IMG/VR virus record: IMGVR_UViG_3300046779_001269
Location: 112,025 to 176,024 of that record
DNA: 64,000 bases
Source: a virus
Direction: 5' to 3' (one strand)
In this document: positions 1 to 64,000 of the stretch, one piece after another
Layout of the letters: each line of letters begins with the position of its first letter
How positions within the stretch are numbered: the stretch's first letter is position 1
Notes under the pieces: model-generated
Seen by the model: the letters and a program-made list of their open reading frames with translations, nothing else
Told to the model about the DNA's origin: nothing
The model's database searches: none
Translations under genes and position numbers: made by a program

Positions 1-74
1 ACTTTTATAAACACTTGTAAAATGTTTCTTTTCTCTGGATATGCTTGAGCACTTATAATATCTTTTATTTTCAT
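1..74 (-). CDS. partial hypothetical protein downstream of tail fibre, runs off the window edge
   Basis: ATG at 74-72, 5 nt past the fibre stop; open frame MKIKDIISAQAYPEKRNILQVFIK to position 1. Confidence 0.5.
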   Translation of the reverse strand, partial: MKIKDIISAQAYPEKRNILQVFIK

Positions 75-79
75 TTTAA

Positions 80-3000
80 TTAACCCACTTTTGTTGCTGA
101 AAATTGTACACCAGCACCAGCATTCCAATAACCAGAAGAACTAATTGGACTCGGATAAGCTCGCCATTGATAGTTGTATGGTGATGGTAAGTTTAAAACA
201 TTTGGAACACGTTCATTGTCAAAATTGCCAACATCTGCTACTGTTGAAGAACTGTATGAAGGAACATTTGGACTCCATATCATCCTCAATCTTATTTGTG
301 CGCCGGATCTGATATAAAAGGGTTTATTAAATATCGAATCATTACTTTTACCCCAACCGTTATAATAATATGAACCTTGTGTTCCAACATATCTTGTGTC
401 GCCATAGACTTTCTCTAATGCATTAACTTGTTGGAAATCCCAAGTTCTGGCAGAAATTGCATACCAAGCTGTACCAAGAAGTACCTCTAGTGCTCCAGTC
501 ACATAGGCTGATGTGCTTAACCAAGCGTTACAATAATATCTTCTTCCTCTAAAATATATGTTAACGTCATTAAAAGACCACCAACCTTCGGATGGAACAT
601 TAAATGTCACTGAGGTGTCATCAATAGAACCATTTGATAATGTATATGTATAATTTGGAACAGCACCCATTCCCCAAAATATACCATTGTCACCATAGAT
701 ATGTGTATCATTGCTCAGACCACTTAATGTAGTTGGTCTACCACTTACATTAGACCATGCAACAGAACCAGCACTCGATGCATAGTTAACGGAACCGGAT
801 GATGTTTGGTAACCAGAATCATTTGTGAAAGCACTGACAGCTGTTGGTCTACTAGTTACACCGGTCCATGGAACAGAAGCAGCAGAATCTGCATGACCTA
901 CCTGTGTGTCAGCATGTGCTGTGTCACCATTGTAACCATATAATCTCCAACGGCTACCTGTCCAATATGTTTGTACGGAATAATTACTTGAGTCATCTCT
1001 ACGATACAAACGATATGGTCCAGGACGATTGGCGTCTGTCCACATACCTGTTTGACCGGTAATTCCACTTGCTGGAACTGAATTTGCTGTGATACTCACA
1101 CTTTGAATCGCATCTCTAACCTTCGACACACTGACTTTACGATAGTAGTTATCGGATGCGTTTGTTATGATGAATTGGTTAGGTGTTTCATTTTCATTTC
1201 GGCCAGTATCACTATTAATATAGTTAACGAATGTGTAACCGTTACCTTGTGTTCTCACCAACTTGTTTGCACCAGGAGCAACACCACCCGAAGGTATACC
1301 AATTGATTCTGTAGCTGATCCAACTGCACCGGCCCAACCAGTTACATTAATACCCCAGTTACCGGTTGCACCAGTACCAGCTTTTGTTGGGTAACTACCA
1401 TCAGCTGATGTGGTTGTCATATAACCTAAGTTCTTAACCCATGCTGTTGTAGCAAATGATGTGTTTGATGCAGCACCATCTACTGTCAAGCCCATTGCGT
1501 GACCAGTAAATGTGGCACCAGACAACGCAGCCTTTCTTGTTTCCAAGTTACTGATTGCTAATTCAATCGTATTCGCTGTTGCTGGAATAGCACCAATAGG
1601 TGTTGTGATTGTAATATTGTTAGCATAGTATGCATACACCATATATGCATCAACTTCAAATAGAATCTTTACTCCAGATGCTGGTGCAATTGTAAACACT
1701 ACACTAGTTGTACCTGATTCAGTGTAACCTTCATATTGACGAACACCATCTAAGTAAACTCTCAACTGGTTTGCACCGTTGGTGAATGTTGGTGCAGTAA
1801 ATGTTGTTGTTGATCCGTCACCTGTTGCTGTTGAACGGGTAGAAGTGATTCTGCTTCCTGGTTGTGTACCACCGCCGCCACCGCCTGTGCCACCAGCAAC
1901 CCAAAGATAACTTCCCACACCTTGAGTTCCCAAAACATAACCAGCTGGAACACCAGAAGCATCTGGCAACAAGTTTGTCAATGCAGTAACTCTGTCAGCA
2001 CCACCAGTACCACCAGAACCAATAGCTAAAGCAGTTGAAGTTAATTCTAGTCCTGTAAACTTAGGCGCAGCGGTTCTTCTAATGTCTTGTGGTGTACTAA
2101 ACACCAATGTGTTACTTGATGCAACGATTGTTACACCGTTTGCACCAGACATTGTTATGCCAGTTGTTGAACCTGTTGGTGATGGTGTAGCAGTACCTGA
2201 TGTACCAGTTACCGAATTTAATCCAGTATTTGCACGAGTAAATGCTGGATCCACCTTTGTTGTTACAACACCATCAACATATGTTTGTAAATATGTGTTG
2301 GCAGTATCTGTATATGTTTTTGCTGTTGCTAGTGCTGTACCAACATTGGCCTGTGACCATGTGTTGCCTGCACTAATAGTGGCAGTCAAGAAACTATTTG
2401 CTGTATTGATGTAGTTATTCAGTGTGTTTGCAACTGCTGATGTTGCCACATTGGAAGAACTTGTGACACTTGTAGAGTCACTTAGAAATTCATTTGTTAG
2501 AATTCTGTAATATTGTCCGTTGTCAACATCATTTAATTGAAATTCTTTTGATGATTCACTCCATCTAATGTCAGCATTTGCACCAGATGAACCTCTGTTG
2601 ACAGAGAATCTTGAGGTGATACCTGTGCCACTACCAGCATTAATTGTGAATGTGTTTGTATTGTATACAGTCGATCCATTTATTACAAAGTTACCACCAA
2701 CAGATAATTGTCCTAATGTTTCTAAATTATTGGTAAAAATGTTCGCTGTGTTGGCATCAATTCTGTTTCTAACTGTTATCAATGGCGTTACAATGTTAGC
2801 ACTTGCATTAACAGTGTTTGAAGTTAAATTATTGGCATATAATGTAGATGCAGAAACATAAACATTGGCTCTTACTGTATCGTAGAAAGAGTTTGCACCA
2901 GACAATACTCCTATAACTCCAGTATTTGCAGTAATGCCATTGATGTTTGCTTGTCCAAAAATATCTTCGTTTGTGACTTGCAATGTGGTAATTGTACCAG

Positions 3001-3787
3001 TATTTGAAGTCAGGTTGTTTGTTGCGGTTGTACCTGTAACAAATACAGCAGCTGTATTAACTGATGTGTTGGCCTTAACTACTGGTGAGTATGTTGTTCC
3101 AGAAACAAATGCTGTTGCTGTATTTGTGTGTGTATTGGCTTGCAGTTTGTCTGTTATTGTATTGTAACGAACAGTTGCACTGCCACCAGCACCAATATTT
3201 TGTCCAACAGTTAGGTAATCTGTTGTTGTTGTATCAGCAACAGTCAAGGTATCAGCATCAATACTGTTTGTTACGACTAGAGAGTCATCGAAAGTAACAT
3301 TGCCTGTAACATCCAGTGTACTGTTTAGTGTGGTTGTACCATCAACTTCTAAGTATCCAACAATTTGTGAGTTACCGTTCGTTGTACTGCTACCACTAAT
3401 TGTTAGATTGCCACCAATCGTTGCATTGTTTGCAACATGTAGGCCTATACCTGAAGCATTTGCAGTCAAGACACCTTTGATTTCGGAGTTACCTGATGCA
3501 ATAAAACTTGTTTGTGTATTCTGGAAATAGGCCTGATTTTCTACTGTCAGGTTCTTTTCAATCACAGCAGATGATCCAACACCTTGCACACGCAATTGAC
3601 CTTGTATGATTGCGCCGTTAGCAACTTGTAGACCTAAAGAAGCATCATTCAGATATAATGTTCCAGAATCTTTGGTGTAATTTCCTTTTCCTAAGGTATT
3701 GTTCTCACCAATGAGTGCATTGGTGGCAATTACCCAATCACCAAATGTATTTGCTGCATAACTTAAAACTGATACGGTATTAGCCAT
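80..3787 (-). CDS. long tail fibre / receptor-binding protein
   Basis: 1235 aa, rich in T/N/G/S beta-repeats; internal repeats (SVPWTGVTSRPT, SVAWSNVSGRPT); aromatic-rich C-terminal domain; follows the baseplate cluster. Confidence 0.75.
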   Translation of the reverse strand: MANTVSVLSYAANTFGDWVIATNALIGENNTLGKGNYTKDSGTLYLNDASLGLQVANGAIIQGQLRVQGVGSSAVIEKNLTVENQAYFQNTQTSFIASGNSEIKGVLTANASGIGLHVANNATIGGNLTISGSSTTNGNSQIVGYLEVDGTTTLNSTLDVTGNVTFDDSLVVTNSIDADTLTVADTTTTDYLTVGQNIGAGGSATVRYNTITDKLQANTHTNTATAFVSGTTYSPVVKANTSVNTAAVFVTGTTATNNLTSNTGTITTLQVTNEDIFGQANINGITANTGVIGVLSGANSFYDTVRANVYVSASTLYANNLTSNTVNASANIVTPLITVRNRIDANTANIFTNNLETLGQLSVGGNFVINGSTVYNTNTFTINAGSGTGITSRFSVNRGSSGANADIRWSESSKEFQLNDVDNGQYYRILTNEFLSDSTSVTSSSNVATSAVANTLNNYINTANSFLTATISAGNTWSQANVGTALATAKTYTDTANTYLQTYVDGVVTTKVDPAFTRANTGLNSVTGTSGTATPSPTGSTTGITMSGANGVTIVASSNTLVFSTPQDIRRTAAPKFTGLELTSTALAIGSGGTGGADRVTALTNLLPDASGVPAGYVLGTQGVGSYLWVAGGTGGGGGGTQPGSRITSTRSTATGDGSTTTFTAPTFTNGANQLRVYLDGVRQYEGYTESGTTSVVFTIAPASGVKILFEVDAYMVYAYYANNITITTPIGAIPATANTIELAISNLETRKAALSGATFTGHAMGLTVDGAASNTSFATTAWVKNLGYMTTTSADGSYPTKAGTGATGNWGINVTGWAGAVGSATESIGIPSGGVAPGANKLVRTQGNGYTFVNYINSDTGRNENETPNQFIITNASDNYYRKVSVSKVRDAIQSVSITANSVPASGITGQTGMWTDANRPGPYRLYRRDDSSNYSVQTYWTGSRWRLYGYNGDTAHADTQVGHADSAASVPWTGVTSRPTAVSAFTNDSGYQTSSGSVNYASSAGSVAWSNVSGRPTTLSGLSNDTHIYGDNGIFWGMGAVPNYTYTLSNGSIDDTSVTFNVPSEGWWSFNDVNIYFRGRRYYCNAWLSTSAYVTGALEVLLGTAWYAISARTWDFQQVNALEKVYGDTRYVGTQGSYYYNGWGKSNDSIFNKPFYIRSGAQIRLRMIWSPNVPSYSSSTVADVGNFDNERVPNVLNLPSPYNYQWRAYPSPISSSGYWNAGAGVQFSATKVG

Positions 3788-3788
3788 T

Positions 3789-4013
3789 TTAACCTTTGTT
3801 TGACAATAGTTGTTGCATCATCTGTTTAATCTCCGACATGTCAGACTTGATGCTTTTTATTTCCGATTTAATATTATTTATTTCGTCTTTTTGACCAGTA
3901 ATCAATCTTTTTTTGAAGTTATATTCTTCTCTTCCTGCCGGATCATGGTTCACCAGTGCCATTGTACTGGTGTCCCTATAAAAGGTTGTTCCTTCTACTT
4001 TAACTAAAGACAT
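3789..4013 (-). CDS. small coiled-coil protein of the T4-like baseplate/fibre region
   Basis: likely start MSLVKVEG at 4013; C-terminal heptads (EINNIKSEIKSIKSDMSEIKQMM). Confidence 0.65.
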   Translation of the reverse strand: MSLVKVEGTTFYRDTSTMALVNHDPAGREEYNFKKRLITGQKDEINNIKSEIKSIKSDMSEIKQMMQQLLSNKG

Positions 4014-4014
4014 A

Positions 4015-7000
4015 TTATAGTCCTGTTCCTGATGGTAGAGCAATCGTTCTAATATCACTCAATGCTGGTGCAAATGTTGGATCATTAGAGGTCATAACCA
4101 CTTTAATTGCATACTGATAGAATGAATTAAATGATTGTGCTGATACTGGGTTGGTGTAACTTATATAATTGTCCGCAATGTTGTTTGTTCCTGGTGCGGC
4201 TTCATATTCATATGTGTCATTTTTATTGACTGAATATTTAGAACTGCCATTAACAATCGTCATCAGTTGCCAATTAGCATCTTCTAACTTCAAAGTATCT
4301 TCACGGGAAACAATCTTATAGTAAACATGTATGTCTGTATTCACTGGACGATATGCAGTGAAGAACACACGCAAGTCACCCGAATCATTTCCTGTAGCCA
4401 ATGTTACTGGTTTGGTAATGTATTTTGCATATGCATTACCACCATTTGAAGAAGTTTCACCTGTAACTACAGCTGAAGCTGATACATTTGATGAAGCATT
4501 GAATGTAATTGTTGGTGTCTTGGTGTAACCAGAACCTTCGGTTGTTACATATACACTAACAATATTTCCCATAAACACATTAGCAGAAACAAAGGCTCTT
4601 GAACCGCCTGCTGTATCTGGTGCAGAAACTGTTATGTCTGGTGAACTGATTGTTCCGTTGGCATTTGCCAAGTAACCAATACCACCATTCAATAATGAAA
4701 TGTTTGTATTTGAAATGCCCAAGTTATTGATACGGTGACGAACTGTATACACAGCCAAACCGTCATCGGCAATTATCGGACTCACTGCATCGTCTGTTGA
4801 TGACAATACAGTTTCAACTTTGAATGATGTATTTGATGCATAGTCTAATACACGTTCACCTTTATTGTCATCACATGTGATGTTTTCTGGTGATGGAGTA
4901 CCGAATTTACCTGGTGTAAATGTGTAAGCGCCGTCAGTTGAACCTGAACTGTTCAATGTTGTTGTGTAACGATACTCTACGGCTGTTCCTGGTGGTGTGA
5001 AGTCTGTAGCAGACACATTAAATGCATGGTAAATTGAATTGGCTGTTGCAGTTGCTGTGCTCTTGTCAACAGTTTTTGTTTCTGGTAGACCAGATGGAAC
5101 AACAAATGATAGACTTGGTTGTGTTGATGTTGTAAACTTACATCTGTTGATTGTGAACATCAAGGCTTTACCCTGTTCAGCACTCCATGTCATTGCATTT
5201 TGTGATTCAAACAACGAACCAATGTATGGTGCAGTACCAATCTTAGATGGATTTGTTGGGTTAGAATCGGTAACTTCTGCCTTAGATGTGGAAATCAAAG
5301 CGAAATCGTTTTGTGCAGCCATCCATAAAGTATAATCACTAGATTCGGAACGAACCACAATTGCATACATAACATCTGGGTTGATATAAACCGGAGACGG
5401 GAATGTGAATGTGGTATATGTTGATGAATCTTTGTAGTGTGGATTGTCAGACACTTTTACAGAGTCTCTATTCAAGTACACATTAGAATAATCTAAAGAT
5501 GAACCTGATGGATAACCATTCAGTGTTGGTAGAATATACAATTGCACTGGTATATTTGTTGTTGGCTTATTCTTAAAGAACACATTGATAGAGTTCAAGA
5601 ATATACCATTTGGATAAGTTAATCCATCAACAATAAATGTTTGTGCAACTGGATCATCAGGCACTGGTGGAGCAATTTTGTCCACGGTTGTCAATGTGTA
5701 ACCAGTTTGTACACCCTGTGCGTTTAACACAGTAGTCTTTGTGTTCTTTGCAGTCTGAATAGAAGCTGAATAGTTAACTTCTTGTGACTTGGTTGACAAA
5801 CTTGTTGCAAAGAATGTTGCTTCTGACCAAGTTGTTTCTGTTCCAGTATTGTACTTGAAGTCTAGGTTTGTATTGATAATTGTTCTATCATCCAAACGCA
5901 ACACTCTTTGTCCTGTATGGAACTTATTGGCTGGTAAATAGAACACACCAGAAACTGAACCAATTTCATTTGATGAAATATCACCAATAGAATATACATC
6001 ACCACTTGCAAATGTGATTGATGTGCCTAAAGTAACAACCTTGGTTGATGTATTGTATGCGGTGATTGTTGCTGATTGACCAGGTTTATTGACAATATAC
6101 AGTTTTTTGCCTGTATAAATGTCTGTTGATTTGGCCAATGTATTCAATGTTACAGTAGATGTGGCTGTTCCTGTTGTACTGGTTTTACCAGAGTAGTGTG
6201 TCACAGAAGATAATGTACCACTTGCTGTGCTGTTCTGATAAACACCTGATGTATTGAAGAAGGCGTTAACCAATGTACCAGTTGTGTATGATGTAGTGTC
6301 TAAGTCGCCGATAACATAAAGTCTGATGCCTGTTGAATGTTTGTACACATCCAAAACTTCACCACGTTTGTAGAAAACGGAACTAGAAACATAACCAATA
6401 ATGTCACCACGATTGAATGTTCCAGTTACACTTGTTAGTTCAATGATGTTTGGTTTTCTAACATTGGATGTTACCAAGTTACCATCAAAGAAAGCATTGA
6501 GTGCAGTGTTGAATAATAATCCTGTGGCATTAAAAGACAACTGTTGTTCACGAATGTATGGTAGAATACTTACATCTGTTATGTAATTGCCAGATGAGTT
6601 TTGCATCTTCGACCAATTACCATATGTAAACTGATTTTGTTTATCATTTGTGGTAATAGTTTGTGTGAAGTTTTGGCCAATATTGTCTCTACCGCCAATA
6701 GTTGTTTCCCACTTGTTGGTTGTTACCTTCTCTGTGCCTGGAATTATTTGCCAGTTTGACACACGCAAAGTTGGATCACCATCTATTAAGTTTGTTGTGT
6801 CTGTTGCTTTGTATGATTCAACACCAGTAAACAACATGGCAGGTTCAGCTGAGTTGTCGATCCAATTGTCCATTGGAGGTGTAATCTCTAGTGTACCTTC
6901 ACTCTTTACTTGACCGAATGGGTTGGCACTGATTGTGCGACTTGCCAAGGTTTGTTTGATAACAGTTTCTTCTGTGTAAGGCAAACTAAACAACTGTGAT

Positions 7001-10000
7001 TTGCCAGACAAACTTGGTTTGTAACTCAATGCATTTAGTGTGGCTGTAGATAGTTTAGAACCGTTTGTGTCCAACAAATCTTTGTTCTGCAAATTGTAGT
7101 TCTTAACCACAACAGCAGGACCCATGCTCTTGTTTATATTGTTTAGTGATGCACTAAAGTCTCTATTGAATGTATCTGCAACAGAGAATGTACTGAAGTC
7201 ATCAACCAAAATACCATTCTTGAATCTGTTAAGACCCAATTCATCAGGTATTTGTAGACTTGCAGCATTTTGTTCCATCATATTCAATGATGTATAGTAC
7301 TCCAAGTTATTAACACGGTCTTGCAAGTCTGTAATGTCACTCATCTGCCAGCGTTTATGTATCACTGGTTCAATAGACAAATTACTTCTGCCCGCTAATT
7401 CACCTGGTACATATGTTGTGTATGGGTCTAGAGAAATTTTGGCCAACACCATTGATCCTTCTGGTGCAGAAGGGAACACGGCCTTGTTTGATGGTATACC
7501 ACCAATGATTTTGAATTTGTTATCTTTGCCGATAACCAACAAATCTTTTCTTGCTAGGTAGTATGAATAGTCTGAAGTAAATGATGACAAATCAACAGGC
7601 AAGAATAGACCAGAGTTATTTGTGGTTGTTGGTGTTGTCTTGTGTTTGAATGTGAAAGATTCCTGTGCGTTCTTAACAGCAGGCCTAAAGTCCAAACAAT
7701 CTCTTAGGTCATATGTCACACCATTTCTAGATGTGTAAGATGGTCTATCGGTGAAACCGGAACTATATGACTGAGCACTAAAGTAACCATCACCACCTGC
7801 ATGTTGGTAGTAATCAAATAGAATCCACAATGAACGAGGTGTTGGTGCACCTGGTTTCAATGAGATATATGCATGGCCGTAGTAGTTGTCGGTCTGTCCG
7901 TTATTGAATATGTAATTTTCTGTTACATCTTTTGATGTATCGGTCAACATCGACAATGTTGGAGCACTACCACCAGTATCAATAATTTTAACAATTTGTT
8001 TAACATCAGATACATACAGACTTTGTTTGTTGCCATATGTTAGGACTCCAGAATTACTAATGTAAATCTGTCCCTTGGTCAAGTCGATTGCTGCGTGATT
8101 TACTGTTCCATCTGGACCAGATGATGAAGCCACGGCAGTGTTTGCTTGAATCAATGTCTTAGTTTTCAAGACAAAGTTTGTGTCGTTAGCATTTGTTACA
8201 GACAACTTCGCAAAAACTGTTGCAGTAAATGGATCCAAGTCCAATGCTGTCAAGTAAACGGCATTCTTATCAGCATCAATTGCAATGCTTCTTCCTGCGG
8301 TAGTGAAAGGAATAACATCACCATTTTCAATTGTGGTGTTTGTGCCTTTATCTGTCACAACAACCATGAAGTTTTGTGCAACTGTTGTATCATCTTCTGT
8401 TGAACCACTTCTCAAGAAGTCGAATGAACCTGTTGCTGAACTGTCTAGTTGCAAGTAACGGCGTGAACCTGTTGAGTAAGAACCGAAAGATTGGTTTCTA
8501 AATTGTTGTATTGTGGTGTAAGATGTGTCTGTTACAGAGGCCACATATGGTTGACCCAATGGGAACAACAACTCTGGTGTACCAGGATTGTTTAGTACGG
8601 CATCACCGGTAGAAATACTACCAGACTTACCACTTGTTGCATTGATTTGTGCCCAACCACCCAACACACATGGTGATGCGAGTGTAGACTTGACAATCAA
8701 CTCAGTATCTTTTACACCAAATCTTAGTGAGAATGTAGAACCAGATGGTGTTACAGTGAATGGTGTTTCAACAGTAGCTGTCTTAGTTGAACCATTATAA
8801 GAAACGATTCTTCTTGTGTCACCTGCACCAGAACCAGAATCAATAGTGATTGTTACACCGTAGTATGCATTGCTTACTGCACTGAATTTACCGTTAGTAT
8901 CTGTGAATTGAATGGTAGTGGCTGTTGCAGATGCTGCGGTACCAGACAAGACTTTGTTTTCAATATCATATAGATATGCTTTATAAACATATGTACTTGT
9001 ATCTTCAACATTAGATGAATTGTTGTAAACGATACCTCTGACATAAGCTGTAGCAGCCACAGTAGAGTTGAATGTTGTTGTGTTTGAACGAGCAATATCT
9101 GTATTTGAACTTACTGTGTGTAAATAAACTGGCTCTGCAACTGTTGTGTCGATGAATGTGCCGTTATTACCTTTAACACCAGACACATAGAAGTAACTAC
9201 CATAATCCATAACATTGATGTTGTTATTGGCATAGTCAACTGTGCGAGCTCTTGTTGAGTCCAACTTTAATGTTGTTTGGTTTTCTACTCTGTAACCTTG
9301 TACATAAGCTTTACCTGGACCAACTGACAAGATGTATTTGTCTGATGCAAAAGTGTTTGCTGATGGTGTCAAAGAGAAGTTGTTAACGATGTAGTCACCG
9401 TTAGTTTCGTATGTTCTCTTTGCAAAGTAATCATCAATCACAGAATAAACTGTTTCGTTTACTTGCTTGACGATGTTACCACTTTCAATTCTGGTCAACT
9501 CAATGAACTGGTCATCGTTACCGATTGTAAGTGGTAGAGATGTTAGAGATAGTTTGATGTAGTATCTGTCAGCACCTGGAGCTTGATAGTTAGAGGAACC
9601 TACCGCAGGATCCAATAGTGACTTGTCTGAGTAACTGTCAACAATACTTTCATTGATAGACAAACCAATACGGTAAGATGGTGTTGAATTGTATTTGTCT
9701 AGTATGATTGTTTCTGGTTGTACAGAAACGAAATTACCGATGGAATATTTTGAGAATGTACCGTCACTGTTGCGTGTTTGTGACTGAGAATAACCATTGA
9801 CGATATAGAAAACACCATCAGAGATAGATGCGACAGATGCTAGACCTGTACTTGTTGAACCGCCTGTTGTACCAATAGTGGTTGCATCTAAAGATGTACC
9901 ATCGGTTGGGAATAGGTGCATACCGTCTGTGAATCTAACACCAGAAATGTAAGAAACAATCAGTGTTGGTGGATCACCAGCTTCAACATCAGTACCTGTT

Positions 10001-10338
10001 TGTTCAGCTGTCTTAATAACTTTGGCTAATACTGTACCTGTATCGTCTGTGATGTACTTGTTCAAGAAGTCTGATGCAAGAATATCTTTTGTGCCGTATG
10101 TCTTGTTCAGTTTCAAGTAATAACATTTTGTATTGATTGTTACCTTACCACCTTTAACTGGTGTATTTTGTTTGAAAATGTGGTCAGCAAACTTGGAGAT
10201 TTGACTTTGTAGAATGGTCTGTGCTTGTGTTAATTCTCGACCTTGTACAGAGTATCCTGGCTTGAACAATATACGATGAAAGTTTTTTGATGGGTCAAAA
10301 TCATCGTAGTATGGGTCAACATTAAAATTCAATGACAT
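4015..10338 (-). CDS. large virion structural protein, DUF4815/VrlC-like
   Basis: 2107 aa; N-terminus NFNVDPYYDDFD...ILFKPG..VQGRELTQAQTILQSQI and NRFKNGILVDDF are typical of the family. Confidence 0.8.
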   Translation of the reverse strand: MSLNFNVDPYYDDFDPSKNFHRILFKPGYSVQGRELTQAQTILQSQISKFADHIFKQNTPVKGGKVTINTKCYYLKLNKTYGTKDILASDFLNKYITDDTGTVLAKVIKTAEQTGTDVEAGDPPTLIVSYISGVRFTDGMHLFPTDGTSLDATTIGTTGGSTSTGLASVASISDGVFYIVNGYSQSQTRNSDGTFSKYSIGNFVSVQPETIILDKYNSTPSYRIGLSINESIVDSYSDKSLLDPAVGSSNYQAPGADRYYIKLSLTSLPLTIGNDDQFIELTRIESGNIVKQVNETVYSVIDDYFAKRTYETNGDYIVNNFSLTPSANTFASDKYILSVGPGKAYVQGYRVENQTTLKLDSTRARTVDYANNNINVMDYGSYFYVSGVKGNNGTFIDTTVAEPVYLHTVSSNTDIARSNTTTFNSTVAATAYVRGIVYNNSSNVEDTSTYVYKAYLYDIENKVLSGTAASATATTIQFTDTNGKFSAVSNAYYGVTITIDSGSGAGDTRRIVSYNGSTKTATVETPFTVTPSGSTFSLRFGVKDTELIVKSTLASPCVLGGWAQINATSGKSGSISTGDAVLNNPGTPELLFPLGQPYVASVTDTSYTTIQQFRNQSFGSYSTGSRRYLQLDSSATGSFDFLRSGSTEDDTTVAQNFMVVVTDKGTNTTIENGDVIPFTTAGRSIAIDADKNAVYLTALDLDPFTATVFAKLSVTNANDTNFVLKTKTLIQANTAVASSSGPDGTVNHAAIDLTKGQIYISNSGVLTYGNKQSLYVSDVKQIVKIIDTGGSAPTLSMLTDTSKDVTENYIFNNGQTDNYYGHAYISLKPGAPTPRSLWILFDYYQHAGGDGYFSAQSYSSGFTDRPSYTSRNGVTYDLRDCLDFRPAVKNAQESFTFKHKTTPTTTNNSGLFLPVDLSSFTSDYSYYLARKDLLVIGKDNKFKIIGGIPSNKAVFPSAPEGSMVLAKISLDPYTTYVPGELAGRSNLSIEPVIHKRWQMSDITDLQDRVNNLEYYTSLNMMEQNAASLQIPDELGLNRFKNGILVDDFSTFSVADTFNRDFSASLNNINKSMGPAVVVKNYNLQNKDLLDTNGSKLSTATLNALSYKPSLSGKSQLFSLPYTEETVIKQTLASRTISANPFGQVKSEGTLEITPPMDNWIDNSAEPAMLFTGVESYKATDTTNLIDGDPTLRVSNWQIIPGTEKVTTNKWETTIGGRDNIGQNFTQTITTNDKQNQFTYGNWSKMQNSSGNYITDVSILPYIREQQLSFNATGLLFNTALNAFFDGNLVTSNVRKPNIIELTSVTGTFNRGDIIGYVSSSVFYKRGEVLDVYKHSTGIRLYVIGDLDTTSYTTGTLVNAFFNTSGVYQNSTASGTLSSVTHYSGKTSTTGTATSTVTLNTLAKSTDIYTGKKLYIVNKPGQSATITAYNTSTKVVTLGTSITFASGDVYSIGDISSNEIGSVSGVFYLPANKFHTGQRVLRLDDRTIINTNLDFKYNTGTETTWSEATFFATSLSTKSQEVNYSASIQTAKNTKTTVLNAQGVQTGYTLTTVDKIAPPVPDDPVAQTFIVDGLTYPNGIFLNSINVFFKNKPTTNIPVQLYILPTLNGYPSGSSLDYSNVYLNRDSVKVSDNPHYKDSSTYTTFTFPSPVYINPDVMYAIVVRSESSDYTLWMAAQNDFALISTSKAEVTDSNPTNPSKIGTAPYIGSLFESQNAMTWSAEQGKALMFTINRCKFTTSTQPSLSFVVPSGLPETKTVDKSTATATANSIYHAFNVSATDFTPPGTAVEYRYTTTLNSSGSTDGAYTFTPGKFGTPSPENITCDDNKGERVLDYASNTSFKVETVLSSTDDAVSPIIADDGLAVYTVRHRINNLGISNTNISLLNGGIGYLANANGTISSPDITVSAPDTAGGSRAFVSANVFMGNIVSVYVTTEGSGYTKTPTITFNASSNVSASAVVTGETSSNGGNAYAKYITKPVTLATGNDSGDLRVFFTAYRPVNTDIHVYYKIVSREDTLKLEDANWQLMTIVNGSSKYSVNKNDTYEYEAAPGTNNIADNYISYTNPVSAQSFNSFYQYAIKVVMTSNDPTFAPALSDIRTIALPSGTGL

Positions 10339-10347
10339 TTTTTTCCT

Positions 10348-11739
10348 TTAGTAACCTAATACAATTTTTATTTGTTCTATGCCGTCAGAACTTCTTATAA
10401 TACCACTTCTATTTTCTATGTAGGAAAGATAACCGGATAGAATTACGAAGTCAGGTGAACTAGTTCTGAGTAATGTTCTTGTGGTTCCAGAATCAACTCC
10501 TCTCAATGGAGCATTAACAGTGGAAGTTCCTTTTGTATTTATGAGGTATATTACATTGCTTGCCTCATCAAAACTAACCACCGTACCAGAAAATGTACTG
10601 TTTTCCAATGATGCACCTTGATAAACCACTTCACTATTGGTGAAACCACCAAAACCAGCGGCCACAACCACATCGGTGGTTGTTTTATAGATAGAACCGT
10701 TGGCGGGTAGTGGGTTCAATCCTTGTGTAGTTGGATTAATTACAACACCGATTCTGTTGTATGTGATATCTGTTGGGACATTGAAGTTTTCTGAACCATT
10801 AAATTCCACATTGTACATAACATGTTTACAACCCAGTTCAGCGACAGGATCAAAACCGTGGCCACCGATTGGTGATGTTGGTGCAATAGCTAAGGCACCA
10901 GTACCAGCACCGGAAGAGATTCTCACATTTGCGTAAGTGTAATTCTTACCTGCATCCAAGACAACAATATCACTAACTTCACCACCATTTACAACAGCTA
11001 AGCCTGCTGCGGTAGTTCCTGGAACACCATTCGCTGCAGTACCATCACCAGTAATGATAACATTCACGACTGAGTTTGATGGGTCATACAACACACCATT
11101 CTGTATCACATTGATAACATCCAAACTGCCTGCACCAGAAGTGGTGATTAGAGGATTAATATTTTTATCTGTTACTGGCACAGGAATCCATGTTGCATCC
11201 ATGAACTTAGTCTTTAGACCAGTGTCGATGGTGTACATGTACTTCCACTTATAACTGTCTGCACCTTTGAAGATGTTGTTTGTGCCATAAGAACCTGGTT
11301 CGAAATATGGTTCTGAATAACATGGATTGCCGTTGTCATTCCACAAACACTTGAACACTTGGTCATATTTGTTTCTAACATAAAAGTGTTTCAATAAGAA
11401 ACCGTTAGAATCTCTCTCAAACATATCCACATAATCATCATAGTAATCATATACAGTACCAGTTGTCCAGTCAAATCTCTCTGCGACAGGACAAATATCA
11501 CTTGAGTTGATTAGTTTGGCTGCAATTATTTCCTTGAAGAATTTTTTCAAAGAAATCATGTCTTGTGTTGGTTCTGGAGGATTACTATCGTCAGTCCAAG
11601 GTGTGACAGAAGCCAATACCATGTAAGATGTACCTAATGGCACCTCAATGTTGGGTGGAACTACCGCAGAGGGTGCAAAGTAGTTCAATTCCAAGGCCGC
11701 AACTGCGGCATTATGTGTTAATATGTTTTTATTTGCCAT
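10348..11739 (-). CDS. gp8: baseplate wedge subunit gp8
   Basis: motifs RFDWTTGTVYDYY, FYVRNKYDQVFKCLWN, YKWKYMYTI, C-terminal ENR..IIRS.DGIEQIKIVL. Confidence 0.85.
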   Translation of the reverse strand: MANKNILTHNAAVAALELNYFAPSAVVPPNIEVPLGTSYMVLASVTPWTDDSNPPEPTQDMISLKKFFKEIIAAKLINSSDICPVAERFDWTTGTVYDYYDDYVDMFERDSNGFLLKHFYVRNKYDQVFKCLWNDNGNPCYSEPYFEPGSYGTNNIFKGADSYKWKYMYTIDTGLKTKFMDATWIPVPVTDKNINPLITTSGAGSLDVINVIQNGVLYDPSNSVVNVIITGDGTAANGVPGTTAAGLAVVNGGEVSDIVVLDAGKNYTYANVRISSGAGTGALAIAPTSPIGGHGFDPVAELGCKHVMYNVEFNGSENFNVPTDITYNRIGVVINPTTQGLNPLPANGSIYKTTTDVVVAAGFGGFTNSEVVYQGASLENSTFSGTVVSFDEASNVIYLINTKGTSTVNAPLRGVDSGTTRTLLRTSSPDFVILSGYLSYIENRSGIIRSSDGIEQIKIVLGY

Positions 11740-11749
11740 AATTTATTTA

Positions 11750-13633
11750 TTAACCGTTAATAGAAACAAATGTGTTTGCATTATCACCATCAATACTAAA
11801 GAACCTCAAGTACATAGAACTACCTGCGGTGATGGTGGCAGTAGTAGACTTGTTCGTTGAATTTAAAACTGAACATCCGTGAGTTACTGTATGATTTTGT
11901 GTGTCTGTATTAACCAACCACACTTCAACAATTTTACCTGCAACATAGTTACTGTGTGTTATTGATATGTTATCTGCACAGTTGGCTTTGATAACTGAAT
12001 CTGTTACATAGTCGATTGTAATTGATGTTTGTAATCCTACCGGTAACCTAGGTGAATATACGACACCTTTCGATGGATTTACATAACCAGTAAATGAAAC
12101 ATTATTTGCATTAAATGTTGCAATGTTTATCAGTGTGTTTGATCCTGTTTCAATATTATAGAATTTGATTGCTGAACCACGAGCTGTGTCTGTATAATTT
12201 TCTGTTGCAATAAAATCAATTCTTGATGTGCCACCAGATTGCCATGCGGTTGCACCATAACCACTTGCACCGATTCTAGTCAAAACATCATTCGTTTGCA
12301 CAGCACTTGGGTGTGATACATTTCCTCGTGCTGCTCGACCACCAAATATTGGGAAAACAATTTGTCCGTTGGCACCATAAGAGTCTGAAATAACTCTTGT
12401 TGGAACATTATGTTTACCTGTTATATGCAATACATAACCATCGCCACCTGGAGTTTGTGTTATGCCTGTATTTGATGCACTAATTGTAACCAATGCCTGA
12501 CTTGAACTGAATGATGAGTTTGCGAATGAGGATATTCCATTTACATTCAGGTTATTTGTAACACTTAAACTACCAGCAAATGTACCTGTTGCATTTGCAA
12601 GTGCATTGTTTGCCTTATCAAACGCTGCTGAACCAGTTGTGTTGGCTGCCACTGCTAATGTATACGCACCAGATGCCAGTGAGTTGGTGATAACCAAGTT
12701 TGTTGCAGTTGTATTTGCCTTACTGAAAGCACCATTGGCAAAGTCTAGTGCCACATTCGCCTTTAAGAAAGCACTATCTGTATAAGAAAATGCGGTGTTC
12801 AATTGTGCTGCGTTCAAACCGTCAGCATATGATTTGGCAGCTGTCAATGTAGTTGCATCGTTTGCTTGCAACCAAGTGTTGGCTGCTGTTGTAAATGCGT
12901 TTGATGCCACCATTGTATAGGTGTCTGAGTAAACCTTGGCTGCTGCCAGTGCTGCACCCACATTGGCCTGTGCCCATGTATTGGCTGCATATGCATATGT
13001 GTTTACTGTATTTGCTTTTAAGAATGCTGCCTGTGTATAGTTTGCAGGTTCTGCGGCAGTATTCTGTGATGTTCCATCGGCAAAGAACAATGGTTTGGTC
13101 AACAGTTGTAGACCTGTATTGTATTTGAATCTCGCAAAATGTCCATCTGATGCAATAGAACCTAGGGAAATAGTCAAGTCTCTGTTCTCATTGTATGTAC
13201 CTATGATAAGGTTACCACCAGGATCAGCATCATTACCTGCAATCATCAAGTAACCATCTAATGGCGCAGCGAATGTGAAACCATCATAGTTATAGTTTGA
13301 GTTGTTGTAACCCAAATCCAAGTAATGTGATTCGTCAGTACCAACATCGGCAGTAATAACAAAGTCGGTAGAACCATTTGAAGCATTGTTCACGAAGTTC
13401 ATTTGCAAATAGTTGTTGGATCTACCAGCAAACTGTGCAGCCACATTAGGTAGAACTAGTGCATTGTTACCCACATTCAGTACGTTGTTTGCGTACAAAT
13501 ATCTGGATAGTGTTGTAGCTGTAACTCTACCTGTGATGTTGTTAGCTCTATCTACAGCCAAAATATCCGTGGCGGATGTATTTGCGCCAAGGTTTGGTAG
13601 TTGTACTAACTCTGAAATTTTTACTGTGGACAT
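11750..13633 (-). CDS. virion fibre-like structural protein
   Basis: 627 aa; N-terminal VKISEL motif, Ala/Asn coiled-coil repeats (AF.KAN); lies between gp7 and gp8. Confidence 0.6.
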   Translation of the reverse strand: MSTVKISELVQLPNLGANTSATDILAVDRANNITGRVTATTLSRYLYANNVLNVGNNALVLPNVAAQFAGRSNNYLQMNFVNNASNGSTDFVITADVGTDESHYLDLGYNNSNYNYDGFTFAAPLDGYLMIAGNDADPGGNLIIGTYNENRDLTISLGSIASDGHFARFKYNTGLQLLTKPLFFADGTSQNTAAEPANYTQAAFLKANTVNTYAYAANTWAQANVGAALAAAKVYSDTYTMVASNAFTTAANTWLQANDATTLTAAKSYADGLNAAQLNTAFSYTDSAFLKANVALDFANGAFSKANTTATNLVITNSLASGAYTLAVAANTTGSAAFDKANNALANATGTFAGSLSVTNNLNVNGISSFANSSFSSSQALVTISASNTGITQTPGGDGYVLHITGKHNVPTRVISDSYGANGQIVFPIFGGRAARGNVSHPSAVQTNDVLTRIGASGYGATAWQSGGTSRIDFIATENYTDTARGSAIKFYNIETGSNTLINIATFNANNVSFTGYVNPSKGVVYSPRLPVGLQTSITIDYVTDSVIKANCADNISITHSNYVAGKIVEVWLVNTDTQNHTVTHGCSVLNSTNKSTTATITAGSSMYLRFFSIDGDNANTFVSING

Positions 13634-13636
13634 TTT

Positions 13637-16474
13637 TTACCCCAATATGATAATTCTATCATCTTCTGTTGTTATTAATATGTTATCTTCTGTCATCAAC
13701 TGTGGAACATATTGATATCCTGTGGATCCATATAGTATTACCTCAGTTGTGTCGATTGTTCTTCTTACTGAAATTAGACCGTTGCTTGAGTTTGATGACA
13801 AATTGCTGACCAATGTTACTTGATTGTTACTATAATCAACACTCTCAACCAATCTTTGTGTGTTGTTTCCAACCAAAATCCAATCACCAGTTCTTATAAT
13901 GTCCTTCAATGGGTAAGAAGTGTTACTATACACACCATTGTTGATGATATTATAAGAGTTTGTCAGAGCTGTTATATTTATTATATCCGAATCAACCGAA
14001 CCATAACCGTATGCCACATTGGCATAAGTCAACCAGATACTATCGTCAATGTAAACTATGTTATTGGTTGAATCAACATCTCTAATCTGAGAACGAATGT
14101 TTGGTCCACCTGTTGGTCTAATATCAATCCAAATTCTAGGACCAAAAATGTCACCAATATCTGCGCCAGCCAAGTTATTAATCTTGATGGCATTGTTACT
14201 CTTATTGGTGAAAGTGGTTACAACATTTGCACTTGTGCCATTGTATCCAGTATAGTATTGTAGAGTGTGGCCTTGGAAGAAACCTTGTGAACCAGTTGTT
14301 TCAAACTCAACATTTGATTTTGTTCTATGTTTACCAATGAATTTGAGACCGGCAGGATGCAATAGGTCCAACAACACTTGTCTGTATTTTGAAATTTCTT
14401 TCTCGACACTGATGATGTATGTGTAGTTGTTAAAGTTCTGTGACTGCAATACATTATAAGAACTTGGTTGACCTGCTTTGTTGAGGTATGAACCTTGACC
14501 AATTACCAGACCATCCAAGAATTCTGATGTTGCCTTTGCAGTACCGTCACCATACACTTTGATACCATCACCTGGGTTATCATAAACATCCTCATAACCT
14601 TCAGGTGTAGAGTTGGTAATAATTAACTGCATCAAAGTATTCGCTGCAGTATATTTTAGTTTGGCACTTCTGTCAGGTGCGGTGTTGTAGTTGAACACTC
14701 TTAGATTGTATAATGCTTCTGCTGGATTGGCATTTGGTTGTATCAAAGAAACTGATTCTACTGATGCGTAATATGTTGCAGCGTTTACATTTGCACCCTG
14801 ATATATCACATCTTCTTTTTGTGGCAACAAGGAAATGTTTACATTAGAAACAACAATGTCTTGTATTCTTAATGATACATTGGCATTGGTTACATAATCT
14901 TCACCAGGTTCAGTCAAAACAATTTGACTTACAGCACCAACTCGATCCACCACAACAGAGAATGTTGCACCCTCACCAAGAATACCTGGTACATAGAGTG
15001 ATGCATTAGCGGCCGATGGGTTTGTCGATTGTACCGTGATAGTTACACCACTGTTTGAGTTGTAACCCATACCACCCAAAGGATATAATAGTGGTGACTG
15101 TACATATTTTACTTGTTGTATTTCACCATTGGCACCAACTGATGTGATGTTGGCCTTGGCTCCATAACCTGTACCACCTTCAATGACAATCGTATCATTG
15201 ACCGTATACCCTGTGCCTGCATTGGCAATTTGGATTGGTGAAAGTATACCCACATTTCTGAGTTTGCCGTCAATGTCAGGCACATCTGTGTTGTACTTTG
15301 ATGTTGGTGTTACGACTGGAATCTTAGAAATACCACCGCCGCCGTTCATAACTGCAACGGAAGATATTGGATATGTTGAGAACTCTAAGAATGAAAATGC
15401 ATCGGCCAATATGGTGTTCACGTTCGCATTTGCCACATTCGTGAAGTTATAATCACTTGCATCCAACATTATGTTTCGTTTCAGACTGATTGTATCGGAA
15501 GAAATGAAAGAAACATTGGCTGTTTTTTCTTCATCAGGGTCAATCGCATTGACAATTGCAATTGCACCTGGAGCATTCGTGATATCAATTGATGTGAATG
15601 GGTCTGTTGGTTCGAAGATGTATGTTTCATCTAGTGTGTAACCAAAACTACCATTCACCACGTTGATACGTTGTATTGAACCTCTTGTTGTGGTACCAAC
15701 TTCAGCAATGGCACCACGGCCGTTTGCTGCGTTCAGACCACCATAAATGATAACTGGATCACCAGGATTATACAACAGACCACGGTTATTTGGATTGATG
15801 TTGACTTGACTTAACTGACCAACAATTTTTGCTCTTAGTGTTGTGCCATTAATCACAACTGGTTGATTGAAGTTGTCAACGACTGTTACGAATTCACCTG
15901 AGTGAAACAATCTTTGAATGTTTGAAATGAAAACTTCTGTTTTTGTTCCAACTTTAATAGATGCTTCTACTGTTGCAATCGACCTAGTATCTTCACCTAG
16001 TAATCTATAATTACCAATCTGTAAGAAACGGTTATCATCTGTTGCCAGTTTCAAACTTTTTGGAATGTACCACTCACCATCAGATGGTTTTAGTACGGCT
16101 TCTTTCGTGTAAAAAACATCAAAGTCTGAATCGTATAGTGTTCTGAATAGAAATTGATAAGATGCGGGTGTACCTTTTGTCTGGTACAATTGTTTGGCAA
16201 TCTTTAGTGCCTCTTCTTTACTGACCAAAGAATCTTTTGGAAAGTAAGGCATGAATTCATTGATGAAATAATCCATGAACTCATCGGTTGTCTTATCAAT
16301 GTCTTTATAATTTAATAAATTTTTTGTTCGTTCCGTTACTTGGCCAGATTCTTCCAACCATTGGTAGTATGCCTCCAAAAACAATACGAAATTGGAGTAA
16401 TCTGGATTGTCACGAACAAATTCTGGTAACTGTGATTTAACCAGTAATGATGTTAGTTGGTTAGAATCTATCAT
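13637..16474 (-). CDS. gp7: baseplate wedge initiator gp7-like
   Basis: SQLPEFVR...FLEAYYQWLE, LYQTKGT..SYQFLFR and C-terminal LLHPAG motifs; follows gp6. Confidence 0.75.
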   Translation of the reverse strand: MIDSNQLTSLLVKSQLPEFVRDNPDYSNFVLFLEAYYQWLEESGQVTERTKNLLNYKDIDKTTDEFMDYFINEFMPYFPKDSLVSKEEALKIAKQLYQTKGTPASYQFLFRTLYDSDFDVFYTKEAVLKPSDGEWYIPKSLKLATDDNRFLQIGNYRLLGEDTRSIATVEASIKVGTKTEVFISNIQRLFHSGEFVTVVDNFNQPVVINGTTLRAKIVGQLSQVNINPNNRGLLYNPGDPVIIYGGLNAANGRGAIAEVGTTTRGSIQRINVVNGSFGYTLDETYIFEPTDPFTSIDITNAPGAIAIVNAIDPDEEKTANVSFISSDTISLKRNIMLDASDYNFTNVANANVNTILADAFSFLEFSTYPISSVAVMNGGGGISKIPVVTPTSKYNTDVPDIDGKLRNVGILSPIQIANAGTGYTVNDTIVIEGGTGYGAKANITSVGANGEIQQVKYVQSPLLYPLGGMGYNSNSGVTITVQSTNPSAANASLYVPGILGEGATFSVVVDRVGAVSQIVLTEPGEDYVTNANVSLRIQDIVVSNVNISLLPQKEDVIYQGANVNAATYYASVESVSLIQPNANPAEALYNLRVFNYNTAPDRSAKLKYTAANTLMQLIITNSTPEGYEDVYDNPGDGIKVYGDGTAKATSEFLDGLVIGQGSYLNKAGQPSSYNVLQSQNFNNYTYIISVEKEISKYRQVLLDLLHPAGLKFIGKHRTKSNVEFETTGSQGFFQGHTLQYYTGYNGTSANVVTTFTNKSNNAIKINNLAGADIGDIFGPRIWIDIRPTGGPNIRSQIRDVDSTNNIVYIDDSIWLTYANVAYGYGSVDSDIINITALTNSYNIINNGVYSNTSYPLKDIIRTGDWILVGNNTQRLVESVDYSNNQVTLVSNLSSNSSNGLISVRRTIDTTEVILYGSTGYQYVPQLMTEDNILITTEDDRIIILG

Positions 16475-18561
16475 TTGCTTAACGGAGTTACATTAACAGT
16501 AATTGAATTTGGATCGAAAGGATCAATAGTTAAAATCTTATTGTATGTTGATGATATCAATGTTGTGGATGGTTTAACTGTAACTGTTAGTTGTCCCAAA
16601 GGATCATTAACATCCGTTGGATTAAAGTCAGTCAATGTTATCACACCAGTTTCATAGTCGATTGTACCAACATTATTATTTAATATAATCTTAACTGAAC
16701 TACTTGCATCGTTGTAGTATGTTCTTAGTGTTCCGTAACGACCTTGTAGAATGGGTACTGCACTGGCCAATTGACCAGACGTATCGTTACTGTTGTTTAC
16801 AATCTTTACATATGCAGTGGTATAACCAGAACCAGTTGCAGTCACATTGATTTGTTTGATGGTGTTATCTACATCCAAAACTGCAACAGCTTCTGCACCA
16901 GTACCATCACCAATGATTTGTACTGTTGGTGTCAGTGTGTAATTGAAACCTGGATTAATCAATGAAATAGATTCAACACCACCAGTATTTGTTGGTACTT
17001 CTTCTAAGTAAACACCATCAATATAGTTTGCAATATTGGATGGATTTTGGAACTTCATTGAAGGTGAACTGTTAATACCAGTCAAGAAAACACCTCTCTC
17101 CAACGCAACCTTATAGTCCAACTTATATGTTTGTGACAGACTAAAGTTTGGTTTGAATTTCTTTTGTAACTGAATACTAATTTCATTTGTCACAATAGAA
17201 TTGTTTGTTGCCTGAATTGCAGCAATCAAATCAGAATTCTTAAATGTTGAATTGAAAGTATTTAATGTAGTATTGGAGAAATTATTGATTGTGTTAGAAA
17301 TGTTTTGTCTAATTTGTTCCGCAGACAATGTTGTCTTGGATGGATCATAGATGGCATTAACTTTTAACTTAATGTATGTGTAATCTGGATCAACAATTGT
17401 TGGTGTCACAGTCAATACTGAAATTGGTTTGATAACTTCCCTGATGATTCTTTGTTTCTGTGTGTCAGTCAACACATAAGAACCAGATGGTTTCAAAGCG
17501 ATAAAGACCTGACCAAATGCAGGTGTTTCGTTCTCTTGTCCACCCCAAACCGATACGGCATCAAAGGGTATACCCAACTTATTCTGTTGTATTATGGTAA
17601 TATAATCATCTTTGGTGACTGCACGGTTCTGTGCCGCAAAGGCCTTTGGTGCTTGATACTTGATAGAATCTATTGTTTCTTTGTCTCCACCAGCTGTGGC
17701 TTCTGATAAGTTTGTTATTGTTGCTGACGAGAAACCACCAACACTATCCATTAAAACAAAACTGTTTGCACCGGCAGCTGCGGTGCCATTTGTCACAAGG
17801 TAATTTACAATAACGATGTTGCCGTCAGACAATTTTTTGCCTAAAATGCCATCACCAAAATAGATTTCATAGTTGCCTGTAAGACCTTCTTGTATAAAGA
17901 ATACTTGTGAGGTGCCATCCAACAATAGTTTATTTGAAGATTCTGTGTAAACTTCTGTGTAATTATTTGAGAATGATTTTTGTACTGTAACTTTTAATGT
18001 TGACGTATCAATATTGGTATCAGGCAAGGTAAACATGTGTTTAGGATTGTCTGATGTATTAATTGTAAAGGTATAGTTGACAGGATTACCTTGCTTCAAC
18101 TCCAAATTATTGAATGTTGCTGTTTCAGCAATCAAATCTGTTTCAACAGTTTTAGAATCAACAGTAACGAATTTGTAATTGATGCCGTCAATAGATTCTG
18201 ATAAGAAGGTTGTGTATGCAGGAAGAGTTAATGAACTGTTCGTTACATTGTTCATTCTCAAATTGATGGTGGCCGAAGGTGCAATTGCAGATTTTGGTGT
18301 ATAATTTAACAATTTTGCATGTGATACAACAGAACTTCTTTGTTGTGCTGTGTCCAAAAACATTTCATTTGCAACTTGGTTTAGATAGTATGCATTATAT
18401 TGTGTGTTGTATGCCAAAACATCCAATAAAGTGGACAAGGCAGAACCCTCATAGTTATAATCTCTTAGTGTGTCTTGGGACTGTAAATAAGTTTTTAGTC
18501 CTTGCTTGATTTGATTAAAATCAAGTTCTGTCATTTGAATATTAGAATTAGCACCGGCCAT
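16471..18561 (-). CDS. gp6: baseplate wedge subunit gp6
   Basis: ELDFNQIK, DYNYEGSAL..LLDVLAYNT.YNAYY, AQNRAVTKDDY. Confidence 0.92.
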   Translation of the reverse strand: MAGANSNIQMTELDFNQIKQGLKTYLQSQDTLRDYNYEGSALSTLLDVLAYNTQYNAYYLNQVANEMFLDTAQQRSSVVSHAKLLNYTPKSAIAPSATINLRMNNVTNSSLTLPAYTTFLSESIDGINYKFVTVDSKTVETDLIAETATFNNLELKQGNPVNYTFTINTSDNPKHMFTLPDTNIDTSTLKVTVQKSFSNNYTEVYTESSNKLLLDGTSQVFFIQEGLTGNYEIYFGDGILGKKLSDGNIVIVNYLVTNGTAAAGANSFVLMDSVGGFSSATITNLSEATAGGDKETIDSIKYQAPKAFAAQNRAVTKDDYITIIQQNKLGIPFDAVSVWGGQENETPAFGQVFIALKPSGSYVLTDTQKQRIIREVIKPISVLTVTPTIVDPDYTYIKLKVNAIYDPSKTTLSAEQIRQNISNTINNFSNTTLNTFNSTFKNSDLIAAIQATNNSIVTNEISIQLQKKFKPNFSLSQTYKLDYKVALERGVFLTGINSSPSMKFQNPSNIANYIDGVYLEEVPTNTGGVESISLINPGFNYTLTPTVQIIGDGTGAEAVAVLDVDNTIKQINVTATGSGYTTAYVKIVNNSNDTSGQLASAVPILQGRYGTLRTYYNDASSSVKIILNNNVGTIDYETGVITLTDFNPTDVNDPLGQLTVTVKPSTTLISSTYNKILTIDPFDPNSITVNVTPLSK

Positions 18562-18562
18562 T

Positions 18563-18955
18563 TTATCTATTTCTCTCTAAAAGGAGTGTTACTGTTGTTG
18601 GTGTTGTCGCATTTTCTATAAAAAATGTCAATGTAACACCGTAAGCATTTTTGTCTGGTTGTGGTGTGACATTTATTTCCTGCATCAAAGCACGAGGTTC
18701 ATAATTACTAATCATAGTTAGTATTTCATTCTCAATTGCCGAAGCTGTGAGTGGAGAAATCAATTCAAACAACATTAGATCCATTTTTGAACCCAAATCT
18801 GGGTTGAATGGTCTCTCATAATTTTTTGTCAATAATAAGTTACGAATCGAACGAATGACTGCCTGATTGTCGTAACTGAGCGCAACATCAGCCGTCACAG
18901 GTTTTTTTGTGAAGGTGAAATCTATGTCTGAGTATATCTTGTTTAATGTTGCCAT
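18563..18955 (-). CDS. gp25: baseplate wedge subunit gp25
   Basis: YSDIDF, SIRNLLLT..YERPFNPDLGS, NYEPR. Confidence 0.9.
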   Translation of the reverse strand: MATLNKIYSDIDFTFTKKPVTADVALSYDNQAVIRSIRNLLLTKNYERPFNPDLGSKMDLMLFELISPLTASAIENEILTMISNYEPRALMQEINVTPQPDKNAYGVTLTFFIENATTPTTVTLLLERNR

Positions 18956-19053
18956 CTTTTATTTATCTTGCTGTAGGAGTAAATTCGCTTTTTGGAATCT
19001 GAGATGTGTCAGGAAAAATTCTTGGGCCGGAACGCAGGAATTCGAATTTTCGG

Positions 19054-19947
19054 TTATTCAGGTAAACCAGTCTTAGCACCACCAGACTGAACACCAGAAT
19101 GTTTGTGTTTGCTCAAACTGATACCTGCACCAATAACATCACCTGTGGCAGTAACTTTTCCCGTTACATTTACATCACCGATTAGATTAATATCAGTCGA
19201 TTTTGCGGTAATTGTACCACCACTTAATATATTAACATCACCATCTACCGTAATATTGCAAACTCCTTTAATGTGTACATTATTGTCCGAAAGGTAAATT
19301 TCATAGTTTTTACCAGAAACTTTGGTAACCTTACTACCGTCTGGTGCAATCTCAAAGAATGTGTTGGCTTTGTGTGCCAGATGCACCCTTTCTGCACCAG
19401 GAGTGTCATCCATCTCAAATATATGACCAGATTCAGTCTCTGTCACCCTATTATAAGGAGGTTTTGCGTCATATTTTGATGCCGGTTCACTCCAACTACC
19501 ACCAGATGCAGTTTCAACACCAGTGTCTAAGATAGAATTGTGTATTCCGATTGCTGTCTGAGACAATTTCTCATTTCTATATAAACGACTGGTTGTTGGC
19601 TCACCCTTTGGATAGTGTGAACCACTGGGAAATGCAGTGAGTTCTTCACTATTTTCTTGTGGTATTCCAGGTAATACACCTAACATAACAGGAAAGTTAC
19701 CAGACATACCATCGTTGAAGAATCCGAACACATAATCACCAATAATAGGTGTTGCAGTTGTCATTGTTGCATTTGGTGAGTTGCATGGTAGTGCCCATGG
19801 CAGCTTACTTGTCGGTAACAAACTCAGATTATCTGTGTGCCAACCAAAAATTCTAACTCTACAACGACCCAAATTCAATGGATCTTCTCTATCTTCAACG
19901 ACACCCATCCACCAAATAAATCCGTTTTTACCCAAAAAATTTGACAT
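19054..19947 (-). CDS. gp5: baseplate hub / central spike gp5 (OB-fold plus beta-helix, no lysozyme domain, HxH apex)
   Basis: WWMGVVEDREDPL.LGRCRVRIFG.H; ETESGHIFEMDDTPGAER; C-terminus GISLSKHKHSGVQSG. Confidence 0.88.
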   Translation of the reverse strand: MSNFLGKNGFIWWMGVVEDREDPLNLGRCRVRIFGWHTDNLSLLPTSKLPWALPCNSPNATMTTATPIIGDYVFGFFNDGMSGNFPVMLGVLPGIPQENSEELTAFPSGSHYPKGEPTTSRLYRNEKLSQTAIGIHNSILDTGVETASGGSWSEPASKYDAKPPYNRVTETESGHIFEMDDTPGAERVHLAHKANTFFEIAPDGSKVTKVSGKNYEIYLSDNNVHIKGVCNITVDGDVNILSGGTITAKSTDINLIGDVNVTGKVTATGDVIGAGISLSKHKHSGVQSGGAKTGLPE

Positions 19948-21356
19948 TATTCACTCACCTTTGATGAAAGATACTTTCCTATAGAACTTTCTTTTGAAAT
20001 TTCTAGGACAGTTTGATATGAATCGTGTTGTACCATGTGTCTTGCAGCAGTAATCAAGTATTTACCAGAATAGTACTGGTCCTCAAGAACTTGATTTTTA
20101 TCTGCGGCTTGTTGCAATGATGGTAATGAAACATGAATGGTTTTACCAACAGTCAGAGCCGGATCACCAGGAACAACGATTTTCAATACAGTGTAGTTTG
20201 CTAAATTTAATTGTGCAATCCTATTTGTTCCTATGATTTCCGAAAAAATATCTTTGACTGCTGCCACTTTTTCTTTGATATATTCAATATTTTCGTGGTC
20301 GGCATTGGATATTGCCAGACCCAATTTAGCCAAAGGTGAATCAAATAATGATTGTCCCAATCTATTGAATGCTTCAGAGATTGTTTCCTCTTTGTTCATT
20401 GTGTTAGTTTGGTCAGAATATTTTGAGTAATTGAAGTCTGTGACTTTGTGTGACCTTGTTAATGGATCCACAGTAATCAAACGATTTGCATATGTGCCTG
20501 AACTTATGTCATTCAGTATATCAAAAGGTTTTATCATTTCATAGGATAAAATTGATTCCCACTTATCAGAAAATTCTTCCGATTTGTCATCTTTCTTTAT
20601 GTTCTTTGCTTGGTATTTGTATGTCGAATAGGGTTGTTGTTTATACATCGACTGTAATGACCTGAAATTGAATCCGTCATTATTTTCAAAAAACAACATA
20701 TCAGCACCGACACCATCTTTTGGTTTTGCGTAGTTACACAAAAAACTGATGGCCTCAAAGGGTTTCATGTAAGACAATGGAAACTCATAGACACCTGAGG
20801 TTTCTTCTATATTCCAATTCTTTTTGGCTCTATTACTTTTCAATCCTTGTATTTCGTCAAACAGAATTAGGGAGACCATGTCTGATATTTTCTTGGGGCC
20901 GCCAAAGTCCTTACTAATTTTGTTTTGTTCCGATAATATTAGTTCCTCAGAGCAAAAATGCAATGTGTAATATTCGGAGGTCATGTTTCCTGATGGATGA
21001 CGAGGATCTATTTTATACACCCTTAGAGTTCTGTGTATGTCATTAATATCATCTTCAAATTTACTTAACTGAATTTCTATTGTTTCTTGACCATTAATTT
21101 TCAACAATTCAATGTAACCAGCTGCGTCACGGACAGTCAAGTAACCTGATATTGAAAAACTGAATATATCTTCAAAAAAAGAAAAGTCTACCAAAAGTGT
21201 TTTGATATCTAATTCACCAACACTGGTTTTTAATTTTAATTTTTTAAAGTTATAGTCTTGTGGACCAATAGGATCATTTATCCTATTTCCAACAATTTCA
21301 ATTTCAAATGGTTTACTGTCGTTAACAGAACTGGGATTAATATTATTTGTTGCCAT
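19947..21356 (-). CDS. baseplate hub protein (gp27-like)
   Basis: between gp53 and gp5; FFEN..GFNFRSL, VPGD..LTVG, YSGKYLITAARH motifs. Confidence 0.6.
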   Translation of the reverse strand: MATNNINPSSVNDSKPFEIEIVGNRINDPIGPQDYNFKKLKLKTSVGELDIKTLLVDFSFFEDIFSFSISGYLTVRDAAGYIELLKINGQETIEIQLSKFEDDINDIHRTLRVYKIDPRHPSGNMTSEYYTLHFCSEELILSEQNKISKDFGGPKKISDMVSLILFDEIQGLKSNRAKKNWNIEETSGVYEFPLSYMKPFEAISFLCNYAKPKDGVGADMLFFENNDGFNFRSLQSMYKQQPYSTYKYQAKNIKKDDKSEEFSDKWESILSYEMIKPFDILNDISSGTYANRLITVDPLTRSHKVTDFNYSKYSDQTNTMNKEETISEAFNRLGQSLFDSPLAKLGLAISNADHENIEYIKEKVAAVKDIFSEIIGTNRIAQLNLANYTVLKIVVPGDPALTVGKTIHVSLPSLQQAADKNQVLEDQYYSGKYLITAARHMVQHDSYQTVLEISKESSIGKYLSSKVSE

Positions 21357-21955
21357 CAGTTACTCATCAACGATTTTAACTCAGACTCAACTTGTCTAAC
21401 ATACTTTTCATTTAATAGTTTTATAGTTCTTTTCGATTCATTCAATTCATATTCGTATGTGTATAAGTTGACAGTTCTTTTTTCTGTTGTTACTACAACA
21501 TCACCTTGACTGAAATTTAGTGTTCTTTCTGACGGAATCAAATTATTGTAAGCAGTTTCGGTCAAATAAGTTCTTATTGTGTTGGTTGAAAATTCTTTCT
21601 TATTGAAAAATGTTTCAATTTTTTCGTAGTGGTGGAGTGATGTGTAGATGTTTCTGTTTGGGTATTTACCTTCAACATATGAATCAAATATTCTTGATTC
21701 TACTGGCCAATCCCATTGTGGATCAACTATCTTGTTGGCCAATAACACTATCCAGTAACGATAAGAATCACCATAATATTTGTGTGCAATGATTTCTGGT
21801 GTGTCACCTTCCTGTATGTCATATTGATAATATGTCATAGGATCCAACAAAACATTGGGTATAAGACTTGCTCTTGCCAACAAATTTGTGGCAATCGTGG
21901 AAACATTATTCTTATCTTTACTTACTATTTTGGGAAGAACATTAAAGTATTTCAT
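21356..21955 (-). CDS. gp53: baseplate wedge protein gp53
   Basis: YDIQEGDTPEIIAHKYYGD..RYWIVLLAN..DPQWDWP; YEYELNESKR. Confidence 0.88.
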   Translation of the reverse strand: MKYFNVLPKIVSKDKNNVSTIATNLLARASLIPNVLLDPMTYYQYDIQEGDTPEIIAHKYYGDSYRYWIVLLANKIVDPQWDWPVESRIFDSYVEGKYPNRNIYTSLHHYEKIETFFNKKEFSTNTIRTYLTETAYNNLIPSERTLNFSQGDVVVTTEKRTVNLYTYEYELNESKRTIKLLNEKYVRQVESELKSLMSN

Positions 21956-22899
21956 TAGTATCCTTTGTTGACCATGTTTCTATCAACAATTGTTGTTTCT
22001 CTTAGATTCAATAATAGTGATGTTTGCACTGGACTACCATCAGTATGAGCTGCCCAACCGTTTGGTGCATAATTTATATCAATACCTTCAATAAAACATT
22101 CAGCAATCTTACCTATATGTGTATTTTCTTTACCATTGAACAAAAATTTAACTTTCAAAACTGATGGTGGTGTAAAGAACATACCAGCCGTGCCTTCAAC
22201 TAACTTTGGTCTAGAGTGTTCTTTCAACAATTGAATTATCTGTTCTACATCCTTAGATTCTTGTTGCGAATAAGGTGTAAATGTGAAAGCAAAAGAGAAG
22301 TTTCTCAAATCAATGCCGTTGAATAACAACTGTTGTTGTGGGTTCACTGCGTATCCTAATGCACGAGTTGCCAATGTTGGTAGTCCTGTAGAAGCTAATG
22401 AAGAAACGGCACCCATCAATTTACTACCAAATTTTGCCAAAGCACCTGATTTTTTGCCTGCTGTTGGAATTGTACCCATCAATTTTTGTGCCACATCGGT
22501 GACAGAAACACTATCAAAACTTGCATTGTATGTAAAGTTAACTGTATCTGGTATATACAAATGAATTGTGGCAACAGTCTTGGTTTTTCTTGGTGTTATG
22601 TTTAATCCGTTTTTATTTGCTTCAATGGCTTTGTTGAACCCTTCTTTGAGTTTTTCCATAGATGCATCTCCAACTGTTTTCGCAACATCACGAACAGTTT
22701 GGGTTGAAATTTCGATTGGTTGTATTTCTTCAATAGTAAATTCAATCACATGACCTTTTCCTGAAGATTCCAAGTCTCTTGGATATTTCAGAAATGTGTG
22801 ATTGTATTTCGACTGGTAGAGTTTACTTAGTGGTCCGTTGATGACTTTACCCGGAATAGAAATACCGGCAACGGAAGTTGGTATTGAAATAATGGCCAT
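21955..22899 (-). CDS. gp48: baseplate tail-tube cap gp48
   Basis: LKYPRDL, NPQQQLLFNGIDLRNFSFAFTFTP, C-terminal L.L.ET. Confidence 0.8.
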   Translation of the reverse strand: MAIISIPTSVAGISIPGKVINGPLSKLYQSKYNHTFLKYPRDLESSGKGHVIEFTIEEIQPIEISTQTVRDVAKTVGDASMEKLKEGFNKAIEANKNGLNITPRKTKTVATIHLYIPDTVNFTYNASFDSVSVTDVAQKLMGTIPTAGKKSGALAKFGSKLMGAVSSLASTGLPTLATRALGYAVNPQQQLLFNGIDLRNFSFAFTFTPYSQQESKDVEQIIQLLKEHSRPKLVEGTAGMFFTPPSVLKVKFLFNGKENTHIGKIAECFIEGIDINYAPNGWAAHTDGSPVQTSLLLNLRETTIVDRNMVNKGY

Positions 22900-22934
22900 T
22901 ATTTTCTTTGTAAAAATTGTTATACATACTATTT

Positions 22935-23366
22935 ATGGCATATTCAGGAACATTCAAACCTAGGAATCCATCAAAGTACATTGGAGACCACACAAATATC
23001 ATCTATCGCTCATCATGGGAATGTAGAGTGATGGACTGGCTCGACCGCAATCCAAACATCATATCGTGGGCATCTGAAGAACTTGTCGTGCCTTACAAGT
23101 CACCTGTCGATGGTCGTTTTCATCGTTATTTCCCAGATTTTGTTGTTAAAGTCAAGACTAGAATGGGAACCAAGACGATGATGTTGGAAGTCAAACCAAA
23201 AAAACAGACAAGAGAACCTGAAAAGAAGAAACGAATCACCAAACAGTACATACAAGAAGTGACTACATGGGGTGTCAATCAAGCCAAATGGAAAGCGGCT
23301 AATGAATATTGCTTGGACCGTGGTTGGGAATTCAAAATACTGACGGAAGACGACCTAGGTCTCTAA
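22935..23366 (+). CDS. gp4: head completion nuclease gp4
   Basis: MAYSGTFKPRNP.KY.GD..NIIYRSSWE, HRYFPDF, EVKP, NQAKW.AA; start taken at 22935. Confidence 0.9.
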   Translation: MAYSGTFKPRNPSKYIGDHTNIIYRSSWECRVMDWLDRNPNIISWASEELVVPYKSPVDGRFHRYFPDFVVKVKTRMGTKTMMLEVKPKKQTREPEKKKRITKQYIQEVTTWGVNQAKWKAANEYCLDRGWEFKILTEDDLGL

Positions 23367-23378
23367 ACTAAATAGTAG

Positions 23379-23978
23379 ATGCAATCAATTCTAAAATCCT
23401 TAGCTGAAGAAAAAACAGCAGCCCAACTACAATTTTTGAGCCGTGCTTCAATGAACTGGCTCACGGATCGTATTAATGAATTGAGAAATCCCAGAGCCAT
23501 ACCACGACAAATCAGCCGTGACAACAATCGTTTTGTCACCAGATTTTTACTTGGCGGACTATATTTCTTCTATTATGATCCAAAAACTAAGGCGGATTTA
23601 CCATATTATGACAGATTCCCTTTAGTTTTGATGTTGGAAAGATATCCAGATGGATTTTTGGGATTGAACCTACATTACCTACCGATTAAACAACGTGCGG
23701 CATTATTGAAAAAATTGGTAGATTATGGTGGTGTCTACACCGATAATAACGAAATACAGCGTGTTCGTATCACCTATGACATCCTAAACACGGCCAGACG
23801 ATTCAAAGAGTTCAGACCATGTCTAAAGAAGTACCTGTATACAAACCTAGATTCCAGGATACTTGCCGTACAACCAAACGAATGGGAAGTGGCAACTTAC
23901 CTACCCATACAACAATTCAGAGGTGCTCAACCAAAACAGGTTTGGCAAGATTCATTACAAGAAATAAGGAAGTCATAA
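23379..23978 (+). CDS. gp2: DNA end protector gp2
   Basis: YDPKTK..LPYYDRFPLV, GLNLHYLP. Confidence 0.9.
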   Translation: MQSILKSLAEEKTAAQLQFLSRASMNWLTDRINELRNPRAIPRQISRDNNRFVTRFLLGGLYFFYYDPKTKADLPYYDRFPLVLMLERYPDGFLGLNLHYLPIKQRAALLKKLVDYGGVYTDNNEIQRVRITYDILNTARRFKEFRPCLKKYLYTNLDSRILAVQPNEWEVATYLPIQQFRGAQPKQVWQDSLQEIRKS

Positions 23979-24647
23979 ATGGCAGGATCCATTAACGATT
24001 TTAAGGCCAGTTTTAAACAGGACTTAGCAAGACCAAACAGATTCGATGTGAACATTCCTGTTCCATTGACTTTAATTCCTTACCTGAAAACAGCAAGTGG
24101 TTTAACATATCGTTGTGAAAATGCTAATTTGCCAGGAAGAACATTCGCAACAACAGAACAAAAGACATATGGTCCAGTTGAAAAATTGCCGTATCTTTCT
24201 ACTTTCACAGACATAGATTTGACCTTTATTGTTGATGATGATATGAGTCAAAAGATTTTCTTCGATTCGTGGTTGAACTTCATCAACCCACAATTCAACA
24301 ACAATTATAGATTCAAAGAAGATTATGCAACAACTTTGACTGTAAACCAATACGATGTTTCAAATGAGTTGACTTATTCTGTCAACTTGTATGATGCTTT
24401 TCCTGTTTCTATGAATCAAATGGACTTGGATTGGTCTAGTGATGGTCACCATAAATTGATTGTGACCTTTGCATACACATATTGGAAGAACAACTCTCTA
24501 CAAGCACTTGGTATGGAAATGTTGGACTCGGCGATTGGTTCACTCACATCATCACTTGGTGGTTTAGGTGGCTCTGCTGCAGGTGGTATTTCAACAGGCC
24601 TAAGTGATTTGACCAACCGTATTGATATTGGACGTACATTTAAATAA
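23979..24647 (+). CDS. gp54: tail tube initiator gp54 (gp19-like fold)
   Basis: LARPNRFDV, CE.ANLPGR, L.DAFP.SM.Q.DL; syntenic with gp2 and gp26. Confidence 0.7.
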   Translation: MAGSINDFKASFKQDLARPNRFDVNIPVPLTLIPYLKTASGLTYRCENANLPGRTFATTEQKTYGPVEKLPYLSTFTDIDLTFIVDDDMSQKIFFDSWLNFINPQFNNNYRFKEDYATTLTVNQYDVSNELTYSVNLYDAFPVSMNQMDLDWSSDGHHKLIVTFAYTYWKNNSLQALGMEMLDSAIGSLTSSLGGLGGSAAGGISTGLSDLTNRIDIGRTFK

Positions 24648-24663
24648 TTTATAGGAGTATATA

Positions 24664-25389
24664 ATGGCTTTACCAAAAATTGATGTGCCAACATATGAAA
24701 TTGAATTGCCAATTTCAAAGAAGAAGATAAAGTATAGACCTTTCTTGGTGAAAGAACAGAGAAACCTGTTAATGTCTATTGAATCTAATGAGACAAACAC
24801 GATTCAAAATAGTATTCGTGACATTTTAAATAATTGTACAATCACCGAAGGCGTTGACATTGAATCTCTACCAATTATAGATGTTGAATATTATTTCATT
24901 CATCTAAGAGCCAAGTCGGTAGGTGAAATTGTCGAATCTCGTTATCGTTGCAACAATGAAGTTGAAGATAAGACTTGCAACAACATTATGGAAAAAAACA
25001 TAGACCTGATGAACATTAAAGTGCATCAGGATAAAGTCGTTAGTCCAGAGATACAATTAACTGATACCATTTCAATCAAAATGAAGTATCCAGAATTTGG
25101 TGTTGTTGGTCAATCATTGGAATACAACAATATTAACGATATTACTTTCAATATGATTGCACAAAGTATTGAGTACATTTATGATGGTGAACAATTCTAT
25201 TATGCAAAAGAGTCTACACCTAAAGAAATGCTTGAGTTTGTTGAAGGACTGAATCAGTCACAGTTTGAAAAGATTGAAGATTTCTTCACCAATCTACCAA
25301 AATTATCTGAAAAAATTGAAATGACATGTAGTAAGTGCGGTTTCCACCACACGATTGAGGTGGAAGGGTTAGAAAATTTTTTCGGTTAA
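24664..25389 (+). CDS. gp26: baseplate hub assembly protein gp26
   Basis: MALPKI..PTYE..LP, KYRPFLVKEQ, LRAKSVGE, CxxC near the C-terminus, ends EGLENFFG. Confidence 0.88.
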   Translation: MALPKIDVPTYEIELPISKKKIKYRPFLVKEQRNLLMSIESNETNTIQNSIRDILNNCTITEGVDIESLPIIDVEYYFIHLRAKSVGEIVESRYRCNNEVEDKTCNNIMEKNIDLMNIKVHQDKVVSPEIQLTDTISIKMKYPEFGVVGQSLEYNNINDITFNMIAQSIEYIYDGEQFYYAKESTPKEMLEFVEGLNQSQFEKIEDFFTNLPKLSEKIEMTCSKCGFHHTIEVEGLENFFG

Positions 25390-25571
25390 TACTTCGTCAT
25401 GATAACTTAGCAAATTACTATAAGACTAACTTTTCATTGATGCAACACCATAAGTATAGTCTTAGTGAACTTGAAAATATGATGCCATGGGAAAGAGACA
25501 TTTATGTTTCTATGTTGATTCAGTATATTGAAGAAGAAAATAGAAAGATTAAAGAGAGACAAAAAAAGTAA
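25383..25571 (+). CDS. gp51: gp51 baseplate hub assembly catalyst, probably reached by -1 frameshift from gp26
   Basis: not in ORF track; -1 frame reads RLILRHDNLANYYKTNFSLMQHHKYSLSELENMMPWERDIYVSMLIQYIEEENRKIKERQKK*; first ATG (25440) lies inside the conserved motif. Confidence 0.8.
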   Translation, partial: RLILRHDNLANYYKTNFSLMQHHKYSLSELENMMPWERDIYVSMLIQYIEEENRKIKERQKK

Positions 25572-26867
25572 ATGCCTAAGAAAAAAATGTCTTCCGAAGC
25601 CACAAAAAAGGCATCACAATTAACAAACCAATTTAGTTCCGTTTCAGCGAACAAATTGGGAACACCCGAGCAAACAAACATTGTGTCGGTAGATATTCTT
25701 GGTCGAATATATGACCTCTTAGTTAAAACACAAAAATACAAAAAGATACAGTCACAGTTAGATTTGAATTTTTTAGAAACCAAAGCTCTAGAAGAAGAAC
25801 TTAGAAACCGTGAAATCATCAAGGCATTAACTGGTAAAGTAAAAAAACCAAAACCAAAAGTTGAACGACCAAAGGCGGAAAAACCAAAAGTTGAACCAAC
25901 ACCAAAACCAGAACCAAAACCAGAACCAAAGCCAGCACCAAAGCCAGCACCAAAACCAGAACCGAAGCCAGCACCAAAACCAGAACCAAAACCAAAGGTT
26001 GAACCAGCGCCAACACCGAAAGTTGAGCCAACTGCAAGACCGACTGTAACAAAACCAATAATACCACCACCTAAGTTTTCCGGTGGCAAAGCTTTAGTTT
26101 TCGCTGCATTGTTGTCTGCTGGTTTTGCTGGTGCTGCAATACCAAATATAATGGCCAATGTATCTGCTGAAAGTAATTTCAACCCTAGAAGTGAAGGTGT
26201 GCCATCACCCGAAAAAATATTTTCCATGTTTGGTCCACAGGGTGTTCCGGGTGGCCAACCAAAAAATGGAAAAAATCGAGTCAGATTTCAAACTTTGCAA
26301 GATGCAAAAGACATTGTTGCAGCAGGACCAGAAGCATACTTCAATAAAGTGTATGATGGAAGAATGGGCAACACAGTTCCAGGTGATGGTTTTAAATATC
26401 GTGGAAGAGGTTTCATACAAATTACAGGAAAATATATGTATGAACGAGTTGGCAAAATGATAGGTGTTGACCTTGTTCAAAATCCAGATTTGGCCAATGA
26501 ACCTGAAATTGCAGCCAAAATTATTCCTGCTTTCTTTAAAATAAAAGCAAAAGAAAGAAATATTAGTGAAGAAGAATATAACAAAATAGATACCGTTAAT
26601 TCTACTGTGGGATATGCCGACACTGCATCAGCCGCAAAGAGAATTAAAATGGCCGAACAATTTAAGTCTGAAATTTCTACTGGTCAACAATTGAACAATT
26701 CATCGCAAGAGAATATTGATGTGAAAAAAGAAATGCAAAGACAAAATGATGTAAATGCACAGATACAAATAAACAACAATTCTTCAACTTCTAGTCAACC
26801 ACAAACAATTAATAGACCGAAAGTTGATGATAGACCTGCTATGATGAAAAAGGCACAGGAACAATAA
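25572..26867 (+). CDS. virion hub / tape-measure-region protein with Pro-rich linker and GH19 lysozyme domain
   Basis: KPEP/KPAP repeats; GNTVPGDGFKYRGRGFIQITGK.MY...NPDL is the GH19 signature. Confidence 0.75.
   Translation: MPKKKMSSEATKKASQLTNQFSSVSANKLGTPEQTNIVSVDILGRIYDLLVKTQKYKKIQSQLDLNFLETKALEEELRNREIIKALTGKVKKPKPKVERPKAEKPKVEPTPKPEPKPEPKPAPKPAPKPEPKPAPKPEPKPKVEPAPTPKVEPTARPTVTKPIIPPPKFSGGKALVFAALLSAGFAGAAIPNIMANVSAESNFNPRSEGVPSPEKIFSMFGPQGVPGGQPKNGKNRVRFQTLQDAKDIVAAGPEAYFNKVYDGRMGNTVPGDGFKYRGRGFIQITGKYMYERVGKMIGVDLVQNPDLANEPEIAAKIIPAFFKIKAKERNISEEEYNKIDTVNSTVGYADTASAAKRIKMAEQFKSEISTGQQLNNSSQENIDVKKEMQRQNDVNAQIQINNNSSTSSQPQTINRPKVDDRPAMMKKAQEQ
25845..26030 (+). repeat. 12-bp coding tandem repeat encoding (K-P-E/A-P)n
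   Basis: CCAAAACCAGAA and CCAAAGCCAGCA units. Confidence 0.85.
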
Positions 26868-28054
26868 TGGAACTATCTCTATCACCAAATACAAAAAGAA
26901 AAACAACTTCTTACAAAAAAAAGTTTGAAGGTGAAAATATCGCCAAGTTTTTAACTGGTGAATATTCTTTTAAGGCCACATCAGGTAAAGGCACCAAAAA
27001 AGGTGGTAAAACTGTTCGTTCTAAAGTCAAATCAGCACCAGTTAAAGCCACAAAAATATCACCTTTGGAACAACCTGATGGAATGGTTGATGTGTTGAGT
27101 AAAATATTGACATTCATGCAAAAAAGTTTTGATGATGATGTTAAGTCTCGTGAGTTGTTGAAAAATTATCAAGAAGAAAATGCTCTTGAGGCCAGCAAAA
27201 GACATAAAGCTTTATTGGATGTACTGAAAACTCTTAGACCAATGGACTCAAAAGATGAAAAAACTGCTGAAAAAATAGAACAAGAAATTGGTGCGGGACC
27301 TTTCGACATAATTCAAAATATATTAGAATCTTTTGGTGGCGCAAAAACTGGATTGCAATTGCTGGGAAGAATTGGTAAATTTTTTGTTGCTACACCATTG
27401 GGTATTGCTATTTTATCAGCAACAACATTACTCGAATTATTAAATAATGATAAAAATCCAGAAGCAACAACAAAAGTTATACTGGGTGCTGGTGATTCTT
27501 CTGTTTTGGGTGAAGCGATTTCTAATGCAAACGAACAACTGGGTGAACAATCTGTGGAAGACTACAACAAAATGTTGGAAGAACGCCGCACAGCACTTAA
27601 AGATGCGCCACTATTGACAAGGTTTTATGGTTCCGAAAATGCACAAAGAGAATACTTGCAATCCATCAATATGAAACCGGAAGAAATTAACAATCTTTTC
27701 ACCGAAACAAGAAAAATAGAACCAAAACAAACAACAACTACACAGAAACCAAATACTGAACAAGATAAGTTAAAGATGGCACATGAATCTGCCGTCAGAA
27801 CTGGAAATGCTGCATCATCAACACCAGTTATTCCAGAAATTGAAACTGGCCAACAAATATTAACAAAGTCTACCGAGAATGTACTTAGTCCATTGTTAGA
27901 AACATTGAATGAAAATATTGTGACAACAGTTAATAATGCAATGAATTCTAATGCAGGCGGCGAAGCTCCATTCTCTCCAGTACCTTTTGTACGCAACCAG
28001 GAACCAACCTTCATGCGTATGATATACAATTCAACAAGATTGGTCAACCAATAA
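26867..28054 (+). CDS. tape-measure-like (gp29 region) protein
   Basis: helical, central hydrophobic stretch (FFVATPLGIAILSATTLL); last late gene before convergent gp32. Confidence 0.45.
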   Translation: MELSLSPNTKRKTTSYKKKFEGENIAKFLTGEYSFKATSGKGTKKGGKTVRSKVKSAPVKATKISPLEQPDGMVDVLSKILTFMQKSFDDDVKSRELLKNYQEENALEASKRHKALLDVLKTLRPMDSKDEKTAEKIEQEIGAGPFDIIQNILESFGGAKTGLQLLGRIGKFFVATPLGIAILSATTLLELLNNDKNPEATTKVILGAGDSSVLGEAISNANEQLGEQSVEDYNKMLEERRTALKDAPLLTRFYGSENAQREYLQSINMKPEEINNLFTETRKIEPKQTTTTQKPNTEQDKLKMAHESAVRTGNAASSTPVIPEIETGQQILTKSTENVLSPLLETLNENIVTTVNNAMNSNAGGEAPFSPVPFVRNQEPTFMRMIYNSTRLVNQ

Positions 28055-28077
28055 AAAACCCCGCACTAGGCGGGGTT
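28053..28077 (-). terminator. intrinsic terminator of gp32, between convergent genes
   Basis: AACCCCGC-ACTAG-GCGGGGTT hairpin with a T-run on the minus strand. Confidence 0.85.
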
Positions 28078-28097
28078 AAACAGTTTACGACAACAGT

Positions 28098-28982
28098 TTA
28101 ATCTTCAGCTAACTTTGAGAAGTATGCCATGTCATCATCTTCTGATGATTGTGGTTCCCAAGGTGCATCATCAGCAGCAGGTTTTGCTTTTGGTGCAGCA
28201 GCCTTGATTGTTTCAACAGTAGTCTTAGGCATTTCAGAAGCACCCAAAACTTTCTCTAAACGAGCCTTCAAGTCATCATATGATTTGAATTCTTTGTCCT
28301 CTGTCAATACTGACAATGAGTGTTGAGACTTCCAAATCTTTTCAAGTTCATCATCGTCATCCAACAATGCTGATGGTGACATAAATTCAGACTTGTCATA
28401 GTTCTGATAACCAGCAACTTTAGTAATCTTCAACTTGAAGTTGGCACCTTTCCACAAATCAAATGGATTGATTGGTGTTTCATCTTCAAACTGTGGGTTC
28501 ATTGCCTCTGTAATCTTCTCAAAAATCTTGGCACCAAACTTGAACAATTTAACTTTGCCCTCGTTTTCTGGATGCTTTGGATCAGACACGATATACACAT
28601 TGGCGATGTAACTTAGTTTACGCTTTTGCTTACGAACAATATCTTTGTTCGCTTCAATGCCTGAGTTCCACAATTTGTTATTGTGTTCGCAAACAGGACA
28701 TTGTTGACCTTTTGTAGTTAAACACTTGTCGATTAACCAACCACCAGGTCCCTGAAATCCATGTTCAAAGATTTTTGCCCAAGGCAGACCATCATCACCA
28801 TCTACTGCTGCAGCTGGCAAGAAACGAATAGTAGCCATGCCGTTACCGGCTTTATCTACTTCTGGTCTCCAATAGTTCTCTTTGTCGGATTTACCGTCTG
28901 ACGAAGCGTTGAGTGCTTCTACGGCTTTAGTGAGTTTGTCCAGATTGCCTGAACTCTTTTTCAATTTGGCGAAATCTACCAT
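28098..28982 (-). CDS. gp32: single-stranded DNA-binding protein gp32
   Basis: GNG.ATIRFLPA, HGFQGPGGW..DKCLTT...CPVCE, PFDLWKGANFKLKI, acidic C-terminal tail. Confidence 0.95.
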   Translation of the reverse strand: MVDFAKLKKSSGNLDKLTKAVEALNASSDGKSDKENYWRPEVDKAGNGMATIRFLPAAAVDGDDGLPWAKIFEHGFQGPGGWLIDKCLTTKGQQCPVCEHNNKLWNSGIEANKDIVRKQKRKLSYIANVYIVSDPKHPENEGKVKLFKFGAKIFEKITEAMNPQFEDETPINPFDLWKGANFKLKITKVAGYQNYDKSEFMSPSALLDDDDELEKIWKSQHSLSVLTEDKEFKSYDDLKARLEKVLGASEMPKTTVETIKAAAPKAKPAADDAPWEPQSSEDDDMAYFSKLAED

Positions 28983-29066
28983 AATTTACCTTCTTTCTTA
29001 TTAAACGGAATATAACGGAATATAAACGGATTGTCCACTTTATGCATGATGTACATCTTTATTTAG
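28983..29066 (-). promoter_or_regulatory. gp32 leader: late promoter (CTAAATA) and 3x TCCGTT(T)A repeat, putative autogenous translational operator
   Basis: plus-strand AACGGA at 29004, 29014 and 29025; TAAATA-type element at 29066-29060. Confidence 0.55.
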
Positions 29067-29540
29067 GCAGCATTTTAACTCCGCCAAGGTTTGTTCGGTA
29101 TTTTTGTGATGAATACCAATCCCACCTGCGTTTCTCCAATCTTCAATAACACTCCAAGTGTCATCAATGATTACAGAATTTGGTGTCGCCCACTTGTACT
29201 TGTGGCGTTTTCCAGGTACAAAGTTTTGTTTCCAGGAAATGTTGTGTGTTGCAAGCCAACGAGCCTTTTGCATTGAAATACTTTCATATACTTCTTCGTA
29301 TGCTGTTGAAGATAGAATCTCTTTTGGTATAACATAGAGATCCAATACATCAATTAAATGACGAGCATCGTCCAAAATTTCTAATGTTGCAAACTGGTCA
29401 GTTTCAATGAAGTCTTTGAAGTTTGTTTTGAATGTACTGCGGCGTACTTCTTCCGAGATATGACCATATCGTTCTGTATATCGTTTCTCAAAGTTACATA
29501 GAACGCCATCCATATCAACATAGATTTTATCTATCTGCAT
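29040..29540 (-). CDS. HAD-family 5'(3')-deoxyribonucleotidase
   Basis: IYVDMDGVLCNF; IIDD...W..AGGIGIHH. Confidence 0.8.
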   Translation of the reverse strand: MQIDKIYVDMDGVLCNFEKRYTERYGHISEEVRRSTFKTNFKDFIETDQFATLEILDDARHLIDVLDLYVIPKEILSSTAYEEVYESISMQKARWLATHNISWKQNFVPGKRHKYKWATPNSVIIDDTWSVIEDWRNAGGIGIHHKNTEQTLAELKCCLNKDVHHA

Positions 29541-30147
29541 AGTCTTTCAAACTTTCTTTCAAAATGGACACAAACTTGTCCTTATCATAATTTACAAACG
29601 GAGAATAACCATCAATCTTTCTTTTCCATTCAGGCCAAACGATTGTGTCTGTAATCTTTTTGTCCCACATTGGTAGGAAATTTAGAGTGTCATTCAGTAT
29701 CACCAGTGTTTCAATACTAACATCATGGCCCCACACATATCGCAATAATTGTGGATGTTGTCCGTCTACAACCTTTAACGAATCATTTGGATTACCATCT
29801 GTTTCATCAAGTATATACATTATATCTTCTTTGAACCGATAAGTCAAGCTCTGGTTTCTTTTTTGCCAGTCTTTATAGTTCGATTCACCTTCTTCATTGG
29901 CAATCTCACCGATCCATGAAACATTCTTTACCAGGAAATTGGCAACATAGAAGTCCCTCAAGTCCTGTAAACTATATTTCCTGGATAGTTTGTAGAATGA
30001 ATATTTGTCCTTTCGGACGGCAAAGTTGGACTTTGATACGTTGGTTTTGCCACCATACTTAAAAAAATCGTAACTATCAGAAGTAAAATGAAGTTTAATC
30101 GCATTATATAGAGCAAAGGCAGAGAAGCCAGTGTTTTCAGTTATCAC
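29527..30147 (-). CDS. gp59: helicase loader gp59
   Basis: YNAIKLHFT...YDFFKYGGK, RKDKYSFYKLSRK, SIETLVIL. Confidence 0.88.
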   Translation of the reverse strand: MITENTGFSAFALYNAIKLHFTSDSYDFFKYGGKTNVSKSNFAVRKDKYSFYKLSRKYSLQDLRDFYVANFLVKNVSWIGEIANEEGESNYKDWQKRNQSLTYRFKEDIMYILDETDGNPNDSLKVVDGQHPQLLRYVWGHDVSIETLVILNDTLNFLPMWDKKITDTIVWPEWKRKIDGYSPFVNYDKDKFVSILKESLKDYADR

Positions 30148-30148
30148 A

Positions 30149-30730
30149 TTAAAGGTCCTTGATTAAGATTATCTTTTTGTTTTCACCTGTTGGTTTAACA
30201 AATAGTTCTTTCAATTCTTCACCAGTGTGCCATTTCATAGAAGATGATTTGTGTGCAGGTAGTCCAGCAGTTTCACCGATTTGTTTCCAATTATCGGCCA
30301 AATATACTGCACCGTTTTTACCGGCACCAACAAAGGTGATTATACATTTAAGGTCATCACCATATTTTTCTTTCCATGCACCTGGAGCTTTCTGTCTAAG
30401 TTGTTTCAATACTTGCGTACCAGCATTCTTGATTCTTTTACTGAAACAGAAACGCCAGTTATTGGCAATACTATTGAAAGCCACTTTGTATTCTTGCTTA
30501 GACATACCAAGGTGACGCAGTATATCCTTTGGTGGTGGATATACAGACGAACCAAGGCCAATCATGCCAATACATTCAGGCAGAACCATATCATCTTCTT
30601 GGTGATATATCAACCAATCTATTCTCCGACCAACGGATGAATTCGTAGGCACATAAGAATGATTGTTTTCAATAATATTTTTCACCAGTAATTTTTGTTC
30701 TGGTGTTTTCACCTGCACCAATTCAATCAT
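30149..30730 (-). CDS. Mom/DUF4338-like GNAT-fold protein
   Basis: NHSY, IANNWRF, ITFV, GAVYLADNWKQIGETAG resemble Mom/DUF4338 motifs. Confidence 0.55.
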   Translation of the reverse strand: MIELVQVKTPEQKLLVKNIIENNHSYVPTNSSVGRRIDWLIYHQEDDMVLPECIGMIGLGSSVYPPPKDILRHLGMSKQEYKVAFNSIANNWRFCFSKRIKNAGTQVLKQLRQKAPGAWKEKYGDDLKCIITFVGAGKNGAVYLADNWKQIGETAGLPAHKSSSMKWHTGEELKELFVKPTGENKKIILIKDL

Positions 30731-30948
30731 AGAGGCAGTTTGGATGTTTTCTTCAACAAATTAAGTTCTTGTGCTTCTTCACGAATTTTGGATTTAAGTG
30801 CCGAAGATATAAGTGTAGATGCAACATCCACTTCCATACCTGATTGTTCACAGTGATGGATGATTGCATCCATCCTTGTGATGTTATGTTCGGCAGCAAT
30901 TGAATTAATCAACTCACTAAATTCACTGATTTCATTTTTTGTAGGCAT
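30727..30948 (-). CDS. gp33: late transcription coactivator gp33
   Basis: MDAIIHHCEQ..MEVD.ASTLIS..LKSKIREEAQELNLLKKTSKLPL; start at 30948. Confidence 0.85.
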   Translation of the reverse strand: MPTKNEISEFSELINSIAAEHNITRMDAIIHHCEQSGMEVDVASTLISSALKSKIREEAQELNLLKKTSKLPL

Positions 30949-31412
30949 TATCTTGTATAGAATAAATGGTTTCCGATTCGTGCAACATATCTCAGATTCC
31001 AAGCAGGGTTAACCTGATTGTTATGAAAATACATTGACTTCGTTTTGTATATTGTATCATGTAGGATTGTTTGCGTCAATGCCTTTCTGGCAATAATCAT
31101 ACATTCTTCCCATGCATATTTGCTGGTGATGGGTTTTCTTTTTTCTTCAACCCAGCTGAATTGTCCTTTTTGATATACAACTTCACAAATTGTCTTTGGA
31201 AAGTTTGGATGATTTGTTCTATTCATTGTTACTTGTGCAACAGCAAGTTTACCTTCAAAAGGTTCTTTGGCTGCTTCATAGTAGAGATTTTTGGCCATGC
31301 ATTCCATTTGTTTGGCCATTTCAAATGATACTGTTTGAGCATCATTTAGTGGTTGTTGGTGTGAAACCACCGGTAACATTGAGAATAGGGTAATTAGAAT
31401 GAATTTCTTCAT
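30948..31412 (-). CDS. SleB-family cell wall hydrolase (Hydrolase_2) with signal peptide
   Basis: CMAKNLYYEA..E..EGKLAVAQVTMNR...FP.TICEVVYQ..QFSW; IGNHLFY. Confidence 0.88.
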   Translation of the reverse strand: MKKFILITLFSMLPVVSHQQPLNDAQTVSFEMAKQMECMAKNLYYEAAKEPFEGKLAVAQVTMNRTNHPNFPKTICEVVYQKGQFSWVEEKRKPITSKYAWEECMIIARKALTQTILHDTIYKTKSMYFHNNQVNPAWNLRYVARIGNHLFYTR

Positions 31413-31434
31413 TAAAACTCCTAGTTGTTAAACA

Positions 31435-31761
31435 TAATGGTTGGTTATTCTGTTACGAGGAAACCAACCGAAACCCTAGTCAGCGTTTAGGCTGCCAATG
31501 CGAACTTTTCATCGTTTGCGTTTACTTTAATTTAGTTTTTATATCTTCTCTGATAAGTTGTCCACTTCTATACTCTTTACCCTGTCGAAACCATGACAGG
31601 CCCATTATAAAACACACTATGTGGAATCGAACCACTGACCCTTTCACTCCGTAGAGACCGCATTAATTACGCTTAGTCGCCGACTAGTGTGCTTTATGGT
31701 GGACCTGGGGGGAGTCGAACCCCCGTCCAGAATACTTTTCAAGTTGCTTCATACAACCATA
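31435..31761 (-). ncRNA. ssrA: circularly permuted (two-piece) tmRNA, tag (A)ANDEKFALAA
   Basis: acceptor piece ends GGGGGTTCGACTCCCCCCAGGTCCACCA (CCA at 31697) and precedes the coding piece starting GGGCCTGTCATGGTTTCGAC (31603); acceptor stem has G3:U; tag ORF 31519-31487; outer ends approximate. Confidence 0.92.
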
Positions 31762-31767
31762 AATCAC

Positions 31768-31796
31768 ATTATACATCAAAAAATTCTATATGTCAA
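31768..31796 (-). promoter_or_regulatory. consensus sigma70 promoter for tmRNA
   Basis: TTGACA (31796-31791), 17 bp, TATAAT (31773-31768). Confidence 0.9.
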
Positions 31797-32446
31797 CCGT
31801 TTTCTCGATAGAATTTTATATAGTCCAATAGAATATTTAGGTAATTCTCTGTTTTTTCAACAAATACCAATGGTTCTGAGCCTTCCACAGCCATGATAAT
31901 AACGATTTGGTCGATGCCTACACCAATCATTTCTTCATACATGCAAGCATAAGCAACACATTGAGCAAAGTAATTATCAATGTCTTCCTTCTTCTTAGGA
32001 CGGCGTGAGGTCTTAAAGTCAATAACAGATAATACACCATCAAACTCTGCAATACAGTCAACACGACCTGCCATACCCAATTGGAGAGACCATAACGCAC
32101 ATTCCTGATAATGAATGTTGTTGATTCTATTCAGTATAGGTTTAAGTGGCAGGAACATCTCCTTGGCGTCAGGCATGATATTGCCAAGTGATTCATTATT
32201 CAAGTATCGTTCACATAATGTGTGTACATTGGTGCCACGGGAAGTGGCCTTGCGTGATATCTTGTTTGCTTCTTCATCACCAACTCTCTTGCGCCACTCC
32301 AAGATGGCCTGTTTACCCTTTGCACCAATGACCGTAGTCACGGACGGCAACTTAACACCATCGGGTGTGGTGTAGTATCGTTTACCGTCAGGGAATGTTT
32401 GTGATTTTAGGTCAGCGAGTTCTTTTGGTGGGCAATATGTAAACAT
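31793..32446 (-). CDS. PD-(D/E)xK exonuclease (Cas4-like)
   Basis: LPSVTTVI, RGTNVH..CE.YL, AGRVDCIAEFDG..SVIDFKTS, Q..AYA. Confidence 0.85.
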   Translation of the reverse strand: MFTYCPPKELADLKSQTFPDGKRYYTTPDGVKLPSVTTVIGAKGKQAILEWRKRVGDEEANKISRKATSRGTNVHTLCERYLNNESLGNIMPDAKEMFLPLKPILNRINNIHYQECALWSLQLGMAGRVDCIAEFDGVLSVIDFKTSRRPKKKEDIDNYFAQCVAYACMYEEMIGVGIDQIVIIMAVEGSEPLVFVEKTENYLNILLDYIKFYRENG

Positions 32447-33210
32447 TAATCTTGTGAATCCTCATAATTCATTTTAGCTAAAATATAATCACGCACAAGA
32501 CTACTTCTAACAATATCTTCTGGTGTAAATTCAATTCGTGTGAATGCCGACATATGGTGTGCAATATCAAAGAACTTCAAAATGCCTGACATATCATTCT
32601 TGCGTTTATTCAAATCTGTTTGACGATAATCACCACACCAGATAATCTTTGAACGATAACCAACACGGGTCATAACTGTATCAATTTCTTCAAAGGTCAA
32701 GTTTTGCATTTCATCAACAATAATAATTGCATCATCAAAACTCATACCACGAATGAATGATGTGGAGATAAACTCAATATAACCTTGTTCATTCAACCGT
32801 GCATAGGCATCTTTACGGTCAAATAGTGTGTGACAGATTTGCACATATGGTTGTTGATAGATTTCCATCTTTTCATCAACATCACCTGGCAAGTGTCCCA
32901 TTTCACGGGACTGTACCGCTGAACGGACAATAATAATCTTATTAAATGGATTTGATTTATCCAATACCTCTTCTAATGCTTTGTATAATGCACAGAAGGT
33001 TTTACCTGTACCTGCAACGCCGTGAAGTGCAACAAAATAATCTCCACGCTTGTATGCATCAAAAAATGTTTTCTGATTTTGCGTTAATGGCTCAAATGTC
33101 TTTAAATCGTTTATTTTTATTTTTAGTGAATTACTTATTGCTTGGTGTCTTGTCTTAGTAGTTTGTTCTTCAATAACTTCTTCTCTACTAATCTGTTTTT
33201 TTGTCGCCAT
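32446..33210 (-). CDS. phoH: PhoH-family ATPase
   Basis: G.AGTGKTF, GHLPG, FIRGMSFDDAIIIVDEMQN, GDYRQTDL, DIVRS. Confidence 0.92.
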   Translation of the reverse strand: MATKKQISREEVIEEQTTKTRHQAISNSLKIKINDLKTFEPLTQNQKTFFDAYKRGDYFVALHGVAGTGKTFCALYKALEEVLDKSNPFNKIIIVRSAVQSREMGHLPGDVDEKMEIYQQPYVQICHTLFDRKDAYARLNEQGYIEFISTSFIRGMSFDDAIIIVDEMQNLTFEEIDTVMTRVGYRSKIIWCGDYRQTDLNKRKNDMSGILKFFDIAHHMSAFTRIEFTPEDIVRSSLVRDYILAKMNYEDSQD

Positions 33211-33219
33211 TAAAACTCC

Positions 33220-33363
33220 CTATGTTAATAACATTGCAACTTTTTTAGTTTGCTTTTCTTCTTTCTTTTTGAATTGTCTTTTTTTAGGGGTTTCTTTCTT
33301 CACGGTGGTTTTTTTATCACTGTCACTCCTTTTTGGAAGAAATAATGCTGGTATTTGTGCCAT
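33220..33363 (-). CDS. 47-aa lysine-rich basic peptide
   Basis: not in ORF track; MAQIPALFLPKRSDSDKKTTVKKETPKKRQFKKKEEKQTKKVAMLLT*; fills the gap with a TAATG overlap. Confidence 0.55.
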   Translation of the reverse strand: MAQIPALFLPKRSDSDKKTTVKKETPKKRQFKKKEEKQTKKVAMLLT

Positions 33364-33638
33364 TACCACTCTCTTGGTCGTTTTGTTTTGTGACCAGACA
33401 TGGTGTTTCCTGGAATGGATTCTTGCATACGTTGAATAACACCAGTTTCAAACGCAGCATGTGGTTGTGCAATGCCTGGAACAGACATGCGTTGGCCATC
33501 ACCTAGACCAACAACATTCTCGGCAGAAAAGTATCGTTCTAGGTGTGGATTATCTTCTTTGAATTTTTCATACTCAGCCAAACGCATAGTATGTTCTTCA
33601 ATTTCATTTGTATTTTTATTTAAAAATGTGTAAATCAT
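33363..33638 (-). CDS. hypothetical protein, conserved upstream of phoH in T4-like phages
   Basis: MIYTFLNKNTNEIEE..M...EYEKFKEDNPHL. Confidence 0.65.
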   Translation of the reverse strand: MIYTFLNKNTNEIEEHTMRLAEYEKFKEDNPHLERYFSAENVVGLGDGQRMSVPGIAQPHAAFETGVIQRMQESIPGNTMSGHKTKRPREW

Positions 33639-33851
33639 TTAGTTTTGTTCCGTGTAATTTTTCTGTGCAAGTTCTCTAACAACTTGTACTTTTTTATTTA
33701 CTTCTGGTTCAAATGTATTGGGTCCAAAAGCAGGTGTCTCAGTATACTTCCTTACTTTAAGACACTCTTGAAAACTTTTCTTAAATTGTTTGTATCCAGT
33801 TTTTACACCGATTCTTACTGAGTCACAAAAATCACACACCAACTGTTTCAT
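33639..33851 (-). CDS. hypothetical protein
   Basis: 70 aa, tightly packed, N-terminal CxxC. Confidence 0.45.
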   Translation of the reverse strand: MKQLVCDFCDSVRIGVKTGYKQFKKSFQECLKVRKYTETPAFGPNTFEPEVNKKVQVVRELAQKNYTEQN

Positions 33852-34404
33852 CGAACCACTCCGGTACTTTACGAGAATTAATTTTACCTGACCATGAGGC
33901 CAAGTGTTGCTTATTCATTATATAGTAATTACGATATGATTTGATAGAATCACCGGCAACTTTTACATCATCGGGCATTGCTGGTGTAGGTTCTGTAAAA
34001 GGTGCATGTGCAGGAATATTCATTGGTGTATACATCAATTCTTCTTCAAGACCATCACGCTCAACTTTATGAACTTTACCATAACGATAGGTGTATTCTT
34101 TACACAATTCGGTCAACAGTTTAGACAACCAGACATAGTTGGCATAAGATTGACGGGCCCAAATTGCTGAAGGATGGTTAATATGAGTAGCCCGATAAAG
34201 CACAGTATCACGATTATCAGGGAGTATATACGTGGTTCGTTGTCGGCCAGCTGCGCCTCCCCTATCAATAGTAGGAGTGCCATCAAGCACCCGATGAGCG
34301 GTAGAAAGTAATTGAGCATACTCAAGGATCATTTTAATACAATGTTTGTCATTGTGCATTTCGGCACAGACACGAGGTTCTGGGTGTAAATAAAAGATAT
34401 TCAT
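33832..34404 (-). CDS. pyrimidine-dimer DNA glycosylase (DenV-like) family protein
   Basis: MNIFYL...CAEMH.DKH.IKMILEYAQLLSTAH; H.NHPS.IW.R; EY..RYGK.H. Confidence 0.7.
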   Translation of the reverse strand: MNIFYLHPEPRVCAEMHNDKHCIKMILEYAQLLSTAHRVLDGTPTIDRGGAAGRQRTTYILPDNRDTVLYRATHINHPSAIWARQSYANYVWLSKLLTELCKEYTYRYGKVHKVERDGLEEELMYTPMNIPAHAPFTEPTPAMPDDVKVAGDSIKSYRNYYIMNKQHLASWSGKINSRKVPEWFDETVGV

Positions 34405-34411
34405 AACGAGT

Positions 34412-34440
34412 ATTATAACACATCATTCGGTATATGGCAA
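34412..34440 (-). promoter_or_regulatory. sigma70-type promoter TTGCCA-17-TATAAT, leaderless start at 34404
   Basis: -35 at 34440-34435, -10 at 34417-34412, ATG 7 nt downstream. Confidence 0.75.
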
Positions 34441-34701
34441 GCGCACTCTTTCCACATCTGTCCAGTCTTTTTTCAATATGGCACTACCATAGTTGTCGTG
34501 TTCCCACGTCTGTACCTGCAAACCCACCTTAACAACTTCACCACCATTTTCATATTCCGCCACACGGAATTTGTAGGACAACGGTTTGGCCACCGTTACA
34601 CCAGATTGTGGTATTTCCACCTTAAATGCACCACCATTTTGATATACTGATGGTGGTGCATTATAATTCGTAGTTACCGTTTGTGTATTTAATAGTTCCA
34701 T
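34423..34701 (-). CDS. hypothetical protein
   Basis: 92 aa ORF in packed operon. Confidence 0.6.
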   Translation of the reverse strand: MELLNTQTVTTNYNAPPSVYQNGGAFKVEIPQSGVTVAKPLSYKFRVAEYENGGEVVKVGLQVQTWEHDNYGSAILKKDWTDVERVRLPYTE

Positions 34702-34982
34702 AATAATCTAATCAATCCAATTGTATCAATAGTTGTTAAGAGGATATAGTTCGCCAGCATTCCAAAACTTTTTCTACTCCAAGCAGCCCAAGCATAAAGG
34801 CCACACCCAGCAATCCAAGCAGGGTAAAAGTGAATAAGAGGAGGATTAGGCATAGTGTACGCCATACCGATACTGCAAAAGATTGAGAGTGACCAGGCCA
34901 ACAATTCGACAAAGAATCGAATTCGGTTTGTTTTGTAGTCATTTTTAATCCACTCAAAAATGCCGGCGACTATATCATTCAT
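34689..34982 (-). CDS. small membrane protein
   Basis: three hydrophobic segments. Confidence 0.65.
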   Translation of the reverse strand: MNDIVAGIFEWIKNDYKTNRIRFFVELLAWSLSIFCSIGMAYTMPNPPLIHFYPAWIAGCGLYAWAAWSRKSFGMLANYILLTTIDTIGLIRLLWNY

Positions 34983-35326
34983 TACAGTTTAGGAATATCT
35001 AAAGGTGCATCAACTGGTGTTTTTGCCTTAGTTTGCTTAACAGCTTTTTCTTTTCCAAACAAATCACCAACTGGTGCTGGTTCCTTTTCTCTCTTTGGGA
35101 ATCTAGCAGCAATATCTTCCGCACTAATTGTTTGCATTACAAACTGCTTGAATTCTGAATAATCATTCTTAACACGCATTGCACTCTTAGAGTTCATGCC
35201 TGCACCATCGGCAGTGAACAGAGCACAACCACCAGATGCTAAAGGTGCAATCTCAACGATTGAATCCAAGTTAATAATAACTGGACAACCCTTTTCAATA
35301 GAATCAACTTCGATAAACATACTCAT
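34982..35326 (-). CDS. hypothetical protein
   Basis: 114 aa with TAAGGAG SD. Confidence 0.65.
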   Translation of the reverse strand: MSMFIEVDSIEKGCPVIINLDSIVEIAPLASGGCALFTADGAGMNSKSAMRVKNDYSEFKQFVMQTISAEDIAARFPKREKEPAPVGDLFGKEKAVKQTKAKTPVDAPLDIPKL

Positions 35327-35335
35327 ACTAACTCC

Positions 35336-35593
35336 TTATTTTCTATCACAATCAGGGACACGCACCAAATATACGGTCACATCATCGTTCGGTCTTACAA
35401 AAAAACATTCACCTTTGATTGACCAGGTCAGGTGATTTTGAATACCATCTTTGTATTCTTTTAGTGCTGGGTTTTCTTTCTGTGCAGGTTGCATGAAAAA
35501 GAAATAGTAAAGAAGTGCAATTAGAATAGTAAAATCCATAATGTTTCTCAACACAGAATTGCTTACAAACACTTTAAATTTTTCAAACATCAA
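35336..35593 (-). CDS. hypothetical membrane-anchored protein
   Basis: N-terminal hydrophobic helix. Confidence 0.6.
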   Translation of the reverse strand: MMFEKFKVFVSNSVLRNIMDFTILIALLYYFFFMQPAQKENPALKEYKDGIQNHLTWSIKGECFFVRPNDDVTVYLVRVPDCDRK

Positions 35594-36018
35594 AATACTC
35601 CAAAAAGTTTATGACCAACAATCCAAACTAAAACACAGAACCAAAATGTAAATAATAGAATCAAATTCCATTTAATACATTCTTCACCGTAATATTCTTT
35701 TTCTTTCTTAATGAAGTCTCGTTGCGCTAGCACCATATCTGGTACACCACGTTCAGAATACTTATCATCTTTCAACATAGTAACAGTTTTTTCAGCCTCA
35801 TGCAGGCGTCTGCTCGCCGAAATATAATCAAGATAACATAACATATTAACCCCAATGGCGTATGACGCCTGCAATAATAAAACAGTTTGTGACCAAGTAT
35901 GATAACACAATTATTGTCCTAACGAAAGCCACCCGGTCGGCAAACTTGTCATTGTGGTGTGCCTTTTCACCTAAGGCTTTTGCCCAAACATTCCACCAAT
36001 AACGCAGGTATAACTTCA

Positions 36019-36621
36019 TCAGTCCCACAGTCCTTCGTAGTATTTACCAAACAAACGGAATCCATTTGCACGGCGTGCTTGATGTGCCTTCAAACCTGCC
36101 CAATCAATTTTTGGTGGTTCGTAGTCTTTGTCCCAAGGTTTACTGTCCCAGTTTTCACCATGGTCGAAATATGGAGATTCATCATCACCATTTACTTTTT
36201 GTTCAAATGCCCAAATCATTTCATCAAGGACATATTCCCAGCGTTTGTGCCAGTTGGCATCAGTTTCCCATTCTTCAACAGGCCATGCACAGTATGAACG
36301 CAATTCAAAAGGTACATCTTCATCATCAACTTTAGGTGAACCATGTTTGGTTGCCTTCAGTTGATTCAACATTGGAAGAATGATATCAGCCAAGGTGTGG
36401 TCCATTGACCATGTATCATAATGGTCAACCTTCACATAATTAATTTTTGGATAAATGAAGTCAAGTAACTTTTGCCATGCTTGGCAGAATGGCAACAAAC
36501 GGTCTGACCATTTCTCAATGAACGGATCATCGTAGTCAATTTCTTTCCAGAAAAATACTTTCTCCAAGATTGTATATGGAGAAAGCCAGTGGTTGCGATA
36601 ATTTGATTTATAGATTTTCAT
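36019..36621 (-). CDS. conserved phage hypothetical protein
   Basis: DTWSMDHTLA.IILPML.QLK..KHG.P; W.YVLDEMIWAF; NGFRLFGKYYEGLWD. Confidence 0.7.
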   Translation of the reverse strand: MKIYKSNYRNHWLSPYTILEKVFFWKEIDYDDPFIEKWSDRLLPFCQAWQKLLDFIYPKINYVKVDHYDTWSMDHTLADIILPMLNQLKATKHGSPKVDDEDVPFELRSYCAWPVEEWETDANWHKRWEYVLDEMIWAFEQKVNGDDESPYFDHGENWDSKPWDKDYEPPKIDWAGLKAHQARRANGFRLFGKYYEGLWD

Positions 36622-37463
36622 ATCTTCATCATTTCTTCGAGTGTAAATTTGTTTTGAGGCATATACGGAGAAACTATGTATGTTTTTGCTGTGCCAGAAT
36701 CACCAACACGCCGTGGTTTCACAACAACCTCAAAGTCACATTCATTTGCCTTCTTAAATGCATTAACACAATCCATAACAGAAACAGGCATAGCACGGCC
36801 AAGATATTCAAAAACTGGTTGAATCTCAGCACCAGGCACGCAACTTGCTCGGTTGATTGCCTTTTCTATTGCATGACAAACTTCCATCACATGAATATAG
36901 TCACGCAATGCTGTTCCGTCAAATGTATTGTAATCATTACCATACAAATTAAATGTGCCTGTTTCTTTTGCCTTCATTAGATTGAAAAGTAATCCATCTG
37001 GATTTGTTGGATTAAAATCATAATCACGACCAGTAACGTTACCAAAACGGAAGATGGTATGCTTCTTATTGTTCAATGCACAATATTGGCGAATGATGCC
37101 TTCCGCAATATATTTGGTGTGGCCATAAACGTGTGAATCACTTGCCTGACAGGTTGATGCAAAGATAAAGTTTTTATACTGGATTCGTTCCAACATATTC
37201 ATGGTACCGACCACATTGGTGCGATAGTAATCCATTGCAGCCATCTGACCACCACCAACCTGCACCAATGAAGCAAGGTGAATAACTGTATCGTATTCAC
37301 CTTCAATATCTTTATTCTCCAGAATATTTTGTTCAAAGAACCGGTCAGCAAATTGTGTTTTGAACACACGGTCTAATCCTGTAACATGATAGGAATTACC
37401 TAGAAATTTACACAAATGTTGGCCAATATAACCACTACTGCCTGTTATCAAAACCTTTTTCAT
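36618..37463 (-). CDS. NAD-dependent epimerase (GalE-like extended SDR)
   Basis: VLITGSSGYIG, YxxxK (YGHTK), DGTALRDYIHV. Confidence 0.85.
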   Translation of the reverse strand: MKKVLITGSSGYIGQHLCKFLGNSYHVTGLDRVFKTQFADRFFEQNILENKDIEGEYDTVIHLASLVQVGGGQMAAMDYYRTNVVGTMNMLERIQYKNFIFASTCQASDSHVYGHTKYIAEGIIRQYCALNNKKHTIFRFGNVTGRDYDFNPTNPDGLLFNLMKAKETGTFNLYGNDYNTFDGTALRDYIHVMEVCHAIEKAINRASCVPGAEIQPVFEYLGRAMPVSVMDCVNAFKKANECDFEVVVKPRRVGDSGTAKTYIVSPYMPQNKFTLEEMMKI

Positions 37464-37900
37464 TCTTCATCCTTGTAATCAATCATATTGATAAAATTCA
37501 TTTTCTTCACATCAGGCAAATCTGCCAAATAATCATTGTCTTTGTTAAACAATTCCATAAAATCTGTGGCTGACAATTCACGGGAAGAGAAGATGTGTGT
37601 GCCTATATGTTCCTGTGAGAATTCTTTGAAGTCAACGTTGTGTTCATTCATAACCACTTCATCCCAAGCATGACTTTCTTCACGAGCTTCAACAACATAC
37701 CGCATACGGAATGTGGACATAACTTCAACCAAATATAATTTCTTTTCCATTTCTTCCACCTCAGTCCAATATTCATAAGAATCGTCAGTACCAAAACCTT
37801 CTTCCAATAAGGCATGAAGGTCACAAAAAGGATGGTCGCCTGCAAACTGAGTGCAACGCAACCATCGAGCATTTTCTTCACAACGTGAACACTTCATCAT
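37460..37900 (-). CDS. hypothetical protein
   Basis: N-terminal CxxC...CxxH; second part YLVEVMSTFRMRYVVEA. Confidence 0.55.
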   Translation of the reverse strand: MMKCSRCEENARWLRCTQFAGDHPFCDLHALLEEGFGTDDSYEYWTEVEEMEKKLYLVEVMSTFRMRYVVEAREESHAWDEVVMNEHNVDFKEFSQEHIGTHIFSSRELSATDFMELFNKDNDYLADLPDVKKMNFINMIDYKDEE

Positions 37901-38164
37901 TCAATACCATAAATTTGTTTCACATTGGCTGGTGGATAACCACACACCACATAGAATTTATCTTTGGTGTTTGGCACTTTACGAATCAACCAATGGCCAT
38001 TCTGTACAAACCACATTTCTTCATCAGATAGGTGTTCGTATCTTCCTGGTTTTAGTTCACTCAAAGGAACTGCCTCATAATCACCACCAGCCATGATATT
38101 GACACCAGCTTTTATATTTTCTGTTGTCATATCAATCATTCGTTGAACATCACTTTCACGCATA

Positions 38165-39070
38165 TTAAACCTCGATGTATTGCAATTTGAAAATATCAGC
38201 TTGCGCTTCGTACATATGGTAACCACGAGGGTTAGCAACCACACGGGTAGAACCAATCATATAATCAAAGTTGTGGTGAGTATGTCCATGTGTCCATACT
38301 TTGATTTGTGGACGATCCAACATAAACTCCGACAAATCAGAACTGTATGCACCGTTCACTTGCACATCCTTTTCGTATTGTGGTTTTGTAGACAATTTGC
38401 AAGGCGCATGATGACCAACAACCACAAACTTAGTGGTAGGTTCAGCATCAACAACTTCAGCAATGAACTTCAAGGTCGCCTTGTGTTCTTGCACAGACAA
38501 TTCTGGTGAGAACTTTGAAGGACGAGTTTCAATTTCATAGTGGTCAAGAACTGTTGAATTGACTTCACCAATCTTTTGCATAATGTAATTGCCTTCTTCA
38601 TCTTTTTTGTAGATGGCCTTTTTGAACTGCACCATTTCATTGCTGTTTTCAATGATGCGGTAGTCGTTCATGTAACCTTTGATATGATTCAAGGTGATAG
38701 GATCTTCCTTGTTCATATCAGTCCACAATGTACCACAAACAAATGTTACATCACCAATACGGATGAATTCTTTTTCCATAACATGGATGTTGGGCAACTC
38801 TTGCAAAGCACCTCTGATGAGGTCGTAAGACTTTGCAAAATCGCCATGGTAATGCTCGTGATTACCCATGATGTAAATCACATCTTTGAATTCGGATGCA
38901 ACTTGCTCAAAGAACTTCATCCATTCCAGACTACGCTTGCTGTCTGTGAAAGCCAAATCTTTGGCAACACAAATATCACCAGAAAGCACCAACACATCGG
39001 CGCCTTCGGTGTTCAATAATTTAATGTGACCAAACTCTAAGTGTAGGTCCGAACATAATGCAAATTTCAT
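38165..39070 (-). CDS. calcineurin-like metallophosphoesterase
   Basis: SDLHLEF, LSGDI, GNHEHY, HHAP, HGHTH. Confidence 0.9.
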   Translation of the reverse strand: MKFALCSDLHLEFGHIKLLNTEGADVLVLSGDICVAKDLAFTDSKRSLEWMKFFEQVASEFKDVIYIMGNHEHYHGDFAKSYDLIRGALQELPNIHVMEKEFIRIGDVTFVCGTLWTDMNKEDPITLNHIKGYMNDYRIIENSNEMVQFKKAIYKKDEEGNYIMQKIGEVNSTVLDHYEIETRPSKFSPELSVQEHKATLKFIAEVVDAEPTTKFVVVGHHAPCKLSTKPQYEKDVQVNGAYSSDLSEFMLDRPQIKVWTHGHTHHNFDYMIGSTRVVANPRGYHMYEAQADIFKLQYIEV

Positions 39071-39091
39071 TTACTTCTCCAGTATGTGTAT

Positions 39092-39120
39092 ATTATAACA
39101 CAAACAGGTTATTTTGGCAA
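39092..39120 (-). promoter_or_regulatory. promoter TTGCCA-17-TATAAT
   Basis: -35 at 39120-39115, -10 at 39097-39092. Confidence 0.75.
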
Positions 39121-39513
39121 GCCTTGTTCCCGTAGTATCCGGACTTGGGTGTCCGGCACCGTACAAACTCTGGCACGGTACATATAGCCATGTTGACTTG
39201 GATCTTCTGTTTTTGTGAATTCAATATGGTTATTTTTCCAAAGTTCATTAACCATATCTTGAATCAATTGTTTCTTAATAACATTATTATATGCATCATC
39301 ATCTAGAGATGAATTCATCCTATGTGAAAAATCATAACTTCTAGAAACAACAACCATCTTACCTTGAATATGATATTCTCTATGATTTATGGTTGTATTA
39401 TTCCAATTGGCATTGGTGATAGTACCGGAACCAGTACCTGTTGGTATTATTGTTGTCTGAGGAATAGCATTATGACTTCGTTGATTATTGTAATTGGGAT
39501 TCCAGACCGCCAT
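39109..39513 (-). CDS. hypothetical protein
   Basis: 134 aa ORF in packed operon. Confidence 0.55.
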   Translation of the reverse strand: MAVWNPNYNNQRSHNAIPQTTIIPTGTGSGTITNANWNNTTINHREYHIQGKMVVVSRSYDFSHRMNSSLDDDAYNNVIKKQLIQDMVNELWKNNHIEFTKTEDPSQHGYMYRARVCTVPDTQVRILREQGLPK

Positions 39514-40075
39514 ATTTGTAACCTCTTTTCATAAATTTATCTATTCTGCCTGCTGATGGCATTCTACCTTCATTAGCAACTAATATTTTATTCACACAAC
39601 AATCATATTGCTCTCTTGAAATGTACATTTTATCATTTTTAGAATCATAATATGGCAAGCAATGTTTGAAATCAAATGTTGTTCGCACATCAGCTGGTTC
39701 ACCATAGTGTTTAATAATCACCTGAATGCCATTCTTCAATGTCATAGCATTCTCGGTGATTAACAAACCTTTTGGATGATTGTCCACATCACGATACTTT
39801 TCATCATATACAGCCACCTCATTTTTATATGAGTCCATCTGATACAATTTAATCACATCTTCACACATCTTTTTTGTGCGGAAATACACATCAAAATCTT
39901 TTGGTGTCTCACCTTGAAGAATTGACGCTGTGCATCCACCACTCACAAAAAAATCTGTTATGAAGCCTGGACCCAACTTATGAATAGTCAAATTGAAGTC
40001 ATGCAGTTTATGTATTATTGCATCCTTCACACGTAATATTCTTCCAATTTCATGTTGTTCAAATTTATCAGTCAT
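39485..40075 (-). CDS. pol-beta-fold nucleotidyltransferase (PAP/CCA head-like)
   Basis: FVSGGCTAS...PKDFDVYF (GG..DxD), TFDF, RI.KF.KRGY. Confidence 0.6.
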   Translation of the reverse strand: MTDKFEQHEIGRILRVKDAIIHKLHDFNLTIHKLGPGFITDFFVSGGCTASILQGETPKDFDVYFRTKKMCEDVIKLYQMDSYKNEVAVYDEKYRDVDNHPKGLLITENAMTLKNGIQVIIKHYGEPADVRTTFDFKHCLPYYDSKNDKMYISREQYDCCVNKILVANEGRMPSAGRIDKFMKRGYKYGGLESQLQ

Positions 40076-40448
40076 CAATTTTCTCAATAATCAGGTCACA
40101 GTCAATAATCATTTCACAATCTTCTTGCACCCAACCTTCTTCTTCTAGGTCAAGCCAAGAATTATCTTCTAAGAATTCTTCAACTTGTTCACGTGTTTCA
40201 TCGTCACAATCATCATAATCAATCTCTTCCCAGCAACCATCAGAGGTTTCAACCAATTCACTATTGTAACCACAGGCATAAATGTCAACGCCTGCTTCAA
40301 TGTTTGGTGGATTATCATCATCAGTTTCTACCGTGAATTCACCCCAACGCCAACCAGTTTCAACAACGATTCGGTTGCCATCTTTGGATAGAATGTTACG
40401 CTCAATGATGGATTTTTTCCATGCGGGTTTTACAGACCATAATGCCAT
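40068..40448 (-). CDS. acidic hypothetical protein
   Basis: 126 aa, very D/E-rich, ETGWRWGEF. Confidence 0.65.
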   Translation of the reverse strand: MALWSVKPAWKKSIIERNILSKDGNRIVVETGWRWGEFTVETDDDNPPNIEAGVDIYACGYNSELVETSDGCWEEIDYDDCDDETREQVEEFLEDNSWLDLEEEGWVQEDCEMIIDCDLIIEKIDD

Positions 40449-40777
40449 TATTTTTTCTCCACGGTCGGTTCTACAAATTCAGGTTCAAATGGTGGTGCAC
40501 GGTGCGACATAATATTATTAACAGCCATGCTCATTGCATACAAAGGAAAGAATAGTATGGTAAGAGATACAGTCAATACAACACCAACGGCAACAAACAA
40601 TTTCACATACATCACATATGTAATTTCAAGTAACAGGTTCCAAAAACCTTTTACACCAAAATTGTTGTCATGCGTTACACCATCATTAAATTCACGAATA
40701 TGGTTTCTGAATGCCAAGGTTAGACCTTCGGATCTTTCAGTAAGAATATCCACAATACCACGATACAGTTTTAACAT
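40448..40777 (-). CDS. membrane protein
   Basis: long hydrophobic segment; SD AAGGA. Confidence 0.6.
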   Translation of the reverse strand: MLKLYRGIVDILTERSEGLTLAFRNHIREFNDGVTHDNNFGVKGFWNLLLEITYVMYVKLFVAVGVVLTVSLTILFFPLYAMSMAVNNIMSHRAPPFEPEFVEPTVEKK

Positions 40778-40785
40778 AAAATTCC

Positions 40786-41274
40786 TTAACGATAAGTTGC
40801 TTGAAATACGACAGCATTTGGTTTCTTCAATGCTTCTGCACGGCGTGCTTTGTATTCTTCATTGTCAACATTCAACAATTGTACATGAGACACTGGTTTG
40901 AAGTCAACTTCTTTTTCGGCAGACTTTTCAGGTACAGGTAATGGTTGCATTTTCTCCAATGCCTTTTCTTCAATTACCCGTTCTTGCCACAATTTATCAC
41001 ACTTGTCTTTTGGATAATCTGCAAGACCCGTACAATCTTCCATGAATGCTGTTTGGTCTTCGGTCATCACCTCTTGTTTAACTTCAGGTTTGGCCTCTGT
41101 GGTTGATTCCATTGGTGAAATAAACAGAGAAGCAACACCAATCATAATGGCACCTGGCAAAATGATATGCCAATACATTCCAATACAAACAGCCGCAACT
41201 ACGAATAGTACGGCAAGAATTAACATTGAATGTGTGATACCAACACTTGAGAGTGCGCTCATAGCAGGAGACAT
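40786..41274 (-). CDS. membrane protein
   Basis: start MSPAM after AGGAG; two hydrophobic helices. Confidence 0.6.
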   Translation of the reverse strand: MSPAMSALSSVGITHSMLILAVLFVVAAVCIGMYWHIILPGAIMIGVASLFISPMESTTEAKPEVKQEVMTEDQTAFMEDCTGLADYPKDKCDKLWQERVIEEKALEKMQPLPVPEKSAEKEVDFKPVSHVQLLNVDNEEYKARRAEALKKPNAVVFQATYR

Positions 41275-41275
41275 A

Positions 41276-41521
41276 TTATTCTCCTTTTTGGTTGTGTTGG
41301 TGATATGGGTCGCAATGCACTTCAACAGGCACAAGGACAACGCCATGGTCTGTTTTTTGTGATAGATATTGTACCGTTGGTTTCATACGACCATTAATAC
41401 AATCACGAGCACCCGCAATTACAGCAGGACGATCCATATATTTTGGACCATCATAACCAGAAATTTTGGATGTGCCGCAAGCCGTGAGGCCGAGCAAGGT
41501 CAATAAGGCAAGATATTTCAT
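41276..41521 (-). CDS. lipoprotein
   Basis: MKYLALLTLLGLTAC-G lipobox. Confidence 0.65.
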   Translation of the reverse strand: MKYLALLTLLGLTACGTSKISGYDGPKYMDRPAVIAGARDCINGRMKPTVQYLSQKTDHGVVLVPVEVHCDPYHQHNQKGE

Positions 41522-41548
41522 AACAAAGTCCTTCACAAACATGAAAGG

Positions 41549-41594
41549 ATTATATCAAATCTGGTAGGTTTGGCAAGTACTACTTTAGTACTCA
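41549..41594 (-). promoter_or_regulatory. 16-bp-spacer early promoter with upstream TACT-AA-AGTA palindrome
   Basis: TGAGTACTAAAGTAGTAC-TTGCCA-16-TATAAT. Confidence 0.7.
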
Positions 41595-41734
41595 GCATTT
41601 AGGACCCAAACCCAGAATCCTAATAGTACCAGATTGATAAATGATGGGAAATACAATAGACTTGCTCCACACCATCCTAACATGAACCAGGGAAAGTAAT
41701 CCGAGGAAAACCATTCTTTAAATTTTTCCCACAT
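41585..41734 (-). CDS. 49-aa Trp-rich membrane peptide
   Basis: not in ORF track; MWEKFKEWFSSDYFPWFMLGWCGASLLYFPSFINLVLLGFWVWVLNAEY*. Confidence 0.5.
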   Translation of the reverse strand: MWEKFKEWFSSDYFPWFMLGWCGASLLYFPSFINLVLLGFWVWVLNAEY

Positions 41735-41951
41735 TTTTAATCCTATTAATCAATTCATTCGCTTCTGCCAAATCCATTTCCACACAATCCAACAATTCAT
41801 GTTGCAACAGTATGGTTTCGGATTTGGCCTTTTGAAACAATTCCAGTGCATAATCAACATCATCAGGTGTTGCTTTATCCACCCATTCATCAAATTGATC
41901 CTGAGAGCAATTCATCAGAAAATTTAAATTGTCACGGTCGTGTTGGTTCAT
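41718..41951 (-). CDS. hypothetical protein
   Basis: 77 aa with ATGA overlap. Confidence 0.6.
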   Translation of the reverse strand: MNQHDRDNLNFLMNCSQDQFDEWVDKATPDDVDYALELFQKAKSETILLQHELLDCVEMDLAEANELINRIKNVGKI

Positions 41952-42154
41952 TTTGAAGAAACGTTTGTATTCTTAAACAAGAAACCGGAAAGAAGCATAA
42001 TACCCCATGCCTGCAACCAGGTGACTTCTTTCACACCTTCAATTGCACCAACAAGGCATCCGTTCCATAACATATAAACAGGCCATGAAAGTAGAAATGA
42101 AATGCCGACAACAAGGCCGACCGCCATTACGATTTTACCGATTAGTTCACTCAT
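41948..42154 (-). CDS. small membrane protein
   Basis: LWN...VTWLQAWGI motif, two TM helices. Confidence 0.65.
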   Translation of the reverse strand: MSELIGKIVMAVGLVVGISFLLSWPVYMLWNGCLVGAIEGVKEVTWLQAWGIMLLSGFLFKNTNVSSK

Positions 42155-42465
42155 GCTGTTTCGACTTCTTTAGTTTCTTGTGCAACTGGTGCAGGTGTTT
42201 GTTTACCAACATAACGACCATTTGCATCAAACTCGGTGTAATTAACCAATTGATATGCCTGAACCTTACGACCATCTTTAATCACTTTAACAATACCGCC
42301 ATCCTTGCGAATGTTGTAAATGTTGGTGCTTAGACGATACATTACCTTCTCTTGGTCTGTGCCTTTGAATACTGCCTGAATTTCATCAGGTGTAACAGGT
42401 TTGCCAGACAACAAAGTGACTGCAACTTTTTCGTGACGGTTAGGTTTACCAGTGTGTTTTGACAT
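42151..42465 (-). CDS. putative winged-helix DNA-binding protein
   Basis: start MSKHTG after GGAGG; LLSGKPVT.DEI...YRLSTNIYNIRK.G..V. Confidence 0.5.
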   Translation of the reverse strand: MSKHTGKPNRHEKVAVTLLSGKPVTPDEIQAVFKGTDQEKVMYRLSTNIYNIRKDGGIVKVIKDGRKVQAYQLVNYTEFDANGRYVGKQTPAPVAQETKEVETA

Positions 42466-42549
42466 TTTATGTCCTCCAAAATCAAATAATAAAATTTCCA
42501 ACATGGATTGTATCACACGGATGGCATGTTGGCAACCATCCATGCGAGG

Positions 42550-43701
42550 TTAGAATGGGATTTCTTCGCTTGGTGCAACTCGGACAACTTCAGGTTCTGC
42601 TGGCTTTGGCGGGGGATTCACCTTGGCGTCAACCTTTGAATACAAGTCCATGAATGCTTCTTTAGTCTCATCATCAAAACGAGCCACACACAATTTAATT
42701 GCCTTCATTCTATCTTTGAAAATAGAATATGCCTTTGCAATGTGAACCAAACGGCGTGTAGAGATAATCTCATCAACAGCACCTTGTTGGAATGTTTGTC
42801 GTACAATATCTGCCCATTGTGTGAGGCATTCAACAAACTCCGCATCATTAATCAAAGGTGTTAGAATCTTTTTCTCTGTCTTGGCATCAGGATATTCCTG
42901 TTCAACAGTAATTGGGAATCGTTCTAAGAACGCATCGTCCAAAATCTGTGACAAGTATTTACCTTCTTCACTACCACGACCTTTAGTGTTTGCAGTAGCA
43001 ATCACGGTGAAACCAGGTGCAGGTTTAACCAACTCACCAGACTTCTTATTGAAGTGTGGTTTGCCTTCTAAGATACCTTGCAAACACATCAACTTATTAG
43101 AACCACGGTCAACTTCGTCAATCAATAGAACTGCACCACGCTTCATGGCAGTAATAACAGGACCGTCCCGGTTAACCACGTTGCCGTTAACAAGAGTAGG
43201 ACCACCCAATAGGTCAGTTTCATCAGTTTCAATTGAGATATTGACACGGATACATTCACGTTTGAGGGTTGCACATACTTGCTCAACCATGAGGGTTTTC
43301 CCGTTACCTGACAAGCCAGTAATAAACACAGGATAGAATGTGCCAGAGTTAATAATATTAGAAAGGTCTTTGTAAAATCCAAATGGAACATAATCAGGAT
43401 ATTTTGTAGGGATTGATACATCAGAATCATCAATCAATTTTGGTTGACGAAACTCCAACACTTGTGCTGATAGTGCAACTTCCATTTCAGGTTCTTGTTC
43501 AACAACTTTGGCACCAACAACAGGCAGTTTGTATTGGCCACGGCCAACACGGAACTCCGATTTGGTTGTAATCCAATATGGGAATGATAATTTGTTTTTA
43601 TCAACAACTTGTTCAATGTTTTCACGGGTAATCACCGCACCAACACCAAACATTTCTTCAGCAGCCTTAACAAAGGCCATTTGGTTTCTATTCAGCATCA
43701 A
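42550..43701 (-). CDS. MoxR/CobS-like AAA+ ATPase
   Basis: GLSGNGKT, LLIDEVD, ATANTKG.G, LD.AFLERF, ISTRRLVHI. Confidence 0.88.
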   Translation of the reverse strand: MMLNRNQMAFVKAAEEMFGVGAVITRENIEQVVDKNKLSFPYWITTKSEFRVGRGQYKLPVVGAKVVEQEPEMEVALSAQVLEFRQPKLIDDSDVSIPTKYPDYVPFGFYKDLSNIINSGTFYPVFITGLSGNGKTLMVEQVCATLKRECIRVNISIETDETDLLGGPTLVNGNVVNRDGPVITAMKRGAVLLIDEVDRGSNKLMCLQGILEGKPHFNKKSGELVKPAPGFTVIATANTKGRGSEEGKYLSQILDDAFLERFPITVEQEYPDAKTEKKILTPLINDAEFVECLTQWADIVRQTFQQGAVDEIISTRRLVHIAKAYSIFKDRMKAIKLCVARFDDETKEAFMDLYSKVDAKVNPPPKPAEPEVVRVAPSEEIPF

Positions 43702-43960
43702 TATTCCAACTTTCAGTTTGTTTGAATGATTTTTCTTGCACAGTTAATTTATCTTTTTGTGTCTTGCGTGGATTGCCACACATTCCACACTCAGGGTTTC
43801 CACAATCCATTGCATGGTGCTTTGCAAATTTATGAGGTGAACGCTCGACTTCTTTACGATCCATGCCGTGTTGAAGAGCAATCTTTTGTTGTTTCTTAAT
43901 CGCAGCTTCCTCTTTGTGTAGGCGTGCGCTATGTTTAATTTTATCTTCTTCATGGCTCAT
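43688..43960 (-). CDS. hypothetical Zn-binding protein
   Basis: KHHAMDCGNPECGMCGNPR. Confidence 0.6.
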   Translation of the reverse strand: MSHEEDKIKHSARLHKEEAAIKKQQKIALQHGMDRKEVERSPHKFAKHHAMDCGNPECGMCGNPRKTQKDKLTVQEKSFKQTESWNIDAE

Positions 43961-44187
43961 ATTGGCTCCTTGAATTCATCCATAACTTCTTTGCTTGTGA
44001 TATCAGGGTTTTGTTTACACATAACATAAGTATCACACAAAATATATAGAGAAAAATCCCACAGCTCTTGCGGCGTGAACATGTAGTAACCGTTAGGGTC
44101 TCTAACGGCACCACACTGCTTTGCATATTCATCAATAATCGGATATGTCTCTGGAGGCACATTCCGTTTCTTAAAGAAGTTGAACAT
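43957..44187 (-). CDS. hypothetical protein
   Basis: 76 aa with overlapping start/stop. Confidence 0.55.
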   Translation of the reverse strand: MFNFFKKRNVPPETYPIIDEYAKQCGAVRDPNGYYMFTPQELWDFSLYILCDTYVMCKQNPDITSKEVMDEFKEPI

Positions 44188-45305
44188 CAGAACGCATCAA
44201 AGTTATAGGTACGGGTTTTCATACGAGAAAGAATCACGGTCAAACCATTCTTCTCAAAGATGAATTTACCTGTCTTAGAATCGAACTTAATCAAATCACC
44301 TGCGGCGAATTCTTCATCAACCCAACCATATTCAATGTTTGGTGCTTCGACTGAATACACTTCACCCTTAATTAGAGGTTTATCTCCATCGTAACCTTTT
44401 GGTGCCTTGAAAAACATATTCAAGCTGATATCGTCATTTGCCAATGGTGTACCAGTCCAGATGGACGGACTCAGGCGTTCCGCTTTGTGTTCACCACGAT
44501 ATGCCTCAACCTCATATGATGTACCACTATCAAACTCTGCCTTGACATTAAGAATGGTCAATGCTTGGTTTGGTGTTTCATCGTAACGGTTCATTTCTTC
44601 AACAGTAGCCTTCAACATATCAAAGTTGAATGCTGAGAATACGGAAGTAATGCTCACCAGTTTATCAATGTGTGATTTATTCTTCAGGTTATCTTCACAG
44701 TATTCACGGATGAATTCTGAATCCAAACCAGTGAAGTTCAAGTAATAGAAGATACGACCTGGACGGTTACGCATATGACTATCAACACGCCATTTGTCGT
44801 TACAGGTCAATAGGAACAATTTCTTGCTAGAGTAGATACCATCCAACAAGGTCAACATTGATTCTTGTTGTTCACGGTCATACACCTTTTCAAACTCATC
44901 AAACAACACAACACAAGGTTGCTCAATAGATTGAATGAATGTGTTAAACATATCACCATGCCATGGTGCGTTGATAACAATAGTTGGCACAGCATGTTGT
45001 GCAGCCAATTGAATACAGATATTCTTGCTCAACATGGTTTTACCAGAACCTTTTTCACCAGTCAGCAATACGCCGGTGGATTTATCACGGCTCAAGAATG
45101 TGCCAATGATACGGTCTGTTTTTGATTGAACATCACCATACATTTTCTTTGGTGAATCAAACGAATCAATTTGTTCAAGATACAATGGACCATCCATAGG
45201 CATCTGCTTGACCACATAGTTACCAGCAGGCAATGTCTCATGCAAGTCCATTGCTTCTTTGGTTGCCACACGGTAAGTATTACCATTCTTCAAAAAATAT
45301 GTCAT
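44187..45305 (-). CDS. AAA+ ATPase
   Basis: GEKGSGKT, VLFDEFEK, LTLLDG, NRPGRIFY. Confidence 0.85.
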   Translation of the reverse strand: MTYFLKNGNTYRVATKEAMDLHETLPAGNYVVKQMPMDGPLYLEQIDSFDSPKKMYGDVQSKTDRIIGTFLSRDKSTGVLLTGEKGSGKTMLSKNICIQLAAQHAVPTIVINAPWHGDMFNTFIQSIEQPCVVLFDEFEKVYDREQQESMLTLLDGIYSSKKLFLLTCNDKWRVDSHMRNRPGRIFYYLNFTGLDSEFIREYCEDNLKNKSHIDKLVSITSVFSAFNFDMLKATVEEMNRYDETPNQALTILNVKAEFDSGTSYEVEAYRGEHKAERLSPSIWTGTPLANDDISLNMFFKAPKGYDGDKPLIKGEVYSVEAPNIEYGWVDEEFAAGDLIKFDSKTGKFIFEKNGLTVILSRMKTRTYNFDAF

Positions 45306-45332
45306 TACAAAACTTTCACAAATAAAAAATGT

Positions 45333-45361
45333 ATTATAACATGCCAACACGAGGTTGGCAA
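45333..45361 (-). promoter_or_regulatory. promoter TTGCCA-17-TATAAT
   Basis: -35 at 45361-45356, -10 at 45338-45333. Confidence 0.7.
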
Positions 45362-45369
45362 GTTACTTT

Positions 45370-46152
45370 TTAACCAAAATTGGTAACAAAACTATCCTGT
45401 TCTTGGTTCCAAGAATTGGCATTGTCCTGCACAGGTGCGGTAAATTCTGCCGCATCATCAGGATTTACACCAACTTCACCAACAACTTCATAACGGCAGG
45501 CACGACCCTTGCTGTTGTCATAATCGGTTGGAATGGATACAACATCACGAGGATTGATTTTAAGAATCATCACACGAGCACCACCAAAGTTACGGAGATA
45601 ACCTTCTGAACAGAAGTGCAAACCAGCCGAGCAGGTTTGTCGTGCGTCATCATTAACTTGGTTGCGTTCCATCTCCACGATTTGACCAACAGAGTTGTCA
45701 AACTTACCAGAGTAAACATCCTTGTAGTCATCACGGACTTTTTTGTATGCCAAGAAATGACCATCAGGTGTAATTGGCAGGTTATTCTTTTCCAAGAAAC
45801 CATACAATTCATTTACTGAACGGTACGATGGGTTTTGCATCAAGTTGTCCATGAAGTTAACCAATGGTTCAACTGGGAAACCTTCTTGCAACATTTGCAC
45901 CATGCGTTTAACAATGGCGCCGTGCATTTCATCACCTTTCCAAAACAACTTATCGCCTTGGATTGCCACATTACCATTGCCGTAGTTCAATACAACCTTC
46001 TTAGGATCAATGATGTTCTCAACAGTCTGCCAATCGGCAGCCTTGATAGCATCAACCACTTTTTGATAAGTGATGTGGGTTTTGCTAATTGTATGTGGTT
46101 TATTTTTGATAACGACCACAACGTTATTACCTTGAATCAGATACGGAAACAT
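45370..46152 (-). CDS. rIIB: RIIB lysis-inhibition / Rex-exclusion protector
   Basis: ITPDGHFLAYKKVR.DY.D, TCSAGLHFCS..YL, KINPRDVVSIP.DY..SKGR.C.YEV. Confidence 0.9.
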   Translation of the reverse strand: MFPYLIQGNNVVVVIKNKPHTISKTHITYQKVVDAIKAADWQTVENIIDPKKVVLNYGNGNVAIQGDKLFWKGDEMHGAIVKRMVQMLQEGFPVEPLVNFMDNLMQNPSYRSVNELYGFLEKNNLPITPDGHFLAYKKVRDDYKDVYSGKFDNSVGQIVEMERNQVNDDARQTCSAGLHFCSEGYLRNFGGARVMILKINPRDVVSIPTDYDNSKGRACRYEVVGEVGVNPDDAAEFTAPVQDNANSWNQEQDSFVTNFG

Positions 46153-46154
46153 TT

Positions 46155-48332
46155 TTAAACACCTTTCACTGTGTCAATTAAATTAATATACTCACCAACA
46201 TCACCCTCTTTTGCTGAAGTGGAGAATTTATTGACCAGAGGGTAACGGTCACTAAATTCTTTCAGAATTGTTTTATACTTACTAATCAAATCAGTAGCAA
46301 CGAGCTTTGATTCAATGCCAAAAAGTTGCATAAGATTTTTCAATGAACGATGTCCACTCATTTCAGGTAGACCAGCCATGTCAGCAAGCAAAATCTTTGC
46401 AGGACTTTTATCGTTAACAACAACATCATGCAGTTTTTGGTAATTATACTCAAAAAGTACATGTCTGTCAAGCGATGAAACAACTTCGGTTAATACCACT
46501 TTGTCGGCAATCTTTTCAATATTACCCTTGACAAAGGATTCCACATTCACCCAATTCTTCTTGGATTGGATGGCAGGCAGGTCACCTTTACGGACACCAT
46601 ACACTTGAATCTGGAATTCAGGCAATCTGGTATTCTTCAAAGCGGCAACAAAATCTGGTACAGAATAATGATACTTCAAGGAATTCCACAATGGTTCAAA
46701 ACCTTTCAACGGCATATAGTAATATGTGGTGTTGTCATCAAATTTGTCCAATGTATCAGCTGCACGCCACACATAATCTTTTGAAGAACTATGCCACGCA
46801 CTGCCGCCACGCTCTTCAACTTTCATAATGTTCACATTTTTGCCGAAACCATTACCGCCTGATTTGCGTTGGCGTTCATCTAATTGTGATACAACCATGC
46901 GTTGTGCATCTGGTGGATTTTGAATGAAGTCATAAAAACCTTTCAAATCCATTTCTTTGTTCTTGTCAATTTTATTCAACAAAACAGCATAACGAAAACT
47001 GGAATTTTTGTCTGCGTCAGCACGGAAGTGTTGTTTAGCACGTTCTAATGAACCAACCTTTGTGTCGTTTGCAATGAAGAAAACATTTGGTATTACCGAA
47101 AAGGAAATGTATTCCTCTATTTTTGTAGAGCCGTCATCATTTTTGTTACCAAAGTTTTTTGAAGCAATCTTCATGTTCTTGGCAAGTTTTTCGCCACGAT
47201 AAATGTGAAAACCACTCAATGTAATATTGAACTTGGCTGCATCAGACAAACGCATATCAATAGAATAATCACTAGACCATTGTGTCTTAGGTTCAAACAA
47301 TGGTGTGTTGTTCTTGGTTGCATAATCATTCACAGCAGCAGACCACAACGCATTGCGTTTCTTGCCATACAGGAATTGTGAACGAGTCCATGCGTTGTCA
47401 ATCACATCAGCTTCTTTGGCCAATACATCAGTCAACGCAGCATTAACTTGTTGCAATTTGTTTTTAATTGCTTCAATCGTTTGTGGAATGTAGGACAAAC
47501 CTTCACGACTTGCTTGAAAGTCCAACTCACCGATGCCAAATTCCATAACAAGGCCGCAACCCAACAATTTGCTCAAACCTTCAAGGTTCTTGTCAGCGTT
47601 AGGTACTTCAATTGGATATACAATGTTACCCATCACAGCCACAGAGCGTGATGACATAGAAATGGAATGAACACCAGGAATAATGTCCTTGGTTTCATAA
47701 TCAATTGGAGCAATGGTCAATTCACGACCAGTAAATTTTGGTTGTTGTTTGAACCAACGATAAACCTTTTTGGCTTCATCTTCAAACTTGTAAAAATCGT
47801 TGCGTTCATTCACGGAGAATTTAATCTCTACACCAGCAGGTTCGGTTGTATCTTCTTCACCCATCAGAGCAATAGAAGGCACACCTTCACCATTAATGAA
47901 AGCAGAATAAATGCCTTTGTGGCCATCTTTGATAGCAGTTACGGTGAAATTATCCGTATAACTAAATGGAGACTTAGAACCAAGACCAAGGGCGCCAATG
48001 AAAGCATTGCTATTAGTCTTAGTGGACTCAAAATAGGTGGTGTAGATATTGGTGACTTGCTCATGGTTAAGTCCTGTGCCAAAATCACGAATAGAGAAAA
48101 ATGGTTCTATTGCAGTAGGCAGGTGAACTTCAAATGGTTCGGTGTTACCTGCAGCAACATGCGAATCGACAGCGTTGCACGACAATTCACGAATAATGGC
48201 TTTAATCTTGTTGGCATACAAACCAGAAGAAAGAATGTTAAATGCCTTGGCAGAATTACGGATGCGGAATTCACCGATTTCGCCAACATTAGACAATACA
48301 GCTTCTGCCTGCGGTGCGTTGTTTAGAATCAT
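46155..48332 (-). CDS. rIIA: RIIA protein (GHKL N-terminal domain)
   Basis: AF.ILSSGLY.NKI.AIIRELSCNA.DSH, IRDFGTGL, GALGLGSKSPFSY; upstream of rIIB. Confidence 0.92.
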   Translation of the reverse strand: MILNNAPQAEAVLSNVGEIGEFRIRNSAKAFNILSSGLYANKIKAIIRELSCNAVDSHVAAGNTEPFEVHLPTAIEPFFSIRDFGTGLNHEQVTNIYTTYFESTKTNSNAFIGALGLGSKSPFSYTDNFTVTAIKDGHKGIYSAFINGEGVPSIALMGEEDTTEPAGVEIKFSVNERNDFYKFEDEAKKVYRWFKQQPKFTGRELTIAPIDYETKDIIPGVHSISMSSRSVAVMGNIVYPIEVPNADKNLEGLSKLLGCGLVMEFGIGELDFQASREGLSYIPQTIEAIKNKLQQVNAALTDVLAKEADVIDNAWTRSQFLYGKKRNALWSAAVNDYATKNNTPLFEPKTQWSSDYSIDMRLSDAAKFNITLSGFHIYRGEKLAKNMKIASKNFGNKNDDGSTKIEEYISFSVIPNVFFIANDTKVGSLERAKQHFRADADKNSSFRYAVLLNKIDKNKEMDLKGFYDFIQNPPDAQRMVVSQLDERQRKSGGNGFGKNVNIMKVEERGGSAWHSSSKDYVWRAADTLDKFDDNTTYYYMPLKGFEPLWNSLKYHYSVPDFVAALKNTRLPEFQIQVYGVRKGDLPAIQSKKNWVNVESFVKGNIEKIADKVVLTEVVSSLDRHVLFEYNYQKLHDVVVNDKSPAKILLADMAGLPEMSGHRSLKNLMQLFGIESKLVATDLISKYKTILKEFSDRYPLVNKFSTSAKEGDVGEYINLIDTVKGV

Positions 48333-48366
48333 TACAAATGCCTTATATCAATCAATCAAAACATCA

Positions 48367-48394
48367 ATTATAACGGAACCATGCCAAATGGCAA
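48367..48394 (-). promoter_or_regulatory. rIIA promoter TTGCCA-16-TATAAT
   Basis: -35 at 48394-48389, -10 at 48372-48367. Confidence 0.7.
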
Positions 48395-48624
48395 GTGTTT
48401 TGTTGCAGGTTTACAACAGTAATACTTTAGTAGTAATAACAGGCGATTGCTCGTTCAACCTCCACCCACATCTCCTTGTCATAGGCGATTCCTATCAGTT
48501 TCTCCTTGACCCAGTATCGTTCCAACCATACTGTATATTTGCCTACTCTGGTGGGTGTCCATGCGAACGGAAAGCGTTCCCTGTGTTGACCAATCTGGTA
48601 GACTATCTTATCCTTCCACCGCAT

Positions 48625-48906
48625 TTATTGTCCTTCACACTCTGGTGGTACAAACCTGCGAGCACGCTTGGCCATATATCTTGCGCCTTGTCGGCATTCA
48701 GAAACAACTTCGTCCCAATCATTGTATTTGGTTGCTTGTGGTCCTGCTGGTAATGCCTTCATACACTCATTGAACAATTCACGTTGTAAACAGGCATTCA
48801 AAACAATCACATCATCAGGATCAGATGCGTATGCGGTTGTATCACTTGAATGTTTACCGCAAGCAGTCAAGGCCATTACAGCCATTACAATTAAAAGTTT
48901 ATTCAT
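48625..48906 (-). CDS. lipoprotein
   Basis: MNKLLIVMAVMALTAC-G lipobox. Confidence 0.65.
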   Translation of the reverse strand: MNKLLIVMAVMALTACGKHSSDTTAYASDPDDVIVLNACLQRELFNECMKALPAGPQATKYNDWDEVVSECRQGARYMAKRARRFVPPECEGQ

Positions 48907-49096
48907 CGTTTATCATCCTATTAATATGGTCCACTGTCTCACTACATTCTAATGTATCACCGTCAAACAATCGAACATATGAACGAATACCATGCCATTG
49001 AGAACTCGTACCAGCCTCAGTGATTCTAGCAACATTATCAGGTGCAACCAAATGGGTGATATAACCACTACTTGTTATGGTTGTTAGTTTAATCAT
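48899..49096 (-). CDS. hypothetical protein (FlbD-like pattern)
   Basis: MIKLT...LVAPDNVARI.E......ETVDHI. Confidence 0.5.
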   Translation of the reverse strand: MIKLTTITSSGYITHLVAPDNVARITEAGTSSQWHGIRSYVRLFDGDTLECSETVDHINRMINDE

Positions 49097-49290
49097 TTTT
49101 CAATTCCGAAGTGTTTTTGTAGTGCTTCTAGATAGTTGTCTGTGCCCATGTGTAGGTTACCATTATCAATTTTTGAGTAAACACCAGCACATTCTTTTAC
49201 AATTAACTCAGCGAATTCCGTTAATCTAACATGACTAATGCAATGTTCAACCTGAGCAGCAATAGCAATTTCTTTCAATCGTTCATTCAT
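49093..49290 (-). CDS. MNERIK/FAELIV/HFGVEE family paralog 1
   Basis: MNERLKEIA...EFAELIVKECA...HFGIEK. Confidence 0.8.
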   Translation of the reverse strand: MNERLKEIAIAAQVEHCISHVRLTEFAELIVKECAGVYSKIDNGNLHMGTDNYLEALQKHFGIEK

Positions 49291-49478
49291 ATTTTAACTC
49301 CTAATTTCTCAAAGAATTCTTCGCCAACCAAATCAAACCATTCATTATATTCTTCAATCTGAGGACACCAACTCATGTGAGGTCTTGCTGGATTTCTACC
49401 GTTCATATTCCATGCTGAACCACCACAATTACATGAGTGTTTGAATGACTTGAGATTTCTAGCCTCATCAATTGTCAT
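49287..49478 (-). CDS. hypothetical protein (CxC...HxxxC)
   Basis: ATGA overlaps at both ends. Confidence 0.6.
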   Translation of the reverse strand: MTIDEARNLKSFKHSCNCGGSAWNMNGRNPARPHMSWCPQIEEYNEWFDLVGEEFFEKLGVKI

Positions 49479-49684
49479 TCTTCAACTCCAAAATGTTTCT
49501 TCACATAGTGACCAGGTGTAAAGGCTTGATATTGGTTAACAGTAGCAACATCGGCACATTCTTTGATAATCAACTCGGCGAACTTTTCCTTGAATGTGTC
49601 AAACCATTCACACCCTTGTGGAGTTATATACTCAGCATATTGTTGAGCCTGTTCAGCAAGTTGTTTAATTCGTTCATTCATCAA
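49475..49684 (-). CDS. MNERIK family paralog 2
   Basis: MNERIKQLAEQA...EKFAELIIKECA...HFGVEE. Confidence 0.85.
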   Translation of the reverse strand: MMNERIKQLAEQAQQYAEYITPQGCEWFDTFKEKFAELIIKECADVATVNQYQAFTPGHYVKKHFGVEE

Positions 49685-49941
49685 CGAAACTCCTCATAGC
49701 CTTTGCCAATACCAATATAGATTGATACTTTAATCAAATCAATGTTTATTGACCATTCATGTTCACAACGGCGTCCAATGAATATGCCAAGACTGACATA
49801 TGATTCACTTATCCATCTAAATCTAAATTTATCACCACTACCCATAATTAAGTCACCAAATATTTAATCAAAGCAGCCATAAACAACAAATAGGTAATAC
49901 CCTTACCAATTCCAAATATGGCAGCCCATGCAAATTGTAAT

Positions 49942-50247
49942 TCAAGTTGGTTCATTTTTCTTTAATCTCCTAATTTCTTTTTCCAGTTCCATGTTCTTTA
50001 TAAACAAAACGTGTGATTGTTTTTCCATCACTTTGAATTTTTCAATCAATTCATCATTGGATGGATACAAATCGGATTCAGGCCAAATCATAAACTTACC
50101 TGATTCCCAATCAAAACCGGATGTAGCCGACTTAACTTTGGTCATTGGATGGGCACCAACAGTTTGATATGGCAACTTGGTCACAATCATCACTTCATCA
50201 TTATCACGAGCGTGTTGTAACATAACTCTTAAATCTTCAACTTTCAT
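49942..50247 (-). CDS. hypothetical protein
   Basis: 101 aa; GFDWE motif, C-terminal coiled coil. Confidence 0.6.
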   Translation of the reverse strand: MKVEDLRVMLQHARDNDEVMIVTKLPYQTVGAHPMTKVKSATSGFDWESGKFMIWPESDLYPSNDELIEKFKVMEKQSHVLFIKNMELEKEIRRLKKNEPT

Positions 50248-50419
50248 TTTTCAGCTTTCATATTAACCTGTACGCAATATGTGTACATATTATTTGATTG
50301 AATGTTCTTTTGTATTCTAACACAATCTTCTAGTGTCGCCAATGGTGGAGAATAAACAACAGTTCCTCTATTGTAAGCACCATCACTAACAGACACCAAC
50401 AACCAAACTAATATTGTTT

Positions 50420-50632
50420 TCATTCTTCAACTCCGAAATGTTCTAGGATAACTTTGGACACACGGTAAGCATCTTTGAGACTGATATCGGTTCGTTTATA
50501 AAAATTAATATATGCACATTCCTGGACAATCAACTCAGCGAACTTTTCCAAAATCCAATATTCAGTTTCATCCACTAATTTCAAATTATAAATGCCAGCC
50601 TGTTCAGCAAGTTGTTTAATTCGTGCGTTCAT
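50420..50632 (-). CDS. MNERIK family paralog 3
   Basis: MNARIKQLAEQA...EKFAELIVQECA...HFGVEE. Confidence 0.85.
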   Translation of the reverse strand: MNARIKQLAEQAGIYNLKLVDETEYWILEKFAELIVQECAYINFYKRTDISLKDAYRVSKVILEHFGVEE

Positions 50633-50682
50633 TTCTTTACTCCAAACTGTTGGTTGTCAATTGAAAAAGTGGTGCTCACTAC

Positions 50683-50865
50683 TTATTTCTCAACTCGAAC
50701 ACATAAGGGCGTTTTCATAACAGTGCTCCAACGAGCATCCTCAAGAGCCTTTTGGACGACCAAAGCATTCTGCTTACACTTGGTTTCTGTTGTAAATTCG
50801 GGTCCAATGATTGCTGTGCCACCATGAGCATTAATTACAATCATCAACCAAACTACTGTGCCCAT
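50683..50865 (-). CDS. small exported protein
   Basis: hydrophobic N-terminus, F.T...C...C pattern; SD CAGGAG. Confidence 0.55.
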   Translation of the reverse strand: MGTVVWLMIVINAHGGTAIIGPEFTTETKCKQNALVVQKALEDARWSTVMKTPLCVRVEK

Positions 50866-50897
50866 ATCAAACTCCTGTTTTATTACTGTATGTGTAT

Positions 50898-50926
50898 ATT
50901 ATACAACCAAAATCAATTTGAGTCAA
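50898..50926 (-). promoter_or_regulatory. sigma70-type promoter TTGACT-17-TATAAT
   Basis: -35 at 50926-50921, -10 at 50903-50898. Confidence 0.65.
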
Positions 50927-50927
50927 T

Positions 50928-51164
50928 TCAGCAAAAAGTATTACTTTTCTCCAACTCCACTTCTCGTTCAATATAGGTTTTTGTTGCCATCTTTAACACA
51001 ACTGCGGCGCTATGACGCCACATATCCTCACGCATACCCAAATAACTCAACCCCAGTGCCTTGAAAGCATTATCAAGTCCATCGTAGTCAAGTGTAGGTG
51101 CCGCAAGATGAAACTCTTTAGCACGGTGCTTAAACTCTTCCCAGGAACATTCCAGGGTGCTCAT
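50928..51164 (-). CDS. hypothetical protein
   Basis: translationally coupled to paralog 4 by ATGA. Confidence 0.6.
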   Translation of the reverse strand: MSTLECSWEEFKHRAKEFHLAAPTLDYDGLDNAFKALGLSYLGMREDMWRHSAAVVLKMATKTYIEREVELEKSNTFC

Positions 51165-51475
51165 TCTTTAACTCCGAAATTTTCCATAAGTTTCAACGCC
51201 GCATCTGGATAGTCCAAATCGTCAGTTAGGAAATCAGCACACTCTAGCACAATCAACTCGGCGAACTTTTGTTCAAACACATCATTACAATCATCCACAC
51301 GGTTTTCTAGTGTAAGAGCATACATTCTAGCCTGTTCAGCAAGTCTACGAATTCGTGCTGCGGCCAACGACTTATTACGAACCTTTACAAACGCATCATA
51401 GTTTTCTTTGGTGCCTATACCATAACCACCATCACCTGCATGTATATCACTGCCTGCTTTAATTCGTTCGTTCAT
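51161..51475 (-). CDS. MNERIK family paralog 4 (N-terminal insertion, duplicated RI block)
   Basis: MNERIK-[~34 aa]-RIRRLAEQA...QKFAELIVLECA...NFGVKE. Confidence 0.8.
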   Translation of the reverse strand: MNERIKAGSDIHAGDGGYGIGTKENYDAFVKVRNKSLAAARIRRLAEQARMYALTLENRVDDCNDVFEQKFAELIVLECADFLTDDLDYPDAALKLMENFGVKE

Positions 51476-51729
51476 TCTTCAACTCCGAAATGTGCCTTCA
51501 TCAAGCCTGTTACGGCTTCTAATGTTTTTAAGTATGTTTGTCGGTCATAATCTGGAGGAATATCCGCATTACTAGCGTGAGCAATCTTTTCCATGATTTC
51601 CACACAATAGAAACATTCCCCTACAATCAACTCGGCAAACTTTTCCTGGTTCACATAACGATTAGCAAACGATCCATCAATTGATTCTTGTGCGCATTGT
51701 GCCAACAGTTCTTTAATTCGTTCATTCAT
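51472..51729 (-). CDS. MNERIK family paralog 5
   Basis: MNERIKELLAQC...EKFAELIVGEC...HFGVEE. Confidence 0.85.
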   Translation of the reverse strand: MNERIKELLAQCAQESIDGSFANRYVNQEKFAELIVGECFYCVEIMEKIAHASNADIPPDYDRQTYLKTLEAVTGLMKAHFGVEE

Positions 51730-52297
51730 GTTTTACTCCATACATCAACATCATGGCATCCAGCAAACAATCATCAATTGGATTATGTTTGGTAATTTCC
51801 ATCTTTGAATTCCAACCTGGATAATCCACATCAGTATAACCATCTTGTGTGTTGTATAGAAAATCAACAGCAGTTCTTACATCACGCCAACGATTGAAAT
51901 ACCATATTGGTGTCAATCCACATTGTTCTTCAATATCATCTAACACCAATTGGTCTAAGTTACCACGAGCCCACACCCAACACTTTGGATCATTCTTTGA
52001 TTCTGCCCATTTACGCATGGCTTCATAACCATCCTCAAACACACAATCAATCTCATTGGGCACAAATGAAACCTTTTTCACATTGTCGCATTGTTTCTTC
52101 CACCATTCCATAGTGGACTTACCCATGTGCCGGTTCAATCGTGTATGTTGGTCTTTAACATCAAACTTGGCATAGAAAGCATCATCACGCATTTGTTGTG
52201 GTGATGGCTTTTCATCAGGATTGAAATAGATAGCGGCCATTGATAGAATGACCGAATCAGATTTCTTACCAAGTGTCTCAACATCAAAGACAAACAT
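51722..52297 (-). CDS. DEDDh 3'-5' exonuclease (DexA-like)
   Basis: FDVETLG, WARG..D, WRDVRT, HNPIDDC..D. Confidence 0.8.
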   Translation of the reverse strand: MFVFDVETLGKKSDSVILSMAAIYFNPDEKPSPQQMRDDAFYAKFDVKDQHTRLNRHMGKSTMEWWKKQCDNVKKVSFVPNEIDCVFEDGYEAMRKWAESKNDPKCWVWARGNLDQLVLDDIEEQCGLTPIWYFNRWRDVRTAVDFLYNTQDGYTDVDYPGWNSKMEITKHNPIDDCLLDAMMLMYGVKHE

Positions 52298-52611
52298 TAT
52301 ACATTTCCTAATCCAATTCTTGAATAACCAGTCATCACCTTAACTTCCGGATACTTCTTTGGTTTATTTGGCCAGTCCCGTGGGTCTACTGTTTCTCCAG
52401 TTAGTTCATATCTAAAGTCAGGATCATAAACCATGTGACCATATGATTTTGGAATTACTTTACCATCTCTATAAACGAATATACACCCACGTTGCATACA
52501 GAATGAAGTTCCTCTTTCAGTCCATACATTACCATTCACCGTACCAATGTATTTGACTACATTGCCTTTGTACATTTCATCAATGGCTTCATGCCAATTC
52601 ATAAATCCCAC
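52297..52611 (-). CDS. hypothetical protein
   Basis: 104 aa ORF in packed operon. Confidence 0.55.
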   Translation of the reverse strand: MGFMNWHEAIDEMYKGNVVKYIGTVNGNVWTERGTSFCMQRGCIFVYRDGKVIPKSYGHMVYDPDFRYELTGETVDPRDWPNKPKKYPEVKVMTGYSRIGLGNV

Positions 52612-52787
52612 TCACAGGTTGCAAACCAAACAGCTGACGGAACACTTTTTGTGTTTTCATAATCTTCAAGAAATGAAACCATAAATTCATACTCAAGTCC
52701 ACATTCTCTTGCCCATGCAAGAGTTTTCAGTAAACCATCAACCTCATTCAACTTTTTTGCATATTCATCATTTATATCGGTCATCAT
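52599..52787 (-). CDS. hypothetical protein
   Basis: 62 aa, ends A..EWDL. Confidence 0.55.
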   Translation of the reverse strand: MMTDINDEYAKKLNEVDGLLKTLAWARECGLEYEFMVSFLEDYENTKSVPSAVWFATCEWDL

Positions 52788-52914
52788 TCGCTCGCAACAA
52801 TAAAACCCATGATAACAGTTACCATGGCCAGTTCATATTGATTATACATCAAAGAGATTGCCAACACAATAGTGGCGAACAATAAGTACCAAAATTTAAT
52901 TGCGTTTTCATGCA

Positions 52915-53112
52915 TTAACTATAATCTCCTTGCAAGAACGACCACACATAATCAATAACACTTTGACGTTGTTTATCTGTGCCTTGATAAACTTCAAGTG
53001 GTGTTTTCATTCCAAAATGCCAGTTTGGACTTATCCACCATTGTTCAACCAATTCTTGGCGACCAAGCAATGATAACAACCATTTATCAATATCTGATTT
53101 AACAAATGTCAT
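52915..53112 (-). CDS. Xre/MbcA/ParS antitoxin C-terminal-like domain protein
   Basis: LLG..ELVEQWW.SPN.HFGMKTPLEV.......V..YV matches the W...PN..(L/F)G..TP.E pattern. Confidence 0.5.
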   Translation of the reverse strand: MTFVKSDIDKWLLSLLGRQELVEQWWISPNWHFGMKTPLEVYQGTDKQRQSVIDYVWSFLQGDYS

Positions 53113-53393
53113 TACAACCTCGCATCATTCAAAATGAAAAACGGCATATCATCAATCCAAACATCAATCGAAATGCCAGCGGCAAACATAAAGTCATGTT
53201 TGTTCTTTCGTGAAGTAAAGTATATCGCCTCAACTTGGTGTGCGAGATACTTCACAACTTCATCACCCTCAGCAGGTGTTCTCATGGTAACAACATACAC
53301 CTTATGACCATGGCGTTTTGCAACATCAATGAATGTGTCCCAAAAAACATTGTCTCTGGTATAAGTGTTATCATAGTCCAAACTCAGATTCAC
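53112..53393 (-). CDS. minimal HAD-family phosphatase
   Basis: LDYDNT (DxDxT), VVT.R, K, WIDD. Confidence 0.7.
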   Translation of the reverse strand: MNLSLDYDNTYTRDNVFWDTFIDVAKRHGHKVYVVTMRTPAEGDEVVKYLAHQVEAIYFTSRKNKHDFMFAAGISIDVWIDDMPFFILNDARL

Positions 53394-53794
53394 AACAATC
53401 TCGCAAACAAGTGGTCAATGTTATATTCAAACCGTGCGGCCATTTTGCCCAACACCTCATCAGGTACATTATGGATATTTCCAAACTGTCCTTGTGCCAA
53501 TAGAACCTGTGGTTTAATCCCAAACTCTTTTGCAATGTCAAAGTAAGGCAACAACTCAAATGCTGTGGTGAATGTATTGGACACCACAACAGATTGTCCC
53601 ATATTCAACATGGATTTGGTTTTATCTTGGCACCATTGGTGTGCTTCTTTGATACGAGACATATCAAATTTGTATTCATCACCATCCATCCAAAACTGGT
53701 CAGTTTCAACATGCCAATACCAACCAATCAGGTTCTTTGCAATAGTGGACTTACCTGAACCAGGCAAACCACGAATCAATACCAAGCCTGTCAT
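53390..53794 (-). CDS. P-loop kinase (AAA_33 / PNK kinase-like)
   Basis: LIRGLPGSGKST, ETDQF, AHQWCQ, VVVSNTFT, NIHNVP. Confidence 0.8.
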   Translation of the reverse strand: MTGLVLIRGLPGSGKSTIAKNLIGWYWHVETDQFWMDGDEYKFDMSRIKEAHQWCQDKTKSMLNMGQSVVVSNTFTTAFELLPYFDIAKEFGIKPQVLLAQGQFGNIHNVPDEVLGKMAARFEYNIDHLFARLL

Positions 53795-54198
53795 ACTAAT
53801 TCAACCTTTGCACAAAATTTATTTTTCCAACTACGGTATGCCAAACGGACAAAACCAGGTTCTTCATGTCGCATACGGTCTTTGGTAACCATAACCGCAG
53901 CTGTGGTACCAATAAACAATGATAATGCACCAATGATTATAAAGAAACCGATTGTTCCGCTTTCTAAGATATAACCAAGAAACAACCAACCAATTAAATT
54001 GCCTATGGAGTATAATGCAAAACCACCAAACGCCAAAACAAAAGATGATACAGCTAAAAACCAGAATAAACCGTACATAACATAACGAATATATGAACAA
54101 ATGTCCGTTGAATCATATACACGGCTGCCACCATGGTCAACACCAAAGTTGGCCAACTTGTAATGCCAAGAATCTTTTTTCAATTGAAATGTTTTCAT
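53791..54198 (-). CDS. membrane protein
   Basis: SWHYKLA, DICSY.R, two TM helices, K.KFC. Confidence 0.65.
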   Translation of the reverse strand: MKTFQLKKDSWHYKLANFGVDHGGSRVYDSTDICSYIRYVMYGLFWFLAVSSFVLAFGGFALYSIGNLIGWLFLGYILESGTIGFFIIIGALSLFIGTTAAVMVTKDRMRHEEPGFVRLAYRSWKNKFCAKVELV

Positions 54199-54301
54199 TT
54201 TACTTCCTTACTATAAAGCCAACGGCGAAATCTTGTTGATACTGTGGTTGCAACATTCACACCAATAATTACAACCACTAACATAATCAAAATAGTTTCA
54301 A

Positions 54302-54517
54302 TCATTCTTCAACTCCGAATTGTTGTCTAATATATCCACCAGCAGATTTGCCATTGGTTGCTTTATGATGTGTTTGGTCCGCAAGATAACTACATTCTTT
54401 AATAATCAACTCGGCGAACTTTTCTAAAAATACATCCAGTTCTTTATAGTTGAGGTCAAAGAAATTGCCATGGTGGTTGTTAGCCTGCATAGCAAGTTTT
54501 TCAATTCGTTCGTTCAT
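54302..54517 (-). CDS. MNERIK family paralog 6
   Basis: MNERIEKLAMQA...EKFAELIIKECS...QFGVEE; start at 54517. Confidence 0.85.
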   Translation of the reverse strand: MNERIEKLAMQANNHHGNFFDLNYKELDVFLEKFAELIIKECSYLADQTHHKATNGKSAGGYIRQQFGVEE

Positions 54518-54521
54518 AATA

Positions 54522-55406
54522 TTAACCACAAATTGTATACTCAGCAAGGTTACGCCAATTGGCACCTGCATTGGCACGGATCTTGGTAACTTGGATCAAG
54601 GTACGCAGCGACAACTCTTTCACCTTGTCTTGCAATTCTTCAATCAATGCAATGGCATCATCTTTGAATTGTTTGTTGGTTGTAGGCATGAATTCACCAG
54701 ATTGGAGAATAAAACGCATACGCTCAACCTTTTGTTGTGTGGTCATGGACAGGTCCACGGCCATAGAGCGTGTGATAATTGCTTGGTCAATTTGTGTTGA
54801 CGCCAAATTGGAGATAAACACCACACGGCCTTTGAATTCAAAGGTTGTAGGCAAATCTTCGTCTTTGATATCGGCACGCCATGAAATGATACGGCGTGAA
54901 TAGGAATCCAATGCACCTTTCAACAGGTTTAAGGATACTGGATCTTTCAATACGGAATCACAATCATCAAACACAATCACGCCATCTTTGTTTTCATACA
55001 ACAAACGGTACAAACCTTTAGGTGTAGAATAACCTTTGACAACAACGAATTTGTTTTTGGCTGTCTTGGTGCCAACTTCAAACGAATCGTCCAGAATGGA
55101 CATATCTTTGAAACCATTGGCTTCTAGTGTTTTGGTCACGGTATAAGACTTACCAAGACCACCAGGACCAGTGATAATAACAGAGGGTTGAGCACCTTTG
55201 CACAACATGGTTACCATGTCACCAACGAAACCAAAACGCTCATTGATAGAGAATCGGGATTCTTGTGGTGCGGACGCTTCAGCGGCACTACCTTGCACAC
55301 CTGCCTTACGCAACACATAATCCATATGCTCTTTTTTGGTGCGCTTAACAGTTTTGCCGTTAATGGTTGCAACATATTTGCCGTTTACGAATGTAACCTG
55401 TGTCAT
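54522..55406 (-). CDS. AAA+ ATPase
   Basis: GPGGLGKS, VIVFDDCDSV, NLLKGALD, FEFKGRVVFISN. Confidence 0.8.
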   Translation of the reverse strand: MTQVTFVNGKYVATINGKTVKRTKKEHMDYVLRKAGVQGSAAEASAPQESRFSINERFGFVGDMVTMLCKGAQPSVIITGPGGLGKSYTVTKTLEANGFKDMSILDDSFEVGTKTAKNKFVVVKGYSTPKGLYRLLYENKDGVIVFDDCDSVLKDPVSLNLLKGALDSYSRRIISWRADIKDEDLPTTFEFKGRVVFISNLASTQIDQAIITRSMAVDLSMTTQQKVERMRFILQSGEFMPTTNKQFKDDAIALIEELQDKVKELSLRTLIQVTKIRANAGANWRNLAEYTICG

Positions 55407-55432
55407 GTGTGTCCTAATCAATCAATACAAGT

Positions 55433-55480
55433 ATTCTAACACAACCACGCAAAATGGCAACCTAATACTTTAGTTCTCCA
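55433..55480 (-). promoter_or_regulatory. 16-bp-spacer early promoter with upstream palindrome
   Basis: TGGAGAACTAAAGTATTAGG-TTGCCA-16-TAGAAT. Confidence 0.7.
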
Positions 55481-55496
55481 TTGTGGAGGTCAACTA

Positions 55497-55694
55497 TTAT
55501 ACTGCAACACCCGTAGCAAGGTGGACGGTGGCGGGACCAAATAGGACTCTGGTAGTCAACCAAACAAGGTCTCCGTCTAACCCCTGACCGTCCAGGTGAC
55601 AGATATCATCGTCCACATTCCATGGTTGACCCAATAGGAAACGGAGTGCCGAATCCAATGCAAAATCTTCGGCATATGATAATTCTAAATCCAT
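55497..55694 (-). CDS. hypothetical protein
   Basis: 65 aa; SD AAAGGA. Confidence 0.55.
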   Translation of the reverse strand: MDLELSYAEDFALDSALRFLLGQPWNVDDDICHLDGQGLDGDLVWLTTRVLFGPATVHLATGVAV

Positions 55695-55704
55695 GGTTTA
55701 TCCT

Positions 55705-56001
55705 TTAATGTAGTTTTCGTGTGGTATCAACACCATTCAAAGCATCAACAATTTGTTGTTGTGCTTCTTCAGGCATATCCATAATATCTTCAACACTCAA
55801 CAATCGTGCTTCTGACATAAGTTGGCTAGATGTTTTGCCTGCAAACATTTCCATAATCTCCGCTTTCAAGGCATCCAATTCTTCTTGTGTGCCTTCAAAA
55901 TGGTCAAAACAACCAGGTGCAAACACAATCTCTGGTATTGTATCGCCTTTATCTTCAATATCTTCTGCCACTTTTTCAGCAATTTCTTTTTTACGCCACA
56001 T
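55705..56001 (-). CDS. acidic hypothetical protein
   Basis: FAPGCFD.FEGTQEELD. Confidence 0.65.
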   Translation of the reverse strand: MWRKKEIAEKVAEDIEDKGDTIPEIVFAPGCFDHFEGTQEELDALKAEIMEMFAGKTSSQLMSEARLLSVEDIMDMPEEAQQQIVDALNGVDTTRKLH

Positions 56002-56426
56002 TAGATTCTCTCCACAACAATCTTATCACCCATATCATCACCAAAGGACATATTTTCATAATGCACTTTGACCAAGCCTTTACGCTCTAATGATACAATA
56101 ATCAAAAATGAAATCAATTGGTTGGTCCTATCGGTAATCATATCAACACTTTCACCACCACCAAGACCTTCAGCACCAGCCAACATTTCAGCTATTAACA
56201 ATAGGTCACTAAATCGTTCATTAGGTTCACCATCATTGGCTTCAACCACATCCATTAGATTGTGCAAATCAGTATCGGATAATTTCTTAAAGAAATCACC
56301 AACCTGCATATATGGCCGTGCCATCAAATCAACTGCCAATAACTTCGTGACAGCCAAACAATCCTGTGATTGAATCACTTTGGCGTGGTCAACCGAATAA
56401 CTACTCATATCAAACATATCATTCAC
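56001..56426 (-). CDS. hypothetical protein
   Basis: 141 aa; SLERKGLV. Confidence 0.6.
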   Translation of the reverse strand: MNDMFDMSSYSVDHAKVIQSQDCLAVTKLLAVDLMARPYMQVGDFFKKLSDTDLHNLMDVVEANDGEPNERFSDLLLIAEMLAGAEGLGGGESVDMITDRTNQLISFLIIVSLERKGLVKVHYENMSFGDDMGDKIVVERI

Positions 56427-56679
56427 CTTTTATACCAAACAAAGCATCACCAGCATCCTTAGGGAATGTGGAACCATACTGTGCAACACGCTCAGTATCT
56501 TCATCAACATTCAAACCTGGTACATAACTGATATAATAGCGAATGCCATCATATTCATCATCAGTTCTTGCAATACCAACACATCCAAACATATTGGTAA
56601 ACCATAAGATATCCAAAACTTTCATAATATTATCCTCAAAGGGGCTACACCGTGGATTATAGACCAACTATAAACCTTG

Positions 56680-57045
56680 TCAAGCCCCAACATATGGTAA
56701 AAAATCATCTGGTATCATTACATTCAAACTAACACCCTTGAACATGGGACCAATCTGGTCGGGTGTGTAACCGGCAAGACCACAACCAATAGGGGTGAGT
56801 TGAAATGTTAAATGTGGGTGATTCTTTGCATATTCTATGAAATGATCCACGAATATCTTAATGCTAGGTAATGGTAATGTTTCAATATTGGCATCTTTGG
56901 TTGGTATACCATACGAATCGCCTTGCATACCAACACCTTGACCATAAATGGCCCCCCTGTTTTCTAATGCCCATTTGGCGGCACCAGCACCGTGGCGACC
57001 AGCAAGATTGGAACCAAACACAAAAATGATTCTTTGTTCATTCAT
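56680..57045 (-). CDS. macrodomain-like phage protein
   Basis: IFVFGSNLAGRHGAGAA, SYGIPTK, TPIGCGLAG. Confidence 0.65.
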   Translation of the reverse strand: MNEQRIIFVFGSNLAGRHGAGAAKWALENRGAIYGQGVGMQGDSYGIPTKDANIETLPLPSIKIFVDHFIEYAKNHPHLTFQLTPIGCGLAGYTPDQIGPMFKGVSLNVMIPDDFLPYVGA

Positions 57046-57340
57046 ACATTAACTCCAAAACGACCTTCATCATAGGCCTTATACCAACCCTCGATCCATT
57101 CATACCAGTAACAGAGTATGTCTGGGTGAATGCCATGATGTGGATTGTGTGTTTGCGGCAGACCATTCATACAAGCGATATAGCCTTGTCCTTTGGGAGA
57201 ATTTATTAGAATCGCCATTATTCAACTCCAAAACAGTTTTTTAACAAAACTGAAAATAATCATAAAAATGGTAAAGTAAGCCGCCGCACCAATCATCAGT
57301 AGGTACGCAACAGCCCACCATCCTGCCTTATCACCTTCAC

Positions 57341-57583
57341 TCACGATTCAACTCCGAAATGTTCTTCAATATATTCCCTTGCCGAGGCACATCCATTGGC
57401 TTCTTTCATATACCCATGTGTTTCATATCCAACAGCCGCAACATCACACATACGCATACATTCACGCACAATGGACTCAACGAACTTTTCCAATTCATCG
57501 TTGTCAAATACAGTTAGTCCATCATCGTCATTATCAGGATGTTTAAGAGCCTGTTCAACAAGTGCTTTAATCCGTTCGTTCAT
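57341..57583 (-). CDS. MNERIK family paralog 7 (an in-frame upstream start at 57685 is possible)
   Basis: MNERIKALVEQA...EKFVESIVREC...HFGVES. Confidence 0.8.
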   Translation of the reverse strand: MNERIKALVEQALKHPDNDDDGLTVFDNDELEKFVESIVRECMRMCDVAAVGYETHGYMKEANGCASAREYIEEHFGVES

Positions 57584-57958
57584 CTTGATAAATCTTCCTA
57601 CATTCTTACCGATTTTGACAATTTTTAGTTCCTGACCTATGGTAATACCACCATGTTTGTCAAGCGTTTTAAATTGTTCGTTCATACTCTGATACCAAAC
57701 TCAATTAATAAAATGATTAGAACGGCCATAATTAACAATCTGGATCAAAATCATGCCATTCGGCCTGCTCTGTTGGTTGACCATCATCCAAATCATTTTC
57801 ACGGATGTATTGGTTCATACCGTTGGTGTAACCTTCCTCATACTGAGCAAACTCAGCAGTATCAAAATCGTATGGGTTCAGGTTATCGCCAGTGGTATAA
57901 CCATCCACATAACCTTCGTCATATTGTTTTGTCATCAATTCATTCATAATAATCTCCA

Positions 57959-58183
57959 TTAGTCCAACAAAATCATGTATTCTTGTGGGAAGTGTTTGCG
58001 AAACCAATCCAAACCTTTCCTTACAGTCTTATAATCACCCATCATATTGGCGCCGCTGATACAATCATACACGGCAACAGCATCAGGTTCCAAGATACAG
58101 GACTGGCCAGAAAATGGATTCTTTACTTCAACTGGTTCTTTATCAAAAACCATACAATCAAAGGGTAATTTGCGCTCTGTCAT
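57959..58183 (-). CDS. hypothetical protein
   Basis: NPFSG....L...AVAVYD.I.GA...GLDWFR..FP.EYMILLD. Confidence 0.65.
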   Translation of the reverse strand: MTERKLPFDCMVFDKEPVEVKNPFSGQSCILEPDAVAVYDCISGANMMGDYKTVRKGLDWFRKHFPQEYMILLD

Positions 58184-58557
58184 TTCTTGCCTTTCAATTT
58201 CAAATATTCATCATCATCTAAATCACGGAGGCCATTGCATGGTTTATTAATGGCCTTTTGTGTTGCACGGTTGCCTAGTCTAATCAACCCACAACGGCCA
58301 CAATATACAAACATACCCTTGGCATTCATGGTACGGTTGAAATTGTGGCCTTGCATCAATCCCACCCAACTGCTTTGGATGCACCAACCAATTCACCATC
58401 GGTCATGGTTGACTTTAATTCAGCAAATCGGTGAGCAAAGTGTTGACCAACTTCACCACACATCCACTTGCTGCCAAGTGGTTCAAAACGGTTCATTTGC
58501 AACAACTGCTCATAACTGGCAGTATCAATAAATGCTTTCATTTCCTGTTCTGTCATA

Positions 58558-58950
58558 TTACCACCACGAATCATAATAAACGGCATCACCTTCAGCAATG
58601 GCATCACGAGCAGCCTGAATGAATTTCAAATCATTGCTCAGTGATTCATTATCTGGTGGATTATCACCAAAGAAGAAACCAGTGGTTTGGGGCAACATAT
58701 TATTCAATAGGTCAAACATTAAGGCATCCAAATCATGTGGATACAACCGAACCTTCACACAATTAAATGATTGTGCTGTACCGCCTTTGTTACGGTACAA
58801 CTTCTCCATCCAACCATGCAGGTCGTGGTGTTTACGCCAATACCACAATTCTTCAATATCACGCTCACGACCATCTTCATCACCACGGATGGTTAGGTCA
58901 TCAATCACATCATTGGCAGCAACACGCCAAACAAACATATCTAAACCCAT
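58558..58950 (-). CDS. conserved phage early protein
   Basis: MGLDMF...YWRK..DLHGWM...LP.T.GFFFG...YYDSWW. Confidence 0.7.
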   Translation of the reverse strand: MGLDMFVWRVAANDVIDDLTIRGDEDGRERDIEELWYWRKHHDLHGWMEKLYRNKGGTAQSFNCVKVRLYPHDLDALMFDLLNNMLPQTTGFFFGDNPPDNESLSNDLKFIQAARDAIAEGDAVYYDSWW

Positions 58951-59024
58951 TTTATTCTCCATATTGTTTCTCTGAAAAGACAAAAGTGGACTTATTGGCA
59001 TTGCCACCTTTGGTCACTCGGTTA

Positions 59025-59537
59025 TTACTTCAACACAATACCATCGTGGTTGTATTTCTTCTTCAAGAATGCCAAGCAGGCTTCTGGTGTAGGACGGGCA
59101 GCTTCTTGCTTGCCATTCCACATTGCAACCCACTTATTACGGTCAGCACGGTAGAACACGGTGCCATCAGGATGCACGGTCTTGCTGCCTTTGACAATAG
59201 AACCAACCTTGGTATTGCCAACTTGGGAAATAACCAGTTTTGCCTTTGCCATGCGCTTGGCAGCAGGTTTGGCTTTCATTGCCTTAACTGGTTTTTCATC
59301 ACTCACCACAATAACAGGTGATTTAGCTTCAAACTTAGGACCAGTCAATGGACCGCACCATGGGAAGAAACCAACGGCGGTCTTGTCTTTATTGTCTAAC
59401 GCATCATTCATATCAAGGCCACACATACCCCATTGGTCGGTTTCTGCATTGTACCAACGATATGCCTTGCCTTGCTTGTCACGGTCGACCAAATACAAAG
59501 CCGATGCCGTAGGGTTACCAGAAGTCACAAAATCCAT
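59025..59537 (-). CDS. hypothetical protein with Lys/Ala-rich linker
   Basis: SD GGAG; follows promoter at 59560. Confidence 0.7.
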   Translation of the reverse strand: MDFVTSGNPTASALYLVDRDKQGKAYRWYNAETDQWGMCGLDMNDALDNKDKTAVGFFPWCGPLTGPKFEAKSPVIVVSDEKPVKAMKAKPAAKRMAKAKLVISQVGNTKVGSIVKGSKTVHPDGTVFYRADRNKWVAMWNGKQEAARPTPEACLAFLKKKYNHDGIVLK

Positions 59538-59559
59538 AATATCTCCAACTAAAACATCA

Positions 59560-59621
59560 ATTATACACGATTCCTAGGTTTTGGCAAACTAATACCAAAG
59601 TATTACAACCAATCCGGTCAA
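59560..59621 (-). promoter_or_regulatory. 16-bp-spacer early promoter with extended upstream module
   Basis: TTGACCGGATTGGTTGTAATACTTTGGTATTAGT-TTGCCA-16-TATAAT. Confidence 0.7.
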
Positions 59622-59812
59622 GTATTATTTTGCTGCAAATCGCTCCATCACGGTTGGTGTATACAATCGCTCGGTCAACAGGTTGTGCTCGGTTGCACTC
59701 AATACCTTACCGCATTGGGTTTGTGCCAATACATTCAAACCATAATTATTGAATTTATTGCCTGACAATTCAAACAACATCATATCCCAAAAAGTTGTAT
59801 TCACATTTTCCA

Positions 59813-60058
59813 TCATTTAACTCCAATTCCTAATTTGTTTGCCTTGAACCATTCCAATTGTGAAACGGCTTCATCGTGCCCATGCCATGCCAAATTATCC
59901 TGACATTCCCTTACAACCAACTCGGTGAACAAGTCCAGGTCAAAGTGCCGGGTCACTGATACCGACTTAATAGTAGGATCAACCTCAGAACTAAAATATT
60001 CTTGGTGCCGTTCTATATGAGCCTGCTCATACAGTTTTTTGATTAATTCATTCATCAT
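59813..60058 (-). CDS. MNERIK family paralog 8 (divergent)
   Basis: MNELIKKLYEQA...DLFTELVVREC...LGIGVK. Confidence 0.7.
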   Translation of the reverse strand: MMNELIKKLYEQAHIERHQEYFSSEVDPTIKSVSVTRHFDLDLFTELVVRECQDNLAWHGHDEAVSQLEWFKANKLGIGVK

Positions 60059-60883
60059 TCCGCTCCATGATAATAACGGGTTTCGGTAATCCATTCCATA
60101 CGGTCGGAATAATGAACTCGTTGTTTTGCAATGAAATTATCGGCCTTTTCTTCGGTTTCAAAACAACCCATATCTGATACTTCATCAGGACAATTTGGAT
60201 CGACCATTGTCACATAATATACAACCTTAGATTTCATGCCAATTCCTGTTTTGCATTAATCAAACCATTCAAAAATTCTACCTGCTTCTTTTTTGGTAGT
60301 TCACCTACAATATACACCAATTGTGATAGTAGGTACTCACCAGCATCATCCGAGGATTTTGTTACCTCAATGAAATGCTGGACTTCTACCTCAATGGTAT
60401 CAACGGAAAACTTACCTCGCTTCACAATTCTTCCATTTCCTCGTCTGTTACCTCGACCAACTCAGCCTGAAAACCCAATTGGTTGATAAAGAATACCAAA
60501 TCCTTGGGTGTGATACGGTGCGAATCGTACCAAAGGGTACCATCCTGGTCAACAACACGAATATAATCACCACAACCCAATGAATTGTGAACAACTTTTA
60601 ATTCTAATTTTGCCATTATTTTTTTAACTCCAAATAAGTTTCGACTGTAAATGCTGACAATATCATTATATTCAATATAACATAACCTGTTATAATCACA
60701 TAAAATAGAATCATTGCTTTACCTCAATTTCATCCAAAGCGTCATAGATGCAAGTATCAGCGAATGATAACAAACGCTCTACCTCATCCAAACCGTTCTT
60801 GCCGGCATAATCGTATACCTCAGCCAATATCATCTGAGCATATTCCAACTTTTGCACCAATTTATCTTTGGTAATCTTATCCA

Positions 60884-61144
60884 TTAAAATGCACCTTCCA
60901 AATCTTCAATGCGTTCCTTGATATCTGCAATTTCATCCGCATCCAACTCAGGATCCAAACGGTCTAAGTCATACTGCAAATCCTCAATTTGAGAAGAAAC
61001 CACATCGTTGCAAATCTCACGATATGCGATAGGATCTAACCTCTTGACAATTTCCGAGCGTGAAAATGTCAGGTTACCAATAACCACATCACCTTCGCTG
61101 TCCAACAAATCGTCAACCATTTCCGTAATATCTGAATACTGCAT
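60884..61144 (-). CDS. very acidic small early protein
   Basis: SD GAGG; SEIVKRLDPIAY; D/E-rich. Confidence 0.65.
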   Translation of the reverse strand: MQYSDITEMVDDLLDSEGDVVIGNLTFSRSEIVKRLDPIAYREICNDVVSSQIEDLQYDLDRLDPELDADEIADIKERIEDLEGAF

Positions 61145-61171
61145 TTTTTTACCTCATCAAATTATGGATCA

Positions 61172-61220
61172 ATTATACCAGATTTACCTCGAAAGGCAAC
61201 CTGAATACTTTAGTAATCCA
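61172..61220 (-). promoter_or_regulatory. 16-bp-spacer early promoter with palindrome
   Basis: TGGATTACTAAAGTATTCAGG-TTGCCT-16-TATAAT. Confidence 0.7.
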
Positions 61221-61268
61221 TTACCTCGCTGGATTACTGAAGTACTCACCTGAGTACCTACTAACTAA

Positions 61269-61469
61269 TCAGAATAAATCCATCTGACCGTTGAAAACCA
61301 AAGTATCAAATTCATCATCAATACCACGAACCAAATCATTCACATCCTGAATACCGTAACCTAAAAGTTCTCGCTTCAACGCAACAACCAAAGGATCTGC
61401 ATGGCCAAACGCATGTAAACTTTCCTCGTATTCCTGCAAAGTAATACTAATTTCTGACATTTTCGACAT
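61269..61469 (-). CDS. hypothetical protein
   Basis: MSKMSEI; SD GGAGG. Confidence 0.6.
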   Translation of the reverse strand: MSKMSEISITLQEYEESLHAFGHADPLVVALKRELLGYGIQDVNDLVRGIDDEFDTLVFNGQMDLF

Positions 61470-61681
61470 TATACAACCTCCGTATTAATAATCTTGCCTG
61501 TTTTAACCGAATAGTATACATTTTCCAGTTTAGGGTAAACTGCACGAATTTGCATTACATCCGCATGGGTTTTGTAACGCTTTCGTGTGTATGTAATACA
61601 ATCCTTCTCATTTTTGAAATAACCAGTATACTCAATACTTACACCGTCAAAAATTAATTCAAATTGTTTCATTTGCTGCAT
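61469..61681 (-). CDS. hypothetical protein
   Basis: follows promoter at 61696. Confidence 0.55.
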   Translation of the reverse strand: MQQMKQFELIFDGVSIEYTGYFKNEKDCITYTRKRYKTHADVMQIRAVYPKLENVYYSVKTGKIINTEVV

Positions 61682-61695
61682 CCGTTAAAAATTAC

Positions 61696-61723
61696 ATTAT
61701 ACACAAAAACCGAATAATGGCAA
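61696..61723 (-). promoter_or_regulatory. promoter TTGCCA-16-TATAAT
   Basis: -35 at 61723-61718, -10 at 61701-61696. Confidence 0.7.
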
Positions 61724-61811
61724 TATAAGTCAATAGTATTCACAATATACACTGGAGAACTAAAGTTTACATTTCCAATATTAACCGTTTTTGTCGTTGT
61801 CATGCGTTAAG

Positions 61812-61860
61812 ATTATACACGGAAACCAGATTTTGGCAATATAATACCATAGTATTCCAT
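61812..61860 (-). promoter_or_regulatory. promoter TTGCCA-16-TATAAT with GAATACTATGGTATT palindrome
   Basis: -35 at 61839-61834, -10 at 61817-61812. Confidence 0.65.
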
Positions 61861-61881
61861 TGGTTTAATGGGTTATTATGC

Positions 61882-61949
61882 TGTGGATAACTTGTGGATA
61901 ACTCTAAAATTGTGAATAACTTTTATGCCTGTGGGTATGCTGTGGATAA
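61882..61949 (-). promoter_or_regulatory. cluster of co-oriented DnaA boxes
   Basis: plus-strand TGTGGATAA at 61882, 61893, 61941; TGTGAATAA at 61911; degenerate TGTGGGTAT at 61930 (reverse complement of TTATNCACA). Confidence 0.75.
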
Positions 61950-62195
61950 CTCGCACCATTGGTCGCAAAATAGGTGTAATGCTTTGGTATTAGTCCAACT
62001 TAGTCTCTGGGTCAGATGCCGGATTAATTCCAAAGTACACAAAAACCACGCAGGTTGAAAACAAAATGACTCTCAATGGTTCACGCCGAGAAACAAAAGT
62101 ACTCAGCCAGTGATTGATCCTGCAAACGGAAGTATTACTCCGATAAGTGTTAACCAGGGTCCGTGTGCACCCCAGTCCTGCTTTCGAATGGGTCA

Positions 62196-62293
62196 ATTAT
62201 ACACAAGCCCCAGTCCATGGCAAGCCAATAGTTGACCGGATTGGTTGTAATGAAAAAGTTTACAGTTGCCAAAACCTGCCGGTGTGTTATACT
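62196..62293. promoter_or_regulatory. back-to-back divergent 16-bp-spacer promoters
   Basis: minus: TTGCCA 62223-62218 with TATAAT 62201-62196; plus: TTGCCA 62266-62271 with TATACT 62288-62293. Confidence 0.7.
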
Positions 62294-62324
62294 ATATCCC
62301 ATGTTGAATTTGAAAGGACAAAAA

Positions 62325-62648
62325 ATGTTGAACCAGTTTGCTTCCCTCTCCCTCGCTGACCAAAAAGCAATGCTCGCTTCTCTCCGTGCGGTTCATGCTC
62401 AATCCCGTGCTGATTTTAAGGCCGGCAAGGCATTGCTCAAAGCTGACCGTGCTGCCGCCAAGGCTGCAAAGCAGGCTGCTGCTATCGCTAAGGCACAAGC
62501 CCGGTTGGATAAACTGCTCGCAAAGCAAGCAGCGCCTGTAGGTGTTAAGGCGTTGAAAGCAAACCGTAAACCAGGCAAGGTTGTGACATATGGTGCTGAA
62601 GATAATGCTATTGCTGGTGCCATCATGGCAAAAAAGCGTGGAGTGTAA
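62325..62648 (+). CDS. Ala/Lys-rich basic early protein
   Basis: SD AAAGGA; KADRAAAKAAKQAAAIAKAQARL. Confidence 0.7.
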   Translation: MLNQFASLSLADQKAMLASLRAVHAQSRADFKAGKALLKADRAAAKAAKQAAAIAKAQARLDKLLAKQAAPVGVKALKANRKPGKVVTYGAEDNAIAGAIMAKKRGV

Positions 62649-62649
62649 C

Positions 62650-62826
62650 ATGTTTTTGGTTTATGTAACGGAATACTATACACCGGCAGGTGGTGGTCGG
62701 CCGTATGCATCCGAACGGGTGGTTGCCACCATGCTGACGGAATTGGAGGCAAAATTGAAAGCTGCGGAGTATAACACCAGAGCGGTTTCTGGTCAATATT
62801 ACTCCATCCGTAAGGTGGAAGAATAA
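62650..62826 (+). CDS. hypothetical protein
   Basis: start MFLVYV after GGAG. Confidence 0.55.
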   Translation: MFLVYVTEYYTPAGGGRPYASERVVATMLTELEAKLKAAEYNTRAVSGQYYSIRKVEE

Positions 62827-62863
62827 AGTATTAGGTTGCCATTCCGACCGATTGTGGTATACT
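62825..62863 (+). promoter_or_regulatory. 16-bp-spacer early promoter
   Basis: AAAGTATTAGG-TTGCCA(62836)-16-TATACT(62858). Confidence 0.7.
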
Positions 62864-62946
62864 CCATTCCATAGTCAACAAAGCCAGAGGGATCGGATCC
62901 CCGAGGCGGTCCCTGTAAAATTGGGACCAACTAAAAAGGACATTTT

Positions 62947-63042
62947 ATGTTAGTAAAATTGGAAGCACTGGTTTTTTCTCTGGTGATGGTCGCCGCCGTG
63001 GTGGTGTTGGTGTTGGATGTAACCGTATGGAGAGCAATTTAA
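62947..63042 (+). CDS. 31-aa single-TM peptide
   Basis: not in ORF track; SD AAAGGA; MLVKLEALVFSLVMVAAVVVLVLDVTVWRAI*. Confidence 0.6.
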   Translation: MLVKLEALVFSLVMVAAVVVLVLDVTVWRAI

Positions 63043-63215
63043 TGACGGTAGCAGAATTAATTGCCATTCTCCAGACCATGCCGCAGGACGCACCGGTTGC
63101 GGTCAACGATAACCGCCGTGGTAACTTTTATGATACGGTGGACCAGGTGGACCACTTTGCGGAAGATTTTGCGGATGGTGATCCTGAGGTGGTGGTGCTG
63201 CAGGTTAATACTTGA
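63042..63215 (+). CDS. hypothetical protein
   Basis: MTVAELIAILQTMPQDAPV; TAATG coupling to the upstream peptide. Confidence 0.6.
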   Translation: MTVAELIAILQTMPQDAPVAVNDNRRGNFYDTVDQVDHFAEDFADGDPEVVVLQVNT

Positions 63216-63272
63216 CCGGTTTGCTGTAATACTTTCAGTATAGGTTGCCATTTTCACTGGTTCCTGTAGGAT
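63212..63272 (+). promoter_or_regulatory. 16-bp-spacer promoter with extended module, leaderless ATG at 63280
   Basis: TTGACCGGTTTGCTGTAATACTTTCAGTATAGG-TTGCCA-16-TAGGAT. Confidence 0.6.
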
Positions 63273-63279
63273 CCATTCC

Positions 63280-63540
63280 ATGATGAAAACAACCAAGATA
63301 TTCCTTGCCACCATGGCCATCGGCTTTGGTGCCATATGCACCGTTTCCTACAATGCAAAGGAAGCAACCACGGAATTGGTCGGTGAGCCATATGCCGCTT
63401 CGTTCTCCTATTGTGAGCAATTCACTGGCGTGGGTGGTAACCGCCGATGCCTTAAATATGGCATCGGCCAAGAGCTGCGCCAGGATACAATTAACCGTGG
63501 ACCCTTGTGGGATTATGAGGGCTACAAAATAGTCCGCTAA
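63280..63540 (+). CDS. exported protein with signal peptide
   Basis: MMKTTKIFLATMAIGFGAICT; one mature Cys pair. Confidence 0.55.
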   Translation: MMKTTKIFLATMAIGFGAICTVSYNAKEATTELVGEPYAASFSYCEQFTGVGGNRRCLKYGIGQELRQDTINRGPLWDYEGYKIVR

Positions 63541-63545
63541 GGCAC

Positions 63546-63593
63546 TGGAATACTAAAGTATTAGGTTGCCATTTTCAGGAATTCTGGTATAAT
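63546..63593 (+). promoter_or_regulatory. 16-bp-spacer promoter with perfect palindrome AATACT-AA-AGTATT
   Basis: TGGAATACTAAAGTATTAGG-TTGCCA(63566)-16-TATAAT(63588). Confidence 0.75.
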
Positions 63594-63624
63594 TCATTCC
63601 ATAGTAAATCAAAAAGGAATAGCA

Positions 63625-64000
63625 ATGACAGCAGCGCTCTACAATAAAGTTTCCAAAACCAGCAAGCTTGGTACCCTTTCATGGTCCCTGCAAGCTATTG
63701 AAACCTGTCCAGGCTCGGTTGGTGATGATGGTGAGCTGGTCGCTGCTTGCTCTGGTTGCTACGCTACCACTGGTTGCTACAATTTCCCAGATACAAAAAA
63801 AGTCCGTGCTGACAATAAAAAAGCATGGCAAGAAGCTGACTGGATCCAGGTGATGGTCAAAGCTTTGCAAAATCAAACCCACTTCCGTTGGTTTGATTCT
63901 GGTGACATGTACTCCTTGGCTCTCGCTGAGAAAATGCTTGCTGTTATGGCTGCTACGCCCCATGTAAAGCACTGGTTACCCACACGGATGTATAAATTCC
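63625..64000 (+). CDS. GP88-like Fe-S / radical-SAM-related protein (partial)
   Basis: not in ORF track; KTSKLG..SWSLQAIETCPGS.....AACSGCYA..G.Y...FRWFDSGD...HWLPTR. Confidence 0.7.
   Translation, partial: MTAALYNKVSKTSKLGTLSWSLQAIETCPGSVGDDGELVAACSGCYATTGCYNFPDTKKVRADNKKAWQEADWIQVMVKALQNQTHFRWFDSGDMYSLALAEKMLAVMAATPHVKHWLPTRMYKF

What the first reader, a model, noticed from the sequence alone, without database searches (positions are those of the whole stretch)
31604..31696. Second tRNA-like module nested in the tmRNA intervening segment
Seen (minus strand, 93 nt): a 12-bp closing stem TAAAGCACACTA/TAGTGTGTTTTA, with a canonical T-arm GTGG-TTCGATT-CCAC one nucleotide before the 3' strand, as in tRNA acceptor/T geometry. 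Inside are a C-UACG-G tetraloop hairpin and a GCGT/ATGC hairpin; there is no clear anticodon arm and no CCA. Inference: the segment excised during tmRNA maturation could be a stable functional RNA (tRNA mimic, nuclease decoy or Y-RNA-like), or a decayed tRNA that seeded the permutation.
Basis: partly seen in the sequence, partly recalled or inferred. Interest (0 to 1): 0.7.

Follow-up and report, generated by a model that had tools for sequence, protein, structure and literature searches.

The report
tRNA-like passenger RNA in phage tmRNA spacer
The spacer that is cut out when this phage's two-piece ribosome-rescue RNA (tmRNA) matures holds a conserved, tRNA-derived small RNA; very different phages carry the same RNA between their tRNA genes, so it is probably a functional small RNA of unknown job, not junk.

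Summary
Observation confirmed. Window 31696-31604 (minus strand) is exactly the 93-nt intervening segment of a circularly permuted tmRNA driven by a perfect sigma-70 promoter. It holds the 12-bp closing stem, a canonical T-arm one base before the 3' strand, and a CUC-UACG-GAG hairpin.

The closing stem with its 4-nt tail is a generic frame of phage permuted tmRNAs and carries many unrelated inserts. The T-arm insert is a separate unit. A near-identical copy (variation only in loops, T-loop invariant) lies in 7 tmRNA spacers and about 10 tRNA-array spacers, at one copy per genome. It spans phages whose single-strand-binding proteins share only 30% identity. It is absent from 185,000 bacterial and archaeal genomes and from cultured phages.

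Within the tmRNA family the spacer is as conserved as the tRNA-like domain (0.06 against 0.05 differences per site), while the rest of the gene differs at about 0.5.

Best reading: a tRNA-derived passenger RNA released by tRNA-type processing. Its target is unknown. It is not a tRNA, not a Y RNA, and did not seed the permutation. This scan has noted sister cases (other inserts, same frame) on other DNA.

The parts
31768..31796 (-). Sigma-70 promoter TTGACA-17-TATAAT driving the tmRNA precursor
   Evidence: 12 of 12 consensus matches
31697..31758 (-). tmRNA acceptor piece, ending in CCA at 31699-31697
   Evidence: RF04321 alignment starts at 31758; sequence read
31604..31696 (-). Intervening segment of the permuted tmRNA (the finding): frame plus insert
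   Evidence: Lies between CCA and G+1 of the tmRNA; covariance model R1 scores it 107.8 bits
31685..31696 (-). 5' strand of the 12-bp closing stem (part of the frame)
   Evidence: Pairs with 31608-31619. One-sided C-G / U-G / U-A changes among relatives keep the pairing; 96.5% of cells paired
31679..31684 (-). Linker GUCGGC. It is invariant, holds a GG, and is complementary to the T-loop bases UCGAU (an alternative or tertiary pairing)
   Evidence: Invariant in 13 copies; alternative pairing found by RNAalifold and by the single-sequence fold of variant B
31659..31671 (-). Hairpin 1, CGUA-AUUAA-UGCG. Its loop and length vary between the two variants
   Evidence: Pairs 27-39, 28-38 and 29-37 are kept, with U-G changing to U-A
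31647..31656 (-). Hairpin 2, CUC-UNCG-GAG (UACG here, UUCG in many relatives)
   Evidence: Stem invariant; only the second loop base varies
31621..31635 (-). T-arm GUGG-UUCGAUU-CCAC with the full tRNA T-loop consensus
   Evidence: Invariant in all copies, pairwise difference 0.000; matches real phage tRNAs only over this arm
31608..31619 (-). 3' strand of the closing stem
31604..31607 (-). 4-nt tail UAAU before G+1 of the coding piece (the inferred RNase P site)
   Evidence: A 4-nt tail is present in 77 of 95 distinct phage tmRNA spacers
31429..31603 (-). tmRNA coding piece; tag reading frame at 31519-31487 (ANDEKFALAA, then stop)

Best explanation
The segment has two layers.

1. A generic frame. 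This is a stem of about 12 bp that begins right after the CCA of the upstream RNA and ends 4 nt before the 5' end of the downstream tRNA-like RNA. Aquatic phages use the same frame in permuted tmRNA genes and between tRNA genes.

2. An exchangeable insert. Here it is a 65-nt tRNA-derived RNA with a 6-nt GG linker, two small hairpins and a canonical T-arm that abuts the 3' strand of the stem.

The insert is co-transcribed with the tmRNA from a strong sigma-70 promoter. It is set free by the two cuts that mature the tmRNA: RNase P at G+1, and an endonuclease or trimming activity at the CCA. The result would be a free RNA of about 85-93 nt, built as a long stem capped by a tRNA-like elbow.

I take it to act in trans as a tRNA mimic that engages a factor recognising the T-arm or elbow. 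It is not needed for tmRNA maturation.

Shown here: anatomy, position, conservation, independence from context, and one copy per genome. Inferred: excision, stability, and the trans-acting tRNA-mimic role. The target is unknown.
For: - Position exactly between CCA and G+1.
- The frame is near-universal and covaries heavily. In 95 distinct phage spacers the stem length peaks at 12-13 bp and 77 have a 4-nt tail, while the interiors are unrelated.
- The same insert sits in 7 tmRNA spacers and about 10 tRNA-array spacers, on the tRNA strand. It starts 3 nt after a tRNA 3' end and, in L128, ends 4 nt before the next tRNA.
- Exactly one strong copy (107-116 bits) in each of 5 virus records.
- The 354-kb record G003 keeps the insert in its tRNA array while its own tmRNA (L064) carries another insert. 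G000 shows the reverse arrangement.
- The carriers are very distant phages: the gp32-like protein shares 30% identity.
- Within the tmRNA family the pairwise difference is 0.058 for the spacer and 0.048 for the tRNA-like domain, against 0.48-0.52 for the rest of the gene.
- Variation is confined to loops and linkers. The proposed stems differ at 0.019 and the T-loop at 0.000.
- T-arms are enriched more than 100-fold in spacers. They abut the 3' strand in most of the independent families.
- The spacer holds no ORF and has no special complementarity to the tmRNA pieces.
Against: - There are no expression or processing data. Excision and stability are inferred from what is known of two-piece tmRNAs.
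- The inner helices never vary, so no covariation supports the T-arm or the hairpins.
- Thermodynamics is ambiguous. In the common variant a rod-like fold that pairs GUCGG with the T-loop beats the T-arm fold by about 1.8 kcal/mol.
- Near-identity across phages with 30%-identical core proteins implies recent horizontal spread. The low diversity may therefore reflect youth and not only selection.
- No partner or target was identified.
Confidence: 0.55

Rival explanations
1. Cis-acting processing or folding aid ('tRNA punctuation', as with mascRNA at the MALAT1 3' end). The tRNA-like insert recruits RNase P or other tRNA enzymes to the precursor, so that the CCA end of the acceptor piece and the 5' end of the coding piece are cut cleanly. 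The freed piece has no further role.
For: - The module begins right after the CCA and ends 4 nt before an RNase P site, both in tmRNA and in tRNA arrays.
- In L021 a genuine tRNA-Asn occupies the same place between the tmRNA pieces.
- The T-arm abuts the stem as in tRNA.
- PMC11915505 states that permuted tmRNA precursors are cut by tRNA-processing enzymes.
Against: - About 87% of distinct phage tmRNA spacers with the same frame have no T-arm; they hold ORFs or plain hairpins. The T-arm is therefore not needed for maturation.
- The geometry is wrong for the RNase P ruler. The 12-bp stem plus a 4-5-bp T-stem makes 16-17 bp, against 12 bp in tRNA. [quoted passage not shown]
- This reading does not explain why unrelated phages keep exactly one copy wherever it sits.
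Confidence: 0.17
2. Neutral relic or hitch-hiker. A tRNA gene once captured in the spacer decayed to a T-arm stump. It now spreads passively because the near-identical closing-stem sequences are hot spots for recombination between co-infecting phages.
For: - Cassette-like exchange is evident: the same insert sits in different frames and neighbourhoods and in very distant phages.
- Intact and half-decayed tRNAs occur in other spacers (L021, L111, L120).
- One truncated copy exists (L137).
- There is no covariation.
Against: - The changes seen avoid every proposed stem and the T-loop.
- The spacer is as conserved as the essential tRNA-like domain within one gene family whose other parts differ at about 50%.
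- There is a single copy per genome and no proliferation.
- Loop changes keep the UNCG class, UACG to UUCG.
Confidence: 0.18
3. Y-RNA-like tether (YrlA type). The long stem binds a Ro60/Rsr ring and the tRNA-like part recruits an effector nuclease.
For: It combines a long basal stem with a T-arm, and YrlA RNAs occur in some phages (PMC4201824).
Against: - No Rfam Y RNA or YrlA match at E up to 10.
- No TROVE-domain gene in the complete 176-kb genome, while the control genomes do respond.
- No D-arm and no GNCGAA motif.
- The RNA ends enter at the acceptor side, not at the anticodon side as in YrlA (PMC4201824).
Confidence: 0.03

Closest known systems
Intervening sequence of circularly permuted (two-piece) tmRNA genes (Keiler, Shapiro and Williams 2000; Rfam RF04321, RF01850; PMC11915505)
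   Same: It lies between the CCA of the acceptor piece and the 5' end of the coding piece, and is presumed to be removed by tRNA-processing enzymes.
   Different: Intervening sequences are treated as discarded spacers. PMC11915505 mentions as 'unique' a single case with an intact tRNA-Ala inside. Here the spacer holds a conserved non-tRNA, T-arm-bearing RNA that also exists outside tmRNA genes.
Small stable RNAs co-transcribed with phage tRNA clusters (T4 RNAC and RNAD, also called species 1 and 2; function still unknown, PMC9697503)
   Same: A non-tRNA small RNA embedded in a phage stable-RNA operon and released by tRNA-type processing. Its function is unknown.
   Different: No sequence similarity: the spacer part of the query matched none of 50,697 phage records. 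This RNA is bracketed by a conserved 12-18-bp frame and moves between tRNA arrays and a tmRNA gene.
mascRNA at the MALAT1 3' end, and tRNA punctuation of mitochondrial transcripts (from my own knowledge)
   Same: A tRNA-like fold placed directly after the mature 3' end of another RNA, so that one set of tRNA-processing cuts makes both products.
   Different: The acceptor-like stem is 12 bp, not 7. There is no evidence of RNase P cleavage at its 5' end or of CCA addition. It is bacterial-viral, not eukaryotic.
Bacterial Y RNAs of the YrlA type (PMC4201824)
   Same: A tRNA-derived domain with a canonical T-arm on a long stem, also found in phages.
   Different: There is no Ro60 gene, no D-arm, no model match, and the topology differs.
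The tRNA-like domain of tmRNA itself, and CDS-less tmRNA-like RNAs of phages (DS6A; cited in PMC11915505)
   Same: An acceptor-type stem plus a T-arm, without an anticodon arm.
   Different: No G3-U70 alanine identity, no CCA, and no similarity to the adjacent tRNA-like domain beyond the T-loop consensus.

Membership tests
tRNA (Rfam RF00005 clan CL00001; ARAGORN) | Detected by tRNA models | tested here: not met
   ARAGORN calls no tRNA here. The best clan match on the spacer alone is tRNA-Sec at 14.2 bits, E = 1.2, against a gathering score of 47.
tRNA (Rfam RF00005 clan CL00001; ARAGORN) | 7-bp acceptor stem with a discriminator and a CCA (or a CCA-addition site) | tested here: not met
   The stem is 12 bp and the tail is UAAU.
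tRNA (Rfam RF00005 clan CL00001; ARAGORN) | Anticodon arm (5-bp stem, 7-nt loop) and D-arm | tested here: not met
   The interior holds only a 6-nt linker, a 3-4-bp hairpin with a 5-nt loop and a UNCG hairpin.
tRNA (Rfam RF00005 clan CL00001; ARAGORN) | T-arm with G53-C61 and loop U54 U55 C56 R57 A58, adjacent to the acceptor 3' strand | tested here: met
   GG-UUCGAUU-CC, separated from the 3' strand by one A. If that A is counted as an A-A fifth pair, there is no spacer..
Intervening segment of a permuted tmRNA | Lies between the CCA of the acceptor piece and G+1 of the coding piece of a model-confirmed permuted tmRNA | tested here: met
Intervening segment of a permuted tmRNA | Absent from the mature RNA | not testable with these tools
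   Needs RNA-end mapping.
Closing-stem frame of phage tRNA and tmRNA operons (noted earlier in this scan, e1-5375641) | A stem of near-constant sequence that starts at the CCA end and brackets varied inserts | tested here: met
   The AAARCAYAYU / ARURUGYUUU strands are shared by tmRNA frames with many inserts and by array frames CCAUAU...AUAUGG, which carry an A-C mismatch.
YrlA / bacterial Y RNA | Matches the Y RNA / YrlA covariance models | tested here: not met
   No such match at E up to 10.
YrlA / bacterial Y RNA | Encoded next to a Ro60/Rsr (TROVE) gene | tested here: not met
   No TROVE match in the complete genome; the controls do respond.
mascRNA-like 3'-end processing element | RNase P cleavage at the 5' end of the tRNA-like fold creates the upstream RNA's mature 3' end | not testable with these tools
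   The position fits, since the stem starts at the base after the CCA. The 12-bp stem departs from RNase P's 7+5 ruler.

The most novel reading that the evidence does not exclude
Aquatic phages run an RNA 'cassette' system. A conserved closing stem at CCA ends serves as a plug-in site in tRNA operons and in split tmRNA genes. This T-arm RNA is one of its cargoes: a new class of trans-acting tRNA mimic, for example a decoy or sponge for a host factor or defence nuclease that reads the tRNA elbow. It is traded between unrelated phages because it pays.
Probability: 0.25. Interest if true: 0.8.

Novelty: new variant of a known kind. Interest (0 to 1): 0.55.

Why it matters
Intervening sequences of two-piece tmRNAs are treated as waste. 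Here the 'waste' is as conserved as the functional tRNA-like domain, and it is shared as a single-copy unit by phages that are otherwise barely related.

If the RNA is stable and active, three things follow:
- Split tmRNA genes and phage tRNA arrays would double as expression platforms for small RNAs.
- An undescribed family of tRNA-derived phage RNAs would be added.
- There would be a concrete handle (one 65-nt RNA, one frame) for asking what phages do with tRNA mimics. That question has been open since the T4 RNAC and RNAD species were found.

If it proves inert, it still documents cassette-like recombination at CCA-proximal stems.

Tried and rejected
- Rfam at gathering scores, and at E up to 10 on the spacer alone: only tRNA-Sec at 14.2 bits. 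No tRNA, YrlA or ribozyme family.
- blastn of the locus against 50,697 phage records: matches cover only the tmRNA tRNA-like parts, never the spacer interior.
- Metagenome scan with AGTCGGCGAC-gap-GGTTCGANTCC: 120 rows, of which about 114 were chance matches in GC-rich DNA or ordinary tRNAs and only 6 were true copies.
- Bacterial and archaeal genome scan for the core motif: zero matches.
- Covariation in the inner helices: impossible, because they never vary. RNAalifold on 9 copies returned a rod-like fold without the T-arm. Minimum-energy folds disagree between the two variants, so the interior fold (a three-way junction with the GACU/GGUC stem) stays a proposal.
- Search for an ancestor tRNA among 326 phage tRNAs: similarity only over the 14-16-nt T-arm.
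- Complementarity of the insert to the tmRNA pieces: no better than shuffles. No ORF in any frame.
- The idea that the inner 7 bp of the stem is the insert's own acceptor: rejected. The same stem sequence brackets unrelated inserts, so it belongs to the frame.
- Literature searches for tRNA-like RNAs in tmRNA spacers or phage tRNA arrays: only the single tRNA-Ala remark in PMC11915505.

Full report
**What is at the coordinates.** The window is the last 64 kb of a complete 176-kb IMG/VR virus record. Its neighbouring genes are T4-like: gp32-type single-strand-binding protein, gp59-type helicase loader, PhoH, an exonuclease and an endolysin. On the minus strand a 12-of-12 sigma-70 promoter (31796-31768) precedes a circularly permuted tmRNA. 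ARAGORN calls it with tag ANDEKFALAA, and Rfam gives RF04321 at 123 bits and RF01850 at 142 bits. The finding's 93 nt (31696-31604) are exactly the intervening segment between ...UCCACCA and GGGCCUG.

- a 12-bp closing stem (31696-31685 with 31619-31608, one G-U);
- the T-arm GUGG-UUCGAUU-CCAC (31635-31621), one A before the 3' strand;
- a CUC-UACG-GAG hairpin;
- a UAAU tail, with no CCA and no anticodon arm.

The fold is moderately better than chance (z = -2.3). The T-arm motif is far rarer in shuffles: 0.095 expected per 95 spacers.

**The closing stem is a generic frame.** These gave 95 distinct spacers.
- Nearly all begin, at the base after the CCA, with a stem whose sequence covaries freely. 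Its length peaks at 12-13 bp.
- 77 of 95 end with a 4-nt tail (UGAU or UAAU) before G+1.
- The interiors are unrelated to one another. They include small ORFs with a Shine-Dalgarno sequence and ATG that encode hydrophobic peptides, plain hairpins, T-arm RNAs, tRNA-like RNAs with both D and T arms (L111, L120), and in L021 an intact tRNA-Asn.

The stem and tail therefore belong to the precursor architecture, and the interior is an exchangeable insert.

**T-arm inserts recur.** T-arms occur in 12 of 95 spacers, in about eight independent sequence families. In most, the T-arm abuts the 3' strand of the closing stem, as in tRNA.

**This insert is a unit of its own.** Two further IMG/VR scans and one metagenome scan found the same interior in two settings:
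- in 7 tmRNA spacers (window, L115, L039, L028, L106, L127, L126);
- in about 10 places outside tmRNA genes (L122-L125, L128/L214, L242, L245, L140, L177, and a truncated copy in L137).

The copies outside tmRNA genes lie in tRNA arrays on the tRNA strand. They start 3 nt after a tRNA 3' end (L122, L123, L128). In L128 the copy ends 4 nt before the next tRNA. There the frame is CCAUAU-AAAAACAYACUA...UAGUGUGUUUCU-AUAUGG, an 18-bp stem with one A-C mismatch that pairs the tRNA's CCA.

A covariance model of the module (R1) finds exactly one strong copy (107-116 bits) in each of five virus records. The complete 354-kb record G003 keeps the insert in its tRNA array, while its own permuted tmRNA (L064) carries a different insert. 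The present phage does the reverse: its 28-tRNA array (G000:41762-49835) has array-type frames with other inserts.

The carriers are only distantly related, since the gp32-like protein of G000 shares 30% identity with those of G002 and G003. The motif is absent from one genome each of about 185,000 bacterial and archaeal species. The spacer part of the locus matches none of 50,697 cultured-phage records.

**Conservation.** In the tmRNA family (five members), mean pairwise differences per site are:

| Region | Difference per site |
|---|---|
| Spacer | 0.058 |
| tRNA-like part of the coding piece | 0.048 |
| Acceptor piece | 0.105 |
| Helix 2 / pseudoknot / tag region | 0.48 |
| 3' region | 0.52 |

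Across 13 copies, variation falls in the hairpin-1 loop (two length variants), the second base of the UNCG loop (UACG or UUCG), one U/C that keeps pairing, and the junction base. The T-loop never varies and the proposed stems differ at 0.019. This is the pattern of a constrained structured RNA.

Two caveats apply. The inner helices never vary, so there is no covariation. Identity across such distant phages also implies recent lateral spread, so low diversity is partly youth.

**Fold.** The register CGU/RCG holds in both. I propose the following layout:
- the closing stem;
- a 6-nt GG-containing linker in place of a D-arm;
- a GACU/GGUC stem that branches into hairpins 1 and 2;
- the T-arm.

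Energies do not decide between this and other folds. In the common variant a rod-like fold, in which GUCGG pairs with UCGAU of the T-loop, is 1.8 kcal/mol better. That complementarity could equally be an elbow-type tertiary contact.

**What it is not.**
- Not a tRNA. ARAGORN makes no call, and the best Rfam clan hit is tRNA-Sec at 14.2 bits against a threshold of 47. The stem is 12 bp, and there is no anticodon arm, D-arm or CCA.
- Not a Y RNA. There is no model match and no TROVE gene in the genome, with controls positive. The topology also differs from YrlA (PMC4201824).
- Not coding, and not antisense to the tmRNA.
- Not the seed of the permutation. The same frame holds unrelated inserts in sister tmRNAs, and the insert lives elsewhere in other phages.

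**Mechanism.**
- Shown: position, frame, conservation, portability and copy number.
- Inferred from established knowledge of two-piece tmRNA maturation (Keiler et al. 2000; PMC11915505): RNase P cuts at G+1 and the CCA end is freed, which releases the frame with its insert.
- My best reading (0.55): the released RNA is a tRNA-derived passenger acting in trans as a T-arm or elbow mimic, with an unknown target.
- Rivals: a cis-acting processing aid in the manner of mascRNA (0.17). Most sister spacers lack a T-arm, and the stack of 16-17 bp does not fit RNase P's 12-bp ruler. The other main rival is a neutral relic spread by recombination at the frames (0.18).

**Relation to what is known, and to this scan.** PMC11915505 reports one intact tRNA-Ala inside a permuted tmRNA spacer and calls it unique. 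The T4 RNAC and RNAD species are passenger RNAs of tRNA clusters whose function is still unknown (PMC9697503). I found no paper describing T-arm RNAs in tmRNA spacers or the shared frame.

Earlier notes of this scan, on other genomes, describe the shared closing stem and other passenger inserts. I rediscovered the frame independently, and I add a new insert family with its reciprocal tmRNA/tRNA-array distribution. A sequence look-up found this insert noted only in this genome.

Noticed in passing
G000:C1:41762-49835 (outside the window, same genome): An array of 28 tRNAs on the minus strand. Many spacers of 85-245 nt are structured RNAs. Array-type frames (CCAUAU-AAAAACACAUUA...AGUGUGUUUCU-AUAUGG/A) lie at 44458-44562 and 41924-42010 and carry other inserts. 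A different T-arm insert sits in a frame at about 47560-47684.
   Followed up: partly
G000:C1:46273-46402 and 46110-46197: Two tRNA-like RNAs that ARAGORN does not call. One ends in ...GGCCUCCACCA and begins GGGGGCA, an alanine-type acceptor with G3-U70, and has a degenerate T-arm. The other has a CAAAGG-UUCGAGU-CCUUUG T-arm and ends in GCUGCACCA.
   Followed up: no
L008, L020, L027, L049, L068, L076, L081 and others (spacers of phage tmRNAs): Spacers that hold a Shine-Dalgarno sequence, an ATG and a short hydrophobic reading frame of about 20-25 codons. The closing stem overlaps the ribosome-binding site.
   Followed up: no
L021:6617-7016: The two pieces of a permuted tmRNA are embedded in a tRNA array (Asp, Tyr, Thr, acceptor piece, tRNA-Asn(GTT), coding piece). 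An intact tRNA replaces the closing-stem spacer.
   Followed up: partly
L059 spacer; L111 and L120 spacers: L059 has two T-arms in one spacer. L111 and L120 have a cloverleaf with a genuine D-arm and T-arm, an oversized 'anticodon' loop and a 10-11-bp acceptor-like stem. ARAGORN calls L111 as an oversized tRNA-Tyr that overlaps the tmRNA.
   Followed up: partly
L126:1-140 (minus strand): The tmRNA that carries this module has an aberrant T-loop in its own tRNA-like domain (GCGGG-GGCAGUG-CCCGC in place of UUCGA). It may be a degenerate gene or an assembly artefact at a contig end.
   Followed up: no
L137:844-946 and L140:1560-1580: L137 holds a copy of the module truncated just after the T-loop and preceded by another frame in tandem. 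L140 has a CCAUAUGG palindrome, which looks like an empty frame, directly upstream of the module. Frames can therefore stand in tandem without tRNAs between them.
   Followed up: no
window 31429-31470 (minus strand): The tmRNA ends in a GGUUGGUU...AACCAACC hairpin with no clear U-run terminator. The endolysin-like gene (31412-30948) starts about 20 nt downstream and may be co-transcribed.
   Followed up: no

Follow-up and report, generated by a model that had tools for sequence, protein, structure and literature searches.

The window examined here, a 64,000-nucleotide stretch of DNA from a lake T4-like phage, raises the question of why eight small genes should share three short blocks down to the nucleotide and why the segments between those blocks should bear no relation to one another. 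These ORFs, singled out as paralogues in a preliminary description of the sequence, are all present on the minus strand between positions 49093 and 60058 and form one family by alignment, each gene being laid out as N block, first variable segment (V1), central (M) block, second variable segment (V2), and C block. The blocks had been described as constant and the two segments as mutually unrelated, and indeed no V1 or V2 cluster is common to two members within the window. The exact DNA repeats reported earlier, of 28, 23, and 23 nt, were recovered with no extension on either side, and a repeat search returns a family of six to eight copies for each block. Since chance would produce an exact repeat of 23 nt in 12 kb only about 1e-6 times, the repeats represent homology.

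Member 1 occupies 49093-49290 (65 aa; N block 49255-49290, M 49189-49221, C 49093-49113), member 2 49475-49681 (68 aa; N 49646-49681, M 49556-49588, C 49475-49495), and member 3 50420-50632 (70 aa; N 50597-50632, M 50516-50548, C 50420-50440). In member 4 (51161-51475, 104 aa; M 51239-51271, C 51161-51181), an extra N-terminal module lies between two N-block copies, as had been proposed: half of the first N block is followed by an insertion of about 35 aa and then by a second N-block copy, and the insertion is also present in homologues. Member 5 (51472-51729, 85 aa; N 51694-51729, M 51613-51645, C 51472-51492) overlaps member 4 via ATGA, and member 6 (54302-54517; N 54482-54517, M 54392-54424, C 54302-54322) measures 71 aa when counted from an inner ATG. 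Member 7 (57341-57685, 114 aa; N 57548-57583, M 57458-57490, C 57341-57361) has a 34-aa N-terminal extension, its core beginning at 57583, and member 8 (59813-60058, about 81 aa; N region 60020-60055, M 59903-59935, C 59813-59830) is the most divergent of the eight. Residues invariant throughout the alignment are M1 and N2, F, E, and E-C in the central block, and G in the C block. Besides the complete genes, there is an orphan C-block remnant at 50629-50679 (minus strand), a start-less frame of 17 codons that ends in a C-block-like peptide and overlaps member 3 via ATGA.

The family genes lie in the early region, between an exonuclease gene, AAA genes, and rIIA. A sigma-70-like early promoter lies at 50898-50926 (minus strand), upstream of a 60-aa gene and member 3, and similar promoters are found at 62223, 61839, 61723, 59587, 56683, 55460, and 48394, all on the coding strand and with an upstream palindrome in common. 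A profile built from the eight members finds exactly eight matches in the entire 176,024-bp phage record, all within the window, and a six-frame motif scan detected no blocks elsewhere in the genome.

Outside this genome, the family is large, with at least 7,899 relatives and 7,043 clusters at 50% identity. Its hosts are uncultured aquatic T4-like and large myoviruses, in which the genes form multi-copy arrays in the early hyperplastic region; 287 copies were counted across 81 viral loci, often in tandem and reaching 12 per 13-16 kb, and the copies per genome number 8 to 17. The family had not been characterized before: none of the eight members has a Pfam-A match below E = 0.04 or a PHROGs v4 match at E ≤ 0.01 (only noise at E ≤ 10), cultured phages yield no family match, and no relative has an assigned function.

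Whether the two variable segments reassort independently, a check put forward in the preliminary description, can be answered in the affirmative by comparison with relatives. In a homologue sample that is skewed to modules similar to the eight query members, 419 unique proteins comprise 265 V1 clusters and 289 V2 clusters in 400 combinations. V2 is unrelated in 1,157 of the 1,230 pairs whose V1 is at least 70% identical, and V1 is unrelated in 202 of 231 pairs that share V2, showing that the segments are not co-inherited. The V1 cluster of member 6 has 37 different V2 partners, and its V2 occurs with 8 V1 clusters; other homologues join V1 of member 8 with V2 of member 6 (P0025) or V1 of member 1 with V2 of member 2 (P0097/L082b). 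Two complete four-combination squares were found, and all four V1/V2 combinations of members 3 and 7 exist (in the window, P0034/P0058, and P0035). In some pairs, one module is 80%-100% identical at the nucleotide level, with the other module and both 300-nt flanks at the random level. V1 and V2 thus behave as distinct units, mini-cassettes some 50-100 nt long that pass from one gene, genome, or paralogue to another.

Given that the variable segments of the window are mutually unalignable, one might suppose that they arose between conserved blocks by ordinary divergence or by hypermutation of the kind associated with diversity-generating retroelements, with no exchange at all. This is extremely improbable, as modules up to 100% identical in nucleotide sequence stand beside unrelated partners, module lengths differ, and the dN/dS values of 0.11 for V1 and 0.15 for V2 indicate purifying selection. 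A diversity-generating retroelement itself was considered and rejected, with no reverse transcriptase (RVT_1) in the 176-kb genome and with modules that are variable in length and unalignable rather than point-mutated.

Where the exchange takes place can be seen in near-isogenic relatives (92%-99% nucleotide identity), which carry chimeras of the window's own modules. L082a combines V1 of member 2 with V2 of member 3, L082b V1 of member 1 with V2 of member 2, and L086b V1 of member 4 with V2 of member 5, each with the change from one parent to the other inside the central block. In L104, whose flanks are 98%-99% identical, the sole replacement in member 5 is that of V2, with breaks at 51613 and 51493. 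An alternative array was found in six independent assemblies, and the exact protein of member 2 on 18 contigs. Taken together, the assembled contigs suggest that recombination may be ongoing within one population.

All these relatives come from short-read metagenome assemblies, in which repeats are classic sites of mis-assembly, and the mosaics could accordingly be thought of as paralogues or co-occurring strains wrongly joined at the repeated blocks. We regard this as very improbable: the exact identity between paralogue blocks reaches 28 nt at most, which is under the final k of the k127 and k141 assemblies, the chimera P0097 appears in four samples and the alternative array in six assemblies, many chimeric proteins occur on 5-11 contigs, some of them 120-367 kb long, and the pattern spans 400 combinations.

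Of 29 homology breakpoints, 12 fall within the blocks, which make up 7.8% of the region (p = 8e-7); the remaining 17 lie at other gene boundaries, and the three mid-gene breakpoints are all in central blocks. The relative L001 (177 kb) lacks seven of the eight members and retains only member 2. Compared with it, a 2,026-nt indel has an N block at either end and member 8 falls within a 416-nt indel, consistent with the earlier proposal that whole intervening genes could be swapped. At nucleotide resolution, crossovers of homologous recombination fall inside the blocks, and the gain or loss of whole genes between two blocks follows the same route. It should be noted that an indel ending at an N or C block also ends at a gene boundary, a place where hyperplastic regions of the T4 type are prone to break in any case.

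The blocks are also conserved as nucleotide sequence, beyond the protein level, and fixed on codons that are otherwise rare. The share of CGA is 87% in blocks vs 15% in the background, that of GAG 92% vs 21%, of GGA 96% vs 22%, of AAG 89% vs 28%, of GCC 83% vs 22%, and of TTG 89% vs 30%, and the same-codon share in blocks is 0.71-0.84 against an expected 0.45-0.51. Synonymous divergence in the blocks is not that of the background, and the comparison of synonymous sites suggested at the outset reveals conservation far beyond the prediction from codon usage. For the N and C blocks, such conservation is explicable by translation signals without selection for recombination.

The C block illustrates the point. 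It contains GGAG, a 7-nt spacer, and then an ATGA stop/start overlap onto the next gene; of 173 members, 141 have ATGA at their end, and for 127 this ATG is the start of an ORF of 35 aa or more, compared with a control rate of 23%. The junction motif is present at 11 minus-strand junctions, including those of non-family genes (57043-57058, 60614-60633), and at 57216-57231 (minus strand) the same DNA motif (TTYGGAGTTRAA..ATG) is read in another frame as the end of a 40-aa gene. Because the C block is at once a Shine-Dalgarno (SD) sequence and an overlap, each member would be predicted to hand ribosomes to the next gene, be it another member or unrelated cargo. For the same reason, the DNA identity of this block is not by itself evidence for an anchor role. 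The idea that the repeats are recombination anchors is thus upheld as far as crossovers inside blocks are concerned, whereas the identity of the C block, offered in its favor, is also explained by the ribosome-binding site and the ATGA overlap.

This opens the way to a competing explanation, in which the blocks are kept for expression and folding alone, the N and C blocks as an initiation and coupling signal, possibly the operator of a common translational regulator, and the central block as a structural core with position-specific codon constraints, homologous recombination being a by-product that makes use of the identical stretches. In addition to the SD and ATGA of the C block and the use of the junction motif by non-family genes and in another frame, the position of the N block directly after the start codon and the placement of block residues at hydrophobic core positions in AlphaFold2 (AF2) models speak for it. 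Yet the central block sits mid-gene, with no start or SD function, and is nevertheless fixed on the rare codons AAG, TTC, GCC, GAG, and TTG; no RNA pairing covariation was found between N and central blocks, and the swaps are real whatever maintains the blocks. We therefore consider this explanation possible but doubtful.

The explanation that we favor, and hold to be probably correct, is that of an acidic three-helix family of about 70 aa whose V1 and V2 are shuffled at DNA-conserved blocks, with the C block coupling the next gene. The exchange would be performed by the general UvsX-type recombination of the phage during mixed infection or between sister genomes; a RecA/UvsX-family gene is present in the phage, and no above-threshold HNH_3 or GIY-YIG was found in the genome. 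Continual exchange, together with the superior spread of modules flanked by consensus anchors, would keep the anchors uniform.

With respect to the proteins, a small helical scaffold had been anticipated, and AF2 models of two members agree with it: those of member 2 (pLDDT 92.7) and member 6 (pLDDT 83.6) are both predicted to consist of three helices although their V modules are unrelated. The median net charge of the family is -6. Structure searches return nothing informative beyond the family itself, the best Foldseek E values against the PDB being 2.1 and 2.8, the best VIA-align Z of 5.3 lying within noise for helical models, and BFVD and ESM Atlas yielding only uncharacterized proteins of this family.

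A conserved 12-aa amphipathic start, as formed by the N block, is reminiscent of T-even phages' capsid-targeting sequence, and the family might then comprise polymorphic internal proteins injected into the host. Of 419 members, 250 and 217 have (I/L/V/M)-x-E motifs in the N block, a pattern that matches T4 prohead-protease sites. This possibility is nonetheless unlikely, since T4 internal proteins are basic and these are strongly acidic, the genes lie among early genes behind early sigma-70-like promoters, no further protein encoded by the genome carries the N block, and extensions precede it in 15 of 250 members; furthermore, the motif is too short for specificity, and the central and C blocks are left unexplained. 

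Returning to the shuffled three-helix family, its members may tentatively be viewed, at somewhat less than even chances, as early-expressed binders with a conserved-helix core and variable ends that act as independent recognition surfaces towards host or defense proteins. A bolder and less probable extension is a combinatorial library maintained across the whole metapopulation, in which thousands of V1 and thousands of V2 mini-cassettes, forming independent recognition surfaces at the two opposite ends of an invariant three-helix core, are continually re-paired via coding anchors, the anchor sequence being selected for exchangeability and doubling as a translational coupler for any downstream cargo gene, and the products serving as fast-evolving early binders or inhibitors of host defense and takeover targets.

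Comprising some 7,000 clusters (50% identity) of a protein only 70 aa long, the family is among the largest wholly unannotated phage protein families. It provides unusually clean evidence that near-identical wild phages exchange coding cassettes of 50-100 nt at anchors of 20-35 nt, as well as a concrete case of synonymous sites apparently held for DNA identity. Annotation pipelines and protein clustering will mishandle such mosaics, and the family therefore merits a profile of its own made from the blocks only. If the proteins are binders, they would amount to a ready-made library of natural scaffolds and probably also to a reservoir of anti-defense or host-takeover functions in freshwater phages.

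Modular shuffling is already known in T4-type hyperplastic regions, from intergenic promoter-early stem-loops (PeSLs) and from gp38 motifs, and is extended here into a multi-copy early gene. PeSLs are short repeated DNA motifs of these regions that double as expression signals and through which small non-essential genes are inserted, deleted, and replaced among close relatives, and copies close together can exchange into mini-circles (Arbiol et al. 2010, PMC2839356; Comeau et al. 2014, PMC4122927). In the three chimeras of neighboring genes (L082a, L082b, and L086b), the modules are joined with the polarity that a circle or a duplication junction would produce. As with PeSLs, recombination between copies results in insertion, deletion, or replacement among close relatives, but the element is a different one: PeSLs are intergenic units of promoter and terminator, whereas the anchors here are codons inside ORFs of one protein family, so that recombination shuffles half-genes as well as genes, and the expression signal is an SD/ATGA translational coupler. 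No PeSL-type stem-loop or pairing covariation was found at the anchors, and the early promoters of the region are separate from them.

In the gp38 adhesins of T2/T6-type phages, hypervariable segments lie between conserved glycine-rich motifs (Trojet et al. 2011, PMC3157838). Conserved core motifs separate interchangeable variable segments within one ORF in both cases, an analogy of design only, given that gp38 is a single-copy virion adhesin of known role and the present family is multi-copy, early, acidic, and three-helix; the DNA-level codon fixation of the anchors shown here is a further point of difference. Homology to gp38 or a tail-fiber context was rejected, with no Pfam match, an early-region location, and no relation in sequence or fold. 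The T-even internal proteins (PMC3012670) are likewise small, highly polymorphic phage proteins with a short constant N-terminal block. The present family differs in being acidic, in its early context, and in having two further constant blocks. Combinatorial diversity by the swapping of variable modules, either at a short conserved junction or as mini-cassettes with conserved sequence on both sides, is also typical of polymorphic toxins (CdiA-CT, Rhs) and of segmental gene conversion of the pilin or VlsE type, in which one module is swapped, its source being silent or orphan cassettes of the same genome. In contrast, all copies here appear to be complete, expressed genes, the two modules reassort independently of each other, and exchange extends across the phage metapopulation.

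Eight minus-strand ORFs of the 48.3-62 kb region form one family of paralogues (window 49093-60058; members 1-8, numbered by rising coordinate), in which an N block of 12 residues (MNERIKxLAEQA type) is followed by a first variable segment (V1, 11-56 aa in the window members), a central block of 11 residues (EKFAELIVxEC type), a second variable segment (V2, 19-40 aa), and a C block of the HFGVEE type. The three exact DNA repeats reported for these genes in the preliminary description are right to the base. When run against the whole genome, a profile of the eight members matches exactly the same eight, and a six-frame motif scan of the genome yields no further full blocks beyond them, the additional finds being a single orphan C-block remnant, close to member 3 on its upstream side, and two non-family genes whose ends resemble the C block. 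Single blocks are borrowed by non-family genes, as in the ORF at 57732-57950 (-), which has an N-block-like start (MNEL) and, in a repeat search, DNA similarity to the start of member 8, and in the 63-aa gene before member 1 (49287-49478, -), which carries a C-block-like peptide and an SD at its end. In addition, an unlisted, hydrophobic mini-ORF of 33 codons (54204-54305, -) takes its start codon from the ATGA overlap that closes member 6 and stops shortly before a 135-aa membrane-protein gene (53791-54198); its product is likely to be a small membrane peptide, with translation coupled to that of member 6.

The family is very large and lacks named relatives. With the profile of the eight, at least 7,899 proteins are recovered from a 90%-clustered collection, and 7,043 representatives from an exhaustive 50%-identity library at E <= 1e-3 (721 at E <= 1e-10); all of the family proteins so retrieved are labelled 'hypothetical' and lack Pfam domains. 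In viral loci, 287 copies are found at 81 sites, with up to 12 per 13-16 kb, and tandem arrangements with ATGA overlaps are common. Searches of Pfam and PHROG give no family that matches the members, the block motifs have no match in the literature searched, and the PDB holds no relative by sequence, the sole matches being designed helical repeats (sequence profile, E ~0.006), which are put down to a composition effect. Fold searches give no match rising over noise; their weak rows include helical parts of large clostridial toxin glucosyltransferase domains, which are insignificant (E ~3). The matches in BFVD and the ESM Atlas are uncharacterised proteins of uncultured Caudovirales only, and a feature search of the latter returns no named cluster of use. 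Among 50,697 phage records, searched by megablast with the region and by tblastn with member 2 and a consensus-like member, the family is in no cultured phage, and one weak match (E = 0.1) lies in a spring-water metagenomic phage. Across 185,579 prokaryote species genomes (GTDB), the family occurs at 17 loci only, every one of them on a MAG contig that is probably phage sequence in the wrong bin. A 'Haliscomenobacter sp.' MAG in GTDB has two contigs with family members, of 148 kb and 183 kb (L092 and L100), which are probably phage genomes that ended up in a bacterial bin.

The two variable segments assort independently, a behaviour that the preliminary description had proposed to look for. 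Cutting 419 unique proteins at the blocks and clustering the pieces gives 265 clusters of V1 and 289 of V2, joined in 400 combinations; two complete four-combination V1/V2 squares occur, and 37 V2 clusters partner a single V1 cluster. V2 is <30% identical in 1,157 of the 1,230 pairs whose V1 is >=70% identical, and V1 is <30% identical in 202 of the 231 pairs whose V2 is >=70% identical. Modules of the window members themselves recur as chimeras among the best matches, namely V1(m1)+V2(m2), V1(m2)+V2(m7), V1(m3)+V2(m7), V1(m7)+V2(m3), V1(m4)+V2(m5), and V1(m8)+V2(m6), where m1 to m8 are the members. In about 50 gene pairs across different contigs, one module is 70-100% identical in nucleotides and identity is at random level in the other module as well as in the 300-nt flanks on either side, which indicates that V1 and V2 are separately mobile mini-cassettes rather than passengers of large crossovers. 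Judged by dN/dS, with values of 0.11 over 14 V1 pairs and 0.15 over 30 V2 pairs at pS of 0.44-0.62, the modules are real coding sequence.

Near-isogenic relatives capture such events at a recent stage. In a 177-kb relative of ~95% nucleotide identity (L001), member 2 alone of the eight is kept, and the seven others lie within indels or replacements, one of which is a 2,026-nt indel with the N block of member 5 at one end and that of member 2 at the other, 23 nt being common to both. Two other loci carry chimeras between neighbouring window members: L082, whose flanks are 92-95% identical, has V1(m2)+V2(m3) and V1(m1)+V2(m2) (at its positions 104-325 and 1064-1246), and L086 has V1(m4)+V2(m5) (5711-5977). 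In three-way alignments, the parental switch falls within the central block in all three. Each chimera combines the V1 of the downstream gene with the V2 of the upstream gene; as a lead rather than a result, this polarity would fit a duplication or an excised-circle junction, not a simple deletion, and it recalls the mini-circles (Arbiol et al.) of PeSLs, the promoter-early stem-loop cassettes of T4-type hyperplastic regions. In a further relative (L104), 99.0% and 98.4% identical on the two sides, the sole difference is that the V2 of member 5 has been replaced, with breaks at 51613 in the central block and 51493 in the C block. An alternative array between the exonuclease gene and a 59-aa gene is found in six independent assemblies, each with an identical member-2 protein. 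Altogether, 12 of 29 distinct homology breakpoints lie in blocks (±10 nt), which make up 7.8% of the region (binomial p = 8e-7), the other 17 being at ordinary gene boundaries; the in-gene breakpoints are in central blocks in 3/3 cases. That assembly had produced these chimeras is unlikely, given that exact identity between paralogues is at most 28 nt, that four to six samples contain the same chimeras, and that many chimeric proteins are on record from 5-11 contigs.

Codon usage indicates that the blocks are conserved as DNA. In 175 genes taken from ~80 unrelated contigs, the codons on which the blocks are fixed are rare ones, if judged by the V segments of those genes as background (blocks versus background: CGA, 87% versus 15%; AAC, 84% versus 29%; CTT, 73% versus 16%; AAG, 89% versus 28%; GCC, 83% versus 22%; GAG, 92% versus 21%; TTG, 89% versus 30%; GGA, 96% versus 22%), and the Glu codon depends on block position, GAG at one and GAA at another. 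In random inter-locus pairs, the share of identical residues with the same codon is 0.71-0.84 in blocks versus 0.45-0.51 expected; in recently shared V1 modules it is 0.59, below that of blocks. Block codons are hence far more fixed than expected, rather than diverging at synonymous sites like their background.

For the C block, the DNA order (GGAG, 7 nt, ATGA) points to a translational coupler. The third position is 91-96% fixed in its codons for Gly, Val, and both Glu, the stop is TGA in 153/175, and ATGA ends 141/173 members versus 23% of control frames. In 127 of these 141, the ATG of the terminal ATGA starts an ORF of >=35 aa, which in 48 is another member. In the window, the junction motif is present at 11 minus-strand junctions, one in another reading frame and two on non-family genes. 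Given this role, the identity of the C block in DNA is by itself no evidence that it acts as an anchor, and the N block may be likewise constrained, as an initiation region. Neither coupling nor initiation applies to the central block. The proposal in the preliminary description that the short repeats could be recombination anchors is supported by the crossovers in central blocks. RNA pairing of a hexamer in the N block with its complement in the central block was also considered and rejected, as there is no compensatory covariation.

The window is the final 64 kb of a 176,024-bp IMG/VR phage record with T4-type genes, including rIIA, rIIB, a UvsX/RecA-family recombinase, and AAA and nucleotide-metabolism genes. 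The 48.3-62 kb stretch, an early, hyperplastic-type region, consists of small minus-strand genes in series with several strong sigma-70-like promoters ahead (TTGCCA-16-TATAAT and variants). The T4 late-promoter octamer TATAAATA has 0 matches across the 64-kb window versus 3.8 expected and is therefore of no use for timing expression; the late-promoter motif of this phage presumably differs from that of T4. Over 80 loci, the usual neighbours of the family are AAA_5/AAA ATPases, the RNR small chain, a 5'-3' exonuclease, a metallophosphatase, and a T4-type RNA ligase, typical replication and nucleotide genes of large myoviruses. The promoters at 62223, 61839, 61723, 59587, 55460, and 48394 (-) have in common a palindrome-like element, AATACT-N-GTATTA, directly upstream of the -35 hexamer, which could represent either a cassette of PeSL type or a site bound by a regulator. 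A breakpoint at 48428, common to contigs of nine relatives, adjoins one palindrome-bearing early promoter, and a 141-aa gene (weak DUF3307) is additional between the 65-aa gene and rIIA, equivalent to window ~48428, in relatives whose member-2 protein is identical to that of the window (L105-L109 and L112).

The AlphaFold2 models of member 6 (pLDDT 83.6; helices 3-12, 24-50, and 59-67) and member 2 (pLDDT 92.7; helices 3-19, 26-48, and 56-64), whose V modules are unrelated, are both confident and three-helical, consistent with the helical scaffold suggested earlier. In the models, helix 1 holds the N block, helix 2 has the central block at its middle, and helix 3 ends in the C block; an up-down-up bundle of this topology would place the V1 and V2 loops at opposite poles. 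A homodimer prediction for member 6 scores 0.39, the mark being 0.42, and bears neither way on binding. A second Cys follows the invariant block Cys at +4 (CxxxC) in 77/419 members, 48 of which have another Cys further on in V2; together with the conserved C-block His, the CxxxC residues could form a candidate metal site in this subset. The median net charge of the family proteins is -6, which makes them acidic. Our best guess, a tentative one, is that they are putative early binders of host or defence proteins, because of the early context, the acidity, the combination of a constant core with two surfaces that assort independently, the purifying selection seen on the modules, and extreme diversity. 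It is possible that the N block is instead a capsid-targeting signal like that of internal proteins (PMC3012670), against which stand the acidity, the early gene context, and the presence of two further blocks, central and C.

As for the mechanism, general homologous recombination at anchors of ~20-35 nt would be the simplest. The genome has the UvsX/RecA-family gene and no reverse transcriptase, and no dedicated recombinase recurs beside the arrays among the neighbours over 80 loci. Nuclease-stimulated exchange was considered and set aside, as no clear homing endonuclease was found in the genome, the search giving no HNH_3 and only a sub-threshold GIY-YIG far from the locus. The uniformity of the anchors could arise from homogenisation through constant exchange, from better spread of modules with consensus anchors, or from expression constraints, which are not mutually exclusive. 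Among known systems, PeSL cassettes show like behaviour in a like kind of region, but they are intergenic promoter-terminator units (PMC2839356, PMC4122927). The T2/T6-type adhesin gp38, with its hypervariable segments, follows a like principle within one ORF (PMC3157838), but it is a single-copy virion protein. Modular shuffling in phages is known already, and here it takes a further form, carried by a new protein family that is very large.

Follow-up and report, generated by a model that had tools for sequence, protein, structure and literature searches.

The DNA analysed here, which we call the window, is the last 64 kb (64,000 nucleotides) of a 176,024-bp IMG/VR virus record (IMGVR_UViG_3300046779_001269) from an uncultured lake phage. 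Read along the minus strand, one locus within it presents, in order, a divergent plus-strand promoter, a leftward promoter (P1), a segment of ~240 nt, a TGCGA repeat, an array of DnaA-type boxes, an AT-rich spacer, a second leftward promoter (P2) and a series of small early genes. All three promoters are of the early type. P1 (62223-62196, minus strand; TTGCCA-16-TATAAT, 11/12) precedes the conserved segment, is directed towards the boxes and is conserved in all relatives in the alignment; its rightward partner (62266-62293, plus strand; TTGCCA-16-TATACT) has a -35 hexamer that is kept in relatives, where it is read as ttggcaactgtaaac on the opposite strand. These back-to-back promoters lie ~250 nt from the array, so that its initial placement beside a divergence of early transcription holds. 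P2 (61839-61812, minus strand; again TTGCCA-16-TATAAT, 11/12) is separated from the last box by the AT-rich spacer (61881-61843, minus strand), which includes a promoter-upstream palindrome, AATACCATAGTATT (61843-61856). The first small ORF after P2 encodes 44 aa (61669-61803, minus strand) and begins with an ATG 8 nt past the TATAAT hexamer, a distance of 7-9 nt in most relatives; an ATG this close to the -10 hexamer suggests that the mRNA is leaderless. The neighbouring small proteins match no informative family.

The array itself (61882-61949, minus strand) is non-coding, with no convincing ORF over it, and holds five co-oriented DnaA-type boxes. Measured against the consensus TTATNCACA / TTATCCACA, three are perfect, one fits the relaxed form and one matches at 7/9 positions. 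The perfect boxes occupy 61882-61890, 61893-61901 and 61941-61949 and read TGTGGATAA on the plus strand, that is, TTATCCACA on the minus strand. Double box A (61930-61949, minus strand) joins the perfect box at 61941-61949 across a 2-nt gap to the degenerate 7/9 box at 61930-61938 (minus strand ATACCCACA, plus strand TGTGGGTAT), and double box B (61882-61901, minus strand) consists of two perfect copies, likewise 2 nt apart. The start-to-start spacing is thus 11 bp in both pairs, and between them sits a single box, TTATTCACA (61911-61919, minus strand; the plus strand reads TGTGAATAA). The sequence TATGCTGTGGATAACT is present twice (repeat families D1 and D2). Re-reading of the sequence confirmed the preliminary description of the array in its counts, starts, co-orientation, non-coding setting, 11-bp pairs and repeated TATGCTGTGGATAACT.

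Relaxed boxes as such are not enriched in this genome, which contains 31 as compared with 29.4 in simulated sequence, a comparison with expectation of the kind raised in the preliminary description; it is the clustering that is unusual. None of 300 third-order Markov genomes contained three or more boxes within 70 bp, whereas four relaxed boxes, three of them perfect, are observed here. Three of the five perfect boxes in the 176,024 bp lie in the array, as do both double boxes of the genome, defined by a gap of 2-3 nt and at most three mismatches in total, for which the simulated mean is 0.48 per genome. Outside the window, at genome 100-108 kb (100160-107737), eight co-oriented copies of TTATGCACA occur in a longer repeat unit (GCC TGTGCATAA ...GTTGCCA...) of a repetitive coding region. 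They were rejected as boxes because they are part of a repeated coding motif, and they are accidental matches to the relaxed DnaA consensus. Other viral contigs with the arrangement TTATCCACA-NN-TTATCCACA share at most two proteins with the phage and were set aside as uninformative on T4-like phages.

The phage is a distant T4-like one. Its nrdC.10 homologue matches 1304 phage records, mostly T4-type and including phages of enterobacteria, Vibrio, Acinetobacter and Aeromonas, at ~30% identity, with a best match of 44% to a Ralstonia phage. The T4-like assignment originally made is upheld by these matches. At the DNA level, the locus shows no similarity to any cultured phage.

The conserved non-coding segment (61951-62190, minus strand; ~240 nt) has a GC content of ~0.45 as compared with ~0.37 in its surroundings. 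Searches with an nhmmer profile locate a single copy in the genome and further copies in 13 distinct relatives, and the segment is kept more widely than the DnaA array. It closes with the direct repeat TGCGA-N7-TGCGA (61951-61967, minus strand), which directly abuts the first box and is present in relatives both with and without boxes. The best-conserved 3' block (CCAGAGACTAAGTTGGACTAATACCAAAG) contains the palindrome AATGCTTTGGTATT (61978-61991; inverted repeat I1), of the type AATAC-N4-GTATT. Palindromes of this type also lie upstream of early promoters at 59591-59604, 61204-61217, 61843-61856 (P2) and 63549-63562, with 11 matches at no more than one mismatch versus 3.8 expected, and two copies in inverted orientation (61978-61991 and 61843-61856) bracket the DnaA array. 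The element may be an operator or UP-like. Repeated TACTTTTGTTT-like motifs, similar to the upstream halves of the phage's early promoters, are found in the segment as well, and it occurs with two distinct 5' versions, CATTCGAAAGCAGGACTGGG... and CATAGCAATTGGTCGCC....

A coding gene under the segment was considered and rejected because no reading frame is conserved. An open frame of ~80 codons in the close L158-L161/L129 group is broken outside it: the window has a TGA there, L126 has gained 2 nt and L124 has lost 1 nt, and in L133 and L159 these conserved nucleotides fall into different frames. Assignment to a structured RNA family is not supported either: Rfam gave no match to the segment at E<=1, RNAalifold returned only 8 pairs at -0.3 kcal/mol, the MFE z-score for the window sequence was -1.4, and the long 3' hairpin is found only in the subclade with an 11-nt insertion. 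A search of 185,579 species genomes gave no bacterial homologue of the conserved 3' block. The first part of the P1 transcript contains a mini-ORF with an AGGA Shine-Dalgarno sequence (62150-62170, minus strand; V/M-H-T-D/E-P-G...). Among relatives it is 6 to 68 codons long and differs at the third position of several codons; it may encode a leader peptide, or may coincide by chance with a 5' hairpin.

Relatives of the locus were collected with the 170-aa neighbour protein, which yielded 11 viral contigs, and with the conserved 3' motif, which yielded more from viral and metagenome collections. Thirteen distinct relatives keep the segment. Arrays of 3-6 boxes occupy the same slot in 11 of them (L124, L126, L127, L128, L129, L133, L156 and L158-L161), and the two others are L131 (=L130) and L132 (=L151, L155); the array is therefore conserved at the same locus in relatives, as the first description of it had anticipated for a genuine element. 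Among array-bearing relatives the neighbour protein is 59-87% identical, and box number, spacers and some orientations vary. Nearly all boxes are paired in the same orientation, 2 nt apart (3 nt in one pair). Arrays like that of the window are found in L129, L158 and L161, with the single box TTATTCACA mutated in L161. Six boxes form three pairs with a gap of 2 in L124, and four boxes form two pairs (gaps 2 and 3) in L133, where the neighbour protein is only 59% identical. L126 has two perfect and two weak boxes, L156 two perfect and one weak, and L160 three boxes; L159 has one inverted box, a perfect one that replaces the single box TTATTCACA, and L127 and L128 each have two forward and two reverse boxes, mostly weak. 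Double box A is orthologous in all array-bearing relatives and always abuts the TGCGA repeat that ends the segment, and between 41 and 66 nt separate the last box from the -35 hexamer of P2.

The two remaining lineages keep the segment and have no boxes in the slot. In L131 (G003, 98% complete) the slot is empty, and a single perfect box is present in 166 kb. The slot of L132 lacks DnaA boxes; at L132:7352-7420, and equally in L151 and L155, it holds three ATTGCAC repeats with 10-bp spacing and a related AGTGCAT. We conclude from these lineages without boxes that the array is an optional addition to a module of wider conservation. Where the array is present, the comparison points to selection on the 9-mers, because perfect 9-mers persist while spacers, copy number and orientation change. 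The same observation bears on neutral slippage, in which the 11-bp unit TTATCCACAGC could simply have expanded: perfect 9-mers persist at only 59% protein identity while the spacers differ. We regard neutral slippage as quite unlikely, a grading that it shares with two further possibilities taken up below, the reading of the repeats by a phage protein or another host protein and the anchoring of incoming DNA through membrane-bound DnaA.

Several features suggest what the boxes bind. Host DnaA, the protein that initiates replication of the bacterial chromosome, is likely to be the ligand because neither a DnaA-type DNA-binding domain nor an enzyme for hydroxymethyl-cytosine is found in the phage: DnaA domain IV (PF08299) is not encoded, no phage DnaA-like binder was found, and there is no thymidylate-synthase-family enzyme. 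Given the absence of such a gene, the phage is probably without a gp42-type (T4-type) hydroxymethyl-cytosine pathway, and masking of the boxes by hydroxymethyl-C is unlikely. A search for glucosyltransferases was uninformative since the control gave no match. The form of the array is also that of DnaA sites. E. coli DnaA in vivo prefers box pairs 2 or 3 bp apart, altered spacing abolishes binding, and the double boxes often combine one strong with one weak box (PMC11317965); like the double boxes of the E. coli DnaA regulon, those described here are co-oriented pairs 2-3 bp apart and often strong plus weak. The initial designation as host-type DnaA boxes thus stands as far as clustering beyond chance, the match to the consensus and the conserved locus are concerned, whereas binding by DnaA itself is a prediction that we consider probable. 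A different reader of the repeats, from the phage or the host, would fit the further repeats in the slot region (TGCGA, AATAC-N4-GTATT and, in L132, ATTGCAC); a phage binder is opposed by the lack of a DnaA-like domain noted above.

A cultured T4-like cyanophage, S-PM2, provides a partial parallel. In a 440-bp non-coding gap of its genome, the stretch at NC_006820 19229-19611 (L164:1230-1612) has three cyanobacterial-type TTTTCCACA boxes crowded into 34 bp, followed by AT-rich DNA, 17-bp iterons and a 55-nt inverted repeat. Both clusters group host-type boxes tightly within the non-coding control DNA of a T4-like phage; they differ in the cyanobacterial TTTTCCACA spelling and the flanking elements of S-PM2, and the loci are not homologous. 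The cyanobacterial-type boxes of S-PM2 indicate that box spelling tracks the host. In the same gap the S-PM2 record annotates tRNA-Asn and tRNA-Leu, where ARAGORN finds no tRNA.

We tentatively propose that the locus carries a selected docking array for host DnaA, made of double boxes and joined to an early non-coding module, which would be accessory to a promoter/R-loop origin. The origin role is the weakest step of this proposal, and the reserve with which we put it forward covers the whole statement, including the link to an origin. Each double box would bind a DnaA dimer. Soon after injection, host RNA polymerase would fire P1 and transcribe the ~240-nt segment towards the boxes, and DnaA on the 4-5 sites would act in cis on the P1 unit, as an accessory part of a promoter/R-loop-type origin. 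Bound DnaA could halt the polymerase, keep the opened or hybrid region stable, or assist helicase loading. Arguing for an origin, an early promoter at the transcription divergence is predicted to drive untranslated RNA into an array of repeats. As far as sequence evidence goes, P1 (11/12) with its 240 downstream nt lacking a conserved frame agrees with one feature of T4-type origins, a promoter whose transcript enters the origin untranslated. In addition, the first double box keeps a fixed junction with the segment's end while the distance to P2 varies, and the surroundings of the S-PM2 cluster are origin-like. Arguing against it, the array is dispensable (L131, L132), T4 itself has no such cluster (three scattered boxes), and T4-type replication needs no DnaA. 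Further points against it are the missing DnaA-trios, fixed unwinding element and IHF site, a P1 transcript that lacks both G-rich skew and a convincing conserved fold, and a GC-skew minimum that mostly reflects a short island of plus-strand genes.

The closest comparison for the proposed origin is T4 oriE, in which an early promoter and iterons lie at a transcription divergence (PMC3016281, which also gives the placement of oriE, oriF and oriG). Like oriE, the locus has an early-mode promoter for host polymerase and adjacent short, evenly spaced direct repeats, may be situated where transcription switches strand, and is conserved in synteny among relatives (PMC3016281). Unlike the boxes described here, the T4 iterons are 12-nt phage-specific repeats without a known ligand; T4 has no DnaA-box cluster, and the origin activity of the present locus is predicted.

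A second comparison is with plasmids of the ColE1 type. In pBR322, a DnaA box lies just downstream of the primer RNA, and Seufert and Messer in 1987 and Parada and Marians in 1991 are said to have found that this box can direct helicase loading. The ColE1 origin is opened by an untranslated RNA (PMC5043065), and the phage locus resembles it in having a host-polymerase promoter that would give an untranslated RNA of a few hundred nt (PMC5043065). It differs in having 4-6 boxes as opposed to one, in lacking a predicted RNA I-type promoter, a conserved RNA fold and a G-rich hybrid-forming tract, and in that the phage has its own replisome. Indeed, no G-rich skew favouring R-loops is present in the P1 transcript, and no promoter-like site is found on the plus strand in 61951-62190, where an antisense RNA I would have to start. 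Membership in the ColE1-type replicons was rejected on this last ground.

We also looked for the accessory elements of oriC and datA. No run of at least three DnaA-trios (TAG/TAA or complementary) occurs within 170 nt in the window or in 10 relatives. There is no fixed AT-rich unwinding element, since the position of the lowest-GC 30-mer varies among relatives and often falls between boxes. The IHF site WATCARNNNNTTR is absent among the boxes, except for one that overlaps weak boxes in L127 and L128. In the absence of trios, a fixed unwinding element and an IHF site, a copy of either oriC or datA was rejected. The tandem, co-oriented consensus boxes with 2-nt gaps are like the basal unwinding system of bacterial oriC, which in contrast has DnaA-trio runs, an AT-rich element and a dnaA/dnaN context. 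As a cluster of high-affinity boxes outside the chromosomal origin the array is like datA; unlike datA, which needs its IHF site, it has none that is conserved, and it lies in a virulent-type phage, tied to an early promoter module. The array is thus akin to non-origin DnaA-box clusters and to promoter-primed phage origins, and is not a member of the oriC, datA or ColE1 classes.

These results bear on the possibility that the array is a sink or decoy, in which the high-affinity double boxes of multiplying phage genomes soak up DnaA and block new host rounds, as do datA and plasmid-borne clusters. An optional array of variable number and arrangement would fit a function in which only site number and affinity matter, and the double-box form maximises affinity. 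The cell's DnaA content, ~1000-2000 molecules in E. coli, is comparable to 4-6 sites per genome multiplied by a few hundred copies. A sink would not, however, explain why each genome has a single slot, invariably attached to the same module and directly adjoining its end, nor why the L132 lineage has non-DnaA repeats in that slot; the IHF site that datA requires is missing, and the benefit to a virulent phage is not clear. To judge by the ATTGCAC array of L132, what the slot requires may be an array of bound protein and not the titration of DnaA itself. We consider a sink improbable. The preliminary description had left the function between a sink, a first-round origin and promoter control; with the IHF site of datA and the oriC extras absent, a role in cis is favoured over a pure sink, because the array is an optional add-on to a module, is made of double boxes and abuts the segment.

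A role in cis need not involve replication. DnaA can block elongating polymerase, and at asnC it terminates transcription in an orientation-dependent manner. DnaA might therefore act here as a roadblock, insulator or regulator of transcription, either by stopping read-through from P1, which would form the 3' end of the non-coding RNA and protect P2 from occlusion, or by tuning P2 according to host DnaA status; DnaA is known as a transcription factor from its regulon (PMC11317965). Consistent with this, there is no intrinsic terminator between P1 and P2, 48 of the 53 boxes in the window and the 11 relatives are co-oriented with P1 transcription (counts from related sequences, which are not independent), the array is located at about -77 to -144 from the inferred P2 start, and the substitute repeats of L132 would suit any tightly bound protein. 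On the other side, P2 and its neighbours, all sigma-70 promoters close to consensus, should not require an activator, and the spacing from the last box to P2 differs by 25 nt among relatives, and the helical phase with it. Other tandem early promoters (P2 followed by 61723-61696) lack such an array, and relatives without one appear intact. A purely transcriptional role is in our view unlikely, though less so than a sink.

T5-like phages carry eight paired boxes in the injection-stop region (iss) (bioRxiv 10.1101/866236). For that region of T5, anchoring of incoming DNA by membrane-bound DnaA has been proposed, and the array described here might serve likewise. The array shares with the T5 iss its occurrence in a virulent phage and the conserved paired boxes in non-coding DNA, and the function there is also unproven (10.1101/866236). 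The T5 pairs differ in their 3-nt gaps and in their setting, large inverted repeats that are part of a terminal repeat whose place at the genome end is fixed; the boxes described here are mostly co-oriented, in a T4-type genome whose record contains no terminal repeat and whose circular permutation we assume from T4. T4-type genomes are circularly permuted, which leaves the array without a fixed position relative to the injected end (PMC3016281), and T5-like anchoring is unlikely if this genome is permuted as in T4.

T4-type phages are the textbook case of DnaA-independent replication, and in the literature searched we found no published description of DnaA boxes in T4-like phages. To our knowledge, T4-type origins outside T4 are essentially unmapped, and a conserved array of in-vivo form at an early non-coding unit is a concrete candidate for an origin or for a DnaA-sensing control point. 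The array suggests that DnaA is still docked by phages whose replication is believed to be independent of it, in which case T4-like phages would read or exploit the replication-initiation state of the host. A stronger version, which we find rather doubtful, is that a T4-like clade has wired host DnaA into a transcription-primed origin, in which the untranslated RNA would provide the primer or R-loop and DnaA dimers at its end would set or activate the start. This would tie the phage's first replication round to the initiation potential of the host. If arrays in T4-like cyanophages are likewise host-matched and independent, DnaA docking would be a general and overlooked feature of the group. 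If the docking is confirmed, the optional, fast-changing array would also be a natural experiment on the gain and loss of sites for a host factor.

The cumulative GC skew, brought up earlier as a possible pointer to an origin, has its minimum at 174 kb of the record, coincident with the array and the back-to-back promoters. The position agrees; the argument is weak, since the minimum mostly reflects a plus-strand island of only ~2 kb, and GC skew was rejected as proof of an origin because it is confounded by gene orientation. The island (window 62300-64000) has 47% GC as compared with ~38% elsewhere, and none of its small ORFs belongs to a family apart from the last one, which the end of the record truncates and which has matches to PF17338 (GP88) and phrog_1392. 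The island may be foreign DNA inserted next to the module.
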